From Enterococcus florum (lineage in GTDB: Bacteria > Bacillota > Bacilli > Lactobacillales > Enterococcaceae): a stretch of DNA of 64,000 nt. This document shows, piece by piece, positions 1-64,000 of the stretch (position 1 is the first letter of the stretch; every line of letters starts with the position of its first letter). The stretch lies in the NCBI RefSeq assembly GCF_004309355.1, contig NZ_BJCC01000038.1:1-64000 (forward strand), in the 5' to 3' direction. The notes below the pieces were generated by a model. That model was not told the origin of the DNA. It did not search any database and saw nothing but the letters and a program-made list of their open reading frames with translations. A program made the position numbers and the translations under genes.

Positions 1-54
1 CTTTGAAAACATTGATATAACAAGGGCTGATAATTATGAAATTAGCTCACTTAA

Positions 55-130
55 ATAAAAAAACACCCAAATCCTTGCAACACAAGGACTTGAGCGTCTG
101 TAAGAAGTCTTACATTAATTTGTTGTAGAA
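55..130. repeat. Left copy of a ~75-bp direct repeat that matches the rpsD 3' end and terminator at 3610-3684 (about 75% identical by eye)
   Basis: Hand alignment of 55-130 with 3610-3684. Both contain aaaaacacccaaa, a short stem-loop, and the tail ...atttgttgtag. On the minus strand the left copy reads ...FYNKLM-stop, which matches the rpsD C-terminus ...YYNKLL-stop. Confidence 0.6.
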
Positions 131-235
131 TTTTCTCGCGCGTTTTATGTAGTGTCAAAACATGGGGAAAAGCTGATATAACAACCTTTATAGTCATTTG
201 ATAAATTAATGGACATCAACAAATATCAAACGAAA

Positions 236-283
236 CTAAGTCAAAAACTAAGTCAAAAACTAAGTCAAAAACTAAGTCAAACT
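236..283 (+). repeat. Four perfect tandem copies of a 12-bp unit (ctaagtcaaaaa) directly upstream of the putative -35 of the response-regulator gene
   Basis: Direct reading: copies begin at 236, 248, 260 and 272, and the last is followed by ttaaaa and a gataat -10-like hexamer near 309-314. Confidence 0.85.
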
Positions 284-415
284 TAAAAATGTGGGGCACA
301 TAGGAAAGGATAATTATGAAGAAATAATTCAATAGACTTTAATTAGAAATAATCAGCTTCTTTTTCCCTTTTCCTTGATATACTTAAAGTAAATAACTAA
401 CGAGTAGGTGGAAAA

Positions 416-1099
416 ATGAAAGTTTTGATTGTGGAAGATAATAAACAAATAATTGATGTACTAAATCGCTTTTTAAAAGAAGCGAATCATGAAACAGCCG
501 TTGTTTATGACGGAGGAAAAGCACTCGCTTCTTTTGATTCGTTCAAGCCGGATTTTATTTTGCTAGACATCATGCTGCCAAATGTCGATGGTTTTGAAAT
601 TTGTCGTAGGATTCGTGAAAAATCTACTGTGCCGATCATTATGATTACTGCAAAGTCAGAAGATGCTGATCGAATATTGGGATTAGAGGTTGGTGCGGAT
701 GATTACATCGTTAAGCCATTTTCTCCAGAGGAAGTATTGTCGCGGATCAACGCTATTTTACGCCGTATCCATTTTGAAAATGATCATCCACAAAAAGTCA
801 TCAAACTTGGCGAAATCAAATTACATTTGGGGAATCGCAAAGCATTTTATGAATCAAAGGAGATTGTATTAACTAAAAAAGAGTTCGAAATCTTGGCTTT
901 GTTCGCCAAGTATCCGAATAAAGTGTTCAATCGCAACAATCTTTTGGATGCAGTATGGGGCTACGATTATTATGGAGATAGCCGAACTGTGGATAGTCAT
1001 ATCAAACGCCTGCGGGCAAAGATTAAAAAAGCCGGTATCGACAATGATAGTATTGAAACGGTCTGGGGCGAGGGCTATCGCTGGGGTAGAGAAGAATGA
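416..1099 (+). CDS. OmpR/PhoB-family response regulator (receiver domain plus winged-helix DNA-binding domain)
   Basis: N-terminal receiver motifs (LIVEDN, DFILLDIMLP, the conserved K in VKPF) and a C-terminal trans_reg_C-like region (LTKKEFEILALF...RTVDSHIKRLRAKI...GYRW). It overlaps the next gene by 4 bp (ATGA). Confidence 0.9.
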   Translation: MKVLIVEDNKQIIDVLNRFLKEANHETAVVYDGGKALASFDSFKPDFILLDIMLPNVDGFEICRRIREKSTVPIIMITAKSEDADRILGLEVGADDYIVKPFSPEEVLSRINAILRRIHFENDHPQKVIKLGEIKLHLGNRKAFYESKEIVLTKKEFEILALFAKYPNKVFNRNNLLDAVWGYDYYGDSRTVDSHIKRLRAKIKKAGIDNDSIETVWGEGYRWGREE

Positions 1100-2547
1100 G
1101 AAAAATTTTTAATCGGCTCATCACACAATCAGTTATTCTATTACTTTTTTTCTCTGTGATCATAGCTTTAGTGTTTGGGGTATTATTTGCCAAGCAAACA
1201 GAGGATATGCATCAAGAAGAGATGATCAATCGCGCCGAACTCATCAGTAAGACGATGGAAGATTTTTTCAAATTGGAAACAAAGGATTCACAAGATCGCG
1301 GTGGCAAAAGCGGAGGTATGGGTGGCTATGGAGCCTTCATTCGTTTTCTAAATCAAATCGCAGGTGAAGAGGTTTGGGTCCTGAATAAACAAATGGAGCC
1401 AATTATCGAGGATCATCACAAAGACATCACGCGAAAAGAGCCGCCGGCAGGAACGCAAAAATTGATCACAGAAACCTATCAAACAAAGCAGACGCAGATC
1501 AAGAAAAAAAGGACATTCGTTCAACTGCAAGATCTGACGGTAACCACCCCGATCAAATCTGATGGAGTGGTCAAAGCAGTCGTCGTTATGCACTCGAAAG
1601 TGACGGCGATCCACAAAAATCAATTATCGGGCTATTTGATGCTGGTCATCAGCTTGCTGGCAGCGGTAGTTGTCGCTAGTCTACTGGCGTGGCGCCTGGC
1701 CAAACGCTTTATTCAGCCAATTTATACAATGAAGAAATATGTGGATGATCTTGCAAACAAAAAGTTTGATACAGAATTGAAACTAGATACGCACGATGAA
1801 CTTGAAGAGTTGGGAAATCAGCTTTCTATATTAAGTCAACGGTTATTAACAGCACGATTAGAACAAGAAAAGAAAAAGCAAGCAGAGAAAGACTTTCTTT
1901 CCCAAATATCACATGAACTACGAACACCGGTAATGGTTATTAAAAGCTCTTTAGAAACAATCAAAGCGGGGTATGTAGACAGTGATGATGAGAAAAAATA
2001 TTTAGATCAATTAATAGTCGAGGCGAATGGGTTGGAGAGGCTGGTTACAGACTTATTAGAACTAAGTAGATTAGAGTCAACGGAGTTTCAATTGCAAAAA
2101 GAACCGATTGATATACTAGATTGCATTGATGATGCGATGCGAAGTTACCGCGTAGCAATCAAAGAAAAGCAACAAACCCTTGAAATTAACAATAATTTGG
2201 CTGAGAGACGCTTGATTGAAGGCGACTATTTCAGAATGACACAATTATTCAAAATTCTTTTGGATAACGCGAACAAATATGCGCCAGCAAGTTCTTTAAT
2301 CACAGTGTCAGTGAAAGATAAAGAAAAAAATTTAGAAATTTCTGTTACAAATTTACAAATGGTCACTAATGAAGATACAGCAAATTTTTTCGATTCCTTT
2401 AAACGAGGAATGCATTCTTCAGAAGATGGAACAGGCTTAGGACTAGCAATTGCCAAGCAGGTAGTTGCTCGACACGATGGACAAATTTCAGCAGAATCAA
2501 TCAGTCAAACATTCAGGATAAAAATTCGTTTGCCTTATTTATCATGA
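1096..2547 (+). CDS. Sensor histidine kinase with two TM helices and a ~145-aa extracytoplasmic loop, followed by HAMP, HisKA and HATPase domains
   Basis: H-box SHELRTP, ATP-binding region NANKYAP...DGTGLGLAIAK, and two hydrophobic segments flanking a charged loop. Translationally coupled to the response regulator. Confidence 0.9.
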   Translation: MRKIFNRLITQSVILLLFFSVIIALVFGVLFAKQTEDMHQEEMINRAELISKTMEDFFKLETKDSQDRGGKSGGMGGYGAFIRFLNQIAGEEVWVLNKQMEPIIEDHHKDITRKEPPAGTQKLITETYQTKQTQIKKKRTFVQLQDLTVTTPIKSDGVVKAVVVMHSKVTAIHKNQLSGYLMLVISLLAAVVVASLLAWRLAKRFIQPIYTMKKYVDDLANKKFDTELKLDTHDELEELGNQLSILSQRLLTARLEQEKKKQAEKDFLSQISHELRTPVMVIKSSLETIKAGYVDSDDEKKYLDQLIVEANGLERLVTDLLELSRLESTEFQLQKEPIDILDCIDDAMRSYRVAIKEKQQTLEINNNLAERRLIEGDYFRMTQLFKILLDNANKYAPASSLITVSVKDKEKNLEISVTNLQMVTNEDTANFFDSFKRGMHSSEDGTGLGLAIAKQVVARHDGQISAESISQTFRIKIRLPYLS

Positions 2548-2600
2548 CACACTTTCGCCATATTCTCTTTCTAACATGTAAGAAAGAGGAGGAATGCAAC

Positions 2601-3209
2601 ATGAAAAAAATAATCGCAACAGCACTAGTTGGGGCGGCTTGCCTAATGAGCTTATCAGGGCTCACTGCAGAGGCTGCTCAAGTAAACACAAGAGGAGCGG
2701 GGGTGAACAAGCTTGGCTATTGTTTGATTACTGGCGAAGAACGTGTCTCTCAAGCAGATTGTCCGATTGGTCAAAATAGGTTTTTACCGACTCAAAACAA
2801 AACATTGACGTCTAATCAAAGCTTCTTGTTAGCCGCAGCTCGCCAACGTCCGCAAGATGGAACAGGTTATAAAAATGGACGTAATGGAGGAACCGGACAA
2901 AATGCCGGTAACGGCAAACAAGATGGAACAGGACCAGGCTGTGCGGATGGGCCACGTGCCGCCGATTGTCCATATTGGGAAGAAAAACAAACGAATAATG
3001 GTACGAATTCGACAGCTGGTGAAACGTTACAAAGCTTTTCGCAATCAAATACAACACAATCAAGCGCACACTCAGCCAATAAAGGTCATGGAAACGGAGT
3101 TCGTGATGGCAGCGGTGGCGGAACTGGAAAAAATGCAGGGAATGGTTTACGCCATGGTAGGGGCGCAGACGGACAAAGAGGACACAATGCAGGAACTTGC
3201 ATTAATTAG
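2601..3209 (+). CDS. Secreted protein rich in Gly, Asn, Thr, Cys and His with an internal repeat; function unknown
   Basis: Signal peptide MKKIIATALVGAACLMSLSGLTAEA, RBS AGAGGAGG 8 nt upstream of ATG 2601. Two copies of a G-GGTG-(Q/K)NAGNG motif. Six Cys and a His-rich C-terminus. No terminator between the kinase stop and this start. Confidence 0.65.
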   Translation: MKKIIATALVGAACLMSLSGLTAEAAQVNTRGAGVNKLGYCLITGEERVSQADCPIGQNRFLPTQNKTLTSNQSFLLAAARQRPQDGTGYKNGRNGGTGQNAGNGKQDGTGPGCADGPRAADCPYWEEKQTNNGTNSTAGETLQSFSQSNTTQSSAHSANKGHGNGVRDGSGGGTGKNAGNGLRHGRGADGQRGHNAGTCIN

Positions 3210-3218
3210 AAGATGAAC

Positions 3219-3248
3219 AAGAGCGGAATATGCCGCTCTTGTTTTTTT
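3219..3248 (+). terminator. Rho-independent terminator after the secreted-protein gene
   Basis: Stem aagagcgg / ccgctctt with loop aatatg, followed by gttttttt. Confidence 0.7.
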
Positions 3249-3366
3249 AGGGTAGTTTCACAAATGAATTTCTGAGTTTCAATCGTTCTTGGAATAATGG
3301 ATAAAAGAAATGATCGACTATATATAGGGGGAATAGAATAGGAATTATGACGAACTGTCCCGAACA

Positions 3367-3567
3367 TTGAAAGTGTTCGCTAATCCAAAACCGCTGGAAA
3401 TCATTGACCTTTTATCTTGTGTCAGCTTGTGTGTTTGCAATATCCTGGATCACTTCGATTTTACGCAAACGAAACTCTCACATCATACCTATACTCATGT
3501 TGGTGAAGACATGAGTCAAAAAAACAATGGATACTTTCGTAAACTACTTAGAAAAATTAGCAACTAA
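3367..3567 (+). pseudogene. Truncated ArsR/SmtB/CadC-family metalloregulator, N-terminal fragment only
   Basis: PLEIIDLLSCVSLCVCNILDHF...SHH resembles the ArsR-family HTH region, with a CVC metal-binding motif and the SHH of the recognition helix. The frame diverges after SHH and stops at 66 aa. There is no continuation in other frames and the start is TTG. Confidence 0.35.
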
Positions 3568-3588
3568 GTCAAAAACAAAGTCAAATCA
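3563..3588 (+). repeat. About 1.5 degenerate copies of the 12-bp ctaagtcaaaaa unit
   Basis: aactaagtcaaaaacaaagtcaaat read directly from the sequence. Confidence 0.6.
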
Positions 3589-3609
3589 ATCTTAGACAAT
3601 TTTCACCAA

Positions 3610-3684
3610 ACAAAAAAACACCCAAACCCCTGAAACAAGGATTTGAGTGTCGCATAAACGATCTTAAAGTAATTTGTTGTAGTA
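3610..3684. repeat. Right copy of the ~75-bp direct repeat; this is the real rpsD terminator and 3' end
   Basis: See the left copy at 55-130. Confidence 0.6.
3612..3650 (-). terminator. rpsD rho-independent terminator (minus strand)
   Basis: Hairpin-like palindrome followed by the minus-strand T-run (plus-strand aaaaaaa at 3612-3618). Confidence 0.5.
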
Positions 3685-4275
3685 TTCAACGACTAATGCT
3701 TCGTCGATATCTGGGTTCAATTCGTCACGTTCTGGTAAACGAGTCAATGAACCTTCTAATTTTTCATCGTCAAAGCTTACGAAAGCTGGACGTCCTAGAG
3801 CAGATTCAACAGCTGCTTTCACAGTTACCATGTTGCGGGATTTTTCGCGGATAGAGACAACTTGGCCAACTTCTACTTCGTATGAAGGGATGTCGACACG
3901 TTTGCCATCTACTAACACGTGACCGTGGTTTACCAATTGACGTGCTTGGCGACGAGTTGAAGCCAAACCTAAACGGTAAACAACATTATCCAAACGACGT
4001 TCTAGTAAGATCATGAAGTTAACACCGTGTTTGCCTTCTTTGATTTTGCTAGCGCGTACGAACATATTACGGAATTGACGTTCATTTAAGCCATAAGTGA
4101 AACGTAGTTTTTGCTTTTCAGCCATTTGCATGCCGTATTCAGATTTCTTGCCACGGCTGTTTGGTCCATGCTGACCTGGTGCATATGGGCGACGTGCTAA
4201 TTCTTTGCCTGTACCTGATAAAGAAATACCAAGACGACGAGACTGTTTCCATGATGGTCCTGTATAACGAGACAT
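3664..4275 (-). CDS. rpsD: 30S ribosomal protein S4
   Basis: [16 protein letters not shown]... full-length S4 (203 aa). Confidence 0.97.
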
Positions 4276-4558
4276 TTAAAAATTCCTCCAATAAATTGTA
4301 TTTGGAGTAAAATAATCCGTTGAAAAATTCACATCCGTGTAGTTCGTTCTTCAACCTTCACCTTTGCAGCCGCGGTTACGCAATTGAACCTGATGTTACT
4401 CAAGGCAACGAACTGGTGACGGGCTATTATTTTTCTGCTGCATTATTTTACACAAAGTACAGTATAACCGATTTTAACAGCCTAAGTCAAGATAAATCAG
4501 CTGTCTGACGCTAATTCTAAGCAAATGACAGAGATTCTCTTTTTTTGGTCAAGTTTTT

Positions 4559-4587
4559 TTGCAAATCGCTTGAAAATTCACTAAAAT
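4559..4587 (+). promoter_or_regulatory. Sigma-A-type promoter for the HAD hydrolase gene
   Basis: TTGCAA, 17 nt, TAAAAT. Confidence 0.4.
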
Positions 4588-4648
4588 AGACGATGCACGA
4601 TAGGTTTATCCTGCGCAAAGACGCAAATACATAATATGGAGTAGTGGC

Positions 4649-5428
4649 ATGGAACGAAAATTAATTGCTTTGGATATTGATGGGACGTTGTTGAACAGTC
4701 ATAGAGAACCACTGGATAGTACGATCGAGGCCTTGAAGACGCTGCGGACTGCTGGGCATTTGGTGATCATCGCTACTGGGCGCTCACGGTTGTTGGCGGG
4801 TGAAGTGATCCACAAGCTGGGCTGCACGAATTATATCGTGTGCAACGGATCGGCGGCATTTTTAGACCACGAACAAATCTACAAGCGGACACTGGACCGA
4901 GAAGCCTTGGATCGTTTGCTCACGTTTGCTAGCGAACACAAAAAAGATATTACCTTATTTAGTTTAGACACGATTGCTCGGGTGACGGATTTCAATGCAC
5001 CTCTAGTTGCAGAGGCGATGAATTCCTTCGGCGGGATTGTGCCGAAATTCCAACCTGACTTTTTGGGGCGGCATGAGGTCTATCAAGGCTGTGTCTATTT
5101 CGATTCTTCGATGGATGAAGTATTTTCGACGGCTTTTCCTGAGTTTCGTTTTGTGCGCTGGCATCCAGAGAGTGTCGACATCGTACCGAGAAGCGGATCA
5201 AAGGCAGCGACAATCTCTGCGTTGGCTGAGCGGGTCGGCATCAAGCAAGAGCACATCATTACCTTTGGTGACGGCAATAACGATGTCGAAATGCTGGAGC
5301 TGGCTGGTACGGGAGTCGCCATGGGCAATGCGGCACCGCATGTCCAACAGGCTGCGAATCTTGTGACCGATACCAATGATCAAGATGGCATCTACAATGC
5401 ACTAAGAAAATTAAAATTGGTTGGATAA
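4649..5428 (+). CDS. Cof-type HAD-IIB family hydrolase (sugar-phosphatase-like)
   Basis: LIALDIDGTLL motif I, and a GDGNNDVEML motif. Confidence 0.85.
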   Translation: MERKLIALDIDGTLLNSHREPLDSTIEALKTLRTAGHLVIIATGRSRLLAGEVIHKLGCTNYIVCNGSAAFLDHEQIYKRTLDREALDRLLTFASEHKKDITLFSLDTIARVTDFNAPLVAEAMNSFGGIVPKFQPDFLGRHEVYQGCVYFDSSMDEVFSTAFPEFRFVRWHPESVDIVPRSGSKAATISALAERVGIKQEHIITFGDGNNDVEMLELAGTGVAMGNAAPHVQQAANLVTDTNDQDGIYNALRKLKLVG

Positions 5429-5456
5429 TGTGCGGATGTCAAGAAAGGAAGTGTAG

Positions 5457-5951
5457 GTGATAAGTATTAACAGTTTGCTCGTTTCATTGTTGATCCTTAT
5501 TGCTGTTCTAGCTGCGGTAGGTTTTTGGCGCATAAAGAGTCAAAAATCAGTAGGAAGTAACTCGCAGGGAGGCCCTAAAGTAAAGGACCAAGCTGCATTG
5601 TTTCAGCTTTTTGAGGATTCATTGGCAATGATGAAAGAATACCGTGGAAAAATCAAGCAGCAGGGCTACCGCTATATCAAGGCAGGAACCCCGTTTGTGG
5701 TCCAGCATCTGGAAGGATTTCAGAAGCAAATCGCCGCAGAGGAGACCAATCAGGATTGTATGACCGTCAATCGTTTGCTGGAAAAAAATATTGAGACGCT
5801 GCAGGACTTCGCAAAAAAGGCCGCAACGATTGAGGCGTCAGGCGACCAGACGGAGCGCTTAAAGCTGCAGGTCCTCAACTATGTGAATAAAACGATCATC
5901 GACTGGAACCGTTTAGCCGAAGATCCTGCAAACTTGTTCGATCAGAAATAA
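5457..5951 (+). CDS. Hypothetical membrane-anchored protein (N-terminal TM helix, GTG start)
   Basis: GTG start with RBS AAAGGAAG. Hydrophobic N-terminus followed by a charged soluble domain. Confidence 0.6.
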   Translation: MISINSLLVSLLILIAVLAAVGFWRIKSQKSVGSNSQGGPKVKDQAALFQLFEDSLAMMKEYRGKIKQQGYRYIKAGTPFVVQHLEGFQKQIAAEETNQDCMTVNRLLEKNIETLQDFAKKAATIEASGDQTERLKLQVLNYVNKTIIDWNRLAEDPANLFDQK

Positions 5952-5958
5952 CCAAAAT

Positions 5959-5992
5959 GAGGCTGTGACATCACTGTCAGAGCCTCTTTCCT
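5959..5992 (+). terminator. Rho-independent terminator
   Basis: gaggctgtgaca-tcac-tgtcagagcctc followed by tttcc. Confidence 0.6.
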
Positions 5993-6205
5993 ATGATTAG
6001 TCAAGCAAAACACGCGAAGGTTCTCTGAGTATCAAAAACAGAGGTCTTTGAAAAGAACATTGAAGGAATCAAACAGAGGCTCACAAGGGAGTCATGCAGA
6101 GAGCGATCAGTGCAAGCAAGTTTGCTGGAGCACTCCTTTCTGACCGGCTTGTCTCTAGTCTTCATGTTGAACAGATGCGAAGTCAAATGGGTATATTCCT
6201 AGCAA

Positions 6206-6250
6206 AAGCATCCAAAAGAGCGGGGCAACCTCTTTTTTGGATGCTTTTTG
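6206..6250 (+). terminator. Strong orphan rho-independent terminator about 210 nt into an ORF-free region; possible 3' end of an sRNA
   Basis: gcatccaaaagag-cggggcaac-ctcttttttggatgc followed by tttttg. Confidence 0.7.
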
Positions 6251-6520
6251 CTCCCCTAATTCGGGTGAACTAAAATAACTTGCTTTTCTACTGTTTAGCT
6301 GTGAAACAAAAACCAACTTCCTTGATTCAGATCACCGAAAATCTTCCTTGATTTTAGAAAAATTTATAGATTTATTGGAAGCAGTCTTATTATATGAAGC
6401 AATTTCTTTCATAAGAATATCTTTATTGAATATCCGCTGCCGACGGTACGATTTTTCTTGTTCAGACCGCATGGTTGTCCTATTATTAAGGTAAGCCACA
6501 TCAATAAAGGAGTGAATCTC

Positions 6521-6940
6521 GTGATTCAGCTTTTAGAACAATTCAATCAATTCTTGAGCAATTACCCAGTGATCTTACGCGGGATCGCTTGGCTGCTTTT
6601 GGCTCTGGGCATACTGATGGTGATCTTCTTGCTGTTCAGTCTGCTTTTGACTCCTCTGATGTTGATGTATAACAAGGTAACGGATAAGAACCGCAGCAAC
6701 GTGGCGACAGAAAACGACCATCTGCTCGGTGAACTGACTGAAAGGATCTATGGCGATTCTGTGGGGGAGGTCATGGTGATCAACAGCGGGGATGCACGCG
6801 CCACTTATCCGGCACGGTTGTATCGCTCAGATGACGTGGCGGCAGAGCAGTTACTCCCTGTAGGGACACAAGTGCTGATCATCGACTTTGATCAGTCAGG
6901 CATTGCGTTAGTTGCGAAGAATCAGTCAATAATAGAATAG
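6521..6940 (+). CDS. NfeD-like membrane protein (short YuaF-type, partner of flotillin)
   Basis: GTG start after RBS AAAGGAG. Two TM segments then a beta-rich OB-like C-terminus. Lies immediately upstream of a flotillin gene, as B. subtilis yuaF does with yuaG (floT). Confidence 0.75.
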   Translation: MIQLLEQFNQFLSNYPVILRGIAWLLLALGILMVIFLLFSLLLTPLMLMYNKVTDKNRSNVATENDHLLGELTERIYGDSVGEVMVINSGDARATYPARLYRSDDVAAEQLLPVGTQVLIIDFDQSGIALVAKNQSIIE

Positions 6941-6951
6941 GAAGTGTAAAA

Positions 6952-8394
6952 ATGAGTGTTTCACCAATTGCATCATTTTTCAGCAGCCCATTTTTATGGG
7001 GTGGTATTTTAGTGGTTGTGTTGTTGGGCTTTTTAATGGTTCGATATCGGATCGGCAAGCCGGATGAGGCGTTGATCGTCACCGGATCATTTTTAGGCAA
7101 AGACGGCATCAAAATTTTGAAAAACAGCGGGACCTTCGTGATTCCAATCGTCCAAAAAGCTCATAAATTAAGTCTGTTGACCCACAAGCTGGAGATCGGC
7201 ACACCAGAAGTCTACACCGAACAAGGGGTTCCGATCAAAGCCAGCGCGACCGTGTTGGTGAAGGTCGGCAACAGTACAGAATCGATCAAGACCGCAGCGG
7301 AACAATACCTTGGGAAAACCACTAAGGAATTAGAAGATGAAGCACAAGAAGTATTGGAAGGCCATTTACGAGCGATCTTGGGTACGATGACGGTGGAAGC
7401 CATCTACAAAAATCGTGACGACTTTGCGGAGCAGGTCCAGCAAGTGGCCTCCACCGACCTGCGTAAAATGGGATTGGAGATCGTATCCTTCACCATCAAG
7501 GATGTCAGCGATACCAATGGTTATTTAGATGCTCTGGGTCGCCCGCAGATCGCAGAAGTGAAGAAGAATGCAGAAGTAGCGGAGTCGAACGCCCTGCGGG
7601 AAACGCGTATCAAGCAGGCGGAAAACGAACAGCTGGCTCAACAAGAAGAGATCAGTCGTCAAACTGAGATCGCTGAAGCCAATAAGAACATGGCCTTGAA
7701 GCAGGCGCAATACAAGCAGGAAAAAGAAGTGGCGGATGCGAAGGCCGAACAGATTGCGGTCGGCGAAAAGATGAAGATCGATTTGATCGAGCAGGAAAAA
7801 AATATTGAAATCCAAGAGAAGCAAGCCGAATTGACCGAAAAGGAATTGACGGCGACCCTGCGTAAGCAAGCAGAAGCTGACAAATACGTCATTGAGCAAA
7901 ACGCGTTGGCAGAAAAAGCCAAAGAGATTGCCAAAGCGGAAGCGGAAGCGGAAAAAACCAAGCTGGCGGCCTTGGCCGAAGCCGAACGTATTCAGAAACT
8001 AGGTGCGGCGGATGCAGAACGAATCCACAAAGTCGGATCAGCGGAAGCCGAAAGCAAGGAAAAAATGGCGATTGCGTTGACGAAACTGAACGAAGCCGGA
8101 ATTTTGATGGAATTCATCAAGGTCTTGCCGGCGATCGCCAAGGAAGTCAATACACCGATCAGCAACATCGACAAAGTCGTCAGCTTTGGAGGCGGCGATG
8201 GGGTCCACGAGCTGGGGGAAGCGGGCTTGGCGCGAACCTTCGACACGATCAAGGAAACGACTGGCTTGGACTTGGTCACCCTGATCAATGACTCGATGGC
8301 TGTTCGAAAAGGCAATCAAGAAGTAGTAGAGGCTCTGAAGCAAGCCCCTGTAAAAGAATCAGCTGTCGTGACACAAGAATGTGAAGAAAACTAA
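6952..8394 (+). CDS. floT: Flotillin-like SPFH/band-7 protein (FloT/YuaG-like)
   Basis: N-terminal membrane hairpin, an SPFH domain, and a long EA-rich coiled coil (AEAEAEKTKLAALAEAERI...). Confidence 0.85.
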   Translation: MSVSPIASFFSSPFLWGGILVVVLLGFLMVRYRIGKPDEALIVTGSFLGKDGIKILKNSGTFVIPIVQKAHKLSLLTHKLEIGTPEVYTEQGVPIKASATVLVKVGNSTESIKTAAEQYLGKTTKELEDEAQEVLEGHLRAILGTMTVEAIYKNRDDFAEQVQQVASTDLRKMGLEIVSFTIKDVSDTNGYLDALGRPQIAEVKKNAEVAESNALRETRIKQAENEQLAQQEEISRQTEIAEANKNMALKQAQYKQEKEVADAKAEQIAVGEKMKIDLIEQEKNIEIQEKQAELTEKELTATLRKQAEADKYVIEQNALAEKAKEIAKAEAEAEKTKLAALAEAERIQKLGAADAERIHKVGSAEAESKEKMAIALTKLNEAGILMEFIKVLPAIAKEVNTPISNIDKVVSFGGGDGVHELGEAGLARTFDTIKETTGLDLVTLINDSMAVRKGNQEVVEALKQAPVKESAVVTQECEEN

Positions 8395-8401
8395 AGGAAT
8401 C

Positions 8402-8438
8402 GAAGAGGTCGTTCATTAGGAGGCGGCCTCTTTTTTGT
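8402..8438 (+). terminator. Rho-independent terminator
   Basis: aagaggtcg...cggcctctt followed by a T-run. Confidence 0.55.
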
Positions 8439-8726
8439 GTCCATTTTCAGAGAAACAGGGCCATTATAATTGCTGAAATGAACCAGATAAAAATTAATGG
8501 AATTGCATAGAAATATCGAAAAAACTCAAAAATTATACTTGCATAAACTGATAATTAAATCGATTAAAATCTAAATAAATGTTTTTACATTATTCTTGTT
8601 TATTTTGTTTTTTTATATTCTTAAACCAGCCGACGAGCATTGACGCGACGGTATTATTCGGTTTATTATTATGTAACGGACATTTTTTTAAAAAGTAAAA
8701 ATAGTATTATTAAGGAGACGAAAAGG

Positions 8727-9866
8727 ATGAAGAAGTGGAAGGTATTTGTAAGGTTTGCGGTACTAAGCAGTGCACTGCTGATGGTCAGCGGATGTTCTGG
8801 GGGGAACACCAAAAAAGCGGCTGAAAAGAAGAGTACAGCCGCTGAATCCAGCAAGGTGGAACTGAGCGTCGAGGGCGGTACCTATATTATCCCAGATGGT
8901 GAAAAAGTTGAGGACTCCAGTGGCTTTTTGGCTTTGGATATCAAGGTGAAAAACAAATCGGACGACAAACTGGACATTTCACCAGAAGATTTTGCTTTAT
9001 ATGATGAAGAGGGCAACAAAGTGTCGTCTGAACGGGTCTATGATTCGAATGACAAATTCAAGGTCATGAGCTACGAAAGTGTTTCTCAGGACAAGAGCTT
9101 TACGGCCCCTCTGGTGTTCGAGGTTGACAAGGAAGCTGAATACGAGCTGCACTATAAACCTACCTATTATTCTGAAGACGAGAAAGATGAAGGCATCGAG
9201 CTGAAGCTGAATGCGAAAAAATATTCGGATGAAACAAAAGAGGTCGAAGCCTTAGTGGAGCAGTATATCTCAACTGTGTTTTACGGGGATGAAGAGAAGA
9301 AGGAAGACACAGAAAAGGATGAAGAGAAGAAGGATGAGAAAGAGCCTAAAGTAGAACTGGCCAATGATCTGGAGAAGGAAAAACAAGAATTCAAAGAGGG
9401 CAGTATCGAGCTTTTGAAGGAAGATTTCTCTCGATACGAACCATCGTCAGCAGAGGTGGAAAAAGTCATCACAGAAATCCAAACCACCAATCGAGAAAAA
9501 GCCAAGGTCACTTATGCGTTCAAAGAGTTTTTCCCGGAAACTGCAACGATCTATGTTCGACCTGAAGTGATCCTGTTAGAAAAAGTAGATACAGAAGCAA
9601 TTATGGAGACCTTTGTAGAAGAAAACAAAGGGAAATACTCAGATTATAGCAGTGTGTATCGTGATGCAGAAAAATACCTGCTGCAAGAGCTGCCGACAAA
9701 GATCAAGGAAGCTGCGATTGCCACAGAATCAAACATGGACGGCGAGGGCTATCAAGTCAAGCTAGAGAAAAAAGACGGCAAATGGGAAGTCCATTCAGAA
9801 AATGAAAGCCGCAATTACGATTTCAACAGCATGCGAAGTACCTTCAGAGGCGGGTTAGATGACTAA
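8727..9866 (+). CDS. Lipoprotein with a DUF4352-like domain
   Basis: Lipobox LMVSGC after the signal peptide, RBS AAGGAG. FLALDIKVKNKSDDKLDISPEDFALYDEEGNKV resembles DUF4352. Confidence 0.7.
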   Translation: MKKWKVFVRFAVLSSALLMVSGCSGGNTKKAAEKKSTAAESSKVELSVEGGTYIIPDGEKVEDSSGFLALDIKVKNKSDDKLDISPEDFALYDEEGNKVSSERVYDSNDKFKVMSYESVSQDKSFTAPLVFEVDKEAEYELHYKPTYYSEDEKDEGIELKLNAKKYSDETKEVEALVEQYISTVFYGDEEKKEDTEKDEEKKDEKEPKVELANDLEKEKQEFKEGSIELLKEDFSRYEPSSAEVEKVITEIQTTNREKAKVTYAFKEFFPETATIYVRPEVILLEKVDTEAIMETFVEENKGKYSDYSSVYRDAEKYLLQELPTKIKEAAIATESNMDGEGYQVKLEKKDGKWEVHSENESRNYDFNSMRSTFRGGLDD

Positions 9867-10941
9867 AAAACGGGGAGTCTTAGTGATTACTTCCCTGATC
9901 GTTGTTGCGGTCATCGCCGTTGCAGGTTTTCTGCGATACACCAACAGTCGGCAGGCTACTGTCGATCGAGTAGCAGAGGCCTTGCTGGCGAAGGATACGA
10001 AACAATTGGAGAACCAGTTTGTCCGTTTTTCCGACGGCCAAAAAGTTTCGAAGAACAGCAAAAAATGGTTTTTTCGGCAAGCCGCGGCGTTGAAGAAAAA
10101 AGACCGTGTTTTGGCACTGTTGAACGATGAAGAATTGTTTGAAATCCAGAAAGGCGCTGACCCTTTTAAACCAGCTGAAATTTTGCCTAAAGCACGGTAT
10201 ATCAAGGTGGAGGCGCCCAAAGATGCAGAACTGACTGCTGTAATCCAATCGGCGAGAATCGAGCTTGAGCAGGATGAAAAGTGGAACAAGTATACGCTTG
10301 GTCCGCTGCTCCCAGGAGATTATCCGATCAAGTATCAAGTTATGCATCCGAAATTTGGTCTCAAAACAATAAAAAAGACGATCTCTGTGCAACAAAAGGA
10401 TCATGAGGAGGTCATCGAAGAAGAAGCATTGTACAGTAACAACAAGCAGTTTCACAAGCACCTGCTGTCTTCAGCGGTTACCTACATGGAATCAATGAAC
10501 ACTGCGATCGAAGAGGATCTGGATTTCTCTTTTCTAAAGGCTTCCTCAGAGAAAAACAAAGAGTTTCTGCAAAAGGGTTTTGAAGAATTACGTCCGTATC
10601 TTTCCAGCTTTGAGCAGCAATTTCAGACCGTTAAAATCGATTGTGATTCGATTTCTGTCAATCAGGCGCTCACTTCGGTCAGCTTGGATCTGTTCGTCGA
10701 TGTTCAACGCTCGACACAGCTGATCAAGGAAATCGGGATCGATGAAGCACTGAACTTTGAAGAACAAAATGCGATTGTGTCGTTTGTCTACGATGAGCAG
10801 CAAAACGGCTGGGTAATCGATAAAATGGATTTTGAGACCTTTGAACAAGACACAGACAAGTGGGAAAATGTTCAAAGCTTTCGAGCCGATTCTGTTAAAA
10901 AGGCGATCTGGAACAAGGAACAACAAGCAACCGTTATTTGA
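9859..10941 (+). CDS. Hypothetical protein with an N-terminal TM anchor
   Basis: ORF with a hydrophobic N-terminus (VLVITSLIVVAVIAVAGFL). Overlaps the preceding gene by 8 bp. Confidence 0.6.
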   Translation: MTKKRGVLVITSLIVVAVIAVAGFLRYTNSRQATVDRVAEALLAKDTKQLENQFVRFSDGQKVSKNSKKWFFRQAAALKKKDRVLALLNDEELFEIQKGADPFKPAEILPKARYIKVEAPKDAELTAVIQSARIELEQDEKWNKYTLGPLLPGDYPIKYQVMHPKFGLKTIKKTISVQQKDHEEVIEEEALYSNNKQFHKHLLSSAVTYMESMNTAIEEDLDFSFLKASSEKNKEFLQKGFEELRPYLSSFEQQFQTVKIDCDSISVNQALTSVSLDLFVDVQRSTQLIKEIGIDEALNFEEQNAIVSFVYDEQQNGWVIDKMDFETFEQDTDKWENVQSFRADSVKKAIWNKEQQATVI

Positions 10942-10943
10942 TG

Positions 10944-10978
10944 AAAAGGGAGAACCTGTTGCGGTCCTCCCTTTTTGC
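10944..10978 (+). terminator. Rho-independent terminator
   Basis: gggagaac...gtcctccc followed by ttttt. Confidence 0.55.
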
Positions 10979-11064
10979 TATTTTTGAGAGGGAAAAATCA
11001 GTCCTTAGTCTCTTTTTTTTAAGTTTGGACTTTGTGTATAATGAATAGCAAGGAGGACAAAAAA

Positions 11065-12417
11065 ATGAAAAAAGAGGGTTCAGAAGCTGATTTGGAGCGT
11101 CGTATTAAAAAACTCGATCAGCAAACGCAGCGAAAGTACCGTTCATTAAAAAAGGGCAACAGCATTTGGTGTATCGTGCTGGCACTGATCACAGCGATCT
11201 GCTTGGCGGTGTTGGGTTCGTTGTTTTTAACCGATCGGTACCGAAATCACGTCGCGGGAAAACGGGAGCTGGAGCAGCAGATCGTTCAGATGGAAGAAGA
11301 ACGGTATGCGATCCTTTCTGGAAACAAGCAAGTAGCCACGGAAGATTTTGAAGATATTTTGCAGGAGAATCTGGCGAACTTGAAGGAATACCCTAAGAAA
11401 TCAGATTTTTATACAGTGGATATCAAGGATACCGATTCTGCGATTCACATCGACCGGAACAATATTTTTGTTTCCGATAATGCCAATCTGCTTAGCTCGG
11501 AAACAAAATCCAAAATATATAAGCTAAACAAACAGCTGGCAGCCAGCACGAAGGGATCTCAGCTGGAGGTCGTGACCGTCAAGGAACTGCCTTCAGGGGA
11601 GTCGATTGAAAGCTATGCGGAAAAAATCTTCAATCAATTAGGGATCGGAGACAGAGAAGAGAACAATGGCGTGCTCTATCTGATCGCGCTGGAGGATCGG
11701 GAGTTTCGGTTAGAAGTCGGTTATGGACTAGAAGGGCTTTTAACGGATTCAACGGCGGACGATATCATCAACGACGCCGATGTAGTGGATGATTTTAAAG
11801 ATGAGAAGTATGATAGCGCAGTCAATCAGGTTCTAGATGGCGTCTTTTCGGTTATGAATTCAAAAACCGCACTGGTCGATGCTCGGATCGCTCAATTAGA
11901 GAGAGAAAAACGCAGCGGCACAGTGTTTTATTGGATCGTCAGCATTCTAATGATTCTCTTTGCTTTGATTGCTGTCTTGCTGCTGGTCAAAGGAGTAAGA
12001 GCTCGTCAGGTGATTCAGCAGCATTACCGAGCGTATCAAGAGGAAAGAACCAAGATTCATCAAACAACCAGTGAAAGCAGCAAGCGAGTTCGCGTGTCGA
12101 AGCTGAAGAAGTCCGATTTTTATTATTTGACATTAAGCGGCATCACACTGGTTTGGTCGATGAAACAAATCAAGCATGCAATCAAGCGAGGGAAGATCTT
12201 CGCGAAATACCCACATGCTGTTAAGCATGGTGCAGGACAGATTCTCGTCGGTGACACGCTGTACGGCTATAATGGAAATGTGTTAACGACTTCTTATCTG
12301 GCCTCGCAATACAATTCAGACAATCACTCAGATGGATCAGGTTCTGGCGGCAGCTCGTCGTGGGGCTCATTCGGCGGCGGCTCTTCTGGCGGGGGTGGAG
12401 CATCCGGTGGTTGGTAG
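11065..12417 (+). CDS. TPM-domain (TLP18.3/Psb32/MOLO-1-type phosphatase) membrane protein with a C-terminal Gly/Ser-rich tail
   Basis: TPM-like segment NANLLSSETKSKIYKLNKQLAASTKGSQLEVVTVKELP...NNGVLYLIALEDREFRLEVGYGLEG, a TM helix, and the tail GSGSGGSSSWGSFGGGSSGGGGASGGW. RBS AAGGAGG. Confidence 0.75.
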   Translation: MKKEGSEADLERRIKKLDQQTQRKYRSLKKGNSIWCIVLALITAICLAVLGSLFLTDRYRNHVAGKRELEQQIVQMEEERYAILSGNKQVATEDFEDILQENLANLKEYPKKSDFYTVDIKDTDSAIHIDRNNIFVSDNANLLSSETKSKIYKLNKQLAASTKGSQLEVVTVKELPSGESIESYAEKIFNQLGIGDREENNGVLYLIALEDREFRLEVGYGLEGLLTDSTADDIINDADVVDDFKDEKYDSAVNQVLDGVFSVMNSKTALVDARIAQLEREKRSGTVFYWIVSILMILFALIAVLLLVKGVRARQVIQQHYRAYQEERTKIHQTTSESSKRVRVSKLKKSDFYYLTLSGITLVWSMKQIKHAIKRGKIFAKYPHAVKHGAGQILVGDTLYGYNGNVLTTSYLASQYNSDNHSDGSGSGGSSSWGSFGGGSSGGGGASGGW

Positions 12418-12430
12418 GAATCAATAGATG

Positions 12431-12459
12431 AAACTAGCAGGCAGCTGCTAGTTTTTTTG
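12431..12459 (+). terminator. Rho-independent terminator
   Basis: aaactagcag-gcag-ctgctagttt followed by ttttt. Confidence 0.7.
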
Positions 12460-12602
12460 TTTGATTCATTTTCTAGCTGCAAAACGGAGCCCGCCTGTGA
12501 TGCCTTTCTAAAAATCCGGCAAACGTTCCGCACCGAATCTTTTATTTCCTGCGAAAAACAACTATAATAAGACAAGATGTTAACTAGAGAAGGGGAAAGC
12601 GA

Positions 12603-13397
12603 GTGCGTTTATTATTTATTGGGGACGTTGTAGGATCGATAGGGCGTCAGATGTTGACGGACTATTTGCCGCGGCTGAAGAAAAAGTACCACCCCCAGCT
12701 GACGATCGTAAACGGCGAGAATGCGGCAGCAGGCCGCGGGATCACTGAAAAAATCTACAAGAAGTTTCTACAAGATGGTGTTGATGTGGTGACGATGGGC
12801 AATCATACGTGGGACAACAAGGCAATTTTTGAGTTTATTTCGACGGCAAAAAAAATAGTGCGTCCAGCGAATTTTCCCGAAGGCACGCCCGGACAAGGCA
12901 TTATTTATGTGCAAGTCAACGAAGCAGAGATCGCGATCATCAACCTGCAGGCCCGATCTTTCATGGTCGATCTGGATGACCCGTTTCGCAAAGCTGACCA
13001 GCTGGTCGAAGAAGCACGCACGCGCACCCCTTTTATTTTCATTGATTTTCACGGGGAGACCACCAGCGAAAAGCAGGCGATGGGCTGGTATTTAGACGGC
13101 CGTATCTCTGCGATTGTCGGAACCCATACCCATGTCCAAACCAACGATGCGCGGATATTACCAAAGGGGACCGCTTATTTGACCGACGTGGGAATGACGG
13201 GTCCTTATGACGGGATACTGGGGATGAAAAAGGAACCCGTACTGGAAAAATTTTTAACGGCGCTGCCGCAGCGTTTCGAAGTAATTGAGAATGGCCGATC
13301 TTTGCTGTCTGCTTGTGTCATCGATTTAGACAAACACGGGCTGGCGCGAAAGATCGAGGCTGTCCAGATCAGTGAGGATCGGCCGTATCGCGAATAG
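12603..13397 (+). CDS. ymdB: YmdB-like metallophosphoesterase (2',3'-cyclic-nucleotide phosphodiesterase family, TIGR00282)
   Basis: MRLLFIGDVVG...GNHTWD...IDFHGE motifs. GTG start. Confidence 0.85.
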   Translation: MRLLFIGDVVGSIGRQMLTDYLPRLKKKYHPQLTIVNGENAAAGRGITEKIYKKFLQDGVDVVTMGNHTWDNKAIFEFISTAKKIVRPANFPEGTPGQGIIYVQVNEAEIAIINLQARSFMVDLDDPFRKADQLVEEARTRTPFIFIDFHGETTSEKQAMGWYLDGRISAIVGTHTHVQTNDARILPKGTAYLTDVGMTGPYDGILGMKKEPVLEKFLTALPQRFEVIENGRSLLSACVIDLDKHGLARKIEAVQISEDRPYRE

Positions 13398-13406
13398 GAG
13401 AGAACC

Positions 13407-13781
13407 ATGAGTCTGGAAAAAGAACCTGAAGTCCAACGAGCATTAGACCAGCTGACGACCTTGTTGCAGGACAACGAGGTCGTTCAACGCTACCAAAATG
13501 TCAAAGCGCGAATCGATCAAAACACAGCTGTACACACGCTGGAAGAAGCGATCAAGCAGGCACAAAAAGAAGCGGTGCATTTTGCCCACTATGGCAAACC
13601 AGAGGCTGAGAAGCAAGCATTGAAGCGAGCAGATGAATTGACCAAACAGCTGGAAGAACATCCGCTGGTGATCGCCTATCGCGAAAGTCTGTCAGAAGCC
13701 AATGATCTGCTGCAGCATTTGACGGGTCTGATTCAAAAAGAGATTAACGATGCGATCGAAGACGAAACCAAGCACGACTAA
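13407..13781 (+). CDS. YlbF/YmcA-family protein (RicA-like), located upstream of mutS as ymcA is in Bacillus
   Basis: Size, helical composition and position immediately 5' of mutS. Family assignment is by weak similarity only. Confidence 0.55.
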   Translation: MSLEKEPEVQRALDQLTTLLQDNEVVQRYQNVKARIDQNTAVHTLEEAIKQAQKEAVHFAHYGKPEAEKQALKRADELTKQLEEHPLVIAYRESLSEANDLLQHLTGLIQKEINDAIEDETKHD

Positions 13782-13802
13782 AACGAAACAAGGAGGGGCA
13801 CC

Positions 13803-16361
13803 ATGCCTCAAAAAACCAAAAACACACCGATGATGGAACAATACCTTGCAATCAAGGATCAATATAAAGATGCTTTTTTATTTTACCGCTTAGGTGATTT
13901 TTACGAATTGTTTTACGAAGACGCGATCCAGGTCGCACAACTGCTGGAATTAACCTTGACCAGCCGCAACCGGAATGCTGAGGAGCCGATTCCTATGTGC
14001 GGAGTGCCGCATCATTCGGCACAAGGATATATCGATACCTTGGTGGAGCAGGGCTACAAAGTGGCGATCTGCGAGCAAATGGAAGATCCCAAAGAAGCCA
14101 AAGGGATGGTCAAACGGGAAGTGGTCCAGCTGATCACACCGGGGACCTTGATGGACGGCAAAGGGATCGAAGCCAAGGCCAATAATTTTTTGACTGCAGT
14201 CGTACAGTCCGGCAAGGCATTCGGCTTTGCTTATGCGGATTTGTCGACGGGTGAGCTGAAAACAGCGCTGCTGCAGGATGAAGAAGCGGTGATGAACGAG
14301 GCGACTGCGTTGCAGACGAAGGAAGTCGTGCTGGGCTCGGAAATTTCGGATGAACTGAAAAAGAATCTGGTGGAACGTTTAGGACTGGTTTTTTCGACAC
14401 AAGAAACCGTGGAGGACAACGCCGAATTCAGTTTTCTGACTACCGACATCGACCAGCCTTTAGAAAAAGAAGCAACCGGAAAGCTGCTGACGTATTTATC
14501 AGTAACGCAAAAGCGCAGCCTTGGGCATATTCAAAAGGCAGAAGAGTACCAGCCGGAGCATTTTTTGAAGCTGGATTATTTCTCGAAAACCAATCTGGAG
14601 TTGACCCGTTCGATTCGTACGGGCAAAAAACAAGGCACCTTGCTTTGGCTGCTGGATGAGACTAAAACCGCGATGGGTGGACGGCTTTTGAAGCAATGGA
14701 TCGATCGTCCGCTGATCCAAAAGCGCCAGATTCAAGCACGTCAGGCGATGGTGGCTTCTTTATTAAATGCTTATTTTGAACGGATGGATTTGAACGAAAC
14801 GCTGACCAAGGTCTACGATTTGGAACGCTTGGCAGGACGAGTGGCCTTTGGAAATGTCAACGGCCGCGATTTGATCCAATTAAAAACCTCTTTGCAGCAG
14901 GTGCCGCAGATTCGCCAGCTCTTGTCTGGCATCAACCAAGGCGAATGGAATGATCTGCTGGTGGACATGGAGCCGATGGATGAGCTGGTCGATCTGATCG
15001 ATCGGGCAATCAACGAGGATGCACCTTTGCAGATCACAGAAGGCAACGTCATCAAAGACGGCTATGATCCGCAGCTGGATCAGTACCGTGAGGCGATGAC
15101 CAACGGCAAGACTTGGCTGGCTGAGCTGGAAGCGCGAGAACGTCAAGAAACAGGTATCAAGACCTTAAAAGTCGGCTACAATCGTGTGTTTGGCTATTAT
15201 ATTGAGATCACTAAGGCTAATCTGGCCAATCTTGAAGAGGGCAAGTACGATCGCAAACAAACGTTGGCCAATGCCGAGCGATTTATCACTCCTGAGCTGA
15301 AGAAGCTGGAAACGCTGATCTTAGAAGCAGAAGAAAAATCTGTGGCATTGGAATACACGCTGTTTCTGGCTGTGCGCGAAGAAGTCAAAAAGGCGATCGC
15401 CCGTCTGCAAAAGCTGGCCAAAAGTATCAGTGCTGCGGATGTGCTGCAGAGCTTTGCGGCAGTCAGCGAGCGGTATCAATACGTGCAGCCTGAGATGAAG
15501 GCTGGCAGCCATAATCTGCAGATTATCGAAGGTCGCCACCCGGTAGTAGAGAAGGTTTTGGGTCACCAGGAATACATTCCCAACAGTGTGCACATGGACC
15601 CAAAAGAAATGATTCTGCTGATTACTGGGCCCAATATGTCAGGGAAAAGTACCTACATGCGTCAGCTGGCCTTGACCGTGATCATGGCGCAAATGGGCTG
15701 TTTTGTCCCTGCAGAAAGTGCGGAGCTGCCGATTTTTGATCAAATCTTTACTCGTATCGGAGCCAGCGATGATTTGATCGCCGGGCAATCAACTTTTATG
15801 GTGGAAATGATGGAGGCTAATCAAGCTCTCCGCCACGCCACACCGAACAGCTTGATTTTGTTTGATGAGCTGGGACGCGGGACCGCCACCTACGATGGGA
15901 TGGCTCTGGCTCAAGCGATCATTGAATACATCCACAAAACCGTGAAGGCCAAGACCTTGTTTTCGACGCATTACCATGAATTGACTGTGCTGGAGGAAGA
16001 ACTGCCAGCTCTGAAAAACGTACATGTAGGAGCTGTCGAGCAAAATGGCGAGGTCGTTTTCCTGCATAAGCTGATGGATGGCCCAGCAGATAAGAGTTAT
16101 GGAATCCATGTGGCCAAAATCGCTGGAATGCCGACCGAACTGCTTTCTCGTGCGGCGACGATCTTAGCGGCATTAGAGTCCGGCAGCAATCCGGTCCAGC
16201 CCGTTGAGGTCGTTGCGGAAGAAAACCAGCAGCTTTCCTTGTTCAGCGAAGTCTCCACCTCAGAATTAGGAGTGATCGACAGCTTGAAGAAAGCCAATCT
16301 ATTAGAAATGACGCCAATGGATGCCTTGAATCTATTGTATGAATTGCAAAAACGCATTTAA
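13803..16361 (+). CDS. mutS: DNA mismatch repair protein MutS
   Basis: Full-length MutS with Walker [14 protein letters not shown]. Confidence 0.97.
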
Positions 16362-16386
16362 CACATCGGTTTAAAGGAGGGATACG

Positions 16387-18402
16387 ATGGGGAAAATCCA
16401 AGAATTATCAGAACGTCTGGCCAACCAGATCGCTGCGGGTGAAGTGGTGGAACGACCGGCCTCGGTGGTGAAGGAATTAGTGGAAAATGCCATCGATGCC
16501 CACGCCACTCAGATCGACCTGCTGATCGAAGAAGCCGGCCTGAAAAAAATCCAGATCATCGACAACGGTGAAGGAATCGCCCAAGACGACGTGGCGAACG
16601 CCTTTAAGCGGCATGCCACCAGCAAGATTCACAATCGTGACGACTTGTTTCGGATTCGAACACTGGGGTTTCGCGGTGAGGCCTTGCCTTCGATCGCTTC
16701 GGTTTCTGAGTTGACGATCGAGACTGCGACGGCGGACGAGGAGCAGGGCTCTTATTTGTTCCTTCGTGGCGGAAAAATCGAGGAACACCGTCCAACAGCG
16801 TTGCGGACCGGAACCAAGATCACCGTTGAAAATTTGTTTTTCAACACCCCGGCGCGCCTGAAATATGTCAAAACGATCCAAACCGAGCTGGCCAACATCG
16901 GAGATATCGTCAACCGCATGGCGTTGAGTCATCCTGGGGTTGCCTTTCGGTTGGTGCATGACGGACACAAAATGATGACCACCAGCGGCAACGGTGACCT
17001 GAAGCAGACGATCGCAGGGATTTACGGGATCGCGACCGCCAAGAAAATGCTGGAGGTCAAGGCCCAGGACCTAGATTTTGCCTTAAAAGGCTATATCTCG
17101 CTGCCTGAAGTTACCAGAGCCAGCCGCAATTACTTGTCTGTGATCATCAATGGACGCTACATCAAAAACTTTCTCTTGAACAAAGCGATCGTCAACGGCT
17201 ACCAATCGAAACTGATGGTGGGACGTTTTCCAATCGCGGTGCTGGAGATCGAGATGGATCCCTTGCTGGTAGATGTCAATGTCCACCCCACCAAACAAGA
17301 GGTCCGCTTGTCAAAGGAAAAAGAACTGACGACCTTGATCAGCCAAGCAATTGCGGGGGCTTTGCGCCAGGTCAATTTGATCCCCGACGCGGGGCAGTCC
17401 CCCAGTTTTAAGCGTAAAGTGGACGTTGCAAAAACCACCCAGCTGGATCTGGATTTGGAAAAGGCGCCAGAAAAAAAGAGCGATCTTACCTATAATCCAG
17501 AAACCGGCCGCTTTTACATCGAACCGAAAGCTCTTGATCAAGAGCTGAGAGTGCGGGCACCAAGGCCTAGCGAGGATAAGACGCCACCATCCTCGTCAAA
17601 CGAAACGGCACCACCGATCGTTGTCGAAGATCCACTGGTCGATTTGCCAGCGGCACCTGCGGAGGACTCGCTAACCGAAGAGCTCTTAGATGACCAAGAG
17701 GCTGTTGTTTATGAAACCGCCGAGCACCCCGAGTTTGATCTCAGCACAGTATCTGGAGAAAAAGAAGTGGAAAAGGCGATCGACAAGCTGGAGCATGAAC
17801 AGCCGAAAGAGCGTTTCCCGCGATTGGACTATTTTGGTCAGATGCACGGCACCTATTTGTTCGCTCAAAGCAAGGATGGGCTGTACATCGTCGATCAGCA
17901 CGCGGCGCAAGAGCGAATCAAGTACGAGTATTTCCGTGAAAAAATCGCGGATGTGACCAACGATCTGCAGGAGCTGCTGGTGCCTTTTGTCTTGGATTAT
18001 CCAAACAACGATGCCATCAAGCTGAAGGAACAAAAGGAGCTATTGGAAGAAGTCGGTATTTATTTAGAAGAGTTTGGTCCCAACAGCTTTATCGTGCGGG
18101 CTCATCCGACTTGGTATCCTGCGGGACAAGAGGAGAGCATCATTCGGGAAATGATCGATATGCTGCTGGTCACAGGCTCGGTTAGTGTCAAAAAATTTCG
18201 GGAAGCGACAGCGATCATGATGAGCTGCAAACGTTCGATCAAAGCCAATCATCATCTAGATGAGGCGCAGGCACGTGTATTGCTGAATGATCTAGCCACT
18301 TGTGAAAATCCCTTTAACTGTCCCCATGGCCGCCCAGTGCTGATCCACTTCAGCAACAGCGACATGGAGCACCTGTTCAAACGAATCCAAGATCCGCATT
18401 AA
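16387..18402 (+). CDS. mutL: DNA mismatch repair protein MutL
   Basis: GHKL ATPase N-terminus ([23 protein letters not shown]) and a C-terminal dimerisation domain. Confidence 0.97.
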
Positions 18403-18414
18403 AAGGAGAAAACA

Positions 18415-18972
18415 ATGACTGTCATTTTAGCGTCACAATCGCCCCGGCGAAAAGAATTATTGGCTTGGCTGATCCCTGAATTTGAGGTCCAGCCTGCTGA
18501 CGTAGACGAGGAGATCAAAGCAGAGCATACCCCAAAGGAATACGTCCAAGAGATGGCTCGGCAAAAAGCAGCAGTGATCGCTGCGAAGCACCCGACTGAT
18601 CTGGTGATCGCCAGCGATACGGTCGTGGTACTTGGCGACACGATCCTTGGCAAGCCCAAGGATCGTCTGGATGCATATGAGATGCTTTCTGGAATGAGCG
18701 GCGGCAGCCATTATGTTTATACCGCTGTGGTGCTCCGACAAAACGACCAGATCGAAGAGGCCCTGACTCACGCGAAGGTAACCTTTTATCCGCTGACCGA
18801 AGAAGAGATCCAACGGTATTTGGATACAGGCGATTACCAAGACAAGGCAGGAGCCTATGGGATTCAGCATCAGGCGGGGGTCTTTGTCCAAGAAATTGAG
18901 GGTGATTATTACAGCATCGTCGGTTTCCCAGTCGGAAAAGTAAATCAAATGTTAAAAAAATTTACTGGATAA
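18415..18972 (+). CDS. maf: Maf-like nucleoside triphosphate pyrophosphatase
   Basis: LASQSPRRKELL N-terminus. Confidence 0.9.
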   Translation: MTVILASQSPRRKELLAWLIPEFEVQPADVDEEIKAEHTPKEYVQEMARQKAAVIAAKHPTDLVIASDTVVVLGDTILGKPKDRLDAYEMLSGMSGGSHYVYTAVVLRQNDQIEEALTHAKVTFYPLTEEEIQRYLDTGDYQDKAGAYGIQHQAGVFVQEIEGDYYSIVGFPVGKVNQMLKKFTG

Positions 18973-19033
18973 GCAAATCCTTCGTTTTTTTACAGGAATG
19001 CTCTTATGATAGGGTCAAAGGAGCGTGAGCAAG

Positions 19034-19471
19034 ATGGAAGAAATGAAGCAGGAAGAATTGAGGAAGAAACTGTCGCCAATGGAATACGCAGTGACTCAGG
19101 AGAATGCCACAGAACGTGCCTTCACTGGGAAATACGATGACTTTTACCAAAAGGGTCTTTATGTGGATGTGGTCAGCGGCGAACCTCTTTTCTCTTCTAG
19201 CGATAAGTACGATGCTGGCTGCGGCTGGCCAGCTTTTTCGCAACCGGTCGAAAAACGCGGAGTCAATGAAAAAGCCGACTTCTCTCATGGGATGCATCGG
19301 GTCGAAGTCCGTAGTCAAGAAGCAGACTCTCATCTAGGCCATGTCTTCCCAGACGGCCCGCAGGAAAAAGGCGGTTTGCGTTATTGCATCAACTCCGCTG
19401 CCCTACGCTTCGTCCCCTTTGAAGAAATGGATGATCAAGGTTACAGTGACTACAAAAAAGATGTTCAATAA
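19034..19471 (+). CDS. msrB: Peptide-methionine (R)-S-oxide reductase MsrB
   Basis: CGWPAF...RYCINSA motifs. ATG 19034 is preferred over GTG 19025 because of the RBS spacing. Confidence 0.9.
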
Positions 19472-19477
19472 GTAGTT

Positions 19478-19512
19478 GAACGGGATGGAGAAGTTCTCTG
19501 TCCCGTTTTTTT
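19478..19512 (+). terminator. Rho-independent terminator
   Basis: aacggga...tcccgtt followed by ttttt. Confidence 0.6.
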
Positions 19513-19653
19513 GAAGTCCGTGAAACCATTTTGATCAAGATACGCATGATTTCCCAACTCCCCAAAAGATTCCTAAAGCTGAGAGGACTAGACTTTTTTG
19601 TCGGGTCTATTTGTGCTAAAATAATGAGAACATATGTGCAGAAAGGAAAAGAC

Positions 19654-20247
19654 ATGTACGAATATATCACAGGGAAATTGACTTATATCAGTCCAGCGTA
19701 TGTCGTGTTGGATGTACAGGGAGTCGGCTATCAAATCGCGATAGGCAATCCTTATCGGTACAGCAGTAAAATGGAGCAGGTCCTCACGATCTATGTCCAG
19801 CAGATCATTCGAGAGGATGCGCAGCTGCTGTACGGGTTTGAGACGCTGGCGGAAAAACAGCTGTTTCTGCGCTTGCTTTCAGTTTCAGGGATCGGTCCAA
19901 AGAGTGGGCTGGCGATCATGGCCAACGAAGACCATCAAGGATTGATCCAAGCCATCGAAGCTGGAGATGTTACCTACTTAACCAAGTTCCCGGGTGTCGG
20001 CAAGAAGACCGCTCAGCAGATGGTCCTAGACTTAAAAGGCAAGCTGGCCGAGTTGGTGGAAAATCCAATGTCCTTGTTCCACCAAGGCGATGATGAGACC
20101 GCATTGACCGAAGCCATCGAGGCGCTTCAGGCGCTCGGCTACAGTCCGAAGGAAACCAAACGGGTCGAAAAAGCCCTGGAAAAAGAAAGCTATCGAAGCA
20201 CCGACGAATATTTGCGGGCTGCTTTGAAGCTGATGATGAAAAAATAG
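19654..20247 (+). CDS. ruvA: Holliday junction DNA helicase RuvA
   Basis: [14 protein letters not shown]... start is the internal ATG with RBS GAAAGGAAAAG. Confidence 0.92.
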
Positions 20248-20271
20248 ACATGATCGCAGGAGGAGCATTAG

Positions 20272-21270
20272 ATGGAAGAAGAACGTATTTTGTCGCCAGA
20301 GGCTGATGAAATCGAAAAAAGTTTAGAAAAATCGTTGCGTCCTCGTTTTCTTTCTCAATATATTGGACAGGATAAGGTCAAAACGGAGCTGCAGATCTAC
20401 ATTGAAGCAGCAAAAAATCGCAGCGAAGCGCTGGATCATGTGCTTTTGTATGGACCTCCTGGACTAGGAAAAACAACGATGGCCATGGTAATTGCCAATG
20501 AAATGAATGTAAAAATCCGTACCACCAGCGGTCCAGCAATCGAACGTCCGGGGGATTTGGTAGCGATCTTGAACGAACTGGAGCCCGGAGATGTCTTGTT
20601 TATTGACGAGATCCATCGACTTCCACGGGTCGCGGAGGAAACGCTGTATTCGGCGATGGAGGATTACTATGTCGATATCATGGTCGGTCAAGGGCCTACT
20701 GCCCACCCGGTTCATTTTCCGCTGCCGCCGTTTACATTGGTGGGAGCAACGACGCGTGCGGGGATGTTGTCTGCGCCGTTACGGGATCGTTTTGGGATCA
20801 TTTCTCACATGGAGTATTACGAAGAAGAGGATCTGCGGGAGATCGTGCTGCGTTCAGCAGACATTTTCCAAACGGAGATCGTCGAAGAAGGCGCCGTGGA
20901 GATCGCCCGTCGTTCCCGGGGGACGCCACGAATCGCCAATCGGCTGCTGAAGCGTATTCGTGATTTTGCCCAAGTCCAATCGGATGGTATAATTGATCGT
21001 TTTGTGGCAGACCAAGCGCTGCACTTATTGCAGGTCGATCAGGCAGGGCTGGATTACGTCGACCAAAAATTATTAAAGACCATGATCGAGCTGTACGGCG
21101 GAGGACCGGTCGGTTTGAGCACGCTAGCAGTCAATATTGGCGAAGAACGCGAAACGGTTGAAGATATGTACGAGCCCTATTTGATCCAAAAGGGCTTTAT
21201 GAAGCGGACTCCACGAGGCAGAATGGTCACACCGATGGCCTACGAGCATTTCAATTATCCTATAGAGTAG
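20272..21270 (+). CDS. ruvB: Holliday junction DNA helicase RuvB
   Basis: Walker [13 protein letters not shown]+ fold. Confidence 0.97.
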
Positions 21271-21280
21271 AGGTGGAACG

Positions 21281-21850
21281 ATGGCAGAAGGCAAAGGAGC
21301 AAAAGAGCAATTGGTCAATGCGTTGATCGGATTAACGGCCAAGCAGCCTTACGAAAAGTTGACTGTGCAGCAAATCAGTCAGGCGGCCTCTGTCAATCGT
21401 CAGAATTTTTATTATCACTTCAAGGATAAGCGGGCTTTGCTGCGCTATACCTATTATCAAAAAGGCCTCAATTACCTGCTGTCCGCAGAGCTTACCATCC
21501 GCAATTGGGAAGAATCAGTCTTGCAAATGCTGCGTAGGATGCAAGAATACCATTCCTTTTATTTAAACACGGTTCAGGCAGAGCCAGAGGTATTGTCCAA
21601 AGAATTTATCGCTTTGGCGAAACCATTGTTTGTTCGCCTGTTCGAGGATGTCGATCAGGAAGGGGAACTGTCCGCAACAGATAAGGACTTTTATGCGCGT
21701 TTTCTAGCTTATGGCTGTGGTGGAATCTTGACCGATTGGTTGTTGGGAGATGCCAAAGAACAGCCGATCGCCGTAGCGGCTCAGCTGTTCCGATTTGCCA
21801 AGGATATTGAATTTTTTGCCTATCGTTTATATGAGACCGATCAGGATTAG
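21281..21850 (+). CDS. TetR/AcrR-family transcriptional regulator
   Basis: N-terminal HTH (YEKLTVQQISQAASVNRQNFYYHFKDK). Confidence 0.75.
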   Translation: MAEGKGAKEQLVNALIGLTAKQPYEKLTVQQISQAASVNRQNFYYHFKDKRALLRYTYYQKGLNYLLSAELTIRNWEESVLQMLRRMQEYHSFYLNTVQAEPEVLSKEFIALAKPLFVRLFEDVDQEGELSATDKDFYARFLAYGCGGILTDWLLGDAKEQPIAVAAQLFRFAKDIEFFAYRLYETDQD

Positions 21851-22815
21851 GTCAAATCGTTCACGATGTAATCCAACGGCTCATCCTTTAGACAAGCGAT
21901 TGCATTTTTGGCGACGATCTCGGCCATTTGTTGACGAGCTTCGATACTGGCATTGCCGATATGCGGAGTCAAGATGACGTTTTTAAAGTCTTTCAGCGCC
22001 TCAGTCACTTTGGGTTCAAACTCATACACATCTAAAGCCGCTCCAGCAATCTGGTTACCTTTTAGGGCCTGCACCAACGCTTCTTCATGGATCAGCGGCC
22101 CGCGGGAAGCATTGATGACAAAGGCAGAGGCTTTCATCCGCTGAAAGGCTTCATGGTTCAACAAATGATGGGTCTCTTCCGTTAGTGGTGCGTGCAAGGT
22201 TAAAATATCTGCCTGTTCGATCACTTCTTCTTGTGAAAGATAGGTAGCATTTAAAGCAGCTTCTTCTTTCATTGGCAGTGCATGACGTTGGGTGTATACG
22301 ATCCTCATTCCGAAGGCAGTCATTTTTTCTGCCAACGAGCGACCGATCTGCCCCATGCCGATGATACCCAAGGTTTTATCCTTCAGCTCGCTGCCTAAGA
22401 AAAAGAGCGGTGCCCAGCCGGAAAAGCCTTCGTGATGCATCAGCTGATCGCCTTCAACGATTCTGCGAGACAAAGCGATGATCAGGCCTGCGGTCAGCTC
22501 CGCTGTGGCATTCGTCGAAACATAAGGGGTATTGGTGACAAAGATCCCTTTTTCTCGTGCGTAGTCGGTGTCAATATTGTTGAAGCCAGCACCGAAATTC
22601 GCGATCAGTTGAAGGTTTTCAGCATGATCGATGATTTCTTGATCGACTGGAGTAGACAGGGGGCAGATCAATACACGGCAGTTTTTTGTAGCTGCCAGCA
22701 GCTCTTTTTTTGAGATCACGCCAGAGCCTTCATAAACCGCGTATTCCAGTCCGGCTTCTTCTAAGCGTTGAATGCCATTTTGAGGAATGTCTGCGGAAAT
22801 AAAAATTTGTTTCAT
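21847..22815 (-). CDS. D-isomer-specific 2-hydroxyacid dehydrogenase (glyoxylate/hydroxypyruvate reductase-like)
   Basis: NAD-binding GIIGMGQIGRSLA plus the catalytic-domain architecture. Confidence 0.9.
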   Translation of the reverse strand: MKQIFISADIPQNGIQRLEEAGLEYAVYEGSGVISKKELLAATKNCRVLICPLSTPVDQEIIDHAENLQLIANFGAGFNNIDTDYAREKGIFVTNTPYVSTNATAELTAGLIIALSRRIVEGDQLMHHEGFSGWAPLFFLGSELKDKTLGIIGMGQIGRSLAEKMTAFGMRIVYTQRHALPMKEEAALNATYLSQEEVIEQADILTLHAPLTEETHHLLNHEAFQRMKASAFVINASRGPLIHEEALVQALKGNQIAGAALDVYEFEPKVTEALKDFKNVILTPHIGNASIEARQQMAEIVAKNAIACLKDEPLDYIVNDLT

Positions 22816-22929
22816 ACAACGACCTCATTTCTATAAACTACCTAAACTATAGCATGAAATCGCAAAAAGACCGAACAGGATGCTGAAGGATTTTTTGCAC
22901 AAGACGACAAATGAATAGGAGAATGTACG

Positions 22930-23385
22930 ATGACAAAGATTCTTTTTGTTTGTATGGGAAACATCTGCCGTTCGCCAATGGCAGAAGCCATTTTCCGCGA
23001 TCACTTTGAAAAAGAACACAAATCGGCGTTTCAAGTTGATTCAGCGGGCACAAGCCGCTGGGAAGTCGGCAATCCGCCGCACCGCGGGACCAAAAAAATG
23101 TTGAGCCGGCACGGGATCAGCACGCAGGGTATGCGAGCGCGTCAAATTGAGCAGCAGGATTTTTATGACGCCGACTATATCATCGGGATGGATCGGGAAA
23201 ACGTAGAGGATCTGGCAGCCATGGCACCGGAAGGAACCGAACAAAAGGTCTATCTGTATTTGGATCGGACTCCCGGCATGGAAGGCCAAGGGATTCCGGA
23301 CCCATGGTACACAGGAGACTTTGATCAAACGTATGATTTGATTCAGGCGGGCCTGCCTTATTGGTTAACTTTTTTTGAAGAATGA
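22930..23385 (+). CDS. Low-molecular-weight protein-tyrosine phosphatase
   Basis: P-loop CMGNICRSPMAE and a DP motif. Confidence 0.9.
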   Translation: MTKILFVCMGNICRSPMAEAIFRDHFEKEHKSAFQVDSAGTSRWEVGNPPHRGTKKMLSRHGISTQGMRARQIEQQDFYDADYIIGMDRENVEDLAAMAPEGTEQKVYLYLDRTPGMEGQGIPDPWYTGDFDQTYDLIQAGLPYWLTFFEE

Positions 23386-23453
23386 AGCATTTTTTTTGTA
23401 ATTCCTAAAAATTTCGATAAAATCAAAGTACGTTCTTGCGAGGAGGAAACTGG

Positions 23454-23819
23454 ATGAAGAAAAAAACTGGAAAAGCTAAAAAGAACTTGATCAAAGCCTT
23501 TTCAAATTCGTCTTTTCGTTTTTTATCGGATTTTTTGAATGATTCTGGGGAGAAACGTGCGCAGGCGCAAGCGAATGAAACCATCATCAATCAACTGAAC
23601 ACCGCGGCACTGCAAAACAGTTTGGTCGTTCTCCAAGTCCAAAGTGAAAAAGACCCGGAAAAATTTGAAACGGTTTCAGGTTGGCTGCCGAAATCTGTCG
23701 GCAAGGATTCATTGGTGATCCGAACCCAAGAGGATCAGCTGCAAATGTTGAAGATCGAGGCGATCAAAAAAGTGACAACCCTCTCGCCGAAGGGTGATCA
23801 AGAACGCGTCTCACGGTAA
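23454..23819 (+). CDS. Hypothetical protein
   Basis: ORF with RBS GAGGAGG before ATG 23454. No recognised domain. Confidence 0.5.
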   Translation: MKKKTGKAKKNLIKAFSNSSFRFLSDFLNDSGEKRAQAQANETIINQLNTAALQNSLVVLQVQSEKDPEKFETVSGWLPKSVGKDSLVIRTQEDQLQMLKIEAIKKVTTLSPKGDQERVSR

Positions 23820-23882
23820 AGGAATCTTTTCTTTTCGAGACGAATATGATAGACTGATAAAGTACAAAATACTAAAAGAATA

Positions 23883-24032
23883 ATACTGTCACAAAGGGGA
23901 GCCTTCGGGCTGAGAATGAGGACACTCTAAACCCTGGTACCTGTTTCGGTCATTCGAGCGTAGGAATTGTGATGAAGTAAGATAGATTACTTCTCCTTTG
24001 TGAACCGTATGTTCAAAGAGGAGGATTTTTTT
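23883..24032 (+). promoter_or_regulatory. TPP (THI-box) riboswitch with an SD-sequestering expression platform, upstream of thiT
   Basis: GGGGAGCC...GGCTGAGA...ACCC...TACCTG...GGTCATTCGAGCGTAGGAA matches the conserved THI-element cores. Downstream, cttctcctttg can pair with the RBS caaagaggagg. Confidence 0.85.
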
Positions 24033-24617
24033 ATGCACGCAAACACACGAATCATGATGGAAGGAACGATCGTAGCCGCACTGGCCTTCATGCTTTCCTT
24101 GCTGCCGACCACTATTGGCAGCAGTCTGACGATCTCTTTAGGGATGATTCCGATGACCTTGTTCGGCCTGCGCCGCGGCGTTCGTCCGGCCTTGCTGTCT
24201 GCCTTCATTTGGGGCATCCTGCATTTCCCGGCCGGTGATGTGCAGTTTCTCAGTGTGATCCAGGTACTGATCGAATACCCGATCGCCTTCACCTTTGCAG
24301 GTTTTGCCGGTCTATATGCGCAGAAGGTACAAAAGGCCTTGCTGAATGACGATCAGCGAGCGGCAGTGAAAAACGTTGCTCTAGCTTCATTCATCGGAAC
24401 AGGTGCGCGATTCTTCTGGCATTTTATTGCCGGTGTTGTTTTTTGGGGAAGCTATGCGCTGTGGGGAATGAATCCGTGGCTCTTCTCTTTGGTAATGAAT
24501 GGAGCTGGCGGCATCGCCACTGCTGCGGTGACAGCAATCGTGTCCGTGATACTAGTCAAAAAGGTTCCGCAGCTCTTTTTGCCCAAAGACATGAAGTATG
24601 CTAAACAGCCGCGATAA
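24033..24617 (+). CDS. thiT: Thiamine ECF-transporter S component ThiT (YuaJ family)
   Basis: About 190-aa multi-TM protein directly downstream of a TPP riboswitch. Confidence 0.8.
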   Translation: MHANTRIMMEGTIVAALAFMLSLLPTTIGSSLTISLGMIPMTLFGLRRGVRPALLSAFIWGILHFPAGDVQFLSVIQVLIEYPIAFTFAGFAGLYAQKVQKALLNDDQRAAVKNVALASFIGTGARFFWHFIAGVVFWGSYALWGMNPWLFSLVMNGAGGIATAAVTAIVSVILVKKVPQLFLPKDMKYAKQPR

Positions 24618-24649
24618 TGAACTAAACAATAAGAGGCACAGCTTCACAC

Positions 24650-24690
24650 AAAAAACACGTTTGCTCTTGGCCGGCAAACGTGTTTTTTAA
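24650..24690. terminator. Bidirectional terminator between convergent genes
   Basis: aaaaaacacgtttgc-cttggccg-gcaaacgtgttttttaa. Confidence 0.75.
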
Positions 24691-25457
24691 CGAAATGAGA
24701 ACGCAAAATCATCGGTCTCCATCTCCAGGCTCCATGATTGACGCGCAGTGTCATAGAGCAGCGTAGCGATTTTTTGATCTTGCTTGAAGCTGGGCTGGTG
24801 CTTGCGCCAGCCTTTTTCATCTGACAGATAAATCGGCAGACGATAGGTGCGGCCGTCCAGCTCCGCGTGGGAGAAACAGAATACTGCGCCTTCTTGGAAA
24901 TACGGATACAGCTCTTTTAAGATGTCACCTTCCAACCGAGCGACAGAAGCTCCTTTGCGGAAAAAGGAACGACGATCATTGACCTTTTCTAAGGTAATTC
25001 GAGTGATTTTATTGGCTAATATTCGGTAAAATTCGTCCAAATAACGGTAGTAGACCCTTAGAGTCTCACTACCCAAATTGAAATAGACGAAATTATTTTG
25101 TAATTTATAGAAGAAAGGAGAGTGCAGATGGGTTCTCATATGGCCAAAATACAGCAGCTCTGAGATTTCAAGCGGCGTCAATTCCTTCAGCAGCGCAGGA
25201 TCTTTAAAATCGATCCATTTGTTGGTGGTCGATTGACTGAAATGTCGATTTTTAAAAAATTGAGCCACTGCGTGAGCCCCGCTGATACTTCGCAATCCAC
25301 TATGTGTATCGAATTCACCAGCCTCCGCAGCAGGGTCCAGTAATAACAAGTGTTCAGGGTGATGAACAATCCCTTCAGTAAAATCGATCGGAGAAAGGCC
25401 CTTTGAAAGAACAGCATTACTGGTCGTATCGATGTATACAAATAGCGTTTCTAGCAA
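24687..25457 (-). CDS. Hypothetical cytoplasmic protein, 256 aa, no recognised domain
   Basis: Long ORF with a convergent terminator. No motif I can name. Confidence 0.55.
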   Translation of the reverse strand: MLETLFVYIDTTSNAVLSKGLSPIDFTEGIVHHPEHLLLLDPAAEAGEFDTHSGLRSISGAHAVAQFFKNRHFSQSTTNKWIDFKDPALLKELTPLEISELLYFGHMRTHLHSPFFYKLQNNFVYFNLGSETLRVYYRYLDEFYRILANKITRITLEKVNDRRSFFRKGASVARLEGDILKELYPYFQEGAVFCFSHAELDGRTYRLPIYLSDEKGWRKHQPSFKQDQKIATLLYDTARQSWSLEMETDDFAFSFR

Positions 25458-25729
25458 AACTGTTCACCCTCTTCACAAGTATTCAACCCCATTTTACCTT
25501 ATTGGATTGAAAAAAGCTTGTATCTTTTATTTTAAAATTAGATTACAGGCCGCTGGTTTTGTGAAACATTTTTCATGTTTTTTTCAATTTTATTTTCCTT
25601 TGAAAAAATAACGGAAAATCAAATGCGGATTTTGTAAATAAAAAATTAAGACGCCTTTTTTTCTTATTTCCTCCGATGACTTATGAAACAAATATGGTAT
25701 GATAGAGGGGAGTATGAGGAGGCTAGTTG

Positions 25730-26443
25730 ATGGCGAAGAAACGAAAAAAAAGCAATTGGTTGTTGAATATATTTTTGGTCTTGTTATTGGTCGTAGGATT
25801 GGCCTTGATTTTCAATAACCAAATCAAGAATTTCCTAATTCGCTACAACGGCGATCGTTATGCAGTGGCAAACGTAACCAAGCAGGAGATCGAAGAGAAC
25901 ATGAATCAAGAAGCTCCTTTTGATTTTGATGCGGTAGAGCCTTCTAGTACTGAGGCCGTTCTGCGGGCACAATTAAGCAACAAACGGCTGCCTGTGATCG
26001 GCGGGATCGCGATTCCTGCGGTTCAGATCAATTTGCCGATCTTCAAAGGACTTTCCAATGAAGCACTGCTCTATGGCGCCGGCACCTTGGAGCCAGAGCA
26101 AAAAATGGGTGAAGGCAATTATGGGTTAGCTAGTCACCGGGCCTATGAGCCGGATTTGCTGTTCACCCCTTTAGAGAACGTCAACGAGGGAGACAAGATT
26201 TATTTGACTGACATGACCAATATCTACACGTACAAGACAACCTTGAAGGTGCGTGTACAGCCTACGGAAGTCAAGTATCTGGATGTTTTGCCGGATAAGC
26301 GGCAAGTCACATTGATCACCTGCGGCGAGATCGACGGCATCACTCGGATTATTGTTCAAGGAGAGCTGACAGCAGTCACACCAGCAGATAGAGCGACCAA
26401 ACCGATGTCAGAAGCCTTCAATATGCAGCAGAAAACCTATTAA
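25730..26443 (+). CDS. srtA: Class A sortase
   Basis: N-terminal TM anchor and the TLITC catalytic-Cys motif. RBS GAGGAGG 8 nt before ATG 25730. Confidence 0.88.
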   Translation: MAKKRKKSNWLLNIFLVLLLVVGLALIFNNQIKNFLIRYNGDRYAVANVTKQEIEENMNQEAPFDFDAVEPSSTEAVLRAQLSNKRLPVIGGIAIPAVQINLPIFKGLSNEALLYGAGTLEPEQKMGEGNYGLASHRAYEPDLLFTPLENVNEGDKIYLTDMTNIYTYKTTLKVRVQPTEVKYLDVLPDKRQVTLITCGEIDGITRIIVQGELTAVTPADRATKPMSEAFNMQQKTY

Positions 26444-26536
26444 AACGAAACAAGAGCGTGGGATGAAAGAGACCTCACGCTCTTTTCTGAACAGAAATAG
26501 TCGAACAGTTATTCCACTGAACAGGGGAGGAAAGCC

Positions 26537-28159
26537 ATGAAAGTAAAAAAGCTCTACCCTTCTGAGCTGGCGGATCATTGGTCCACGATCCATGAGTCTA
26601 TGCTTCTGCTGCCTTTTTTTACCTCGCAGCAGCAAAGCCGCGCCCAATTTGTGCGAGCTGTAAAAAACAAGCAAGCCTTTTTGCTGACCTTTAAACAAGA
26701 AACGCTTTTTTTGGAAATCGATCAAACACCAAAGACTTGGACGATCAAAAATCTTTTGTCGTCCAGTGACCTCACATGGAAAATCCTTTTTGGGGTACTA
26801 GAGGCGGCGGTCCGTCAGGCATTTATTCCGGAGATTCATCTGTCTGTTGACGTGAACGAAATCGCGGCCAGCTGGCTGAGCCAACACAGCTATCGCCAAG
26901 CCGATCAAGGCTGGAAAAAAACGTTGTCATATCATACTGCACTGGTCTTAGGCGGCGGCGGTGCCCGCGGCGCTTATCAAATTGGAGTCTGGAAGGCATT
27001 GCGTGAAAAAAAGATTTCCTTTGACTTACTCGTTGGTTGCTCAGTTGGCAGCTTGAATGGTGCGTTGATCGCGCAAAATGATTTTGCGGCGGCTCGGTCA
27101 TTGTGGGAGCAGATCGCCACAGATCGGGTGTTGAAGATCACTTTTCGTGAACTGGAGGCTGCTGATTTCACACTGCAGGTCCAGCAGCTGCGGCAATTTG
27201 TACTGACTGCCTTGAAGCAAAAAGGCTTGTCCACAGCACCGCTGCGCGAGCTTTTGGAAAATCAGCTGGACGCAGAAGCGCTCGTCTCTGCCTGTCCATT
27301 GTATGTTGCAGCGACTCGCGTTCCCACCTTTCAGGAAGTCGTGGTAAAATTGAATGACAAATCTGCAGAAGAAGTAATCTCTTGGCTGCTGGCTTCCTCG
27401 GCCTTTTTCCCGATGATGTCATTAGAAGTGATCGATGGGGTCATTTACGCCGATGGCGGGTATCGCAACAATGTCCCGGTGGATGTCGCCTTAAAAAAGG
27501 GGGCCACCGAGCTGATCGTAGTGGATGTTCATGGTCCCGGCTTTGTTAAGGATGTTTCAATCCCCGAGGATGTAGCGGTCGTGACTTTATCCAGCCATTG
27601 GAGTTTAGGGGAGATGCTGCTGTTTCAAAGTCAGCGGGCCGTCAGCAACATCACATTAGGCTATTTGGAGACCAAAAGGCAGTTCGGTGAGCTGCAGGGA
27701 ACGGACTATTTTTTTGGTTTGAAGGAAGATTTCGCTGGGCTGACCAAACGCTTTATCCGTTATGCACAGAAGCACACAGAAGAAACACTTGTACAGCTGG
27801 CCAAGGTTTACAAAGCCGAGTTCGACGAGCCGCTGGAGCTTTTGAGCCAGTCTTTTTTAGAGCAATGGGCCAAATGGACCAAACGTTCTCCTTTAAAGGT
27901 CTATACGATCGCAGAGCTGGAAGAGGAGATCTGTCGGCAGATCCAAGAACCTGCAGCGGTCGATTATCTGCCTTCTGTCAGAGAATACTTGGAGGAATAC
28001 TGGCAGGAGCTGAATGTACTGTCTGATCACAAACGGGCAGTGAAGATCCATCAGCAGCGGCCGCAGTCCATCAAATGGGTCTACCAGCGCTGGCCGTTGC
28101 CGGCATTGCTGTCCCTGTTTTTGACGTTTATTCAAGAAGAACAGCGGTTAGAAAAATAA
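26537..28159 (+). CDS. Patatin-like phospholipase with an uncharacterised ~125-aa N-terminal domain and a long C-terminal extension
   Basis: GGGARGAYQIG (oxyanion/Gly-rich) and GCSVGS (GxSxG) motifs. Confidence 0.8.
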   Translation: MKVKKLYPSELADHWSTIHESMLLLPFFTSQQQSRAQFVRAVKNKQAFLLTFKQETLFLEIDQTPKTWTIKNLLSSSDLTWKILFGVLEAAVRQAFIPEIHLSVDVNEIAASWLSQHSYRQADQGWKKTLSYHTALVLGGGGARGAYQIGVWKALREKKISFDLLVGCSVGSLNGALIAQNDFAAARSLWEQIATDRVLKITFRELEAADFTLQVQQLRQFVLTALKQKGLSTAPLRELLENQLDAEALVSACPLYVAATRVPTFQEVVVKLNDKSAEEVISWLLASSAFFPMMSLEVIDGVIYADGGYRNNVPVDVALKKGATELIVVDVHGPGFVKDVSIPEDVAVVTLSSHWSLGEMLLFQSQRAVSNITLGYLETKRQFGELQGTDYFFGLKEDFAGLTKRFIRYAQKHTEETLVQLAKVYKAEFDEPLELLSQSFLEQWAKWTKRSPLKVYTIAELEEEICRQIQEPAAVDYLPSVREYLEEYWQELNVLSDHKRAVKIHQQRPQSIKWVYQRWPLPALLSLFLTFIQEEQRLEK

Positions 28160-28225
28160 AACAGCGTATTTTATAAATGATGAAGGCTTGGAAAAGTCTT
28201 TGAGATAGAATCAGGAGGAATCGAC

Positions 28226-28441
28226 ATGGCAGAATTTAATTATGAGATCGTGGAAGAAATTGCAGTATTGTCAGAAAATCCGAAAGGCTGGCGCAAGGAA
28301 TTAAATCTAGTCAGCTGGAACAGTCGGCCGCCAAAATTTGATTTACGCGATTGGGCGCCCGGACACGAAAAGATGGGCAAAGGTGTCACCTTGACCAACG
28401 AAGAATTTGAGGCTCTGCAAGAAATCATCAAAGGAATGTAG
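28226..28441 (+). CDS. YdbC-like PC4-fold protein (DUF-type, ssDNA-binding-like)
   Basis: The 71-aa sequence matches the conserved YdbC family (...WRKELNLVSWNSRPPKFDLRDW...). Confidence 0.7.
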   Translation: MAEFNYEIVEEIAVLSENPKGWRKELNLVSWNSRPPKFDLRDWAPGHEKMGKGVTLTNEEFEALQEIIKGM

Positions 28442-28450
28442 GGAGAAACG

Positions 28451-29335
28451 ATGAAAAGTATGACTGGTTATGGTCAAGCGACCAAGGTAAATGATGCCTA
28501 TGAATTGAGTATTGAGCTGAAAAGCGTCAACAATCGGTTTCTCGATTTTCAGATCCGGATGCCTAAGGAGCTGAATCCGTTTGAAACTATGTTACGAAAA
28601 ATCGCCAAGGAACAAGTGCAGCGCGGACGAGTCGATATGTATGTGAATCTGACAACGTTAAAGAGCGGCAATAAGCAAGTGGTGGTCCAATGGGAATTGT
28701 TGGAGCAATTGGTCGGTGAATTGACTGCTGGAGCAAAAGAACGCTTTGGCAGCAGTGCGCTTTCTCCGGAAGAAATCGTGCTGAAAAGCATCGAACTGCC
28801 TGATTATGTCACGATTTTGGATCGGCAAGAGGCTGACGAGACGTTGGAACAGCTGGTGAAGGAAACAGCTATCCAAGCATTTCAGGAGCTGGTGAAGAGT
28901 CGTGAGGCTGAAGGCTCAGGAATCAAGGCTGTTTTAATGGGGTATCAGCAGGACGTTGCCGGCTATGTGGAAGAACTAAAGGGTTTTGTGGCAGTGTATG
29001 AAGCAGATTTTCAAAAACGCTATGAGACAAAGCTGCAGGAATGTCTTGGCGGCACAGTGGATCAGGATCGGCTGTTGACTGAGCTGGCGATCCTCTTGGA
29101 ACGTGGCGACATTCATGAGGAGCTGGACCGGTTGGCGATCCATTTGGAAAAAATGAATCACCTGCTGCAAAGCGAGGAACCTATTGGTCGCGAGCTGGAT
29201 TTTCTGATGCAGGAGTTAAACCGCGAGGTCAACACGATCGGTTCGAAGTCCAGTCCGATCCAAATCAAGGATATCGTGGTACAATTAAAGACGATCCTCG
29301 AAAAAATTCGTGAACAAATCCAAAATGTCGAGTAA
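28451..29335 (+). CDS. YicC/YloC-family stress-induced protein
   Basis: MKSMTGYGQA N-terminus and YicC family architecture. Confidence 0.85.
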   Translation: MKSMTGYGQATKVNDAYELSIELKSVNNRFLDFQIRMPKELNPFETMLRKIAKEQVQRGRVDMYVNLTTLKSGNKQVVVQWELLEQLVGELTAGAKERFGSSALSPEEIVLKSIELPDYVTILDRQEADETLEQLVKETAIQAFQELVKSREAEGSGIKAVLMGYQQDVAGYVEELKGFVAVYEADFQKRYETKLQECLGGTVDQDRLLTELAILLERGDIHEELDRLAIHLEKMNHLLQSEEPIGRELDFLMQELNREVNTIGSKSSPIQIKDIVVQLKTILEKIREQIQNVE

Positions 29336-29448
29336 CAAAATGCCTTAAAACAAGTCTTTCAGGTTAAAAATAGGTGACAGACGCCCTAGACCCCTTGAAA
29401 TCTGCGCCAAAAAAGTGCACAATAAGCGTTAGCGAAAAAAGACCATGA

Positions 29449-30075
<627 letters not shown>

Positions 30076-30079
30076 ACTT

Positions 30080-30385
30080 ATGATGTTAAAACCATCGATT
30101 GATACCTTATTGGATCATGTGAATTCCAAGTATTCTTTAGTTATTCTAGCAAGCAAACGCGCTCATGAATTAGATGCAGGTTCTCAGCCCACACTGGAAT
30201 CCTTTGATTCTGTGAAAAATGTCGGCAAAGCCTTGGAAGAAATCGATTCCGGCACGGTAATTAACGACCCTCACCCAGAGATCAAACGCGAACGCTTAAG
30301 ATTAGAAGCCGAAGAACGCAAAATGCAGCGGGAACGCGAGCAACGTGAATTAGAAGCACGCATCCGCAGCGAACAAAACAATTAA
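30080..30385 (+). CDS. rpoZ: DNA-directed RNA polymerase omega subunit
   Basis: [15 protein letters not shown] motif. Confidence 0.9.
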
Positions 30386-30422
30386 GAAACAGGTGTTTAA
30401 TACACCTGTTTCCTTTTATTTT
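30386..30422 (+). terminator. Rho-independent terminator
   Basis: gaaacaggtgt-ttaat-acacctgtttc followed by a T-rich tail. Confidence 0.7.
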
Positions 30423-30648
30423 ATCCAGCAAAGAAATGTGGCATCGCATATCAGCTTCACGAATGGGCTGGAGCCTTTTCAGGGACTCGGCTGCTTTGCG
30501 AAGCCGCCTTTTTATGCACTGAAAAAGATTGGTTAAGTCTGACGGAAATTCATTCAATCGTCGTCATTTTTTAGTACAATGAATACGATACATAGAAAAA
30601 ACAACTGTCGCAATACAGCAAAGAAGAATCAAAGGAGGCATGAGGAAG

Positions 30649-33045
30649 ATGGAATTGGCACAAGTGATCGTAGATGTTCCAGCGATGCAGACGGACCAAC
30701 CGTTTACCTACCTCATTCCATCGCAAATGGCTGTGGAGCCCGGCATGCGGGTTGAGGTCAGTTTTGGTTCGCGGCATGTTCAGGGCTTTGTGGTAGCGAC
30801 CGAGACCAGCAAGGAAGCGCCGGCAGAAAACTTAAAGCCGATCATTCGAATGCTGGATATCGCACCTGTATTGAATCAGGAATTATTGGTTTTGGCAGAC
30901 TATATGAAGGAAAAAACCTTTGCCTTCAAGATTACTTGTCTGCAGACCATGCTGCCTAGTGTCATGAAGGCTGACTATCAAAAACGGTTTTATGCAGTGG
31001 AGGAAGGCCAGGTTCCTGAACTATTTAAAGGTCAGCCTTCGATCACCTGGGAAGAAGTGGAAGCACAAGGGCAGTTGAAAGAGATGGCCAAGCTGCGTGA
31101 AGCCGGTATCGTTGAATTACGCTATGAAGTGTACACCAAAAACAAAATCAAGACCGAACGATATATCAAGCGGCTTTTTCCAGTTGAACAATTGGAGGCG
31201 TTAAAGGCGGAGGTACGCAAAGGCTCCTACAAGCAGCTGCAGTTGTTGGATTTTTTAGCGGAGCTGGCTGAGGATCAGCTGCTTTCCGTCAAACAAATGA
31301 AAGCAGAAGATTTTTCTCTGGCGAACTTGAACCAGGCGAGAGACAAGGGGTGGCTGGCTTTTGAAGCCGTCGAGCAGTACCGCGATCCTTTTTTGGAAAA
31401 AGAAGTTGCGCAAACCCAAGCGTTTTTGCTGAACCCACAGCAGCAGGCAGCCTATGAAGCGATCCACGAAAAAATCGTCGAACAGCAGCATGACGTGTTT
31501 CTGCTTGAAGGGGTCACCGGCAGCGGAAAAACCGAAGTCTATTTGCAAACCATTGCGGATGTATTGGCGCAAGGACAGACCGCGATGATGCTGGTACCGG
31601 AAATCTCGTTGACTCCGCAAATGGCGACTCGATTCAAGTCCCGATTCGGTGATGAAGTGGCCGTGCTGCACAGCGGACTGTCACAAGGCGAAAAATATGA
31701 CGAATGGCGCAAACTAGAGCGTGGAGAAGCTCGCGTCGTCGTAGGCGCGCGTTCCGCAGTGTTTGCCCCTTTGAAGCAGGTGGGGATCATCATCGTGGAT
31801 GAAGAACATGAGACCACCTACAAGCAAGAAGAAACACCGCGCTACCATGCACGTGATCTAGCGATCTGGCGGGGTGCCTACCATCACTGTCCGGTCGTAT
31901 TGGGAAGCGCAACACCGTCATTGGAATCCCGTGCACGGGCACAAAAAAGCGTCTATCAGTTATTGACGATCTCTGAGCGGGCCAACCAGCAGTCACAACT
32001 GCCGGCAGTCGAGATCATCGACATGCGAGAGGAAATGCAGCGGCGCCTGACCTCTTCTTTTTCAGAGAAATTAGAAGCAAAGCTTCGGGATCGCTTAGCC
32101 AAAGGCGAACAAAGCGTTCTGTTATTGAACCGCCGCGGCTATTCTTCATTCGTGATGTGCCGAGACTGCGGGTATGTGCTGCCTTGTCCAAACTGCGACA
32201 TTTCGTTGACCTTGCATATGGACACTAAAACGATGCGCTGCCATTACTGTGGGCACGAAGAAAATATTCCACATCGCTGCCCGAATTGCGGCAAAGACAA
32301 GATTCGTTACTACGGGACAGGAACGGAAAAGGTCCTGGAGGAATTAGAAGAACTGATCCCTGAGGCTCGTGTGTTGCGGATGGACGTCGATACCACGAGA
32401 CGCAAAGGGGCGCATGAAAAAATCCTGGATGCGTTCGGCAATCGGGAAGCCGATATATTGTTGGGAACCCAGATGATCGCCAAAGGGCTGGATTTTCCAA
32501 ATGTCACACTAGTAGGTGTACTGAATGCAGACACTGCGTTGAATCTGCCAGATTTTCGCTCCAGTGAGCGGACCTTTCAGCTGCTAACCCAAGTCAGCGG
32601 CCGAGCCGGCCGAGGAGAGAAGCCTGGCGAAGTGCTGATCCAAACCTTTAATCCCGAACATTACGCCATCCAACTAGCGCAGCATCATGATTATGAAGGT
32701 TTTTATCGGATGGAGATGGGGATTCGGCATCAGACAGATTATCCGCCTTATTATTACACGGTGAAAGTCACGGTGTCTCATCAAGAGGAATTACGAGCGG
32801 CTCAAAAGGCCTATCAGTTGGCTGAGCAGCTGAAACGAGAATTAAGTCCGAAAAGTATTCTGTTGGGACCAACAACCGGTGCTATTTTAAGAATTAAAAA
32901 TCGCTACTATTACCAAATGGTGATCAAATATAAACAAGAACCGCAGTTGCATGCTGCTTTGGAGCGAATCCTGCAGGAGAGTCAAAAGGATCAGCGTCAA
33001 GGCCTGTTGATTGCGATCGACAACGAACCGATGTATTTTATTTAA
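30649..33045 (+). CDS. priA: Primosomal protein N' (PriA helicase)
   Basis: Walker A GVTGSGKTEV, DEEH box, and a Cys-rich zinc region. Confidence 0.95.
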   Translation: MELAQVIVDVPAMQTDQPFTYLIPSQMAVEPGMRVEVSFGSRHVQGFVVATETSKEAPAENLKPIIRMLDIAPVLNQELLVLADYMKEKTFAFKITCLQTMLPSVMKADYQKRFYAVEEGQVPELFKGQPSITWEEVEAQGQLKEMAKLREAGIVELRYEVYTKNKIKTERYIKRLFPVEQLEALKAEVRKGSYKQLQLLDFLAELAEDQLLSVKQMKAEDFSLANLNQARDKGWLAFEAVEQYRDPFLEKEVAQTQAFLLNPQQQAAYEAIHEKIVEQQHDVFLLEGVTGSGKTEVYLQTIADVLAQGQTAMMLVPEISLTPQMATRFKSRFGDEVAVLHSGLSQGEKYDEWRKLERGEARVVVGARSAVFAPLKQVGIIIVDEEHETTYKQEETPRYHARDLAIWRGAYHHCPVVLGSATPSLESRARAQKSVYQLLTISERANQQSQLPAVEIIDMREEMQRRLTSSFSEKLEAKLRDRLAKGEQSVLLLNRRGYSSFVMCRDCGYVLPCPNCDISLTLHMDTKTMRCHYCGHEENIPHRCPNCGKDKIRYYGTGTEKVLEELEELIPEARVLRMDVDTTRRKGAHEKILDAFGNREADILLGTQMIAKGLDFPNVTLVGVLNADTALNLPDFRSSERTFQLLTQVSGRAGRGEKPGEVLIQTFNPEHYAIQLAQHHDYEGFYRMEMGIRHQTDYPPYYYTVKVTVSHQEELRAAQKAYQLAEQLKRELSPKSILLGPTTGAILRIKNRYYYQMVIKYKQEPQLHAALERILQESQKDQRQGLLIAIDNEPMYFI

Positions 33046-33093
33046 GTTAGGACAAGGATTTGCGGCGACCGCGAATGCTTAGTAGGAGGAACT

Positions 33094-33585
33094 ATGCGCT
33101 ATCCAATTTTGATTCATCCAGCGAAGGAACTGAAACGAATCGCCCGACCAGTGGATTTTATCAGCGATGAGCTGGTGAAGCTGTTAGAGGATATGTATGA
33201 GACGATGATCGCCCATGATGGGATCGGTTTGGCTGCTCCGCAGATCGGCAAAAATCTTCAGATCGCCATCGTCGAAGTGGAAGAAGGCGACCGCTTCGAA
33301 CTGATCAATCCAGTGATCGTAGAGCAGAAAGGATCAAGTATCGATGTCGAAGGCTGTTTGTCGATTCCAGAGACCTATGGAACGGTGGAACGAGCAGATG
33401 AGATTGTGGTCCGTTATTTCGATCGTGAAGGCGAGGAGATGGAAGTGACGGCTTACGGCTATTTGGCCCGCGCCATTCAACATGAGATCGACCATCTTCA
33501 TGGCAAGTTGTTCATCGATCAAGTGATCAAATACATTGCCCCAGAGGATTTAGAAACGTATATGGAGGAACACATCAATGACTAA
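33094..33585 (+). CDS. def: Peptide deformylase
   Basis: GIGLAAPQIG, EGCLS and HEIDHLHG motifs. Confidence 0.95.
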   Translation: MRYPILIHPAKELKRIARPVDFISDELVKLLEDMYETMIAHDGIGLAAPQIGKNLQIAIVEVEEGDRFELINPVIVEQKGSSIDVEGCLSIPETYGTVERADEIVVRYFDREGEEMEVTAYGYLARAIQHEIDHLHGKLFIDQVIKYIAPEDLETYMEEHIND

Positions 33586-34525
33586 ACTCGTATTTATGGG
33601 AACCCCAGCCTTTTCAGTGCCTATTTTGGAAGGTTTGCTGGCTGAGGGCTATGAAGTTGCAGCAGTTGTAACGCAACCAGATCGACCTGTTGGAAGGAAA
33701 CAGATTGTTACACCGACGCCAGTCAAAAAAGCTGCCGTCGAACACGATCTGCTGGTTTTGCAGCCGGAAAAAATCAGCGGCTCTCCTGAGCTGGAAACGA
33801 TCGCCGAATTACAGCCAGAGTTGATCATCACCGCCGCCTTCGGTCAATTTTTACCCGAAAAATTGCTGCAGGTCCCGCGTTTGGGGGCGATCAATGTTCA
33901 TGCGTCTTTGCTGCCAAAATACCGTGGAGGAGCTCCTGTACACTATTCGATCATCAACGGCGACCCTGAGACGGGTGTGACCATCATGGAAATGATCAAA
34001 AAGATGGACGCTGGCGGAATCTTCAGCCAACGCAGCATTCCGATCACCCCTCAGGATAATGTAGGTACGATGTTTGAGAAATTGAGTGTTGTCGGCAAAG
34101 AATTACTGCTGGAAACTCTGCCAAAAATCATTGCCGGTGAGCTGACTCCTACTCCGCAGAACGAGGACGAAGTCACCTTTTCGCCTAATATCACACGCGA
34201 GCAAGAGGCTATTGACTGGCAGAAGACAGCGCAAGAAGTAGATCATCAGGTGCGGGGAATGTTTCCTTGGCCAATCGCCTATACGACCTATGAAGGGGCT
34301 CGCTGGAAACTGCTTCACACGACACCGACGGAGGAAACCACTTCTGCCGAACCAGGGACAATCGTCTTACGAACGAAAAAGGCATTGCATGTCGCCTGCG
34401 GAAAAGGGACTGTTTTAGCGATCGATGAATTGCAGCCAGCGGGCAAAGGCCAGCAAACCATCCAAGCCTTTCTAAACGGCAGCGGTCAGCAAGTAGCTGA
34501 AGGACAGCAGGTGGGCTATGAGTAA
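33578..34525 (+). CDS. fmt: Methionyl-tRNA formyltransferase
   Basis: Formyltransferase fold. Overlaps def by 8 bp. Confidence 0.95.
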   Translation: MTKLVFMGTPAFSVPILEGLLAEGYEVAAVVTQPDRPVGRKQIVTPTPVKKAAVEHDLLVLQPEKISGSPELETIAELQPELIITAAFGQFLPEKLLQVPRLGAINVHASLLPKYRGGAPVHYSIINGDPETGVTIMEMIKKMDAGGIFSQRSIPITPQDNVGTMFEKLSVVGKELLLETLPKIIAGELTPTPQNEDEVTFSPNITREQEAIDWQKTAQEVDHQVRGMFPWPIAYTTYEGARWKLLHTTPTEETTSAEPGTIVLRTKKALHVACGKGTVLAIDELQPAGKGQQTIQAFLNGSGQQVAEGQQVGYE

Positions 34526-35879
34526 GAAGGTCCCAGCAAAGCTCCTGCATTCAGTCCGCTACACTGCCTTGCAAGCCATCGAGCGCATCAAACATGGCGG
34601 TGCTTATTCCAACCTCCTATTGAACGAACTATTAAATAAACATCAGGTGCCAGTCAAAGACAGTGGACTTTTGACCGAGCTTGTCTACGGGACGATCAGT
34701 CGTCAGCGTTCACTGGACTTCTATTTACAGCCGTTTATTGAAAAGGCCAAGAAGGTCGATGGCTGGGTCAAAAGCTTACTGGAATTATCAATTTACCAAA
34801 TGACCTATCTCGATCGCGTTCCGGACCATGCGATCATCAACGAAGCAGTAGAGATTGCAAAAGCCAAAGGCAATCCGGGAACTGGGAAATTTGTCAACGG
34901 TGTGCTGCGGACGATCCAAAGAAAAGGACTGCCACGTTTAGACAGCATTCAAGATCCGATCGAGCGTCTGGCGATCGAGATCAGCTTGCCAAGCTTTTTG
35001 ACCAAAAAATTCGTGCAGGAAATGGGCATGGAGGAAACCCGCAAAATGGGGTTGTCGCTGTTAGAGCCCAGTCACGTAAGTGCGCGCGTGGATCTGCGTT
35101 TCATTTCCCGAGAAGAAGCGATTGAGATCTTAAAAACAGAGGGAATCGCTGCACGCAACAGTCAAGTCTCTCCTTATGGCATCGTGGCAGATAAAGGGTT
35201 CTTGGCCGGCAGCAGTCTGTTTCAAAAAGGCTGGCTAACCATCCAAGATGAAAGCTCGATGCTGGTCGCTCAAGCAATGAACATCCAGCCAGGGGATAAA
35301 ATCTTAGACGCTTGTGCAGCGCCAGGAGGGAAAACCACCCACATGGCAGCATTATTAGACGGTCAGGGAGAAGTTACGGCTTTGGATATCCATGAGCATA
35401 AGCTCAAGCTGGTCCGGGAAAATGCGGAACGGCTGCATGTCGAGCAAGTTGTCAAAACCCAAAAGCTGGACGCACGCACGGCAGCCGAAACGTTTGCGCC
35501 GGAGAGCTTCGATCGGATTTTAATCGATGCGCCTTGTTCCGGGTTAGGGTTGATGCGCAGAAAACCTGATATCAAAAATCAAAAAAGGCCGGAAGATTTT
35601 GTTCAATTGCCTCAGATCCAGCTGGCGATTCTAGAAAGTTGTGCTCCAACGTTAAAAAAAGGTGGCACGATGGTCTATAGTACATGTACAATAACACCTG
35701 AGGAAAACCAAGAGGTAGTCACAAAATTTTTAGCAGCCCATGCTGAATTTGAGAAAGTGGATTTGCCTGTCAATGAGGTAGTTGCGCCAGCGATTAAGGA
35801 CCAAATGCTGAGTCTATACCCGCACCTGTTGATGACAGACGGCTTTTTCATTTGTGTACTGCACAAAAAAGACAGATGA
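34518..35879 (+). CDS. rsmB: 16S rRNA (cytosine967-C5)-methyltransferase RsmB/Sun
   Basis: N-terminal NusB-like domain plus a C-terminal SAM methyltransferase (DACAAPGGKT). Confidence 0.93.
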   Translation: MSKKVPAKLLHSVRYTALQAIERIKHGGAYSNLLLNELLNKHQVPVKDSGLLTELVYGTISRQRSLDFYLQPFIEKAKKVDGWVKSLLELSIYQMTYLDRVPDHAIINEAVEIAKAKGNPGTGKFVNGVLRTIQRKGLPRLDSIQDPIERLAIEISLPSFLTKKFVQEMGMEETRKMGLSLLEPSHVSARVDLRFISREEAIEILKTEGIAARNSQVSPYGIVADKGFLAGSSLFQKGWLTIQDESSMLVAQAMNIQPGDKILDACAAPGGKTTHMAALLDGQGEVTALDIHEHKLKLVRENAERLHVEQVVKTQKLDARTAAETFAPESFDRILIDAPCSGLGLMRRKPDIKNQKRPEDFVQLPQIQLAILESCAPTLKKGGTMVYSTCTITPEENQEVVTKFLAAHAEFEKVDLPVNEVVAPAIKDQMLSLYPHLLMTDGFFICVLHKKDR

Positions 35880-35890
35880 GGTGAAACCAG

Positions 35891-36634
35891 ATGGAAATTC
35901 AATTTCAATCAGATATCGGCAAACGCCGTCAAATGAACCAAGATTATGCCAATGTGTTTGTTAATAAGCAGGGCTATTCGTTGGCGATTCTAGCCGATGG
36001 AATGGGTGGTCATTTAGCAGGAGACGTTGCCAGTAAAATGGCGGTGAACGGGTTAGGTGCTGTTTGGGAAGCCTCAGAAATCTCAGATAATGAAAAAGCG
36101 TCGCAATGGATGATCCAGCAGATCCAAACGGAAAATGAAGCCATTTACCAAGAAGGCATCAAAAATCCTGAAATGCACGGTATGGGAACGACCATCGTCA
36201 GTGCCGCTTTGTTGAATGAGACATTCACTTTGGCTCATGTGGGAGACAGCCGGGCTTATTATATCCATGATGGAAAAATGCGTCAGCTGACCGATGACCA
36301 TTCCCTGGTCAACGAGCTAGTAAAGTCTGGAGAAATCACGGAAGAAATGGCCGCGATCCATCCGCAAAAGAATGTCTTGACCCGCTCTGTCGGTGTGTCC
36401 GGCAATGTTGAAGTAGATGTGACGCACCATCCCGTAGAAGCCGACGCTTATTTGCTGTTGTGTTCAGATGGATTGACCAATATGGTCAGCGAAGCAGAGA
36501 TCTTGACGATCGTAGCTGGGGAAGAACCGTTGGATGGAAAAACCGAACGATTGATCTCGCAGGCCAACGAAGCTGGCGGATCGGATAACATTACCGTCCT
36601 GTTGATCCACTTTAAGGAGGTGGATCAGCCATGA
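35891..36634 (+). CDS. PP2C-family Ser/Thr phosphatase (Stp/PrpC/IreP-like)
   Basis: ADGMGGH motif. Overlaps the kinase gene by 4 bp. Confidence 0.93.
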
Positions 36635-38787
36635 TCGAGATCGGAAAATTGATCAATGGCCGATACAAGATCCTTGCCAGTATTGGCAGCGGCGGGATGG
36701 CGAACGTCTTCTTGGCCCACGATTTGATCTTGGATCGAGATGTAGCCATCAAGGTGCTGCGTTTCAACTTCCAAAATGATCAAACGGCGATCCGGCGTTT
36801 TCAGCGAGAGGCCTTAGCGGCAACCGAACTGGTCCATCCAAACATTGTCAGCGTATATGATGTCGATGAAGAAGATGGCATGCAGTATCTGGTCATGGAA
36901 TACGTAAAGGGAATGGATTTGAAACGTTACATTCAAACCCATTACCCGATCCCTTATACAAAAATCGTGGATGTGATGCAACAGGTCTTGTCAGCAGTCA
37001 GCTTAGCTCATGCCCATGGCATCATTCACCGCGACTTGAAGCCGCAGAATATTTTGATCAACCAAGAAGGTATTGTGAAGATCGCTGATTTTGGGATTGC
37101 GATTGCGCTGTCTGAAACCTCTTTGACTCAAACCAATTCCTTGCTGGGGTCTGTCCATTACCTGTCTCCGGAGCAAGCTCGAGGAAGTATGGCAACGAAG
37201 CAATCGGATATTTACGCATTAGGGATCATCCTTTATGAGCTGTTGACCGGCAATGTTCCTTTTGATGGCGAGTCCGCAGTTACGATTGCTCTGAAGCATT
37301 TTCAAGATACGATCCCGTCGGTCAAAACGTTTGATGAAAAAGCACCGCAGTCATTGGAAAATATCGTGATGCATGCCACGGCCAAGGATCCGGCAGATCG
37401 CTACAAGACAGCAGAGGAAATGAACGATGATTTGGCCACTGCTTTGTCATCGGAGCGTCTGCATGAAATGCCTTGGCATCCGACGGCAATGAATGATGAG
37501 ACGCGGGTGTTGACACCACTACCAGAGGAATTGACCGAGGAGGAGCCGACCAACGAGATTCCAAAAATGGTCGAGAAGCCGCCTGCTCCGTCGAAAAAGA
37601 AACCTAAGAAAAAATGGCCTTGGATCGTAGGGATTTTAGCAGTGCTCCTACTGGGCGGGGCAGCTTTCTACATGTTTGCCAGCGCCAATGAACAAGTGGC
37701 GATCCCTGATGTCGAAGGAATGACCGAAGCCGCTGCTCGGGAAACTTTGGAGGATGCGCGAATCAAAGTTGCGGATGAGACTGAGAAAATCCCTAGTGCG
37801 ACTGTCAAAAAAGATTACGCGGTAAAAACAGATCCGGAATCAGGCAATACGATTCGCCGCAGCCAGACTGTCAAGCTGTTTATCAGTACCGGAGCGGAAT
37901 CCGTGCCGTTGGAGGACTATCGTAAACAACAATACAAGGATGCTGTCGCTCAACTAGAGAAGTTAGGCTTTAAGGCCAGTCAGATCAAACAAAATAAAGT
38001 CAACGATCCAGAAGTTCCTCGCGGAGAGATTATGGAGCAAAGTGTAGAGCCAGGTACAGAGGTCAACCCAGCTGAGGACGAAATAACCTTTACAGTGTCG
38101 GATGGTCCGGAAACCTTTGAGTTGGGCGATTATACTGGTATGACTTATGAGCAGGCCGTTGCGGAGATGGTTGCTCTAGGTATTCCAGAATCCAAAATCA
38201 TTCGGGCGAATGAGGACAGTGAAACGGTGCCGGATAATCAAGTCATCAGCCAAAAACCAGTCGTTGGAACCTCGGTCACTGCGAAGGACACGATCACATT
38301 GAACGTCAGCTCTGGTTCGAAGTATGCGACGGTTCCAGATGTAACCAATCAAAGTGAAAGTGACGCGAGAGCAGCAATTGAGAATGCTGGGCTGAAGGTC
38401 TCGATTAAACGAGAGGAGTCTGATTCTGTTGCCTCCGGACAAGTGATTCGTACGGAGCCTGTTGCCGGAAGTTCGGCAGAAAAGGGGAGTGTAGTATCCC
38501 TGTATGTTTCAAGCGGAACAGACGAACAAACCTTTGATGTGACAGTCTCTGCTGACTACAAGCGTACAGATGGTCAGCCGGAAACGATTACGGTTCTTGT
38601 GAAAGATGAAAAAAACAGCAGTGCAACGACCTTGGCGACGTTCACTTTAGATGAGAATACGCGTAGCAGCAGCCAAGCCGTAACGGTCACTACAAAACAG
38701 GGAGGAACGGCAACCGTCACTGTTCGTCGGAACGGAGAAAATGTTGTGACTCGCACGGTCAGCAGTGCGACTACGATTGAAGCCTGA
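36631..38787 (+). CDS. Ser/Thr protein kinase with a TM segment and repeated PASTA domains (PknB/StkP/IreK-like)
   Basis: [13 protein letters not shown] and SPEQ motifs, a TM helix, then extracellular PASTA repeats. Confidence 0.95.
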
Positions 38788-38794
38788 TCACTCT

Positions 38795-38832
38795 CAAAGA
38801 AATCTTCCCCAATCGGGAAGATTTCTTTTTTA
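38795..38832 (+). terminator. Rho-independent terminator
   Basis: aaagaaatcttccc-caatc-gggaagatttcttttttt. Confidence 0.75.
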
Positions 38833-38839
38833 GGTTATT

Positions 38840-38874
38840 TTTACTAATATTTCCAAATGGAGTATGGTACAATG
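38840..38874 (+). promoter_or_regulatory. Extended -10 promoter (TGgTACAAT) for rsgA-rpe-thiN
   Basis: TGNTACAAT at 38865-38873. Confidence 0.4.
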
Positions 38875-38951
38875 AAGCCAAGAAAAAAAGCGGAAGGGAG
38901 GAACCCGATATCGAAGGACAAATTCGCAAAGCGTTAAGTGGGTTTTATTAC

Positions 38952-39785
38952 GTGTATTCAAAAGGAGAAACCCATCAGACCAGAGCCAGAGGGAATTTCC
39001 GCAAAAGAGGGCTGACGCCGCTAGTCGGGGATGAAGTGGTGTTCAGCAGTGAGGAAAATAGTGAAGGGTACATCCTAGAGCTGCTTCCACGAAAAAATGA
39101 GCTTGTCCGTCCACCAGTAGCCAACATTGATTTAGGGGTAGTGGTCACCAGTCTGGTCGAACCAAAGTTTTCTTATAATTTATTGGACCGCTTTTTAGTT
39201 ACCTTGGAAAATAAGCGGATCGAACCAGTCATCTATATTTCCAAAACAGACTTAGTGGATCATGAAGAGCTGGTCAAGGAGATCAAAGCGGTTTACGAGC
39301 CTCTAGGTTATCCGGTAATCGGCGGTGTGAAGGAAAAACAACGACTGACTGCCTTGTTTGCTGGGAAATTGACGGTATTTATGGGTCAGTCAGGAGCAGG
39401 GAAATCGACCTTGCTGAATGAGCTGGCACCAGAACTGAATCTGGAAACAGGAGAAATCTCTGAAGCCTTGGGCCGCGGCCGCCATACTACACGCCATGTG
39501 GAACTGCTTGAATTGTTCGCTGGTCTGGTGGCGGATACACCGGGGTTCAGCTCTATCGAATTTTTGGAAGAGACGGCAGAAGAGCTGCCAAAAGAATTTC
39601 CTGAGTTTCGAGCGGCCGCCCCCTATTGCCGTTTTCGCGAATGCCGGCATGTGAAAGAACCAGGCTGCGAGGTCAAGCATCAGGTCGAGGCGGGCGAGAT
39701 CGCTCAAACGCGTTACGACAATTATTTACAGTTTTTACAGGAGATCGAAAATCGACGCCCTGTTTATAAAAAGAAAAAGGAGTAG
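38952..39785 (+). CDS. rsgA: Ribosome small-subunit-dependent GTPase A (RsgA/YloQ/CpgA)
   Basis: G-domain GQSGAGKSTL and a zinc-finger CRFRECRH. The conserved N-terminus EGQIRKALSGFYYV lies in frame upstream of GTG 38952, so the true start is probably near 38910 (see findings). Confidence 0.9.
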   Translation: MYSKGETHQTRARGNFRKRGLTPLVGDEVVFSSEENSEGYILELLPRKNELVRPPVANIDLGVVVTSLVEPKFSYNLLDRFLVTLENKRIEPVIYISKTDLVDHEELVKEIKAVYEPLGYPVIGGVKEKQRLTALFAGKLTVFMGQSGAGKSTLLNELAPELNLETGEISEALGRGRHTTRHVELLELFAGLVADTPGFSSIEFLEETAEELPKEFPEFRAAAPYCRFRECRHVKEPGCEVKHQVEAGEIAQTRYDNYLQFLQEIENRRPVYKKKKE

Positions 39786-39790
39786 TGAAA

Positions 39791-40441
39791 ATGAAGATTG
39801 CCCCATCAATTTTAAGTGCAGATTTTGCACGTCTAGGCGAAGAAGTAAAAATGGTTGAGAATGCAGGTGTGGATTACATCCACGTGGATGTTATGGACGG
39901 AAATTTTGTACCGAACATCACGTTTGGCCCAAGCGTAGTGGCTTCCTTGCGTCCGATCACTAAATTGCCGCTGGATGTTCATTTAATGATCGCAGACCCA
40001 GAAAAATACATTGAAGATTTTGCCAAGGCCGGCTCCGATATCATCATGGCCCATGTGGAAGCAACGCCGCATATCCATCGAGCAGTGCAAATGATCAATC
40101 AGGCGGGTGTCAAATCAGGAGTCGTGCTGAATCCAGGCACACCAGTCGAATCAGTCAACTATGTGTTATCTGAGATCGACCAAATTTTAGTGATGACGGT
40201 CAATCCCGGATTTGGCGGGCAATCGTTTATTGAAGAGACCGTGAAGAAAATCGAAGAATTGGATCGCTTGCGCAAGGAAAATGGCTACCGCTATGAGATC
40301 GAGGTAGACGGCGGAATCGTTCCAGAGACAGCAGAAAAATGCCGCAAAGCAGGAGCAGATGTTTTTGTTGCCGGGTCTTATATTTACGGTGCAGAAAAAC
40401 CTGAAGAACGTATCCAAGCGTTGCGAAGTGTGCTGGATTAA
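39791..40441 (+). CDS. rpe: Ribulose-phosphate 3-epimerase
   Basis: MKIAPSILSADF N-terminus. The GTG at 39785 is an alternative start. Confidence 0.93.
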   Translation: MKIAPSILSADFARLGEEVKMVENAGVDYIHVDVMDGNFVPNITFGPSVVASLRPITKLPLDVHLMIADPEKYIEDFAKAGSDIIMAHVEATPHIHRAVQMINQAGVKSGVVLNPGTPVESVNYVLSEIDQILVMTVNPGFGGQSFIEETVKKIEELDRLRKENGYRYEIEVDGGIVPETAEKCRKAGADVFVAGSYIYGAEKPEERIQALRSVLD

Positions 40442-41079
40442 TGCAGATCCTGCTGGTTGCTGGTGGGGATCCGGCTTATTGGCCTTCATTTGATTCTGCA
40501 GACTATGATCGCTTTGTGGGGATCGACCGCGGCAATCTTTTTCTGCTGGAAAGAGGAATCACACCGGATATAGCGGTTGGCGATTTTGATTCGCTGTCTG
40601 AAAAAGAGCGAGTGCTTGTTTTTGAACAGGCGGGCGACGTTTCACGCTCACCAGCTGAAAAGGATGATACCGATACACAATTGGCGCTGGAAAAGACTTT
40701 TCGACATTATCCAGACGGGCGAATCACGATCATTGGAGCTACCGGCGGGCGTTTGGACCATTTGCTGGCCAATATTTGGCTGCCGCTGGAGCCGCGCTTT
40801 TATTCTCGGATGAAACAGATCGTATTGAAGGACAACACTAATACGGTCAGCTACTTGTCGAAGGGTGTGCATCAGGTAAAAAAAGAAAAGGGCATGACTT
40901 ATTTGGGTTATTGCTGCCTGACGCCTGTTTCTGGCTTGACGCTCAAGCAGGTCAAATATCCGTTGGAAAATGTCGAGATCCGTTACCCGACAAGCTTGGC
41001 AAGCAATGAATTTTTGACCGAGCAGGCGGAGATATCGTTTACAAATGGCGTTATTGCTGTGATTCAAAGCAAAGACTGA
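40441..41079 (+). CDS. thiN: Thiamine pyrophosphokinase
   Basis: TPK family. Its start overlaps the rpe stop. The rsgA-rpe-thiN order is conserved in Firmicutes. Confidence 0.88.
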   Translation: MQILLVAGGDPAYWPSFDSADYDRFVGIDRGNLFLLERGITPDIAVGDFDSLSEKERVLVFEQAGDVSRSPAEKDDTDTQLALEKTFRHYPDGRITIIGATGGRLDHLLANIWLPLEPRFYSRMKQIVLKDNTNTVSYLSKGVHQVKKEKGMTYLGYCCLTPVSGLTLKQVKYPLENVEIRYPTSLASNEFLTEQAEISFTNGVIAVIQSKD

Positions 41080-41089
41080 AATGAATGAA

Positions 41090-41127
41090 GAGAGCCCTTT
41101 TTCTTAGAAAAGGCTCTTCTTTTTTTC
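41090..41127 (+). terminator. Rho-independent terminator
   Basis: agagccctttt...aaaaggctct followed by ttcttttttt. Confidence 0.75.
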
Positions 41128-41224
41128 AGTTGCTAAAATTGTCTAAAGTCGCACCAGCTCGCTTCTTTTAAGGTGCGCTTAGTGGTAAAATTTATAGTAT
41201 CTTACTATGTCCCGAGGTGCTTTT

Positions 41225-42085
41225 GTGAAAAAAATCAACCCCAATAAAAATATTATAATTTTATTGATTTTAGTTATTATTATTGTGACAACTATTTCGG
41301 TCACTGCAGCAAATCGTGTGCGGGACGGGGAAACCAATGTTGTCCAATCCATGATTAATGATACAGTTGGTGTGGTCGATAAAATCGTGACGGCTCCCGG
41401 GCGCTGGATCAGCAGCGGAGTGACCTCGATCACTCGTTTGGCAAACACGTATGAAGAGAACCAGCAGCTGAAAAATAAAATCGATCAATATGACGAAGTG
41501 GAACAACAAACCAAAAATCAGGCAAAAGAAATCCAGCAATTAAAAGAGGAACTGTCATTGAATCAGACGCTGACCAATTACCAGAAGGTCACCGCAAATG
41601 TGATTACACGCTCTCCTGATACTTGGCAGGATATGCTGATCGTTGACAAAGGCAGCTCTGACGGTATCGAAACGAATATGGCGGTGATGGCACAAAAGGG
41701 CCTGATCGGGCGTGTGATCGAAGTCAATTCCCACACGTCTAAAATCGAGTTATTGACTACCAACAACAAAAACAGCAATCATTTTCCAGTGCGGATTACT
41801 TCCGAGAGCGGCGATTCCTTTGGTGTTTTGAAAAGCTACGATGCCAAAGAACAGTTTCTGATTGCTTCCGATATGACAGGAGAGCAGGAGATCAAAGAAG
41901 GAGACGTCGTACAAACCTCGGGGTTGGGCGGCAACTCGCCAGCAAATCTGGTGATTGGAACGGTCACTAAAATAAAAAACGACAGCTTTGGGCTGGATCG
42001 TGAAGTTTATATTGAACCTTATGCACAAATGTACGATATTTCGGTCGTGACGATCGTCCAACGGATGGTGGAGGCAGGCGAATGA
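41225..42085 (+). CDS. mreC: Rod-shape-determining protein MreC
   Basis: TM anchor, a coiled coil, and the GLIGRVIEV beta-domain motif. GTG 41225 has RBS GAGGTG, whereas ATG 41207 has none. Confidence 0.85.
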   Translation: MKKINPNKNIIILLILVIIIVTTISVTAANRVRDGETNVVQSMINDTVGVVDKIVTAPGRWISSGVTSITRLANTYEENQQLKNKIDQYDEVEQQTKNQAKEIQQLKEELSLNQTLTNYQKVTANVITRSPDTWQDMLIVDKGSSDGIETNMAVMAQKGLIGRVIEVNSHTSKIELLTTNNKNSNHFPVRITSESGDSFGVLKSYDAKEQFLIASDMTGEQEIKEGDVVQTSGLGGNSPANLVIGTVTKIKNDSFGLDREVYIEPYAQMYDISVVTIVQRMVEAGE

Positions 42086-42636
42086 TTGAAAAACGCTATT
42101 TGAAATACGCCGCGCCTTTTTTGTTGTTTTTTAGTTTTTTGTTCGATACTCATGCGACTCGACTGATGACGCATTGGACCGATGACCGATATATTGCAAA
42201 TCTGCATTTACTGATTTTACTGCTGCTGGTACTATCCGAAGTCTTGGAAAAGGGCTTTTTGATGAAGACGATGATCGTTTTAGGCATTGTATATGATCTT
42301 TATTATATCGGGATAATCGGTATCTACGCGGTTATTTTCCCAGTTTTGGTTGCTTTGATTTATTTTTTTAAGACAGTTATCAACAAGAATTTGCTGACGC
42401 TTTTTTTCAGCATGATCATTTTGGTTACCTTGTTTGAATTAGGCAGTCTGACGATCCAATTGATTTTTCAATTGGTGATGGTGGACAATCAGTTTTTCGT
42501 CACGCGTTTTTTGGGGCCAACGTTGTTATTAAATATGATTGCTTTTGTGATTTTTATTTTACCGCTGCAAAAGGTTTTTCTTGATAAATCAATGAAAAGA
42601 ATCAAATTCCAGCGGGTTCATAGAAAATCTGAATAA
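42082..42636 (+). CDS. mreD: Rod-shape-determining protein MreD
   Basis: Polytopic membrane protein translationally coupled (ATGA) to mreC. Confidence 0.8.
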   Translation: MIEKRYLKYAAPFLLFFSFLFDTHATRLMTHWTDDRYIANLHLLILLLLVLSEVLEKGFLMKTMIVLGIVYDLYYIGIIGIYAVIFPVLVALIYFFKTVINKNLLTLFFSMIILVTLFELGSLTIQLIFQLVMVDNQFFVTRFLGPTLLLNMIAFVIFILPLQKVFLDKSMKRIKFQRVHRKSE

Positions 42637-42643
42637 GCTTTAA

Positions 42644-42676
42644 AAAAACAGAAGTTATTCCTTCTGTTTTTTTTAT
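42644..42676 (+). terminator. Rho-independent terminator
   Basis: aaacagaag-ttattc-cttctgtttttttt. Confidence 0.75.
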
Positions 42677-42836
42677 TTGTGACGAAAATTCGAAGAAATG
42701 ATGATAAAATGAAACATTTTTGTAACAAAGCTATTATCTGCATGACATACAGCTATGGTAAACTTTGGGATGTGTTAGAAAAAAGTCCAAATAAAAATAT
42801 AAACAAAAATTGTTTAAATAGTCGGAGGATTTAAGA

Positions 42837-44183
42837 GTGAAAAAAAGTTTGTTATCAGCATTAATGGTATGTTCAGTAACATTAAGTGCCTTAGCAGCTC
42901 CAGCAGTAGTTTCAGCTGATGAATATGATTCTAAGATTGCCGAACAAGACTCAAAAATCTCAACATTGCAAACGCAACAGGCAGATGTGCAAACTCAGAT
43001 CGGTTCATTAGAAAACGAAGTTGCTGCGATCAACACGAAAGCCCAAGACTTGTTGAACGAACAAGCAACCTTGCGTCAACATTCAGAAGATTTGCAAAAA
43101 CAGATCCAAACCTTGCAAGAACGGATTGAAAAGCGTTCGAAAGCGATTCAAGAGCAAGCGCGTGACGTGCAAGTGAAACAATCAACGTCAAATGTGATCG
43201 ATGTAGTATTGAATGCTGAATCTTTCTCTGATGCAGTTGGCCGCGTTCAAGCGATGAGTACGATCGTCAAAGCAAACAACGATCTAGTCGAACAGCAAAA
43301 AGCGGACAAGCAAGAAGTTGAACAAAAGGAAGCTGAAAACCAAAAACAAATTGAACAAATTGCTGCGAACCAAGCAGAATTGGAAGGCCAAAAGGGCAAT
43401 CTGATCGCGCTTCAAGCAGATTTGAACGTGCAAACAGCAACTTTAGCAGCAGAACAAGCAACAGCTGAAGGTGAGAGAGCAACCCTGCAGCAAGAAAAAA
43501 CTGCTGCAGAAGCAGAACAAGCGCGTATCCAAGAGGAAGCTCGCAAAGCTGCAGAAGCACAGCAAGCTGCTGCACAAGCAGAGGCTCAACGCCAGGCAGA
43601 AGAAGCTGCGAATCAACAAGAGCAGCAAGCTGCTGATAATAATCCAACTACGGATGAGGATCAAGTAACGCCGGATCCTGCTCCGACACCGGATCCAACT
43701 CCGACGCCAGAACCGGCGCCAGCGCCAGATCCAACACCGGCACCTGGGCCAGTAACGCCAAGCCCAACACCGGATCCAGATCCTGCACCAGCGCCAACAC
43801 CAACACCGAGTCCTGCACCAGCACCGTCTGGAAATGGCTCAGCAGTTGTTGCAGAAGCAATGCGTCACATTGGCAAACCTTACGTTTGGGGAGCAAAAGG
43901 ACCGGATTCATTTGACTGTTCAGGATTTACCAGTTACGTTTATCGCGTAGCAGCTGGACGTGAAATCGGTGGCTGGACTGTTCCACAAGAATCAGCTGGA
44001 ACAACGATCTCGATCAATCAAGCTCAAGCTGGGGACTTGCTATTCTGGGGCGGCCATGGCGGTACGTACCATGTGGCTATCGCTTTAGGTGGTGGACAAT
44101 ATGTTCATGCACCAGCGCCTGGACAAACAGTGACTGTTTCTTCTTATGCTTACTATGCACCGAGCTTTGCAGTACGCATGTAA
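42837..44183 (+). CDS. sagA: Secreted SagA-like peptidoglycan hydrolase: signal peptide, coiled coil, Pro/Thr/Asp-rich linker, and a C-terminal NlpC/P60 domain
   Basis: NlpC/P60 catalytic region (YVWGAKGPDSFDCSGF...YHVAIALG...H), a TPDPAPTP... linker, and position directly after mreCD as in E. faecium. Confidence 0.88.
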   Translation: MKKSLLSALMVCSVTLSALAAPAVVSADEYDSKIAEQDSKISTLQTQQADVQTQIGSLENEVAAINTKAQDLLNEQATLRQHSEDLQKQIQTLQERIEKRSKAIQEQARDVQVKQSTSNVIDVVLNAESFSDAVGRVQAMSTIVKANNDLVEQQKADKQEVEQKEAENQKQIEQIAANQAELEGQKGNLIALQADLNVQTATLAAEQATAEGERATLQQEKTAAEAEQARIQEEARKAAEAQQAAAQAEAQRQAEEAANQQEQQAADNNPTTDEDQVTPDPAPTPDPTPTPEPAPAPDPTPAPGPVTPSPTPDPDPAPAPTPTPSPAPAPSGNGSAVVAEAMRHIGKPYVWGAKGPDSFDCSGFTSYVYRVAAGREIGGWTVPQESAGTTISINQAQAGDLLFWGGHGGTYHVAIALGGGQYVHAPAPGQTVTVSSYAYYAPSFAVRM

Positions 44184-44203
44184 TCAATAATAATGAAATG
44201 AAT

Positions 44204-44237
44204 CGCCGGTACGAATTCGTTCGTACCGGTTTTTTTG
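44204..44237 (+). terminator. Rho-independent terminator
   Basis: ccggtacgaa-ttcg-ttcgtaccgg followed by ttttttt. Confidence 0.8.
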
Positions 44238-44246
44238 GAGGCCACG

Positions 44247-44750
44247 ATGAAAAAACAACGCAAGAACGGCAATTTTTACCTAGCAATCGCTTGTATCATG
44301 ATCGTTATTCTCTTTATCAGCTCTTCTATGACCTACGACCAGCAAAGTCAGGTCGGTTTGATCGAAAGACTTTTGAGCGGACAACCCCTCAAGCAGACAT
44401 TTTCGGGTATTTCTTTTCATTATGCGGGAAGTCAGGTCAGTATCGAATCCTTGGGGTATGTCAAATTCGTGGAATTTTTTATTCGCAAGGGTGCGCATTT
44501 CACCACGTATTTTATTTTAGGCGGAAGTTTGTTTTTAGGCCTGATGCCGAAGTTAAAACAAAAAACTTATGTGCTGCCCGGTATTTTTGCTTGGCTTTCT
44601 GCAACTGGCTATGCCGCGATGGACGAATTTCATCAGATGATCACTGGGGGAAGAACGCCGTTGTTTCAAGATGTGATGTTGGATTCGATCGGTGCCCTCA
44701 CGGCCTGTCTGTTAATCATTCTTTATTTCTCGCTTCGGAAAAAACATTAG
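44247..44750 (+). CDS. VanZ-family membrane protein
   Basis: RKGAHFTTYFILG motif and four TM segments. Confidence 0.75.
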   Translation: MKKQRKNGNFYLAIACIMIVILFISSSMTYDQQSQVGLIERLLSGQPLKQTFSGISFHYAGSQVSIESLGYVKFVEFFIRKGAHFTTYFILGGSLFLGLMPKLKQKTYVLPGIFAWLSATGYAAMDEFHQMITGGRTPLFQDVMLDSIGALTACLLIILYFSLRKKH

Positions 44751-44804
44751 TTTCTTGACGAGTGTCGGCACAAGCGCGACAATGAAAAGGAACAAACAAG
44801 AGGA

Positions 44805-45540
44805 GTGATCGATATGTCCGGACACAGTAAGTGGCACAATATTCAAGGCAGAAAAAATGCTCAGGATGCCAAAAGAGGAAAAGTATTCCAAAAAATATCC
44901 CGAGAGATCTACATGGCGGCTAAATCCGGCGGCGGAAACCCAAACGAGAATCCTGCTCTGCGATTGGTGATGGACAAAGCAAAGGCGGCCAATATGCCAA
45001 ACGACAATGTCGAGCGTGCTGTCAAAAAAGCCACCTCTGTGGGTGAAGGCGAGAATTATGATGAGATCACTTATGAAGGATATGGTCCTGGCGGTGTGGC
45101 GATCTTGGTGCATACTCTGACCGATAATCGAAATCGAACGGCGACCAATGTTCGAGTAGCCTTTAATCGAAACGGCGGCAATCTTGGGGAGACCGGGTCG
45201 GTTAATTATCTGTTTGATCGCAAAGGATATATCGCGATCGAACGAAAAAATCTTGAGATATCTGAAGATGAGATGCTGGAAAAGGGAATCGAGGCTGGTG
45301 CAGAAGACCTGGAAACATCAGCGGAGGTATTTGAAGTCTATACGGCGCCAGAAGACTTTGTTGCGGTTCGTGATCAACTAACTGGAAAAAGATGGCTTTG
45401 ATTTAGCTCAAGCGGAACTGACGATGGTTCCGCAAACAACGGTCATGCTGGATGAATCGCAACGGGAAAAGTTGGATCGGTTGGTGGATACGCTGGAGGA
45501 AGACGAGGATGTATCAGAAGTGTTTACTTCAGCGGAATAA
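44805..45540 (+). pseudogene. yebC: YebC/PmpR-family transcriptional regulator, interrupted near the C-terminus by a +1 frameshift in an A5 run at 45386-45390
   Basis: [23 protein letters not shown]... is canonical YebC. Frame 1 stops at 45399-45401. The shifted frame continues [50 protein letters not shown]-stop at 45540, which is the canonical YebC C-terminus. Confidence 0.8.
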
Positions 45541-45743
45541 ATAAACTATTTGTAAAACGATCATTTCAAAAATATAATTATTGAGAAATGATCAATTTTG
45601 ATAGCTTTATATTATTTGAATTTTTTCTCCTATACAATTTGATATACTGTGGCAAAGGTAGATGTTTCGTTTCGGAACATCTACTTTTGTATTTAAGTAT
45701 TTTTTTGAATGGGGGGGTGTATCAAATCGTGATTGAACGTCTT

Positions 45744-46817
45744 ATGGAAATTGCCCATATTTTGTTGACGTTTAGTGCATGGATAATCATTTTGTTTTTT
45801 ACGAATCGCAATTATTCACTATCAAAGAAGAAAGTGATGCTACTTATTTTTTTTACTGCAACGGTACAAATCTGCACATATGTATATTACTGTGCGAATT
45901 TCAGAACTTGTTTGGCTTCCTTCCAATCGTTCATCATGAGTGTCTGTTTGTTCCGTGTTGCCATGATTTTCTTTATTTTTCAAAAGCAATTCTTTCAAAA
46001 TCTTTTTTATACTTTTTGTATTTTACTTGTGATGACGTTGGCTCAAGGAAATGCAACGCTGATCAAAACTTGTCTAGAAGAAACCACTTTCTATACGCAA
46101 GTGATCTACCACTCAGTTGTTTTGACCACATTGATCCTAACTTTACCTCCTGTCGTATTTCTGCTGAGACGTGTGCATGGTTCCTTGCTGCCGGCGTACG
46201 AAATGGCTGTTTGGAAGGTCGCATGGGTCATGCCATTCATATTATTTGTTATTATGTATATCACTTCACCCACCTTTGTTATAAATCGAATGAACTATGC
46301 AGGTGCGGTTCGAGCCCCGGTCGTTTTGATTGGACGTTTTTTTCTGTTAAGTGAATTCATTTTTCTTATTTATTACTTTGGAAAAATAGTGAACGTTCTC
46401 GGAGAAGCTGAAAAAAGCAAACAAAAAGAACAAGAGGCTGTACGGCGCGCGCAAAAGGCAGAACGTGATTTGGAACAACACCGTTTACTTACAAGTGCCA
46501 TCCCTAAAAAACATTTAATTGCAAAAGGCCCATTTACGATGAACACACAATCTGTACAGGCCTTCTTTAAAAATGATAATCTGCAATTGACGCCAAAAGA
46601 ATTTGCCTTATTGCTTTTCTTTATCCAGCATGAAAATGAAACTGTCAGCAGAGAAGAAATATTCGAAAAAATTTGGCAAATGCCTTTGACCGATAAAGAC
46701 AATTCGTTAAATAATACGGTTTCTCGCTTACGAGGGAAAATAATACACAGCGAATATCGAATTACGGCGGTTAGAAAAAAGGGTTATCGATTTGAAAAGG
46801 ACGATTGCTTAAAATAA
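45744..46817 (+). CDS. Polytopic membrane protein (about 7 TM) with a C-terminal OmpR/PhoB-type winged-helix DNA-binding domain; a membrane-integrated one-component regulator
   Basis: Seven hydrophobic segments, a charged linker (EAEKSKQKEQEAVRRAQKAERDLEQHRL), then LTPKEFALLLFFIQHENETVSREEIFEKIWQ...NSLNNTVSRLRGKI...TAVRKKGYRFE, which is a trans_reg_C signature. GTG 45717 and GTG 45729 are alternative starts. The gene is AT-rich relative to its neighbours. Confidence 0.7.
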   Translation: MEIAHILLTFSAWIIILFFTNRNYSLSKKKVMLLIFFTATVQICTYVYYCANFRTCLASFQSFIMSVCLFRVAMIFFIFQKQFFQNLFYTFCILLVMTLAQGNATLIKTCLEETTFYTQVIYHSVVLTTLILTLPPVVFLLRRVHGSLLPAYEMAVWKVAWVMPFILFVIMYITSPTFVINRMNYAGAVRAPVVLIGRFFLLSEFIFLIYYFGKIVNVLGEAEKSKQKEQEAVRRAQKAERDLEQHRLLTSAIPKKHLIAKGPFTMNTQSVQAFFKNDNLQLTPKEFALLLFFIQHENETVSREEIFEKIWQMPLTDKDNSLNNTVSRLRGKIIHSEYRITAVRKKGYRFEKDDCLK

Positions 46818-46943
46818 GCTTATCAATTCTGGTAGGTTAAAAAAAATTCTGATATTAAGACTATTCATTCGTTATACTAGGCAACGATATCCAAGCAGTT
46901 TATTGAGCAGACTGTTTTAATTCATTGTCTAAGGAGAACGTCT

Positions 46944-47633
46944 ATGAAAAAAAGGAAACAATCGGTACATGCACCCGTTTCCCTGATCGCACATACCGAA
47001 CGTTTTTCGATGGCGGCTGAACGCTATCGAGGAATCCGCAGCAACATCCATTTTTCTGCTGCAGGCAAAGAGATCCAAACACTGGTGGTTACCTCAGCTG
47101 GACCAGATGAAGGGAAATCAACAACGGCCGTAAATTTGGCGATCGTTTTTGCGGATTCGGGAAGCCGGGTGTTATTGGTGGATGCAGATTTGAGAAAACC
47201 TAGTATTGCGTTAAGTTTTCAGATGTTGAATACGAGGGGATTAAGTACTTTGCTGATCGGACATGATGCAACGGTTCAATCATGTTGTCAGGCATCTGGG
47301 TTGGAAAATCTTATGGTCTTGACCAGCGGCCCACTGCCGCCGAATCCCTCTGAACTATTGGGATCAAAAAGAATGCTGGACCTTTTAGAAGAAATGAAAG
47401 CCGATTACGATTACATCATTTTTGACCTGCCACCGGTGGTAACCGTGACGGATGCGCAGATTTTAGCGGCCTATTCGGATGGAACAATCTTGGTTGTTCG
47501 TGAACGAAAAACCCGGAGGCAGGAGCTGGCCAAAGCAAAGGAACTGCTTACGCTTGCTAGTGCAAACGTGCTAGGAGTGGTTTATAACGGGCAAAAAAGG
47601 GAAAAACTAACAGAAGATTACTACATGCAGTAA
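46944..47633 (+). CDS. Bacterial tyrosine kinase cytoplasmic ATPase subunit (CpsD/CapB/YwqD-like), with no adjacent CpsC/CapA-type partner
   Basis: Walker A GPDEGKSTT, Walker A' VLLVDADLR, Walker B IIFDLPP, and a C-terminus ending ...EDYYMQ. RBS AAGGAG. Confidence 0.85.
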   Translation: MKKRKQSVHAPVSLIAHTERFSMAAERYRGIRSNIHFSAAGKEIQTLVVTSAGPDEGKSTTAVNLAIVFADSGSRVLLVDADLRKPSIALSFQMLNTRGLSTLLIGHDATVQSCCQASGLENLMVLTSGPLPPNPSELLGSKRMLDLLEEMKADYDYIIFDLPPVVTVTDAQILAAYSDGTILVVRERKTRRQELAKAKELLTLASANVLGVVYNGQKREKLTEDYYMQ

Positions 47634-47682
47634 AAAAAGAACCGCAGATCAATGGACGAATCCTTGATCTGCGGTTCTTTAA
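47634..47682. terminator. Bidirectional terminator between convergent genes
   Basis: aagaaccgcagatcaa...ttgatctgcggttctt. Confidence 0.8.
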
Positions 47683-47686
47683 CTCT

Positions 47687-49090
47687 CTAAAAGACTAACA
47701 CGGGTGTCCCGACTTCAACGAGCGGGAACATTTGAGCCATGACGCTTGGCGGAGTATTGACGCAACCGTGGGAACCACGAGAAAGCCATAGGTCACCGCC
47801 GTATGCTGGTTGCCAGTCAGAATCGTGCAACCCCACACCGGTCCAATCGATCGGCATCCAATATTGAACAGGGCTGGCATATTTGCTGCCATCGTCATTT
47901 AATCCACGCAAAACTTTGTTGGTCTCCTTGCTCCACACATAATTGACACCAGGAGGAGTAGGAGAAGAGGGTTTTCCGCTGACAATGTCTGTTTCCAGCG
48001 CTACGTTGCCGTCCTTGTATAACCACATGTGCTGGTTTTGCAAGTCGACCTCCACGTAAGTATTGCCGATCAAAGGCTTATCTGCCGTTGTTGCACCTGT
48101 AACGATCGGTGAACGAGTGAAATCTTTGCCCTGCAGAATCTGTTCCTTCAACGCTTGTGCTTCTTCTGTCGTATTGATGGTCCAGCCATAAGCCCCGGCA
48201 GGAACTTCAACATCGCCGCGGCGGGTACTCTTGAACAGCGTTGGATTTGTGCTGGTATTGTATTGTTGTCCTAAAGTTGCAACGTAAGCTTCTACTTTAG
48301 CCTGGTCAAGGTCCATTTTTCCTTCGCCGTCGACAGTCAGCCAATCGTTGATCTGCTCAGTCGGAATCTGGAAGGTATTGCCGTTGATGCTGTATGTCGC
48401 GTTGATCTTTGCCACAGCATTCATTTCGTTCAAGGATTCTTTAAGCTGCGGATTATCCTTTTTGATTTCAGGCTTTACTTGATAATCGGTTAAATCGATT
48501 TCGTGCTTGCCGGAAGAAACAGCTTCAGAAAAAGCTTGTGCGGCAGCATCAACATTGATCGTGTTTCCTTGTTTTTCAGGGATGATGGCAAACCCATCTG
48601 CCTGTTTTTCGATGGTGGCATTTTCTGTTGGAGTACGTGTTTCATTTGACTGGTTCAGTTCGTTTTTGATCGTTTCAACTGTCGCATTCAACATGTTTTC
48701 GTCCAAAGAATTGCCAGCGACATCTTGTTTCTCAGCCGCAAACACCAATTGAGGACCCCAACGAAAAGGATTTTGACTGGTTTTGATCTTTTCCAGCTCG
48801 GGCTGGTAATCTGCCTTCCAGCCAAGGTCGGCGCGATTGATCTCTTTCCAGTTCTCACCGTTGTCCTTGATCTCAAAAGGCGATTCACTTAACTCTTTTT
48901 CCATCTTTTTGCTGGCCGCTTCCACGGTCATGCCGCTGATCTCGATACCGTTGACGACGGTATTAGGCAAAAAGTGCTTACTATAATATGTACTGCGTGC
49001 GGCGTAGCCACCGACTAAAAGGACTAAAAGGCCTAATGCGATAACGATACCGATTTTGGAACGCCGTGGTCTTCTGTCAGATCTTCTCAT
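47687..49090 (-). CDS. L,D-transpeptidase (YkuD domain, Ldt_fm-like)
   Basis: N-terminal TM, a long linker, and C-terminal catalytic motifs HGCVN and SRGSHGC, like the 466-aa E. faecium Ldt_fm. Confidence 0.88.
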   Translation of the reverse strand: MRRSDRRPRRSKIGIVIALGLLVLLVGGYAARSTYYSKHFLPNTVVNGIEISGMTVEAASKKMEKELSESPFEIKDNGENWKEINRADLGWKADYQPELEKIKTSQNPFRWGPQLVFAAEKQDVAGNSLDENMLNATVETIKNELNQSNETRTPTENATIEKQADGFAIIPEKQGNTINVDAAAQAFSEAVSSGKHEIDLTDYQVKPEIKKDNPQLKESLNEMNAVAKINATYSINGNTFQIPTEQINDWLTVDGEGKMDLDQAKVEAYVATLGQQYNTSTNPTLFKSTRRGDVEVPAGAYGWTINTTEEAQALKEQILQGKDFTRSPIVTGATTADKPLIGNTYVEVDLQNQHMWLYKDGNVALETDIVSGKPSSPTPPGVNYVWSKETNKVLRGLNDDGSKYASPVQYWMPIDWTGVGLHDSDWQPAYGGDLWLSRGSHGCVNTPPSVMAQMFPLVEVGTPVLVF

Positions 49091-49199
49091 TGAAATAACT
49101 CCTTAGTTTACCTAGAAATGAATGTGTGTACCGATTACAAATATACCACATCCTTATGTAAAAAGTGAGTGCTTAAGTCGAGATTGTAACGAAATATTT

Positions 49200-49235
49200 A
49201 AAAAAACCGTGAGAAAACTTCTCACGGTTTAAAAG
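49200..49235. terminator. Terminator for ldh (minus strand); a hairpin flanked by A- and T-runs
   Basis: aaaaaaccgtgagaa-aact-tctcacggttt. Confidence 0.7.
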
Positions 49236-49240
49236 GAAAA

Positions 49241-50302
<1,062 letters not shown>

Positions 50303-50517
50303 CTAATACAGTTTTAATGGTTGTTATACAAGAAACCGTTTTATATGTGATGGCACCAACAATTTAAAAAAATGAGAAATTTTAATAAATTGCTACATTT
50401 CTCACGATTTTCCAGGCCCCATTTTAGTGATAATTATGATATACTGTAGTGAATCTACTGGGCAGACTTAGGCTGTCCAGCATTTTGTCATGCGTTTAGC
50501 AATCGTGGAGGAAAACA

Positions 50518-51075
50518 ATGAAAATGATCGTAGGACTGGGGAATCCCGGCAAAAAATATGAACAAACCAAGCACAATGTAGGTTTTTTAGCAGTGGAACA
50601 GCTGGCGCAAAAACACGGGGCTGTTTTTAAGAAAAATACCTTTGAAGCTGAAGTCGCTGATTTTTTCGCCAATGGCGAGAAAATTTTGTTAGTTAAGCCG
50701 CAAACCTTTATGAATGAATCCGGCAGAGCAGTTGGGCCATTGATGACCTATTTCGGTGTGTATTTGGACGAGCTGCTGGTGATCCACGATGATCTGGATC
50801 TGGCCTTTGGCAAAATTCGCTTGAGGCAAAAGGGCAGTGCTGGCGGTCATAATGGTCTCAAGAGCATCATCTCGCACCTCAACAGTCAAGAGTTCGATCG
50901 GATCAAGATCGGTATCGGCCGACCGAACGGCAAGACAGTGGTCAATCATGTGCTGAGCCCTTTTTCAAAAGAGGAGCAGCCGGAGATTTTGGCGAGTGTT
51001 GATCGAGCAGCAGAAGCGGCCGAATTTTATATAGAGACCGGAGATTTTATTCAAACGATGAATCGGTTTAATTAA
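50518..51075 (+). CDS. pth: Peptidyl-tRNA hydrolase
   Basis: MKMIVGLGNPG N-terminus. Confidence 0.95.
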   Translation: MKMIVGLGNPGKKYEQTKHNVGFLAVEQLAQKHGAVFKKNTFEAEVADFFANGEKILLVKPQTFMNESGRAVGPLMTYFGVYLDELLVIHDDLDLAFGKIRLRQKGSAGGHNGLKSIISHLNSQEFDRIKIGIGRPNGKTVVNHVLSPFSKEEQPEILASVDRAAEAAEFYIETGDFIQTMNRFN

Positions 51076-51089
51076 GGAGTACAGATTCA

Positions 51090-54000
51090 ATGAATTTAAT
51101 AGAAGCAATCAAGCAAACACCACTGGTCAAGCAGTGGCATGAACAATTAGATCAAAACGCTAAAAGACAGCTGGTGACTGGGTTGTCTGGGACTGCGAAG
51201 GCTCTAGTAATGGCTGGAGCCGGCTACGACCAAAATCGGCAGATCGGGATCGTCGTTCCCAACCTGTATTACAGCAATCAGTTGGCGGATGAACTGCGGC
51301 AGTTGACCGAGGATGTCTACTTGTTTCCTGTGGATGAGGTTCTCTCTGTGGAGTTGGCTTTTGCTTCTCCTGAAGCACGGGCGGAACGGGTGGCAACTTT
51401 ATCTGCTCTAAGTCAAGGAAAGTCAGGAATCTACATTTTCCCGTCGGCCGCATTACGGAAATTTTTGCCGACACCTGCGACTTGGCAAAACCAGCAGCTG
51501 CATTGGGAGATCGGCAGTGAAGTTGAGCTGGAAAATCTTGCGCAGCAGTTGGTGCTGATGGGCTATGAGCGTCAGTCGATGGTCGGAAAGCCTGGTGAAT
51601 TCAGCCTGCGGGGAAGCATCATCGACATCTATCCGTTGACCACCGAGTACCCGGTGCGAGTTGAATTATTCGATGTTGAAGTGGACTCGATCCGCTTTTT
51701 TGAGGCGGATACGCAACGCTCTGTGGAAAACGTAGAGGAAGTCTGGATCAGCCCCACAACAGAGTTGGTCTTTGAGCAGGCAGACCTGGAACATGGGGCG
51801 GACAAGGTCCAGCAGCTTTTACAAAATCGTTTGGCGGTCGCTAAGGAGAAAGCGGACAAGGATTTTTTAAATGATTATTACGGTCAACTAATCGCTTCTT
51901 GGAAGGATGGGATTCCTTCTGAGGAGGCGCGTTATTATGCTGATTTGCTTTATCGTCAAGAGACTTCGATCTTGGATTATCTGAAAAAAGAGGCCTGGCT
52001 GTTTGTCGATGATTACGCCCGTATCATGGAGACCAATCGGGAGATGGAGCGGGAAGAGGCCGAGTGGCACACGCAAAAATTAGAAGAGCTGAGGGTATTT
52101 TCTGAACAGCGTTTCGGTATGAATTTGCTGGAGCTGCTTAAGAATGCCTCGTTCGTTACCACCTTCTTTTCTCTTTTCCAAAAAGGGATGGGCAATCTGC
52201 GCTTTGAAGCGATCCATAATTTTCAATACCGTTCGATGCAGCAGTTTTTTGGACAAATGCCGCTACTAAAAACAGAAGTCGACCGTTGGCGCAAACAGCA
52301 GCAGACGGTGATTTTTGTGGTTTCTGCACCAGATCGAGTAGGGAAATTGACACAGGAATTTCGAGACGTGGACATCAAAGCGGTGCAGACCCAAGCAGAT
52401 GATCTGTTGTTGGGCGAGGTCCAAATCATCGAGGATCGTTTATCCAGCGGATTTGAATTGCCGCAGGACAAGCTGGTCGTGGTGACAGAGAGAGAAATCT
52501 TTCAAAAAATCACCAAAAAGAGAGCGCGTCGCCAAACCATCTCTAACGCCGAGCGGTTAAAAAGCTACAATGAGCTGAAGCCGGGGGATTATGTTGTTCA
52601 CGCAAACCACGGGATCGGGAAATACGTGGGCATGGAAACAATCGAGATCGATGGGGTCCATCAGGATTACATGACGATCATTTATCAAAAGGAAGACAAG
52701 CTGTTCATTCCGGTTACTCAGCTGAACCTGATCCAAAAATATGTTTCGTCAGAAGCCAAGCCTCCTAAAATCAACAAACTAGGCGGCAGCGAATGGAACA
52801 AAACCAAACGCAAGGTCTCTCAAAAAATCGAGGACATTGCCGATGATCTGATCGAACTGTATGCCAAGCGGGAAGCGGAGACGGGATACGCCTTTGGCCC
52901 GGATGACGAATACCAAAAGGAATTTGAGAATGCGTTTGCGTATACGGAGACCGATGATCAGCTGCGCAGTGCCTCTGAAATCAAGCACGATATGGAAAAA
53001 ACACGTCCGATGGATCGACTTTTGGTAGGAGACGTTGGTTTCGGAAAAACCGAAGTGGCGCTTCGAGCAGCCTTCAAGGCGATCAAGGAAAACAAACAGG
53101 TGGCCTTTCTAGTCCCGACGACTATTTTGGCCCAGCAGCATTACGATACGATGGTGGAACGTTTTGAGAACTTCCCGGTGAATATTGCCATGCTTAGCCG
53201 TTTCAGAACAAAGAAGCAGCAGCAGGAAACGATTGAACAGCTGAGGACCGGACAGGTAGATATCGTCGTGGGGACTCACCGGCTGTTGTCGCAGGATTTG
53301 ACATTCGCGGATCTAGGTCTGTTGATCGTTGATGAGGAGCAACGCTTCGGTGTCAAACATAAGGAACGGTTGAAACAGCTGCGTTCTCAAGTAGATGTGT
53401 TGACGTTGACAGCAACGCCGATCCCTCGAACGCTGCACATGTCGATGTTGGGGGTTCGTGATTTATCAGTGATCGAAACACCGCCGGAAAACCGCTATCC
53501 AATTCAGACGTATGTGATGGAGACCAATCCAGGTGCGATCCGGGAAGCGATAGAGCGAGAGCTGGCTCGTGGCGGGCAAGTCTTCTACTTGTACAATCGG
53601 GTCGAAACGATTGAGCGAAAAGTCGAGGAACTGCAGATGCTGGTTCCAGATGCGCGAATCGGGTTTGCCCACGGACAGATGACCGAGGTTCAATTGGAAA
53701 ATACTTTGCTGGACTTTATCGAAGGCCAGTACGACATTTTAGTGACTACTACAATCATTGAGACGGGCGTCGATATTCCAAATGTCAATACGTTGTTTGT
53801 TGAGAATGCTGATTACATGGGGTTGTCTACGCTGTATCAATTGCGTGGACGAGTAGGCAGAAGCAATCGGATCGCCTATGCCTATTTTATGTATGAACCG
53901 CAAAAGATCTTAAATGAGGTCAGTGAAAAACGGCTGCAGGCTATCAAGGATTTCACCGAACTAGGCTCAGGTTTCAAAATCGCCATGCGAGACTTGTCGA

Positions 54001-54602
54001 TTCGTGGGGCCGGAAACCTGTTAGGTGCCCAACAGCATGGATTTATTGATGCGGTCGGCTTTGACATGTATTCACAGATGCTGACAGAAGCCGTGGATCG
54101 CAAGCAAGGTAAAAATACCCAGGTGGAACGAACATCTGTGGAGATCAATCTGGGGATCGATGCTTATATCCCCGGGACCTATATCGAAGATGAACGACAA
54201 AAAATCGAGATCTACAAACGAATCCGCGAACTGGAAAGCCATGAAATGCTGGACGAAGTGGCGGATGATCTGATCGACCGTTTTGGCAATTTCCCAGATG
54301 AAGTCGCAAATCTGCTGAATGTCGGCCAAATCAAAATGGACGGAGACCGTGCTTTGGTTGAAAGCATCACCAAAAAAGACCAGCAGCTAGTGATCACCCT
54401 CAGCAAAGTGGGCACGAAAGCCTATCAGGTAGAGCAGCTGTTTGAGGCGCTGAGTGCTACAAAATTGAAAGCGACCTTGGGCGTTGAAAAAGAAAAGATG
54501 GTTATCAAGCTGGTGATCCAAAAAACAATGGAGCAGGACCTTTGGTTAAGAGAGCTAAGTCTGTTCATCAAAGCGTTGCGCGAGCAAAAATACAAAGAGT
54601 AG
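51090..54602 (+). CDS. mfd: Transcription-repair coupling factor
   Basis: 1170 aa with a UvrB-homology module, an RNAP-interaction domain and a helicase (GDVGFGKTEVA, DEEQRFG). Confidence 0.97.
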   Translation: MNLIEAIKQTPLVKQWHEQLDQNAKRQLVTGLSGTAKALVMAGAGYDQNRQIGIVVPNLYYSNQLADELRQLTEDVYLFPVDEVLSVELAFASPEARAERVATLSALSQGKSGIYIFPSAALRKFLPTPATWQNQQLHWEIGSEVELENLAQQLVLMGYERQSMVGKPGEFSLRGSIIDIYPLTTEYPVRVELFDVEVDSIRFFEADTQRSVENVEEVWISPTTELVFEQADLEHGADKVQQLLQNRLAVAKEKADKDFLNDYYGQLIASWKDGIPSEEARYYADLLYRQETSILDYLKKEAWLFVDDYARIMETNREMEREEAEWHTQKLEELRVFSEQRFGMNLLELLKNASFVTTFFSLFQKGMGNLRFEAIHNFQYRSMQQFFGQMPLLKTEVDRWRKQQQTVIFVVSAPDRVGKLTQEFRDVDIKAVQTQADDLLLGEVQIIEDRLSSGFELPQDKLVVVTEREIFQKITKKRARRQTISNAERLKSYNELKPGDYVVHANHGIGKYVGMETIEIDGVHQDYMTIIYQKEDKLFIPVTQLNLIQKYVSSEAKPPKINKLGGSEWNKTKRKVSQKIEDIADDLIELYAKREAETGYAFGPDDEYQKEFENAFAYTETDDQLRSASEIKHDMEKTRPMDRLLVGDVGFGKTEVALRAAFKAIKENKQVAFLVPTTILAQQHYDTMVERFENFPVNIAMLSRFRTKKQQQETIEQLRTGQVDIVVGTHRLLSQDLTFADLGLLIVDEEQRFGVKHKERLKQLRSQVDVLTLTATPIPRTLHMSMLGVRDLSVIETPPENRYPIQTYVMETNPGAIREAIERELARGGQVFYLYNRVETIERKVEELQMLVPDARIGFAHGQMTEVQLENTLLDFIEGQYDILVTTTIIETGVDIPNVNTLFVENADYMGLSTLYQLRGRVGRSNRIAYAYFMYEPQKILNEVSEKRLQAIKDFTELGSGFKIAMRDLSIRGAGNLLGAQQHGFIDAVGFDMYSQMLTEAVDRKQGKNTQVERTSVEINLGIDAYIPGTYIEDERQKIEIYKRIRELESHEMLDEVADDLIDRFGNFPDEVANLLNVGQIKMDGDRALVESITKKDQQLVITLSKVGTKAYQVEQLFEALSATKLKATLGVEKEKMVIKLVIQKTMEQDLWLRELSLFIKALREQKYKE

Positions 54603-54629
54603 GAGCTGAGGGCGCTGGCAAACAAAGAA

Positions 54630-56195
54630 ATGAAAACGATGATGCAAGGCGCCTTCGTCTTGACTGCCGCCTCCTTCATCGCCAAACTCTTGAGTGCAGT
54701 TTATCGGGTCCCTTATCAGAATTTAGCTGGAGACGAAGGATTTTACGTCTATCAACAAATCTATCCGATCTATGGCTTAGCTATGACGCTGGCGCTTTCA
54801 GGACTGCCGCAATTTATCTCCAAGTATGTAGCAGAAAAAAGCGGTCCGAAAAAACAACAACAGGCATTGCAGGCGCTTTTCCCTTTAGTCACAGGCTTAG
54901 GGATCGTTTTATCGCTGTTTTTGTTTAGCACCAGCAACCAATTGGCATTTTTGATGGGCGATCAGCAGCTGGCCCCGTTGATCCGTGTGGTTTCCTTTGC
55001 CTTTTTGATCATGCCTTTTTTATCGTTGATTCGCGGCGAATTTCAAGGCAGGCTCTTGATGATGCCGACGGCGGTTTCTCAGGTGGTGGAGCAGCTGATT
55101 CGTGTCACGGTCATCTTATTAGCAGCTGGGGCATTTCAGCAGTTTGGCTGGAGCGTGTATCAAACAGGGACTGCGGCGATGGCTGGAGCTCTTTTTGGCG
55201 GAGCTGCTGCTTTGCTGGTTTTGCTTTATTATCAACGAAAAATCTTAGGAAGCAAGACGCCGTGGCTGGGAGAAAAAATGCGGCCAGAGCGACAATTGAT
55301 CAGAAGGCTCTTGCTGGAAGGCGGCTTGATGACTGTCTATAGCGGCTATCTGATTTTGTTTCAATTGATCGACTCTTTTACGATCAAAAAGGCTTTGGTA
55401 GACTTCGGCTTGTCCGAACACGGAGCTCGTTTGGCCAAGGGAGTTTATGACCGTGGACAGCCATTGGTCCAGTTAGGGTTAGTGGTGGCTTTGGCATTGA
55501 GCTCCAGCTTTTTACCGATGCTGACGAGGTATCTGAGCAAACAGGAGATGCTGCGGTTTCAACAAGCTTGTCGTGTTTTTCTGCGTTTGACTTGTGGGAT
55601 CGCAGCGGCAGCATCTGTAGGTCTAGCATGGCTGCTGCCGTATGTGAATTATGCATTGTTTACAGATGCGGACGGCAACTTCACTTTGATTTTGTTTGTG
55701 TTTGCGATTTTTTTGATGGCGATGATTCAAACGTATCAAAGTATCGCCCAAAGTCAGAATCGCTTTCGCGGGTCATTGCGAGCAGCCGGTTGGGGATTTC
55801 TGGTCAAAGCTTTGACGACTGGTCTGCTGACCCATTTTTTTGGAACGGCAGGTGCGAGTGCGGCAACATTGCTGGGATTGACGGTTGCTTTACTGGTGCT
55901 TCATCGTCAAAGTGTCGGATTGACCGGCTATTTGCAGCAACGGAGCTTCGGGTATAAGCTGCTGGGTTGCCTTTTGGGGATGTCTGCGGTACTTTTGCTG
56001 TATCATTGCTGCATGTACCTGTTCTTTGGTACAATTGCTCATCGCGGTCAGGCATTGATTTTAGCTGTTATTGGGGTAGGTATTGGCGGAGGGACGTTCC
56101 TGTTTTTAGCCGTCCGCTTGAAATTATTAACGGTGCGGGAGTGGCTGATGCTGCCGCTGGGGAACAAACTATTACGATTAAAATGGAAAAGGTGA
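54630..56195 (+). CDS. MOP-superfamily polysaccharide-biosynthesis/flippase protein (YabM/SpoVB-like)
   Basis: About 14 predicted TM helices. Position after mfd as yabM is in Bacillus. Confidence 0.8.
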
Positions 56196-56199
56196 GTAT

Positions 56200-56469
56200 A
56201 TGCGTTTAGACAAATATTTGAAAATTTCACGAATCATCAAACGCCGTTCTGTGGCGAAAGAAGTGGCGGATAAAGGCCGAATCCAAGTCAATGGGAAGCT
56301 GGCGAAATCATCGACAGACATCAAGATCGGGGACGTCGTGCGTATTCAATTCGGCAATAAGATTTTAGAGGTCAAGGTACTTGAACTGCATGAATCGACG
56401 AAGAAGGAAGATGCGGCAGGAATGTATGAAACCCTAAGCGAGACCAGAGTTGAAAATAAACTTAATTAA
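56200..56469 (+). CDS. yabO: S4-domain RNA-binding protein (YabO/Hsp15-like)
   Basis: [18 protein letters not shown]4 motif. Confidence 0.85.
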
Positions 56470-56542
56470 GTGCGATTCAAATAGACATTGGAAAACAGAA
56501 TTGTTATAATAGATGGGAAACCCGTAGACAGGAGCGATAGGG

Positions 56543-56968
56543 ATGGCAGAGAAGGTAAAGAAGGTTGCTGCAATTGGTACACCTTATGCAAAGGATCAAT
56601 ATAAAAAGTTTCAACAGCAGCAGCGCCAGCTGATCTTCAAACGCCGTCGGCTCGCGGCCATTTTCTTGATTGCTGCTTTTGTGTTTATCGTGATGGGGGT
56701 CCAGCTGTTTGGAGAGTATCAGCGGTTGGGTGAACTCAAAGACATTAAGACAAAAACAGTAGCAGAGTCAGAAAAAGTGGATACTCGGGTGAAAGAGTTG
56801 AAGCAAGATGTTGCAATGCTGCAAAATGACGACTACGCGGCAAAATTAGCGCGCAGCCGCTATTATTATTCAAAAGACGGAGAATTAGTATTTGTGCTGC
56901 CGGATGAGGCAAAGACGGAAAACAATACTTCGACGGATGAACGCATAAAGTCAGAAACTGCCAACTAA
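56543..56968 (+). CDS. divIC: Septum formation initiator family protein (DivIC/FtsB-like)
   Basis: Single TM, a coiled coil, and conserved yabO-divIC-yabR synteny. Confidence 0.8.
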   Translation: MAEKVKKVAAIGTPYAKDQYKKFQQQQRQLIFKRRRLAAIFLIAAFVFIVMGVQLFGEYQRLGELKDIKTKTVAESEKVDTRVKELKQDVAMLQNDDYAAKLARSRYYYSKDGELVFVLPDEAKTENNTSTDERIKSETAN

Positions 56969-57017
56969 GCAGTTCTAATAAATTAGGTAAAATTATTTTA
57001 GGAGGAACAATCTTTTT

Positions 57018-57500
57018 ATGTCAATCGAAGTAGGAGCTAAGCTGCAAGGAAAAGTGTCCGGAATCACCAATTTTGGTGCGTTTATCGATTTAGGGGAAGG
57101 GAAAACAGGCTTAGTCCATATTAGTGAGATTTCCAATGGATTCGTGAAAGACATCCACGATGTGTTAAGTGTTGGAGATGAAGTAACTGTGAAAGTGACT
57201 TCTGTCGGTAATGATGGAAAAGTGGGACTTTCAATTCGCCAAACTCAAGAACAACCTGAACAAGAGAAGAAACCTTTCAATCGTGAAAGACGCGATAATC
57301 GAGACAACCGAGACAGCCGAGATAGCCGTCCAGGTCGCCCTAGTCGTCCGCAGCAGCCAAAAGGCAACTTTTCTAAAAACAATAAACAAGACTTCGATAC
57401 ATTGATGAGTTCTTTTTTAAAGGATAGCGATGATCGTTTATCATCATTGAAACGCAACACGGAAGGAAAACGCGGCGGTCGTGGCGGCCGACGCAATTAA
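57018..57500 (+). CDS. yabR: S1 RNA-binding domain protein (YabR-like) with an Arg/Asp/Asn/Ser-rich C-terminal tail
   Basis: S1 fold (GKVSGITNFGAFIDLG...GLVHISEI) and the tail RERRDNRDNRDSRDSRPGRPSRP. Confidence 0.85.
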   Translation: MSIEVGAKLQGKVSGITNFGAFIDLGEGKTGLVHISEISNGFVKDIHDVLSVGDEVTVKVTSVGNDGKVGLSIRQTQEQPEQEKKPFNRERRDNRDNRDSRDSRPGRPSRPQQPKGNFSKNNKQDFDTLMSSFLKDSDDRLSSLKRNTEGKRGGRGGRRN

Positions 57501-57505
57501 GAAAA

Positions 57506-57543
57506 AAAGCAGCTGAAATCCCATAGGGGGTTTCAGCTTTTTT
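57506..57543 (+). terminator. Rho-independent terminator
   Basis: agcagctgaaa...tttcagct followed by tttttt. Confidence 0.7.
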
Positions 57544-57638
57544 GAAATTCCTTGACAGGTACTCAAACTCTGGTTTCGCAAACGCACTACGATCAAACGG
57601 TCCTAGTAGGCGAAGCCTTTTTTAGATAGGGGAGGCAC

Positions 57639-58973
57639 ATGGAAAGAAAAGTAGAACAAGACAATCCAGAGTTGCGCCAACCGGCAGCATTTTTAGCGGC
57701 TGTATCGGGAGGCGTGGATTCGATGGTGCTTTTAACTCTGTTGGAAAAGCTGAAAAAAAGATGGGGGTTTCAGTTCGCTGTAGCGCATGTGAACCATCGT
57801 TTGCGAGAAGCCTCCGAAGAAGAAGCTGCTTTTTTAAAGGCTTACTGTCAAGACCGGCAGCTGCCATATTTTGAAAAGGTATGGCAAGACCCCATTTCCA
57901 GTGAAGCTGCTGCCCGTCAGTTTCGATATGCTTTTTTTCGGGAGGTCATGCAAAAAGGCTACCCGTGCTTACTGACTGCCCATCATGGAGATGATCAGAT
58001 CGAAACCATGCTGCTGCGCTTCGTTCGCGGCAGCAGCTTGGCTGGGCATGGAGGGATCAAACGGCAGCAGGCCTTCGGGACGGGGACCCTGTTGCGTCCG
58101 CTGCTGTCTTTTTCGAAAGAAGAGATTTATCACTATGCTGAAATCCATACTATTCCTTTTTTCGAGGACGAAAGCAACCAGACGCTGGAGTATACCCGCA
58201 ACCGAATGCGCCATCAGGTCCTTCCGGTATTAAAGCAGGAAAATCCTCGATTGCTGGAGCACGCGGATCATTTTCATCAACAACTGCAATGGGCAGATGA
58301 GTGGATCAGGGAAACACTAAAAGAAAATTTAAAGAATGTTGTTTTTCAGGCTGATGAAGTTCGTTTTGAGCGACAGGATTTGCCAGACTCGAATGCAGGA
58401 CGTTATTATTTTTTGAGCAATTTATTTCAGCAGCAGGACCCGGACAATCAATTGGAGCTTTCTCAGCGTCAGTTGGTTGCCCTCGTTGGATTGCTGGGAT
58501 CAGAGCAGCCGCAGTGGGATTTTGATATAGGTAAAGACTGGCGCTTCGTTCGCCGCTACGAGCAGTTTTCCTTGAATCGAGCGATCGCAAGTGAAGACGA
58601 TTGCCGATTGTTGAACTTGGGCGAGACGGTCCAACTAGGGGATTGGCGACTCCGATTATCGGAATCCTTGGAGTCAAAACCTGCCGCAAGTGGACAACGC
58701 ATCTATCTATCGCAGGAAACAGCACTGCCCTTGACGATACGTCATCGTCAACCAGGGGATCGCATCCGCTTGAACAAACAGTTGACCAAAAAAGTCAATC
58801 GTTATTTTATTGATCAGAAAATTCCTCGAGAGGCACGCGAGGCTGCTTGGCTGGTGGTCGATTCCTCTGGGGAAATCCTCTCGATCTTAAACTTTGTGAA
58901 TTCCTATTTGAGTATTGAGAATGAAACTGATAGAATACACTACGTACTTGATTTTTACCGTTCGTTAGATTGA
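57639..58973 (+). CDS. tilS: tRNA(Ile)-lysidine synthetase
   Basis: PP-loop SGGVDSMVL. Confidence 0.93.
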   Translation: MERKVEQDNPELRQPAAFLAAVSGGVDSMVLLTLLEKLKKRWGFQFAVAHVNHRLREASEEEAAFLKAYCQDRQLPYFEKVWQDPISSEAAARQFRYAFFREVMQKGYPCLLTAHHGDDQIETMLLRFVRGSSLAGHGGIKRQQAFGTGTLLRPLLSFSKEEIYHYAEIHTIPFFEDESNQTLEYTRNRMRHQVLPVLKQENPRLLEHADHFHQQLQWADEWIRETLKENLKNVVFQADEVRFERQDLPDSNAGRYYFLSNLFQQQDPDNQLELSQRQLVALVGLLGSEQPQWDFDIGKDWRFVRRYEQFSLNRAIASEDDCRLLNLGETVQLGDWRLRLSESLESKPAASGQRIYLSQETALPLTIRHRQPGDRIRLNKQLTKKVNRYFIDQKIPREAREAAWLVVDSSGEILSILNFVNSYLSIENETDRIHYVLDFYRSLD

Positions 58974-58985
58974 AAGGAGCGCCTT

Positions 58986-59531
58986 ATGCAAGGGAAAGAC
59001 ATTGAGAAAATTTTGATCTCTAAAGAAGAAATAACACAACGTTGTGTTGAATTAGGGGAAATGTTGACAAAGGACTACAAAGAAAAAAATCCTTTAGTCG
59101 TAGGTATTTTAAAAGGAGCGGTTCCGTTTATGGCGGATATCGTTCGTGAGATTGACACATATATTGAATTAGATTTCATGGATGTCTCCAGCTACGGCAA
59201 CCAAACGGTGTCCTCTGGAGAAGTGAAGATCATCAAAGACCTTGACACCAATGTCGAAGGCCGTGATTTGCTGATCGTGGAAGATATCATTGACAGCGGC
59301 CGTACGTTAGGTTATTTGGTCGATTTATTCAAATATCGTAAAGCGAAGTCTGTCAAGATTGTGACATTATTAGATAAACCAGAAGGTCGTGTGGTAGATA
59401 TTCAAGCAGACTACATTGGATTCAACGTTCCGAACGAGTTCGTTGTCGGTTATGGTCTGGATTATGCAGAGGCGTATCGCAATCTTCCATACGTTGGTGT
59501 ATTGAAACCAGAAGTATATCAATCAAATTAG
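58986..59531 (+). CDS. hpt: Hypoxanthine-guanine phosphoribosyltransferase
   Basis: PRPP-binding [13 protein letters not shown]. Confidence 0.95.
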
Positions 59532-59616
59532 TGACAGGTTCAATTCACATTGTGCTATACTAAAATGGTCAGAATTGATAAAATGTTAAAAAAGTGGCAA
59601 TACGAGGAGGAAACGT

Positions 59617-61674
59617 ATGAACAAAAATAATAAGGGGGCTAAAAACGCTCTCTATTACATCCTCGTCATCTTGGCAATGGTCATGGTTGTCTTTTTCCTT
59701 TTTGGAGACAATCGTTCACAATCGCCGGATATCGAGTATTCCACCTTCACGCAGCAGATGAGGGATGGAAAAATCAAAGAGTTTAGAATCCAGCCTGCCA
59801 GTGGGGTCTACAAGATCACTGGTGAGTATACGGAAAAACAAGAAGTGACCAACACTGGTGGCCTAGGGATCATCGGTTCGACGGAAAGTTCAACGACTCA
59901 CTTCAGCACGATCGTTTTACCCAATGATTCTACCTTAAGTGAAGTAACAGAACTTGCAAAAGAGAACAGCGTCAAGACCGAGGTTCAAGAGGAATCCAGC
60001 AGCGGTATGTGGGTCACATTGCTTGTGAGCTTTTTACCGATCCTGTTGATGGTTTTCTTCTTCTATATGATCATGGGTCAACAAGGCGGCGGCGGTGGCG
60101 GCAACGGTCGTGTGATGAACTTTGGGAAATCCAAAGCCAAAGAGGCCGACAAAAAAGCCAACCGTGTCCGTTTCTCTGATGTAGCTGGTGCGGAAGAAGA
60201 AAAGCAAGAATTAGTCGAGGTCGTCGAATTCTTGAAAGACCCGCGACGCTTTGTTGAGCTTGGTGCACGGATCCCGGCCGGCGTTCTGCTAGAAGGCCCT
60301 CCAGGAACAGGGAAAACCTTGCTTGCAAAAGCAGTAGCCGGAGAAGCAGGCGTACCATTTTATTCGATCTCCGGTTCGGATTTCGTTGAAATGTTCGTCG
60401 GTGTCGGCGCTTCTCGTGTGCGTGACTTGTTTGAAACAGCGAAGAAAAATGCGCCAGCGATTATCTTTATCGATGAAATCGATGCAGTCGGTCGTCAACG
60501 TGGTGCTGGTATGGGCGGCGGACACGATGAACGTGAACAAACTCTGAACCAATTGCTGGTTGAAATGGATGGTTTTGATGGGAACGAAGGCGTGATTGTC
60601 GTTGCTGCAACCAACCGTTCAGATGTATTGGATCCAGCTTTGCTGCGTCCGGGACGTTTTGACCGTCAGATTTTAGTTGGCCGTCCAGATGTCAAAGGAC
60701 GTGAAGCAATCTTGCGTGTGCATGCCCGCAACAAGCCTCTAGCAGATGACGTTGATTTGAAGGTCGTAGCCCAACAAACACCAGGTTTTGCCGGTGCTGA
60801 TTTAGAAAATGTTTTGAATGAAGCAGCCTTGGTTGCCGCTCGTCGAAACAAGAAGAAGATTGATGCCTCTGACGTGGATGAAGCAGAAGATCGCGTGATT
60901 GCTGGACCAGCTAAGAAAGATCGAGTCATCAGCAAACGTGAACGTGAAATGGTCGCTTACCACGAAGCAGGTCATACAATTATTGGTATGGTCTTGAACC
61001 GTGCACGGGTCGTTCATAAAGTAACGATCATCCCTCGCGGACGTGCCGGCGGATACATGATCGCTTTACCAAAAGAAGATCAAATGCTAATGTCTAAAGA
61101 AGACATGTTTGAACAAATCGTTGGTTTACTAGGCGGACGTACTGCTGAAGAGATCGTCTTTGATGCTCAAACAACAGGTGCTTCGAATGACTTTGAGCAA
61201 GCAACTGGCTTGGCGCGCAGCATGGTGACTGAATACGGAATGAGTGATACATTAGGTCCAGTTCAATATGAAGGCAATCATCAAGTCTTCGTTGGACGCG
61301 ACTATGGTCAAACCAAAGCGTATTCTGAACAAGTTGCATTCGAGATCGACCAAGAAGTTCGCAAGATCTTAATGGAAGCTCATGACAAAGCACGTGAAAT
61401 CATCGAAGCTCATCGCGAACAACACAAATTGATTGCTGAAAAATTATTGGAATTCGAAACATTGGATGCCAAAGCGATCAAATCATTGTTCGAAACGGGA
61501 CATATGCCTGAAGGCAAAGACAGTCCTTATCCAAGTGAACGTGCGCAGGCTCAAACCTTCGAGGAAGCGAAACGTGCTCTGGAAGAAAAAGATGCGGAAA
61601 AACAAGCATTGGATGAAAAGAAAGAAAATGATCATTTGGAATCGCCAGACGATACAAGTGATGATCAGCAATAG
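59617..61674 (+). CDS. ftsH: ATP-dependent zinc metalloprotease FtsH
   Basis: AAA+ GPPGTGKT, an SRH motif, and a zinc-binding HEAGH motif. Confidence 0.97.
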
Positions 61675-61679
61675 ACCAA

Positions 61680-61713
61680 AGACAGACGTGCCAATCTTGG
61701 CACGTCTTTTTTG
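61680..61713 (+). terminator. Rho-independent terminator
   Basis: agacgtgcc-aatctt-ggcacgtct followed by ttttt. Confidence 0.8.
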
Positions 61714-61850
61714 TGAATGGATAGGAAGAATTAATAAATTTCTCTTCAAACGAAAAGCAGAAGTTGAAAAAAACGCCTATCCTTAGTATGATGCAATCAC
61801 GAGTAAAAAGAATCGCATCAAAAATCGGCGAGGATGTAAGGAGAAAAAAC

Positions 61851-62741
61851 ATGTCAGATTATTTAGTAAAAGCATTGGCCTATGATGGGTTTGTCCGAGC
61901 TTACGCGGTAGACGCGACAGAAACGATAGCGGAAGCACAGCGACGTCATGATACATGGAATACAGCTTCAGCGGCTTTAGGCCGTACCATGATCGGCGCG
62001 TTAATGCTAGGAGCAACCTTGAAAGGTGAAGATAAATTAACTGTTAAAGTTGACGGGAATGGACCGGCTGGCGGAATCGTCGTTGACAGCAACGGCAAAG
62101 GGGAAGTCAAAGGGTATATCAAAAGTCCTCACCTCAGCCTGCCATTGAATGAGAATGGAAAACTCGATGTGCGCGGAGCAGTTGGGACAGAAGGGATGTT
62201 TACGGTCATCAAGGACCTTGGGTTGAAGGAGCCTTTTTCGGGCCAAACACCGATCGTCTCTGGGGAGATCGGAGAAGATTTCACTTATTATCTTGCTGTA
62301 TCCGAGCAAACCCCTTCCGCGGTTGGCGTTTCTGTTTTGGTGGATACCGATGACAGCATCAAGACTGCTGGGGGCTTTATGATTCAAATGATGCCAGGGG
62401 CAGATGAAACGGTGATTGATCGGATCGAAGCACAATTGAAACAAACAGTCCGAATTTCTGCGTTGCTGGACGAAGGGCAAACACCAGAAGAGATTCTGAA
62501 AGGGCTGTTAGCCACCGATGAAATCGACTTTTTAGAAACGATGCCTGTCACCTTCCACTGTGACTGCTCCAAAGAAAAATTTGGTGCGGCTATCCTGACA
62601 CTGGGTGCCGATGAGATTCAAGCGATGATCGAGGAAGATCATGGTGCTGAAGCAGTCTGTACTTTCTGCAATAATAAATATCAATATAGCGAAGCTGATT
62701 TGAATAAGTTAAAACAGGAAGCACTGGGGGAAGCAAAGTGA
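61851..62741 (+). CDS. hslO: 33-kDa chaperonin Hsp33
   Basis: C-terminal zinc centre CDCS...CTFC. Start is the internal ATG with RBS AAGGAG. Confidence 0.93.
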
Positions 62742-63745
62742 AGCCGTTAAACGGAACATGGAAGATCGGAAACGTCGAGATCCCTAATCGGGTCGTGGTT
62801 GCCCCGATGGCTGGAATCACGAATGCGGCTTTTCGGGTGACGGTCAAGGAGTTTGGTGCTGGGTTGGTGGTGTGTGAGATGATCAGTGATCAGGGCATTC
62901 ATTTCCGTAATAAAAAAACCCTCGAGATGTTGTATATTGATGAACGTGAGCATCCGTTGAGTGTACAAATTTTTGGCGGCGGCAAAGAATCTCTGGTAGA
63001 GGCTGCCCGTTTTGTTCAAGAAAACACGGAAGCAGACATCATTGATATCAACATGGGCTGTCCCGTTAACAAAGTCATCAAGGCAGAAGCAGGGGCAAAA
63101 TGGCTGCTGGACCCAGAAAAGGTCTATGAGATGGTGCATGCCGTTTCTTCGGCGGTGGACATTCCTGTAACCGTCAAAATGCGGATCGGTTGGGATGCCA
63201 AGCATGTGTTTGCAGTAGAGAATGCTTTAGCAGCTGAAAGTGCCGGTGCTAAAGCGATTGCGATGCATGGCCGTACCCGTGTACAGATGTATGAAGGAAA
63301 AGCAGATTGGCAAGTGCTGAAACAAGTCGCCGATCGTCTGACGATCCCCTTTATGGGCAATGGAGATGTGCGCACGCCAGAGGATGCCAAACGAATGATC
63401 GAAGAGGTCGGGGTCGATGGTGTCATGATCGGTCGTGCGGCATTAGGAAATCCTTGGATGATCCGTCGAACGCAGCATTATTTAGAGACTGGAGAGCTGA
63501 TGGCTGAACCGACGCCTAGAGAAAAAATCACCACGGCTAAACTCCATTTGGAACGATTGGTTGAGCTGAAGGGGGAGAAAATTGCCTGTCGTGAATTTCG
63601 TCAACATGCCAGTTATTATCTAAAGGGCGTTCCCCGAGCGGCAAAGTTAAAAGTAGCGATCAATCAAACCGAAGAAAAGCAAGTAATCACTGATTTACTC
63701 GATCAATTCGTTGAAGCAAGCGAGGCAAAACAAAAAATCAGCTGA
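62738..63745 (+). CDS. dusB: tRNA-dihydrouridine synthase B
   Basis: FMN-binding TIM-barrel motifs (VAPMAGITN...DINMGCP). Confidence 0.93.

Positions 63746-64000
<255 letters not shown>

Follow-up and report, generated by a model that had tools for sequence, protein, structure and literature searches.

In Enterococcus florum, a flower-associated enterococcus, two genes on the same strand encode a membrane protein that ends in a DNA-binding domain (gene 1) and a tyrosine kinase of the CpsD/CapB type (gene 2), and strong terminators flank the pair. The kinase stands where a membrane activator of the CpsC type would be expected to precede it. An earlier note on this DNA proposed that the membrane protein activates the kinase, and that the kinase in turn phosphorylates the winged-helix domain. 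In this report, we ask what the two proteins are, how they came to lie together and whether they act together. The analysis covers a stretch of 64 kb (64,000 nucleotides), here called the window, and relatives found in sequence collections.

Architecture of the gene 1 protein

Gene 1 occupies positions 45729-46817 (+), begins with GTG and encodes 362 amino acids within an enclosing open reading frame of 45588-46817. This GTG is almost certainly the true start; we chose it because a G-run (45711-45717) precedes it, because the N-termini of homologues (MxExLLE...) align there and because it yields the RefSeq protein WP_175580160.1. The start given in the earlier note, 45711, falls inside the G-run and is no start codon. 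We also rejected a 409-residue reading from ATG 45588. All homologues begin at the position of GTG 45729, RefSeq likewise has 362 residues, and the longer reading would place a strong hairpin (described below) inside an N-terminal extension. The protein comprises three parts:

45729..46394, + strand: seven-transmembrane (7-TM) sensor domain, residues 1-222 (hydropathy, model helices, exhaustive homologue search)
46395..46505, + strand: helical linker, residues 223-259 (model helix 195-257, EAE motif at its start)
46506..46817, + strand: OmpR/PhoB-type winged-helix (wHTH) DNA-binding domain, residues 260-362 and stop codon (Trans_reg_C profile match)

A hydropathy scan finds seven TM segments, the secondary structure of an AlphaFold model likewise has seven helices, and the charges of the loops are consistent with a predicted N-out/C-in topology. 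In the model, which is of low confidence (pLDDT 67.7, pTM 0.38, three input sequences), the last TM helix runs unbroken into the linker (residues 195-257). The linker ends in an IPxxxL junction of the response-regulator kind, and it resembles the REC-wHTH linkers of P0002 and of the response regulator at locus L003. The Trans_reg_C profile (PF00486) matches residues 284-355 (331-402 of the open reading frame) with an E-value of 1.5e-18 and 67.1 bits against a cut-off of 26.2, and the match spans profile positions 3-77 of 77. The features of the winged-helix fold are present: an N-terminal beta-sheet, three helices and a C-terminal beta-hairpin wing. Searches of the gene 1 protein with Pfam found no REC (PF00072), HisKA or HATPase_c domain, and NCBIfam found no REC domain either; response-regulator models reach only the C-terminal ~100 residues, far under their cut-offs. 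The earlier description of seven TM helices, a linker and a C-terminal trans_reg_C domain is therefore confirmed by hydropathy, Pfam and the model. So is the view that the TM domain belongs to an unrecognised family, as it has no Pfam match.

The accompanying claim that a fusion of a polytopic membrane domain to a DNA-binding domain is unprecedented was overstated. Transmembrane transcription regulators are a recognised and widespread class, and in 27% of its members the number of TM regions is at least three (Demey et al. 2023, PMC10269533). The gene 1 protein belongs among them, having a DNA-binding domain and at least one (predicted) TM region in one protein. Like the polytopic members of the class, it carries several TM helices and a DNA-binding domain in a single polypeptide, an arrangement that points to sensing in or at the membrane. 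In BcrR of Enterococcus faecalis, for example, an XRE-type HTH at the N-terminus is followed by four TM helices at the C-terminal end. What sets gene 1 apart from the surveyed polytopic regulators is its 7-TM domain, an undescribed sensor family with three known wHTH-fused clusters. Nor is the protein ToxR-like. Whereas regulators of the ToxR/CadC/TcpP type begin with the wHTH and continue through one TM helix to a sensor in the periplasm, here seven TM helices, forming a bundle with short loops, precede a C-terminal wHTH, and the connector helix is continuous with TM7.

A rare sensor domain shared with histidine kinases

Word-indexed searches, whether they used the full protein or a three-sequence profile, returned only the wHTH domains of response regulators, together with P0001 and P0010. 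The family was revealed by an exhaustive HMMER search that used the TM domain alone, in which seven of 1.84 billion representatives matched: two full-length 7TM-wHTH proteins, one truncated E. florum entry, three kinases with 7TM, HisKA and HATPase_c domains (P0012, P0013 and P0015) and P0014, a protein of 251 residues with no Pfam match. The 7TM-wHTH form amounts to three sequence clusters, and conservation arguments drawn from a family of this size are thin. When the family alignment was compared with GTDB species genomes and with viral contigs, no relative was found; among metagenome contigs, the sole match was a response regulator of the usual kind.

The 7TM-linker-wHTH layout recurs, colinear with the E. 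florum protein and aligning with it end to end, in P0009 and P0010, which come from independent assemblies. The nearest relatives of the regulator are 35% identical to it and lie on metagenome contigs with spoVG, purR and glmU as neighbours. The linker of P0010 is shorter by exactly seven residues, or one heptad.

The sensor of gene 1 is homologous to those of the histidine kinases. The motifs FRxxxxQNxF, TLPPxxxxLRR and WRxxWxxP are common to the 7-TM family, and EAExx(K/R) directly follows TM7 both in the gene 1 protein and in its histidine-kinase homologues. The output domain has similar connections. Its top matches (43-46% identity) are response regulators encoded beside multi-TM histidine kinases, and the gene for kinase P0013 overlaps the one downstream, which encodes an OmpR-type response regulator with 40% identity to the gene 1 protein in the wHTH. 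The 7TM-HisKA kinases (P0012, P0013 and P0015; locus L006) keep a DHp/CA core and a separate receiver domain, both of which the E. florum protein lacks. Since one 7-TM domain occurs fused either to a wHTH or to HisKA-HATPase_c, the gene 1 protein looks, from its sequence, like a transmembrane one-component regulator formed by the collapse of a two-component system.

A metagenomic protein, P0001 (7TMR-DISM_7TM + Trans_reg_C), has the same design, and its linker and wHTH are 38% identical to those of gene 1 (E 3e-28). Its TM domain is of the 7TMR-DISM family, with no detectable relation to that of E. florum. We considered and rejected a 7TMR-DISM_7TM (PF07695) identity for the E. florum domain: Pfam gave no match at E-values up to 0.01, and hhalign of the seven-sequence TM alignment against three 7TMR-DISM-type TM regions returned a probability of 0.35%, a crude comparison of small alignments.

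A BY-kinase without a neighbouring modulator gene

The product of gene 2 is a BY-kinase catalytic protein, as the earlier note had read it:

46944..47633, + strand: CpsD/CapB-type BY-kinase catalytic protein, gene 2, 229 amino acids (TIGR01007, CapB structures)
47100-47123, + strand: Walker A, GPDEGKST (invariant columns, alignment A2)
47169-47201, + strand: Walker A', VLLVDADLRKP (invariant columns, alignment A2)
47412-47435, + strand: Walker B, IIFDLPP (invariant columns, alignment A2)
47619-47624, + strand: terminal YY (C-terminus DYYMQ)

It matches TIGR01007 at an E-value of 3.3e-63 (212.9 bits; curated cut-off 108) and the structures of S. aureus CapB at 1e-51. Its closest homologues are enterococcal CpsD proteins (60-63% identity), and it is about equally distant (55-63%) from every enterococcal CpsD sampled. 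Residues E26, R29 and R32, in the oligomerisation helix, are invariant alignment columns; their CapB counterparts, E23, R26 and R29 of helix alpha2, make subunit contacts in the octameric CapAB ring (PMC2422856). The kinase thus looks functional as judged from its motifs. It also has its peculiarities. The C-terminus reads DYYMQ, against YYY or YYYY in 12 enterococcal homologues (Y225 is replaced by D), and five columns that are otherwise invariant carry substitutions found in this protein alone.

In the three closest enterococcal kinases with readable context, the kinase gene directly follows a Wzz gene. The earlier note had remarked that such an activator gene is missing here, and this proves to be the case both at the locus and across the 64-kb window, where tblastn found no homologue of Wzz/CpsC (PF02706; best E-value 7.4), of CpsB or of cps-type LCP proteins. 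Other phospho-signalling genes that had been listed, an LMW-PTP (22930) and a PP2C phosphatase/PASTA kinase pair (35891), are in the window at those positions. A second CpsD paralogue, P0021, is encoded on another contig of E. florum. A role in anti-phage defence was considered and set aside; PADLOC gave no match for the regulator and matched the kinase only at the level of its P-loop.

Gene 2 shares with the kinases of CapA/CapB, CpsC/CpsD and TkmA/PtkA their Walker motifs and the E26/R29/R32 columns. It differs from these split Firmicute BY-kinases in having no modulator gene within 64 kb, and its terminal tyrosines number two rather than three or four. In its lack of a flanking modulator and the presence of another kinase copy in the genome, it resembles the orphan catalytic-domain BY-kinases, which have been proposed to borrow the modulator of another kinase (Shi et al. 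2014, PMC4007543). Such borrowing has a parallel in Cap5B2, for which the non-cognate Cap5A1 is a better activator than its own partner, Cap5A2 (PMC2422856). Alternative activators are known as well, SalA being one for PtkA (PMC5035731). What separates gene 2 from orphan kinases and from systems with SalA-type activators is the gene upstream; a transmembrane regulator in that position is an unreported arrangement.

A species-specific insertion between yebC and ldt

The two genes, with their upstream regions, are the only cargo of an insertion bordered by the convergent genes yebC and ldt:

45541..47686, no strand: species-specific insertion (nucleotide homology breaks against four related species)

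In the nucleotide comparison, homology to the four species (L009-L012) ends at 45540-45546 and restarts at 47671-47688. Seventeen other Enterococcus species have yebC and ldt directly adjacent, ~45-120 bp apart with nothing between them, which makes the gene pair an E. florum-specific insertion of 2.1 kb. The same site holds other cargo elsewhere: Ca. E. huntleyi has a gene of the AraC type there, and E. asini has DinB-like and YoaK-like genes. A check of the borders for the scar of a mobile element found no direct or inverted repeat of at least 8 nt. The suspicion that the regulator gene was horizontally acquired is borne out, both genes lying within a segment missing from the 17 related species. 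The low GC content from which that suspicion arose is also real: the regulator gene has a GC content of 0.368 and a GC3 of 0.369, against a mean GC3 of 0.489 (sd 0.070) for genes of the window. A 1-nt frameshift near 45385-45400 breaks the neighbouring yebC in two, which points to at least one indel in the assembly or the strain.

Regulatory elements around the gene pair

Candidate regulatory elements lie upstream of gene 1, between the genes and behind gene 2:

45550..45578, + strand: promoter-like TTGTAA-17-TATAAT upstream of gene 1 (10/12 consensus positions; a match of chance frequency only)
45652..45690, + strand: strong hairpin followed by UUUUGUAUUU (-25.8 kcal/mol, z -8.6, inverted repeat I7)
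46818..46943, + strand: intergenic spacer of 126 nt (promoter-like site, ribosome-binding site, repeats)
47636..47680, no strand: bidirectional terminator hairpin common to gene 2 and the convergent ldt (-30.6 kcal/mol, z -9.3)

None of 200 shuffles folds as well as the hairpin at 45652-45690, which is either the terminator of yebC or an attenuator in the leader of gene 1. No clear promoter was found between this hairpin and the start of gene 1, 39 nt downstream. We considered a riboswitch or other known RNA in the leader and rejected it; the sole Rfam match, a TPP riboswitch, lies in another part of the window. The hairpin at 47636-47680 has the position of the single yebC/ldt terminator of related species.

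A folding scan of the spacer found no terminator, in agreement with the earlier note, which had made the distance 127 bp. The internal TATACT promoter suggested there fares less well: a CTGATA-18-TATACT site is present (46849-46878), but promoter-like sites occur in the region at chance frequency (six observed, 5.8 expected). An AAGGAG ribosome-binding site follows at 46931-46936. Repeats of TTCTG(G/A)TA begin at 46827 and 46847; this motif, defined post hoc, has ten matches in the window against 4.6 expected and is a weak lead. Equally weak is an operator motif common to both upstream regions, whose 14/17 match was equalled by 13 of 300 shuffles.

Relationship between the regulator and the kinase

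On balance, we lean towards a reading in which a one-component sensor-regulator sets the amount of the kinase, and the kinase is activated by a modulator encoded elsewhere. The seven-helix sensor and the OmpR-type winged helix would be joined by the long helix that extends TM7 and that probably signals as a dimer. Such a protein most likely arose from a histidine kinase/response regulator gene pair by loss of the kinase core and the receiver domain. A signal from the membrane or envelope would then travel along the helix to the DNA-binding domains directly, without phosphotransfer. The regulator may act on promoters near the membrane, its own two-gene locus probably among them. The kinase would have arrived in the same 2.1-kb insertion, and co-transcription with gene 1 is possible. 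The link between regulator and kinase is thus most likely transcriptional, a matter of kinase quantity, while for its activation the kinase would depend on a modulator of the CpsC/Wzz type, encoded at another place in the genome, in the manner suggested for other orphan BY-kinases. The second CpsD paralogue makes such trans-activation the conservative reading; we assume that a CpsC gene lies beside it. Several points count against this reading, among them the strong hairpin so close before gene 1 with no clear promoter behind it, the differing GC3 of the two genes, the weakness of the upstream motifs, the small family and the low confidence of the model.

A second explanation is that the genes are fortuitous neighbours, the variable yebC-ldt spacer having taken up regulator and kinase separately and without functional link, with the kinase perhaps a redundant or idle cps paralogue. 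This idea gains from the unrelated cargo that Ca. E. huntleyi and E. asini carry between yebC and ldt, and the GC3 of the kinase gene (0.448, against 0.369 for the regulator) suggests that the two may differ in history. Their relatives differ also, being enterococcal for the kinase and metagenomic and distant for the regulator. Further, a ribosome-binding site and a promoter-like site of its own precede the kinase gene, and the shortened tyrosine cluster and five lone substitutions of the kinase would suit an idle paralogue. However, two insertions in the same orientation into a spacer of 45-120 bp are less parsimonious than one, no terminator separates the genes, and the kinase reading frame is intact with every catalytic motif present. 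We regard separate uptake as rather unlikely, although deserving of serious consideration.

The module proposed in the earlier note, in which the 7TM-wHTH protein takes over the part of CpsC through its juxtamembrane linker and the kinase phosphorylates winged-helix tyrosines to give a gated, membrane-tethered regulator, has some initial appeal. The genes are adjacent on one strand within one small species-specific insertion, and the membrane protein occupies the exact position of CpsC in canonical loci. Moreover, Firmicute BY-kinases are known to use alternative activators and to phosphorylate transcription factors, as PtkA does with SalA and FatR (PMC5035731, PMC3814354). Against this stand several results. 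The similarity of the linker to the tails of enterococcal CpsC proteins is at the level of noise (equalled by 19-26 of 500 shuffles), and the score of the core activator segment against the linker is under the shuffle mean. The helix with EAExx(K/R) is shared with the histidine-kinase homologues, which marks it as an inherited signalling helix and not a kinase activator. The cytoplasmic tyrosines Y215, Y343 and Y353 are kept in homologues that have no kinase and are thus not specific to E. florum. No kinase lies near the two other 7TM-wHTH genes, so that the co-occurrence sought in the earlier note is confined to one of the three known family members. The retained E26, R29 and R32 would suit an octameric partner of the Wzz type better than a probably dimeric regulator, and the codon composition of the two genes differs. 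The proposed activation and phosphorylation are not borne out, and we consider the module improbable. We give as little credence to a broader version, a signalling unit acquired as a cassette, in which the 7-TM regulator would be a non-Wzz activator or scaffold and tyrosine phosphorylation, or the ATP-dependent oligomeric state of the kinase, would gate DNA binding. If true, it would represent a BY-kinase-controlled, membrane-tethered transcription factor with a sensor recycled from a histidine kinase. Cooperation of regulator and kinase is not supported by these data; adjacency is what speaks for it, and the pairing is seen in one genome.

Finally, despite the indel in nearby yebC, it is extremely unlikely that an assembly error joined separate 7TM and wHTH genes, given that the colinear protein recurs in two independent metagenome assemblies, that RefSeq annotates all 362 residues as one and that in the model TM7 passes into the linker helix without a break; the fusion is real.

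Significance

Compared with the two-component systems from which it seems to derive, the regulator is a clean natural case of collapse to a one-component form. The kinase adds a further member to the orphan catalytic-domain BY-kinases, a group whose mode of activation still calls for explanation; with its gene placed behind that of a membrane regulator, the idea of an alternative activator could be tested here at little cost. With three clusters known and the pairing found in a single genome, the general importance of the locus is uncertain. With its 7-TM domain, the protein nevertheless brings a sensor family not described before into the class of transmembrane transcription regulators. The same rare sensor feeds either a HisKA core or an OmpR-type DNA-binding domain, via what seems to be the same signalling helix. 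These paired architectures could be used to probe how one movement of a TM helix drives two very different outputs.

An insertion specific to E. florum

The two genes considered here, one for a membrane-bound regulator (gene 1) and one for a CpsD/CapB-type tyrosine kinase, or BY-kinase (gene 2), lie on the same strand with the following features.

45550-45578: promoter-like site, the only good one upstream of gene 1
45652-45690: very stable hairpin (-25.8 kcal/mol, z -8.6), then a U-run
45588-46817, forward strand: gene 1 open reading frame, 362 aa from the best-placed start, GTG 45729
46944-47633, forward strand: gene 2, 229 aa, 126 nt after gene 1, with an AAGGAG ribosome-binding site

With the neighbouring L,D-transpeptidase gene (ldt) as a probe, 33 loci were retrieved from related genomes. 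In 17 Enterococcus species the gene order is mreC-mreD-sagA-like-vanZ-yebC, then convergent ldt-ldh, then pth-mfd, and yebC directly adjoins ldt. Against four of these species, nucleotide homology ends at 45540-45546 and resumes at 47671-47688. Thus, genes 1 and 2 constitute an E. florum-specific insertion of 2,146 bp (45541-47686), which bears out an earlier suggestion of acquisition. No repeat scars were found at its borders. In the five relatives that were read, the yebC-ldt spacer is roughly 45-120 bp long and holds a single bidirectional terminator. This spacer is a variable site, since unrelated genes occupy it in Ca. Enterococcus huntleyi (an AraC-type regulator gene; locus L028, 9545-10534) and E. 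asini (a DinB-like gene and a YoaK-like membrane protein gene; locus L029, 9565-10780). GC3 differs between the inserted genes, being 0.369 for the regulator and 0.448 for the kinase, against a mean of 0.489 (sd 0.070) for genes of the window; the AT-richness previously remarked in the regulator gene is more than an effect of membrane-protein composition.

Other parts of the window also deserve mention. A segment at 416-3209, which encodes an OmpR-type response regulator, a HisKA histidine kinase and a 221-aa protein without a Pfam match, has a low GC3 (0.32-0.37 versus the window mean of 0.49) and may be another acquired block. The gene at 42837-44183, for a SagA/PcsB-like secreted NlpC/P60 hydrolase with a long low-complexity Pro/Thr/Ala linker, has an unusually low GC3 (0.32) though its GC1 and GC2 are high. 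A single-nucleotide frameshift near 45385-45400 splits yebC (44805-45540): the first frame closes at 45401 with 198 aa, and the conserved C-terminus (...SEVFTSAE, stop) runs on in another frame to 45540. The split reflects either a pseudogene or an indel in the assembly. A TPP riboswitch (23885-23983; Rfam RF00059, 54.5 bits, just over the gathering score) directly precedes a ThiT/YuaJ-type thiamine transporter gene (24000-24617).

A rare sensor domain joined to a winged helix

The start of gene 1 was placed at GTG 45729 because a seven-G run (45711-45717) lies 5' of it, all homologues start at the aligned position matching MxExLLE of the gene 1 product, and the RefSeq protein WP_175580160.1 is exactly this 362-aa product. 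A hydropathy scan reveals seven TM segments, and the charges of the loops are consistent with an outside N-terminus and an inside C-terminus. Trans_reg_C is the sole Pfam match, at the C-terminus (E 1.5e-18), and NCBIfam response-regulator models reach only the last ~100 residues, far under their cut-offs. An AlphaFold model from three sequences has low overall confidence (pLDDT 67.7, pTM 0.38) and is weak in the membrane part; despite this, seven membrane helices are predicted, with the TM7 helix unbroken over residues 195-257 and then a canonical winged helix.

When the TM domain alone was searched against 1.84 billion cluster representatives, just seven proteins were found, one being the E. 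florum protein's own truncated GenBank version. Two metagenome proteins, P0009 (35% identity) and P0010 (29%), have the same arrangement and align with the gene 1 product end to end; with the hydropathy and Pfam results, they sustain the 7TM-linker-wHTH architecture claimed in the earlier note. This 7TM-wHTH family comprises three clusters. In P0012, P0013 and P0015, which are histidine kinases, the shared TM domain is followed by HisKA and HATPase_c, and P0014 (251 aa) has no Pfam match. The wHTH and histidine-kinase types have in common the motifs FRxxxxQNxF, TLPPxxxxLRR, WRxxWxxP and, right after TM7, EAExx(K/R). Linker columns 233-239 of the family alignment are absent in P0010, a difference from the E. 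florum protein and P0009 of exactly seven residues (one heptad), as expected if helical register matters.

The best matches to the wHTH domain overall (43-46%) are response regulators whose genes adjoin multi-TM histidine kinase genes, and the IPxxxLxxGxFT junction of the gene 1 product is like their receiver-to-wHTH linker. Further, an overlapping OmpR-type response-regulator gene lies directly 3' of the P0013 gene, and the wHTH it encodes shares 40% identity with that of the gene 1 product. We infer that gene 1 originated from a histidine kinase/response regulator pair by loss of the kinase core and receiver, so that the sensor helix now leads straight into the DNA-binding domain. Such rewiring happened more than once, because in another metagenome protein, P0001, an unrelated membrane domain (7TMR-DISM) precedes a linker and wHTH homologous to those of gene 1.

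The P0010 contig (locus L003) has a large serine recombinase and a 7TMR-DISM histidine kinase/OmpR regulator pair just upstream (132-1316, 1383-4021) and GLUG/Big_4 surface-protein genes downstream; these surroundings may be a mobile element. P0009 (locus L002, 5440-10827) adjoins pth-mfd, with a PrsA-like gene in between, and gene 1 of E. florum is likewise a few kb from pth-mfd, which is probably a coincidence.

An orphan kinase and its relation to the regulator

The gene 2 product exceeds the cut-off of TIGR01007 (212.9 bits versus 108), identifying it as a CpsD/CapB-type tyrosine kinase, and matches S. aureus CapA-CapB chimera structures at E 1e-51. Its nearest homologues are enterococcal CpsD proteins (55-63% identity). 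In an alignment with these, Walker A, A' and B are all conserved, as are the E26/R29/R32 columns, which serve ring contacts in CapB (PMC2422856); the terminal tyrosine run is two (DYYMQ, versus YYY(Y) in homologues). Both inserted genes' proteins are the sole members of their 90% identity clusters.

By tblastn with enterococcal queries, no match to Wzz, CpsB or LCP was found within the 64 kb window, and a Wzz gene directly precedes the kinase in all three homologues with readable context (two Enterococcus sp. AZ109, one E. xiangfangensis). The kinase is therefore an orphan in its locus, lacking a CpsC-type activator gene as had been noted. Another contig of E. florum encodes a second CpsD paralogue, which is 60% identical. 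It has been proposed that orphan catalytic-domain kinases borrow another kinase's modulator from the same genome (PMC4007543), and in S. aureus the non-cognate Cap5A1 is a better activator of Cap5B2 than the cognate Cap5A2 (PMC2422856). Borrowing of this kind is the conservative explanation for gene 2.

The earlier note proposed instead that the linker of the gene 1 product activates the kinase, which then phosphorylates the wHTH domain. The idea is not absurd, because activators outside the Wzz type are known; SalA, for instance, activates PtkA (PMC5035731). The evidence for coupling is wholly positional: a common strand, one small insertion and, as stated previously, no terminator in the 126-nt spacer. 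We nevertheless consider this mechanism improbable. The genes near P0009 and P0010 include no BY-kinase gene and are either unrelated or of no known function; the juxtamembrane helix derives from histidine-kinase relatives; when the linker and CpsC tails are aligned locally, the scores do not rise above noise, with the core activator segment under the shuffle mean; the cytoplasmic tyrosines are also conserved in kinase-less homologues; and the kinase retains its octameric-ring contacts. Architecture, orphan status and acquisition thus survive from the original interpretation, but the mechanism does not.

Expression and a working model

The TATACT site suggested as an internal promoter is present and promoter-like, but sites of this kind are no commoner in the region than chance predicts. 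The terminator-like hairpin, downstream of the promoter-like site of gene 1 and 39 nt before the GTG start, may be either the terminator of yebC in a new position or an attenuator in the leader. A 17-mer is common to both upstream regions (45591-45607 and 46822-46838; 14/17 identical, a level reached by 13 of 300 shuffles). TTYTGRTAK-type repeats, a pattern defined post hoc, also occur in both (45596, 46827, 46847), with 10 in the window versus 4.6 expected. The copies at 46827 and 46847, which read TTCTG(G/A)TA (again a post hoc motif) and lie 20 nt apart, overlap the -35 element of the promoter-like site before the kinase gene. The 17-mer and these repeats are candidate operators, though weak leads.

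In our working model, the 7-TM bundle would sense a membrane or envelope cue, and the signal would pass along the TM7-linker helix of a probably dimeric regulator, whose DNA binding would involve no phosphorylation step. The kinase would probably be co-transcribed with gene 1 or regulated by its product, and its activator would be a CpsC-type protein from another part of the genome. Transcription regulators with a polytopic membrane domain form an established class that is widespread (PMC10269533). The design itself is a variant within that class; what is new is the sensor family.
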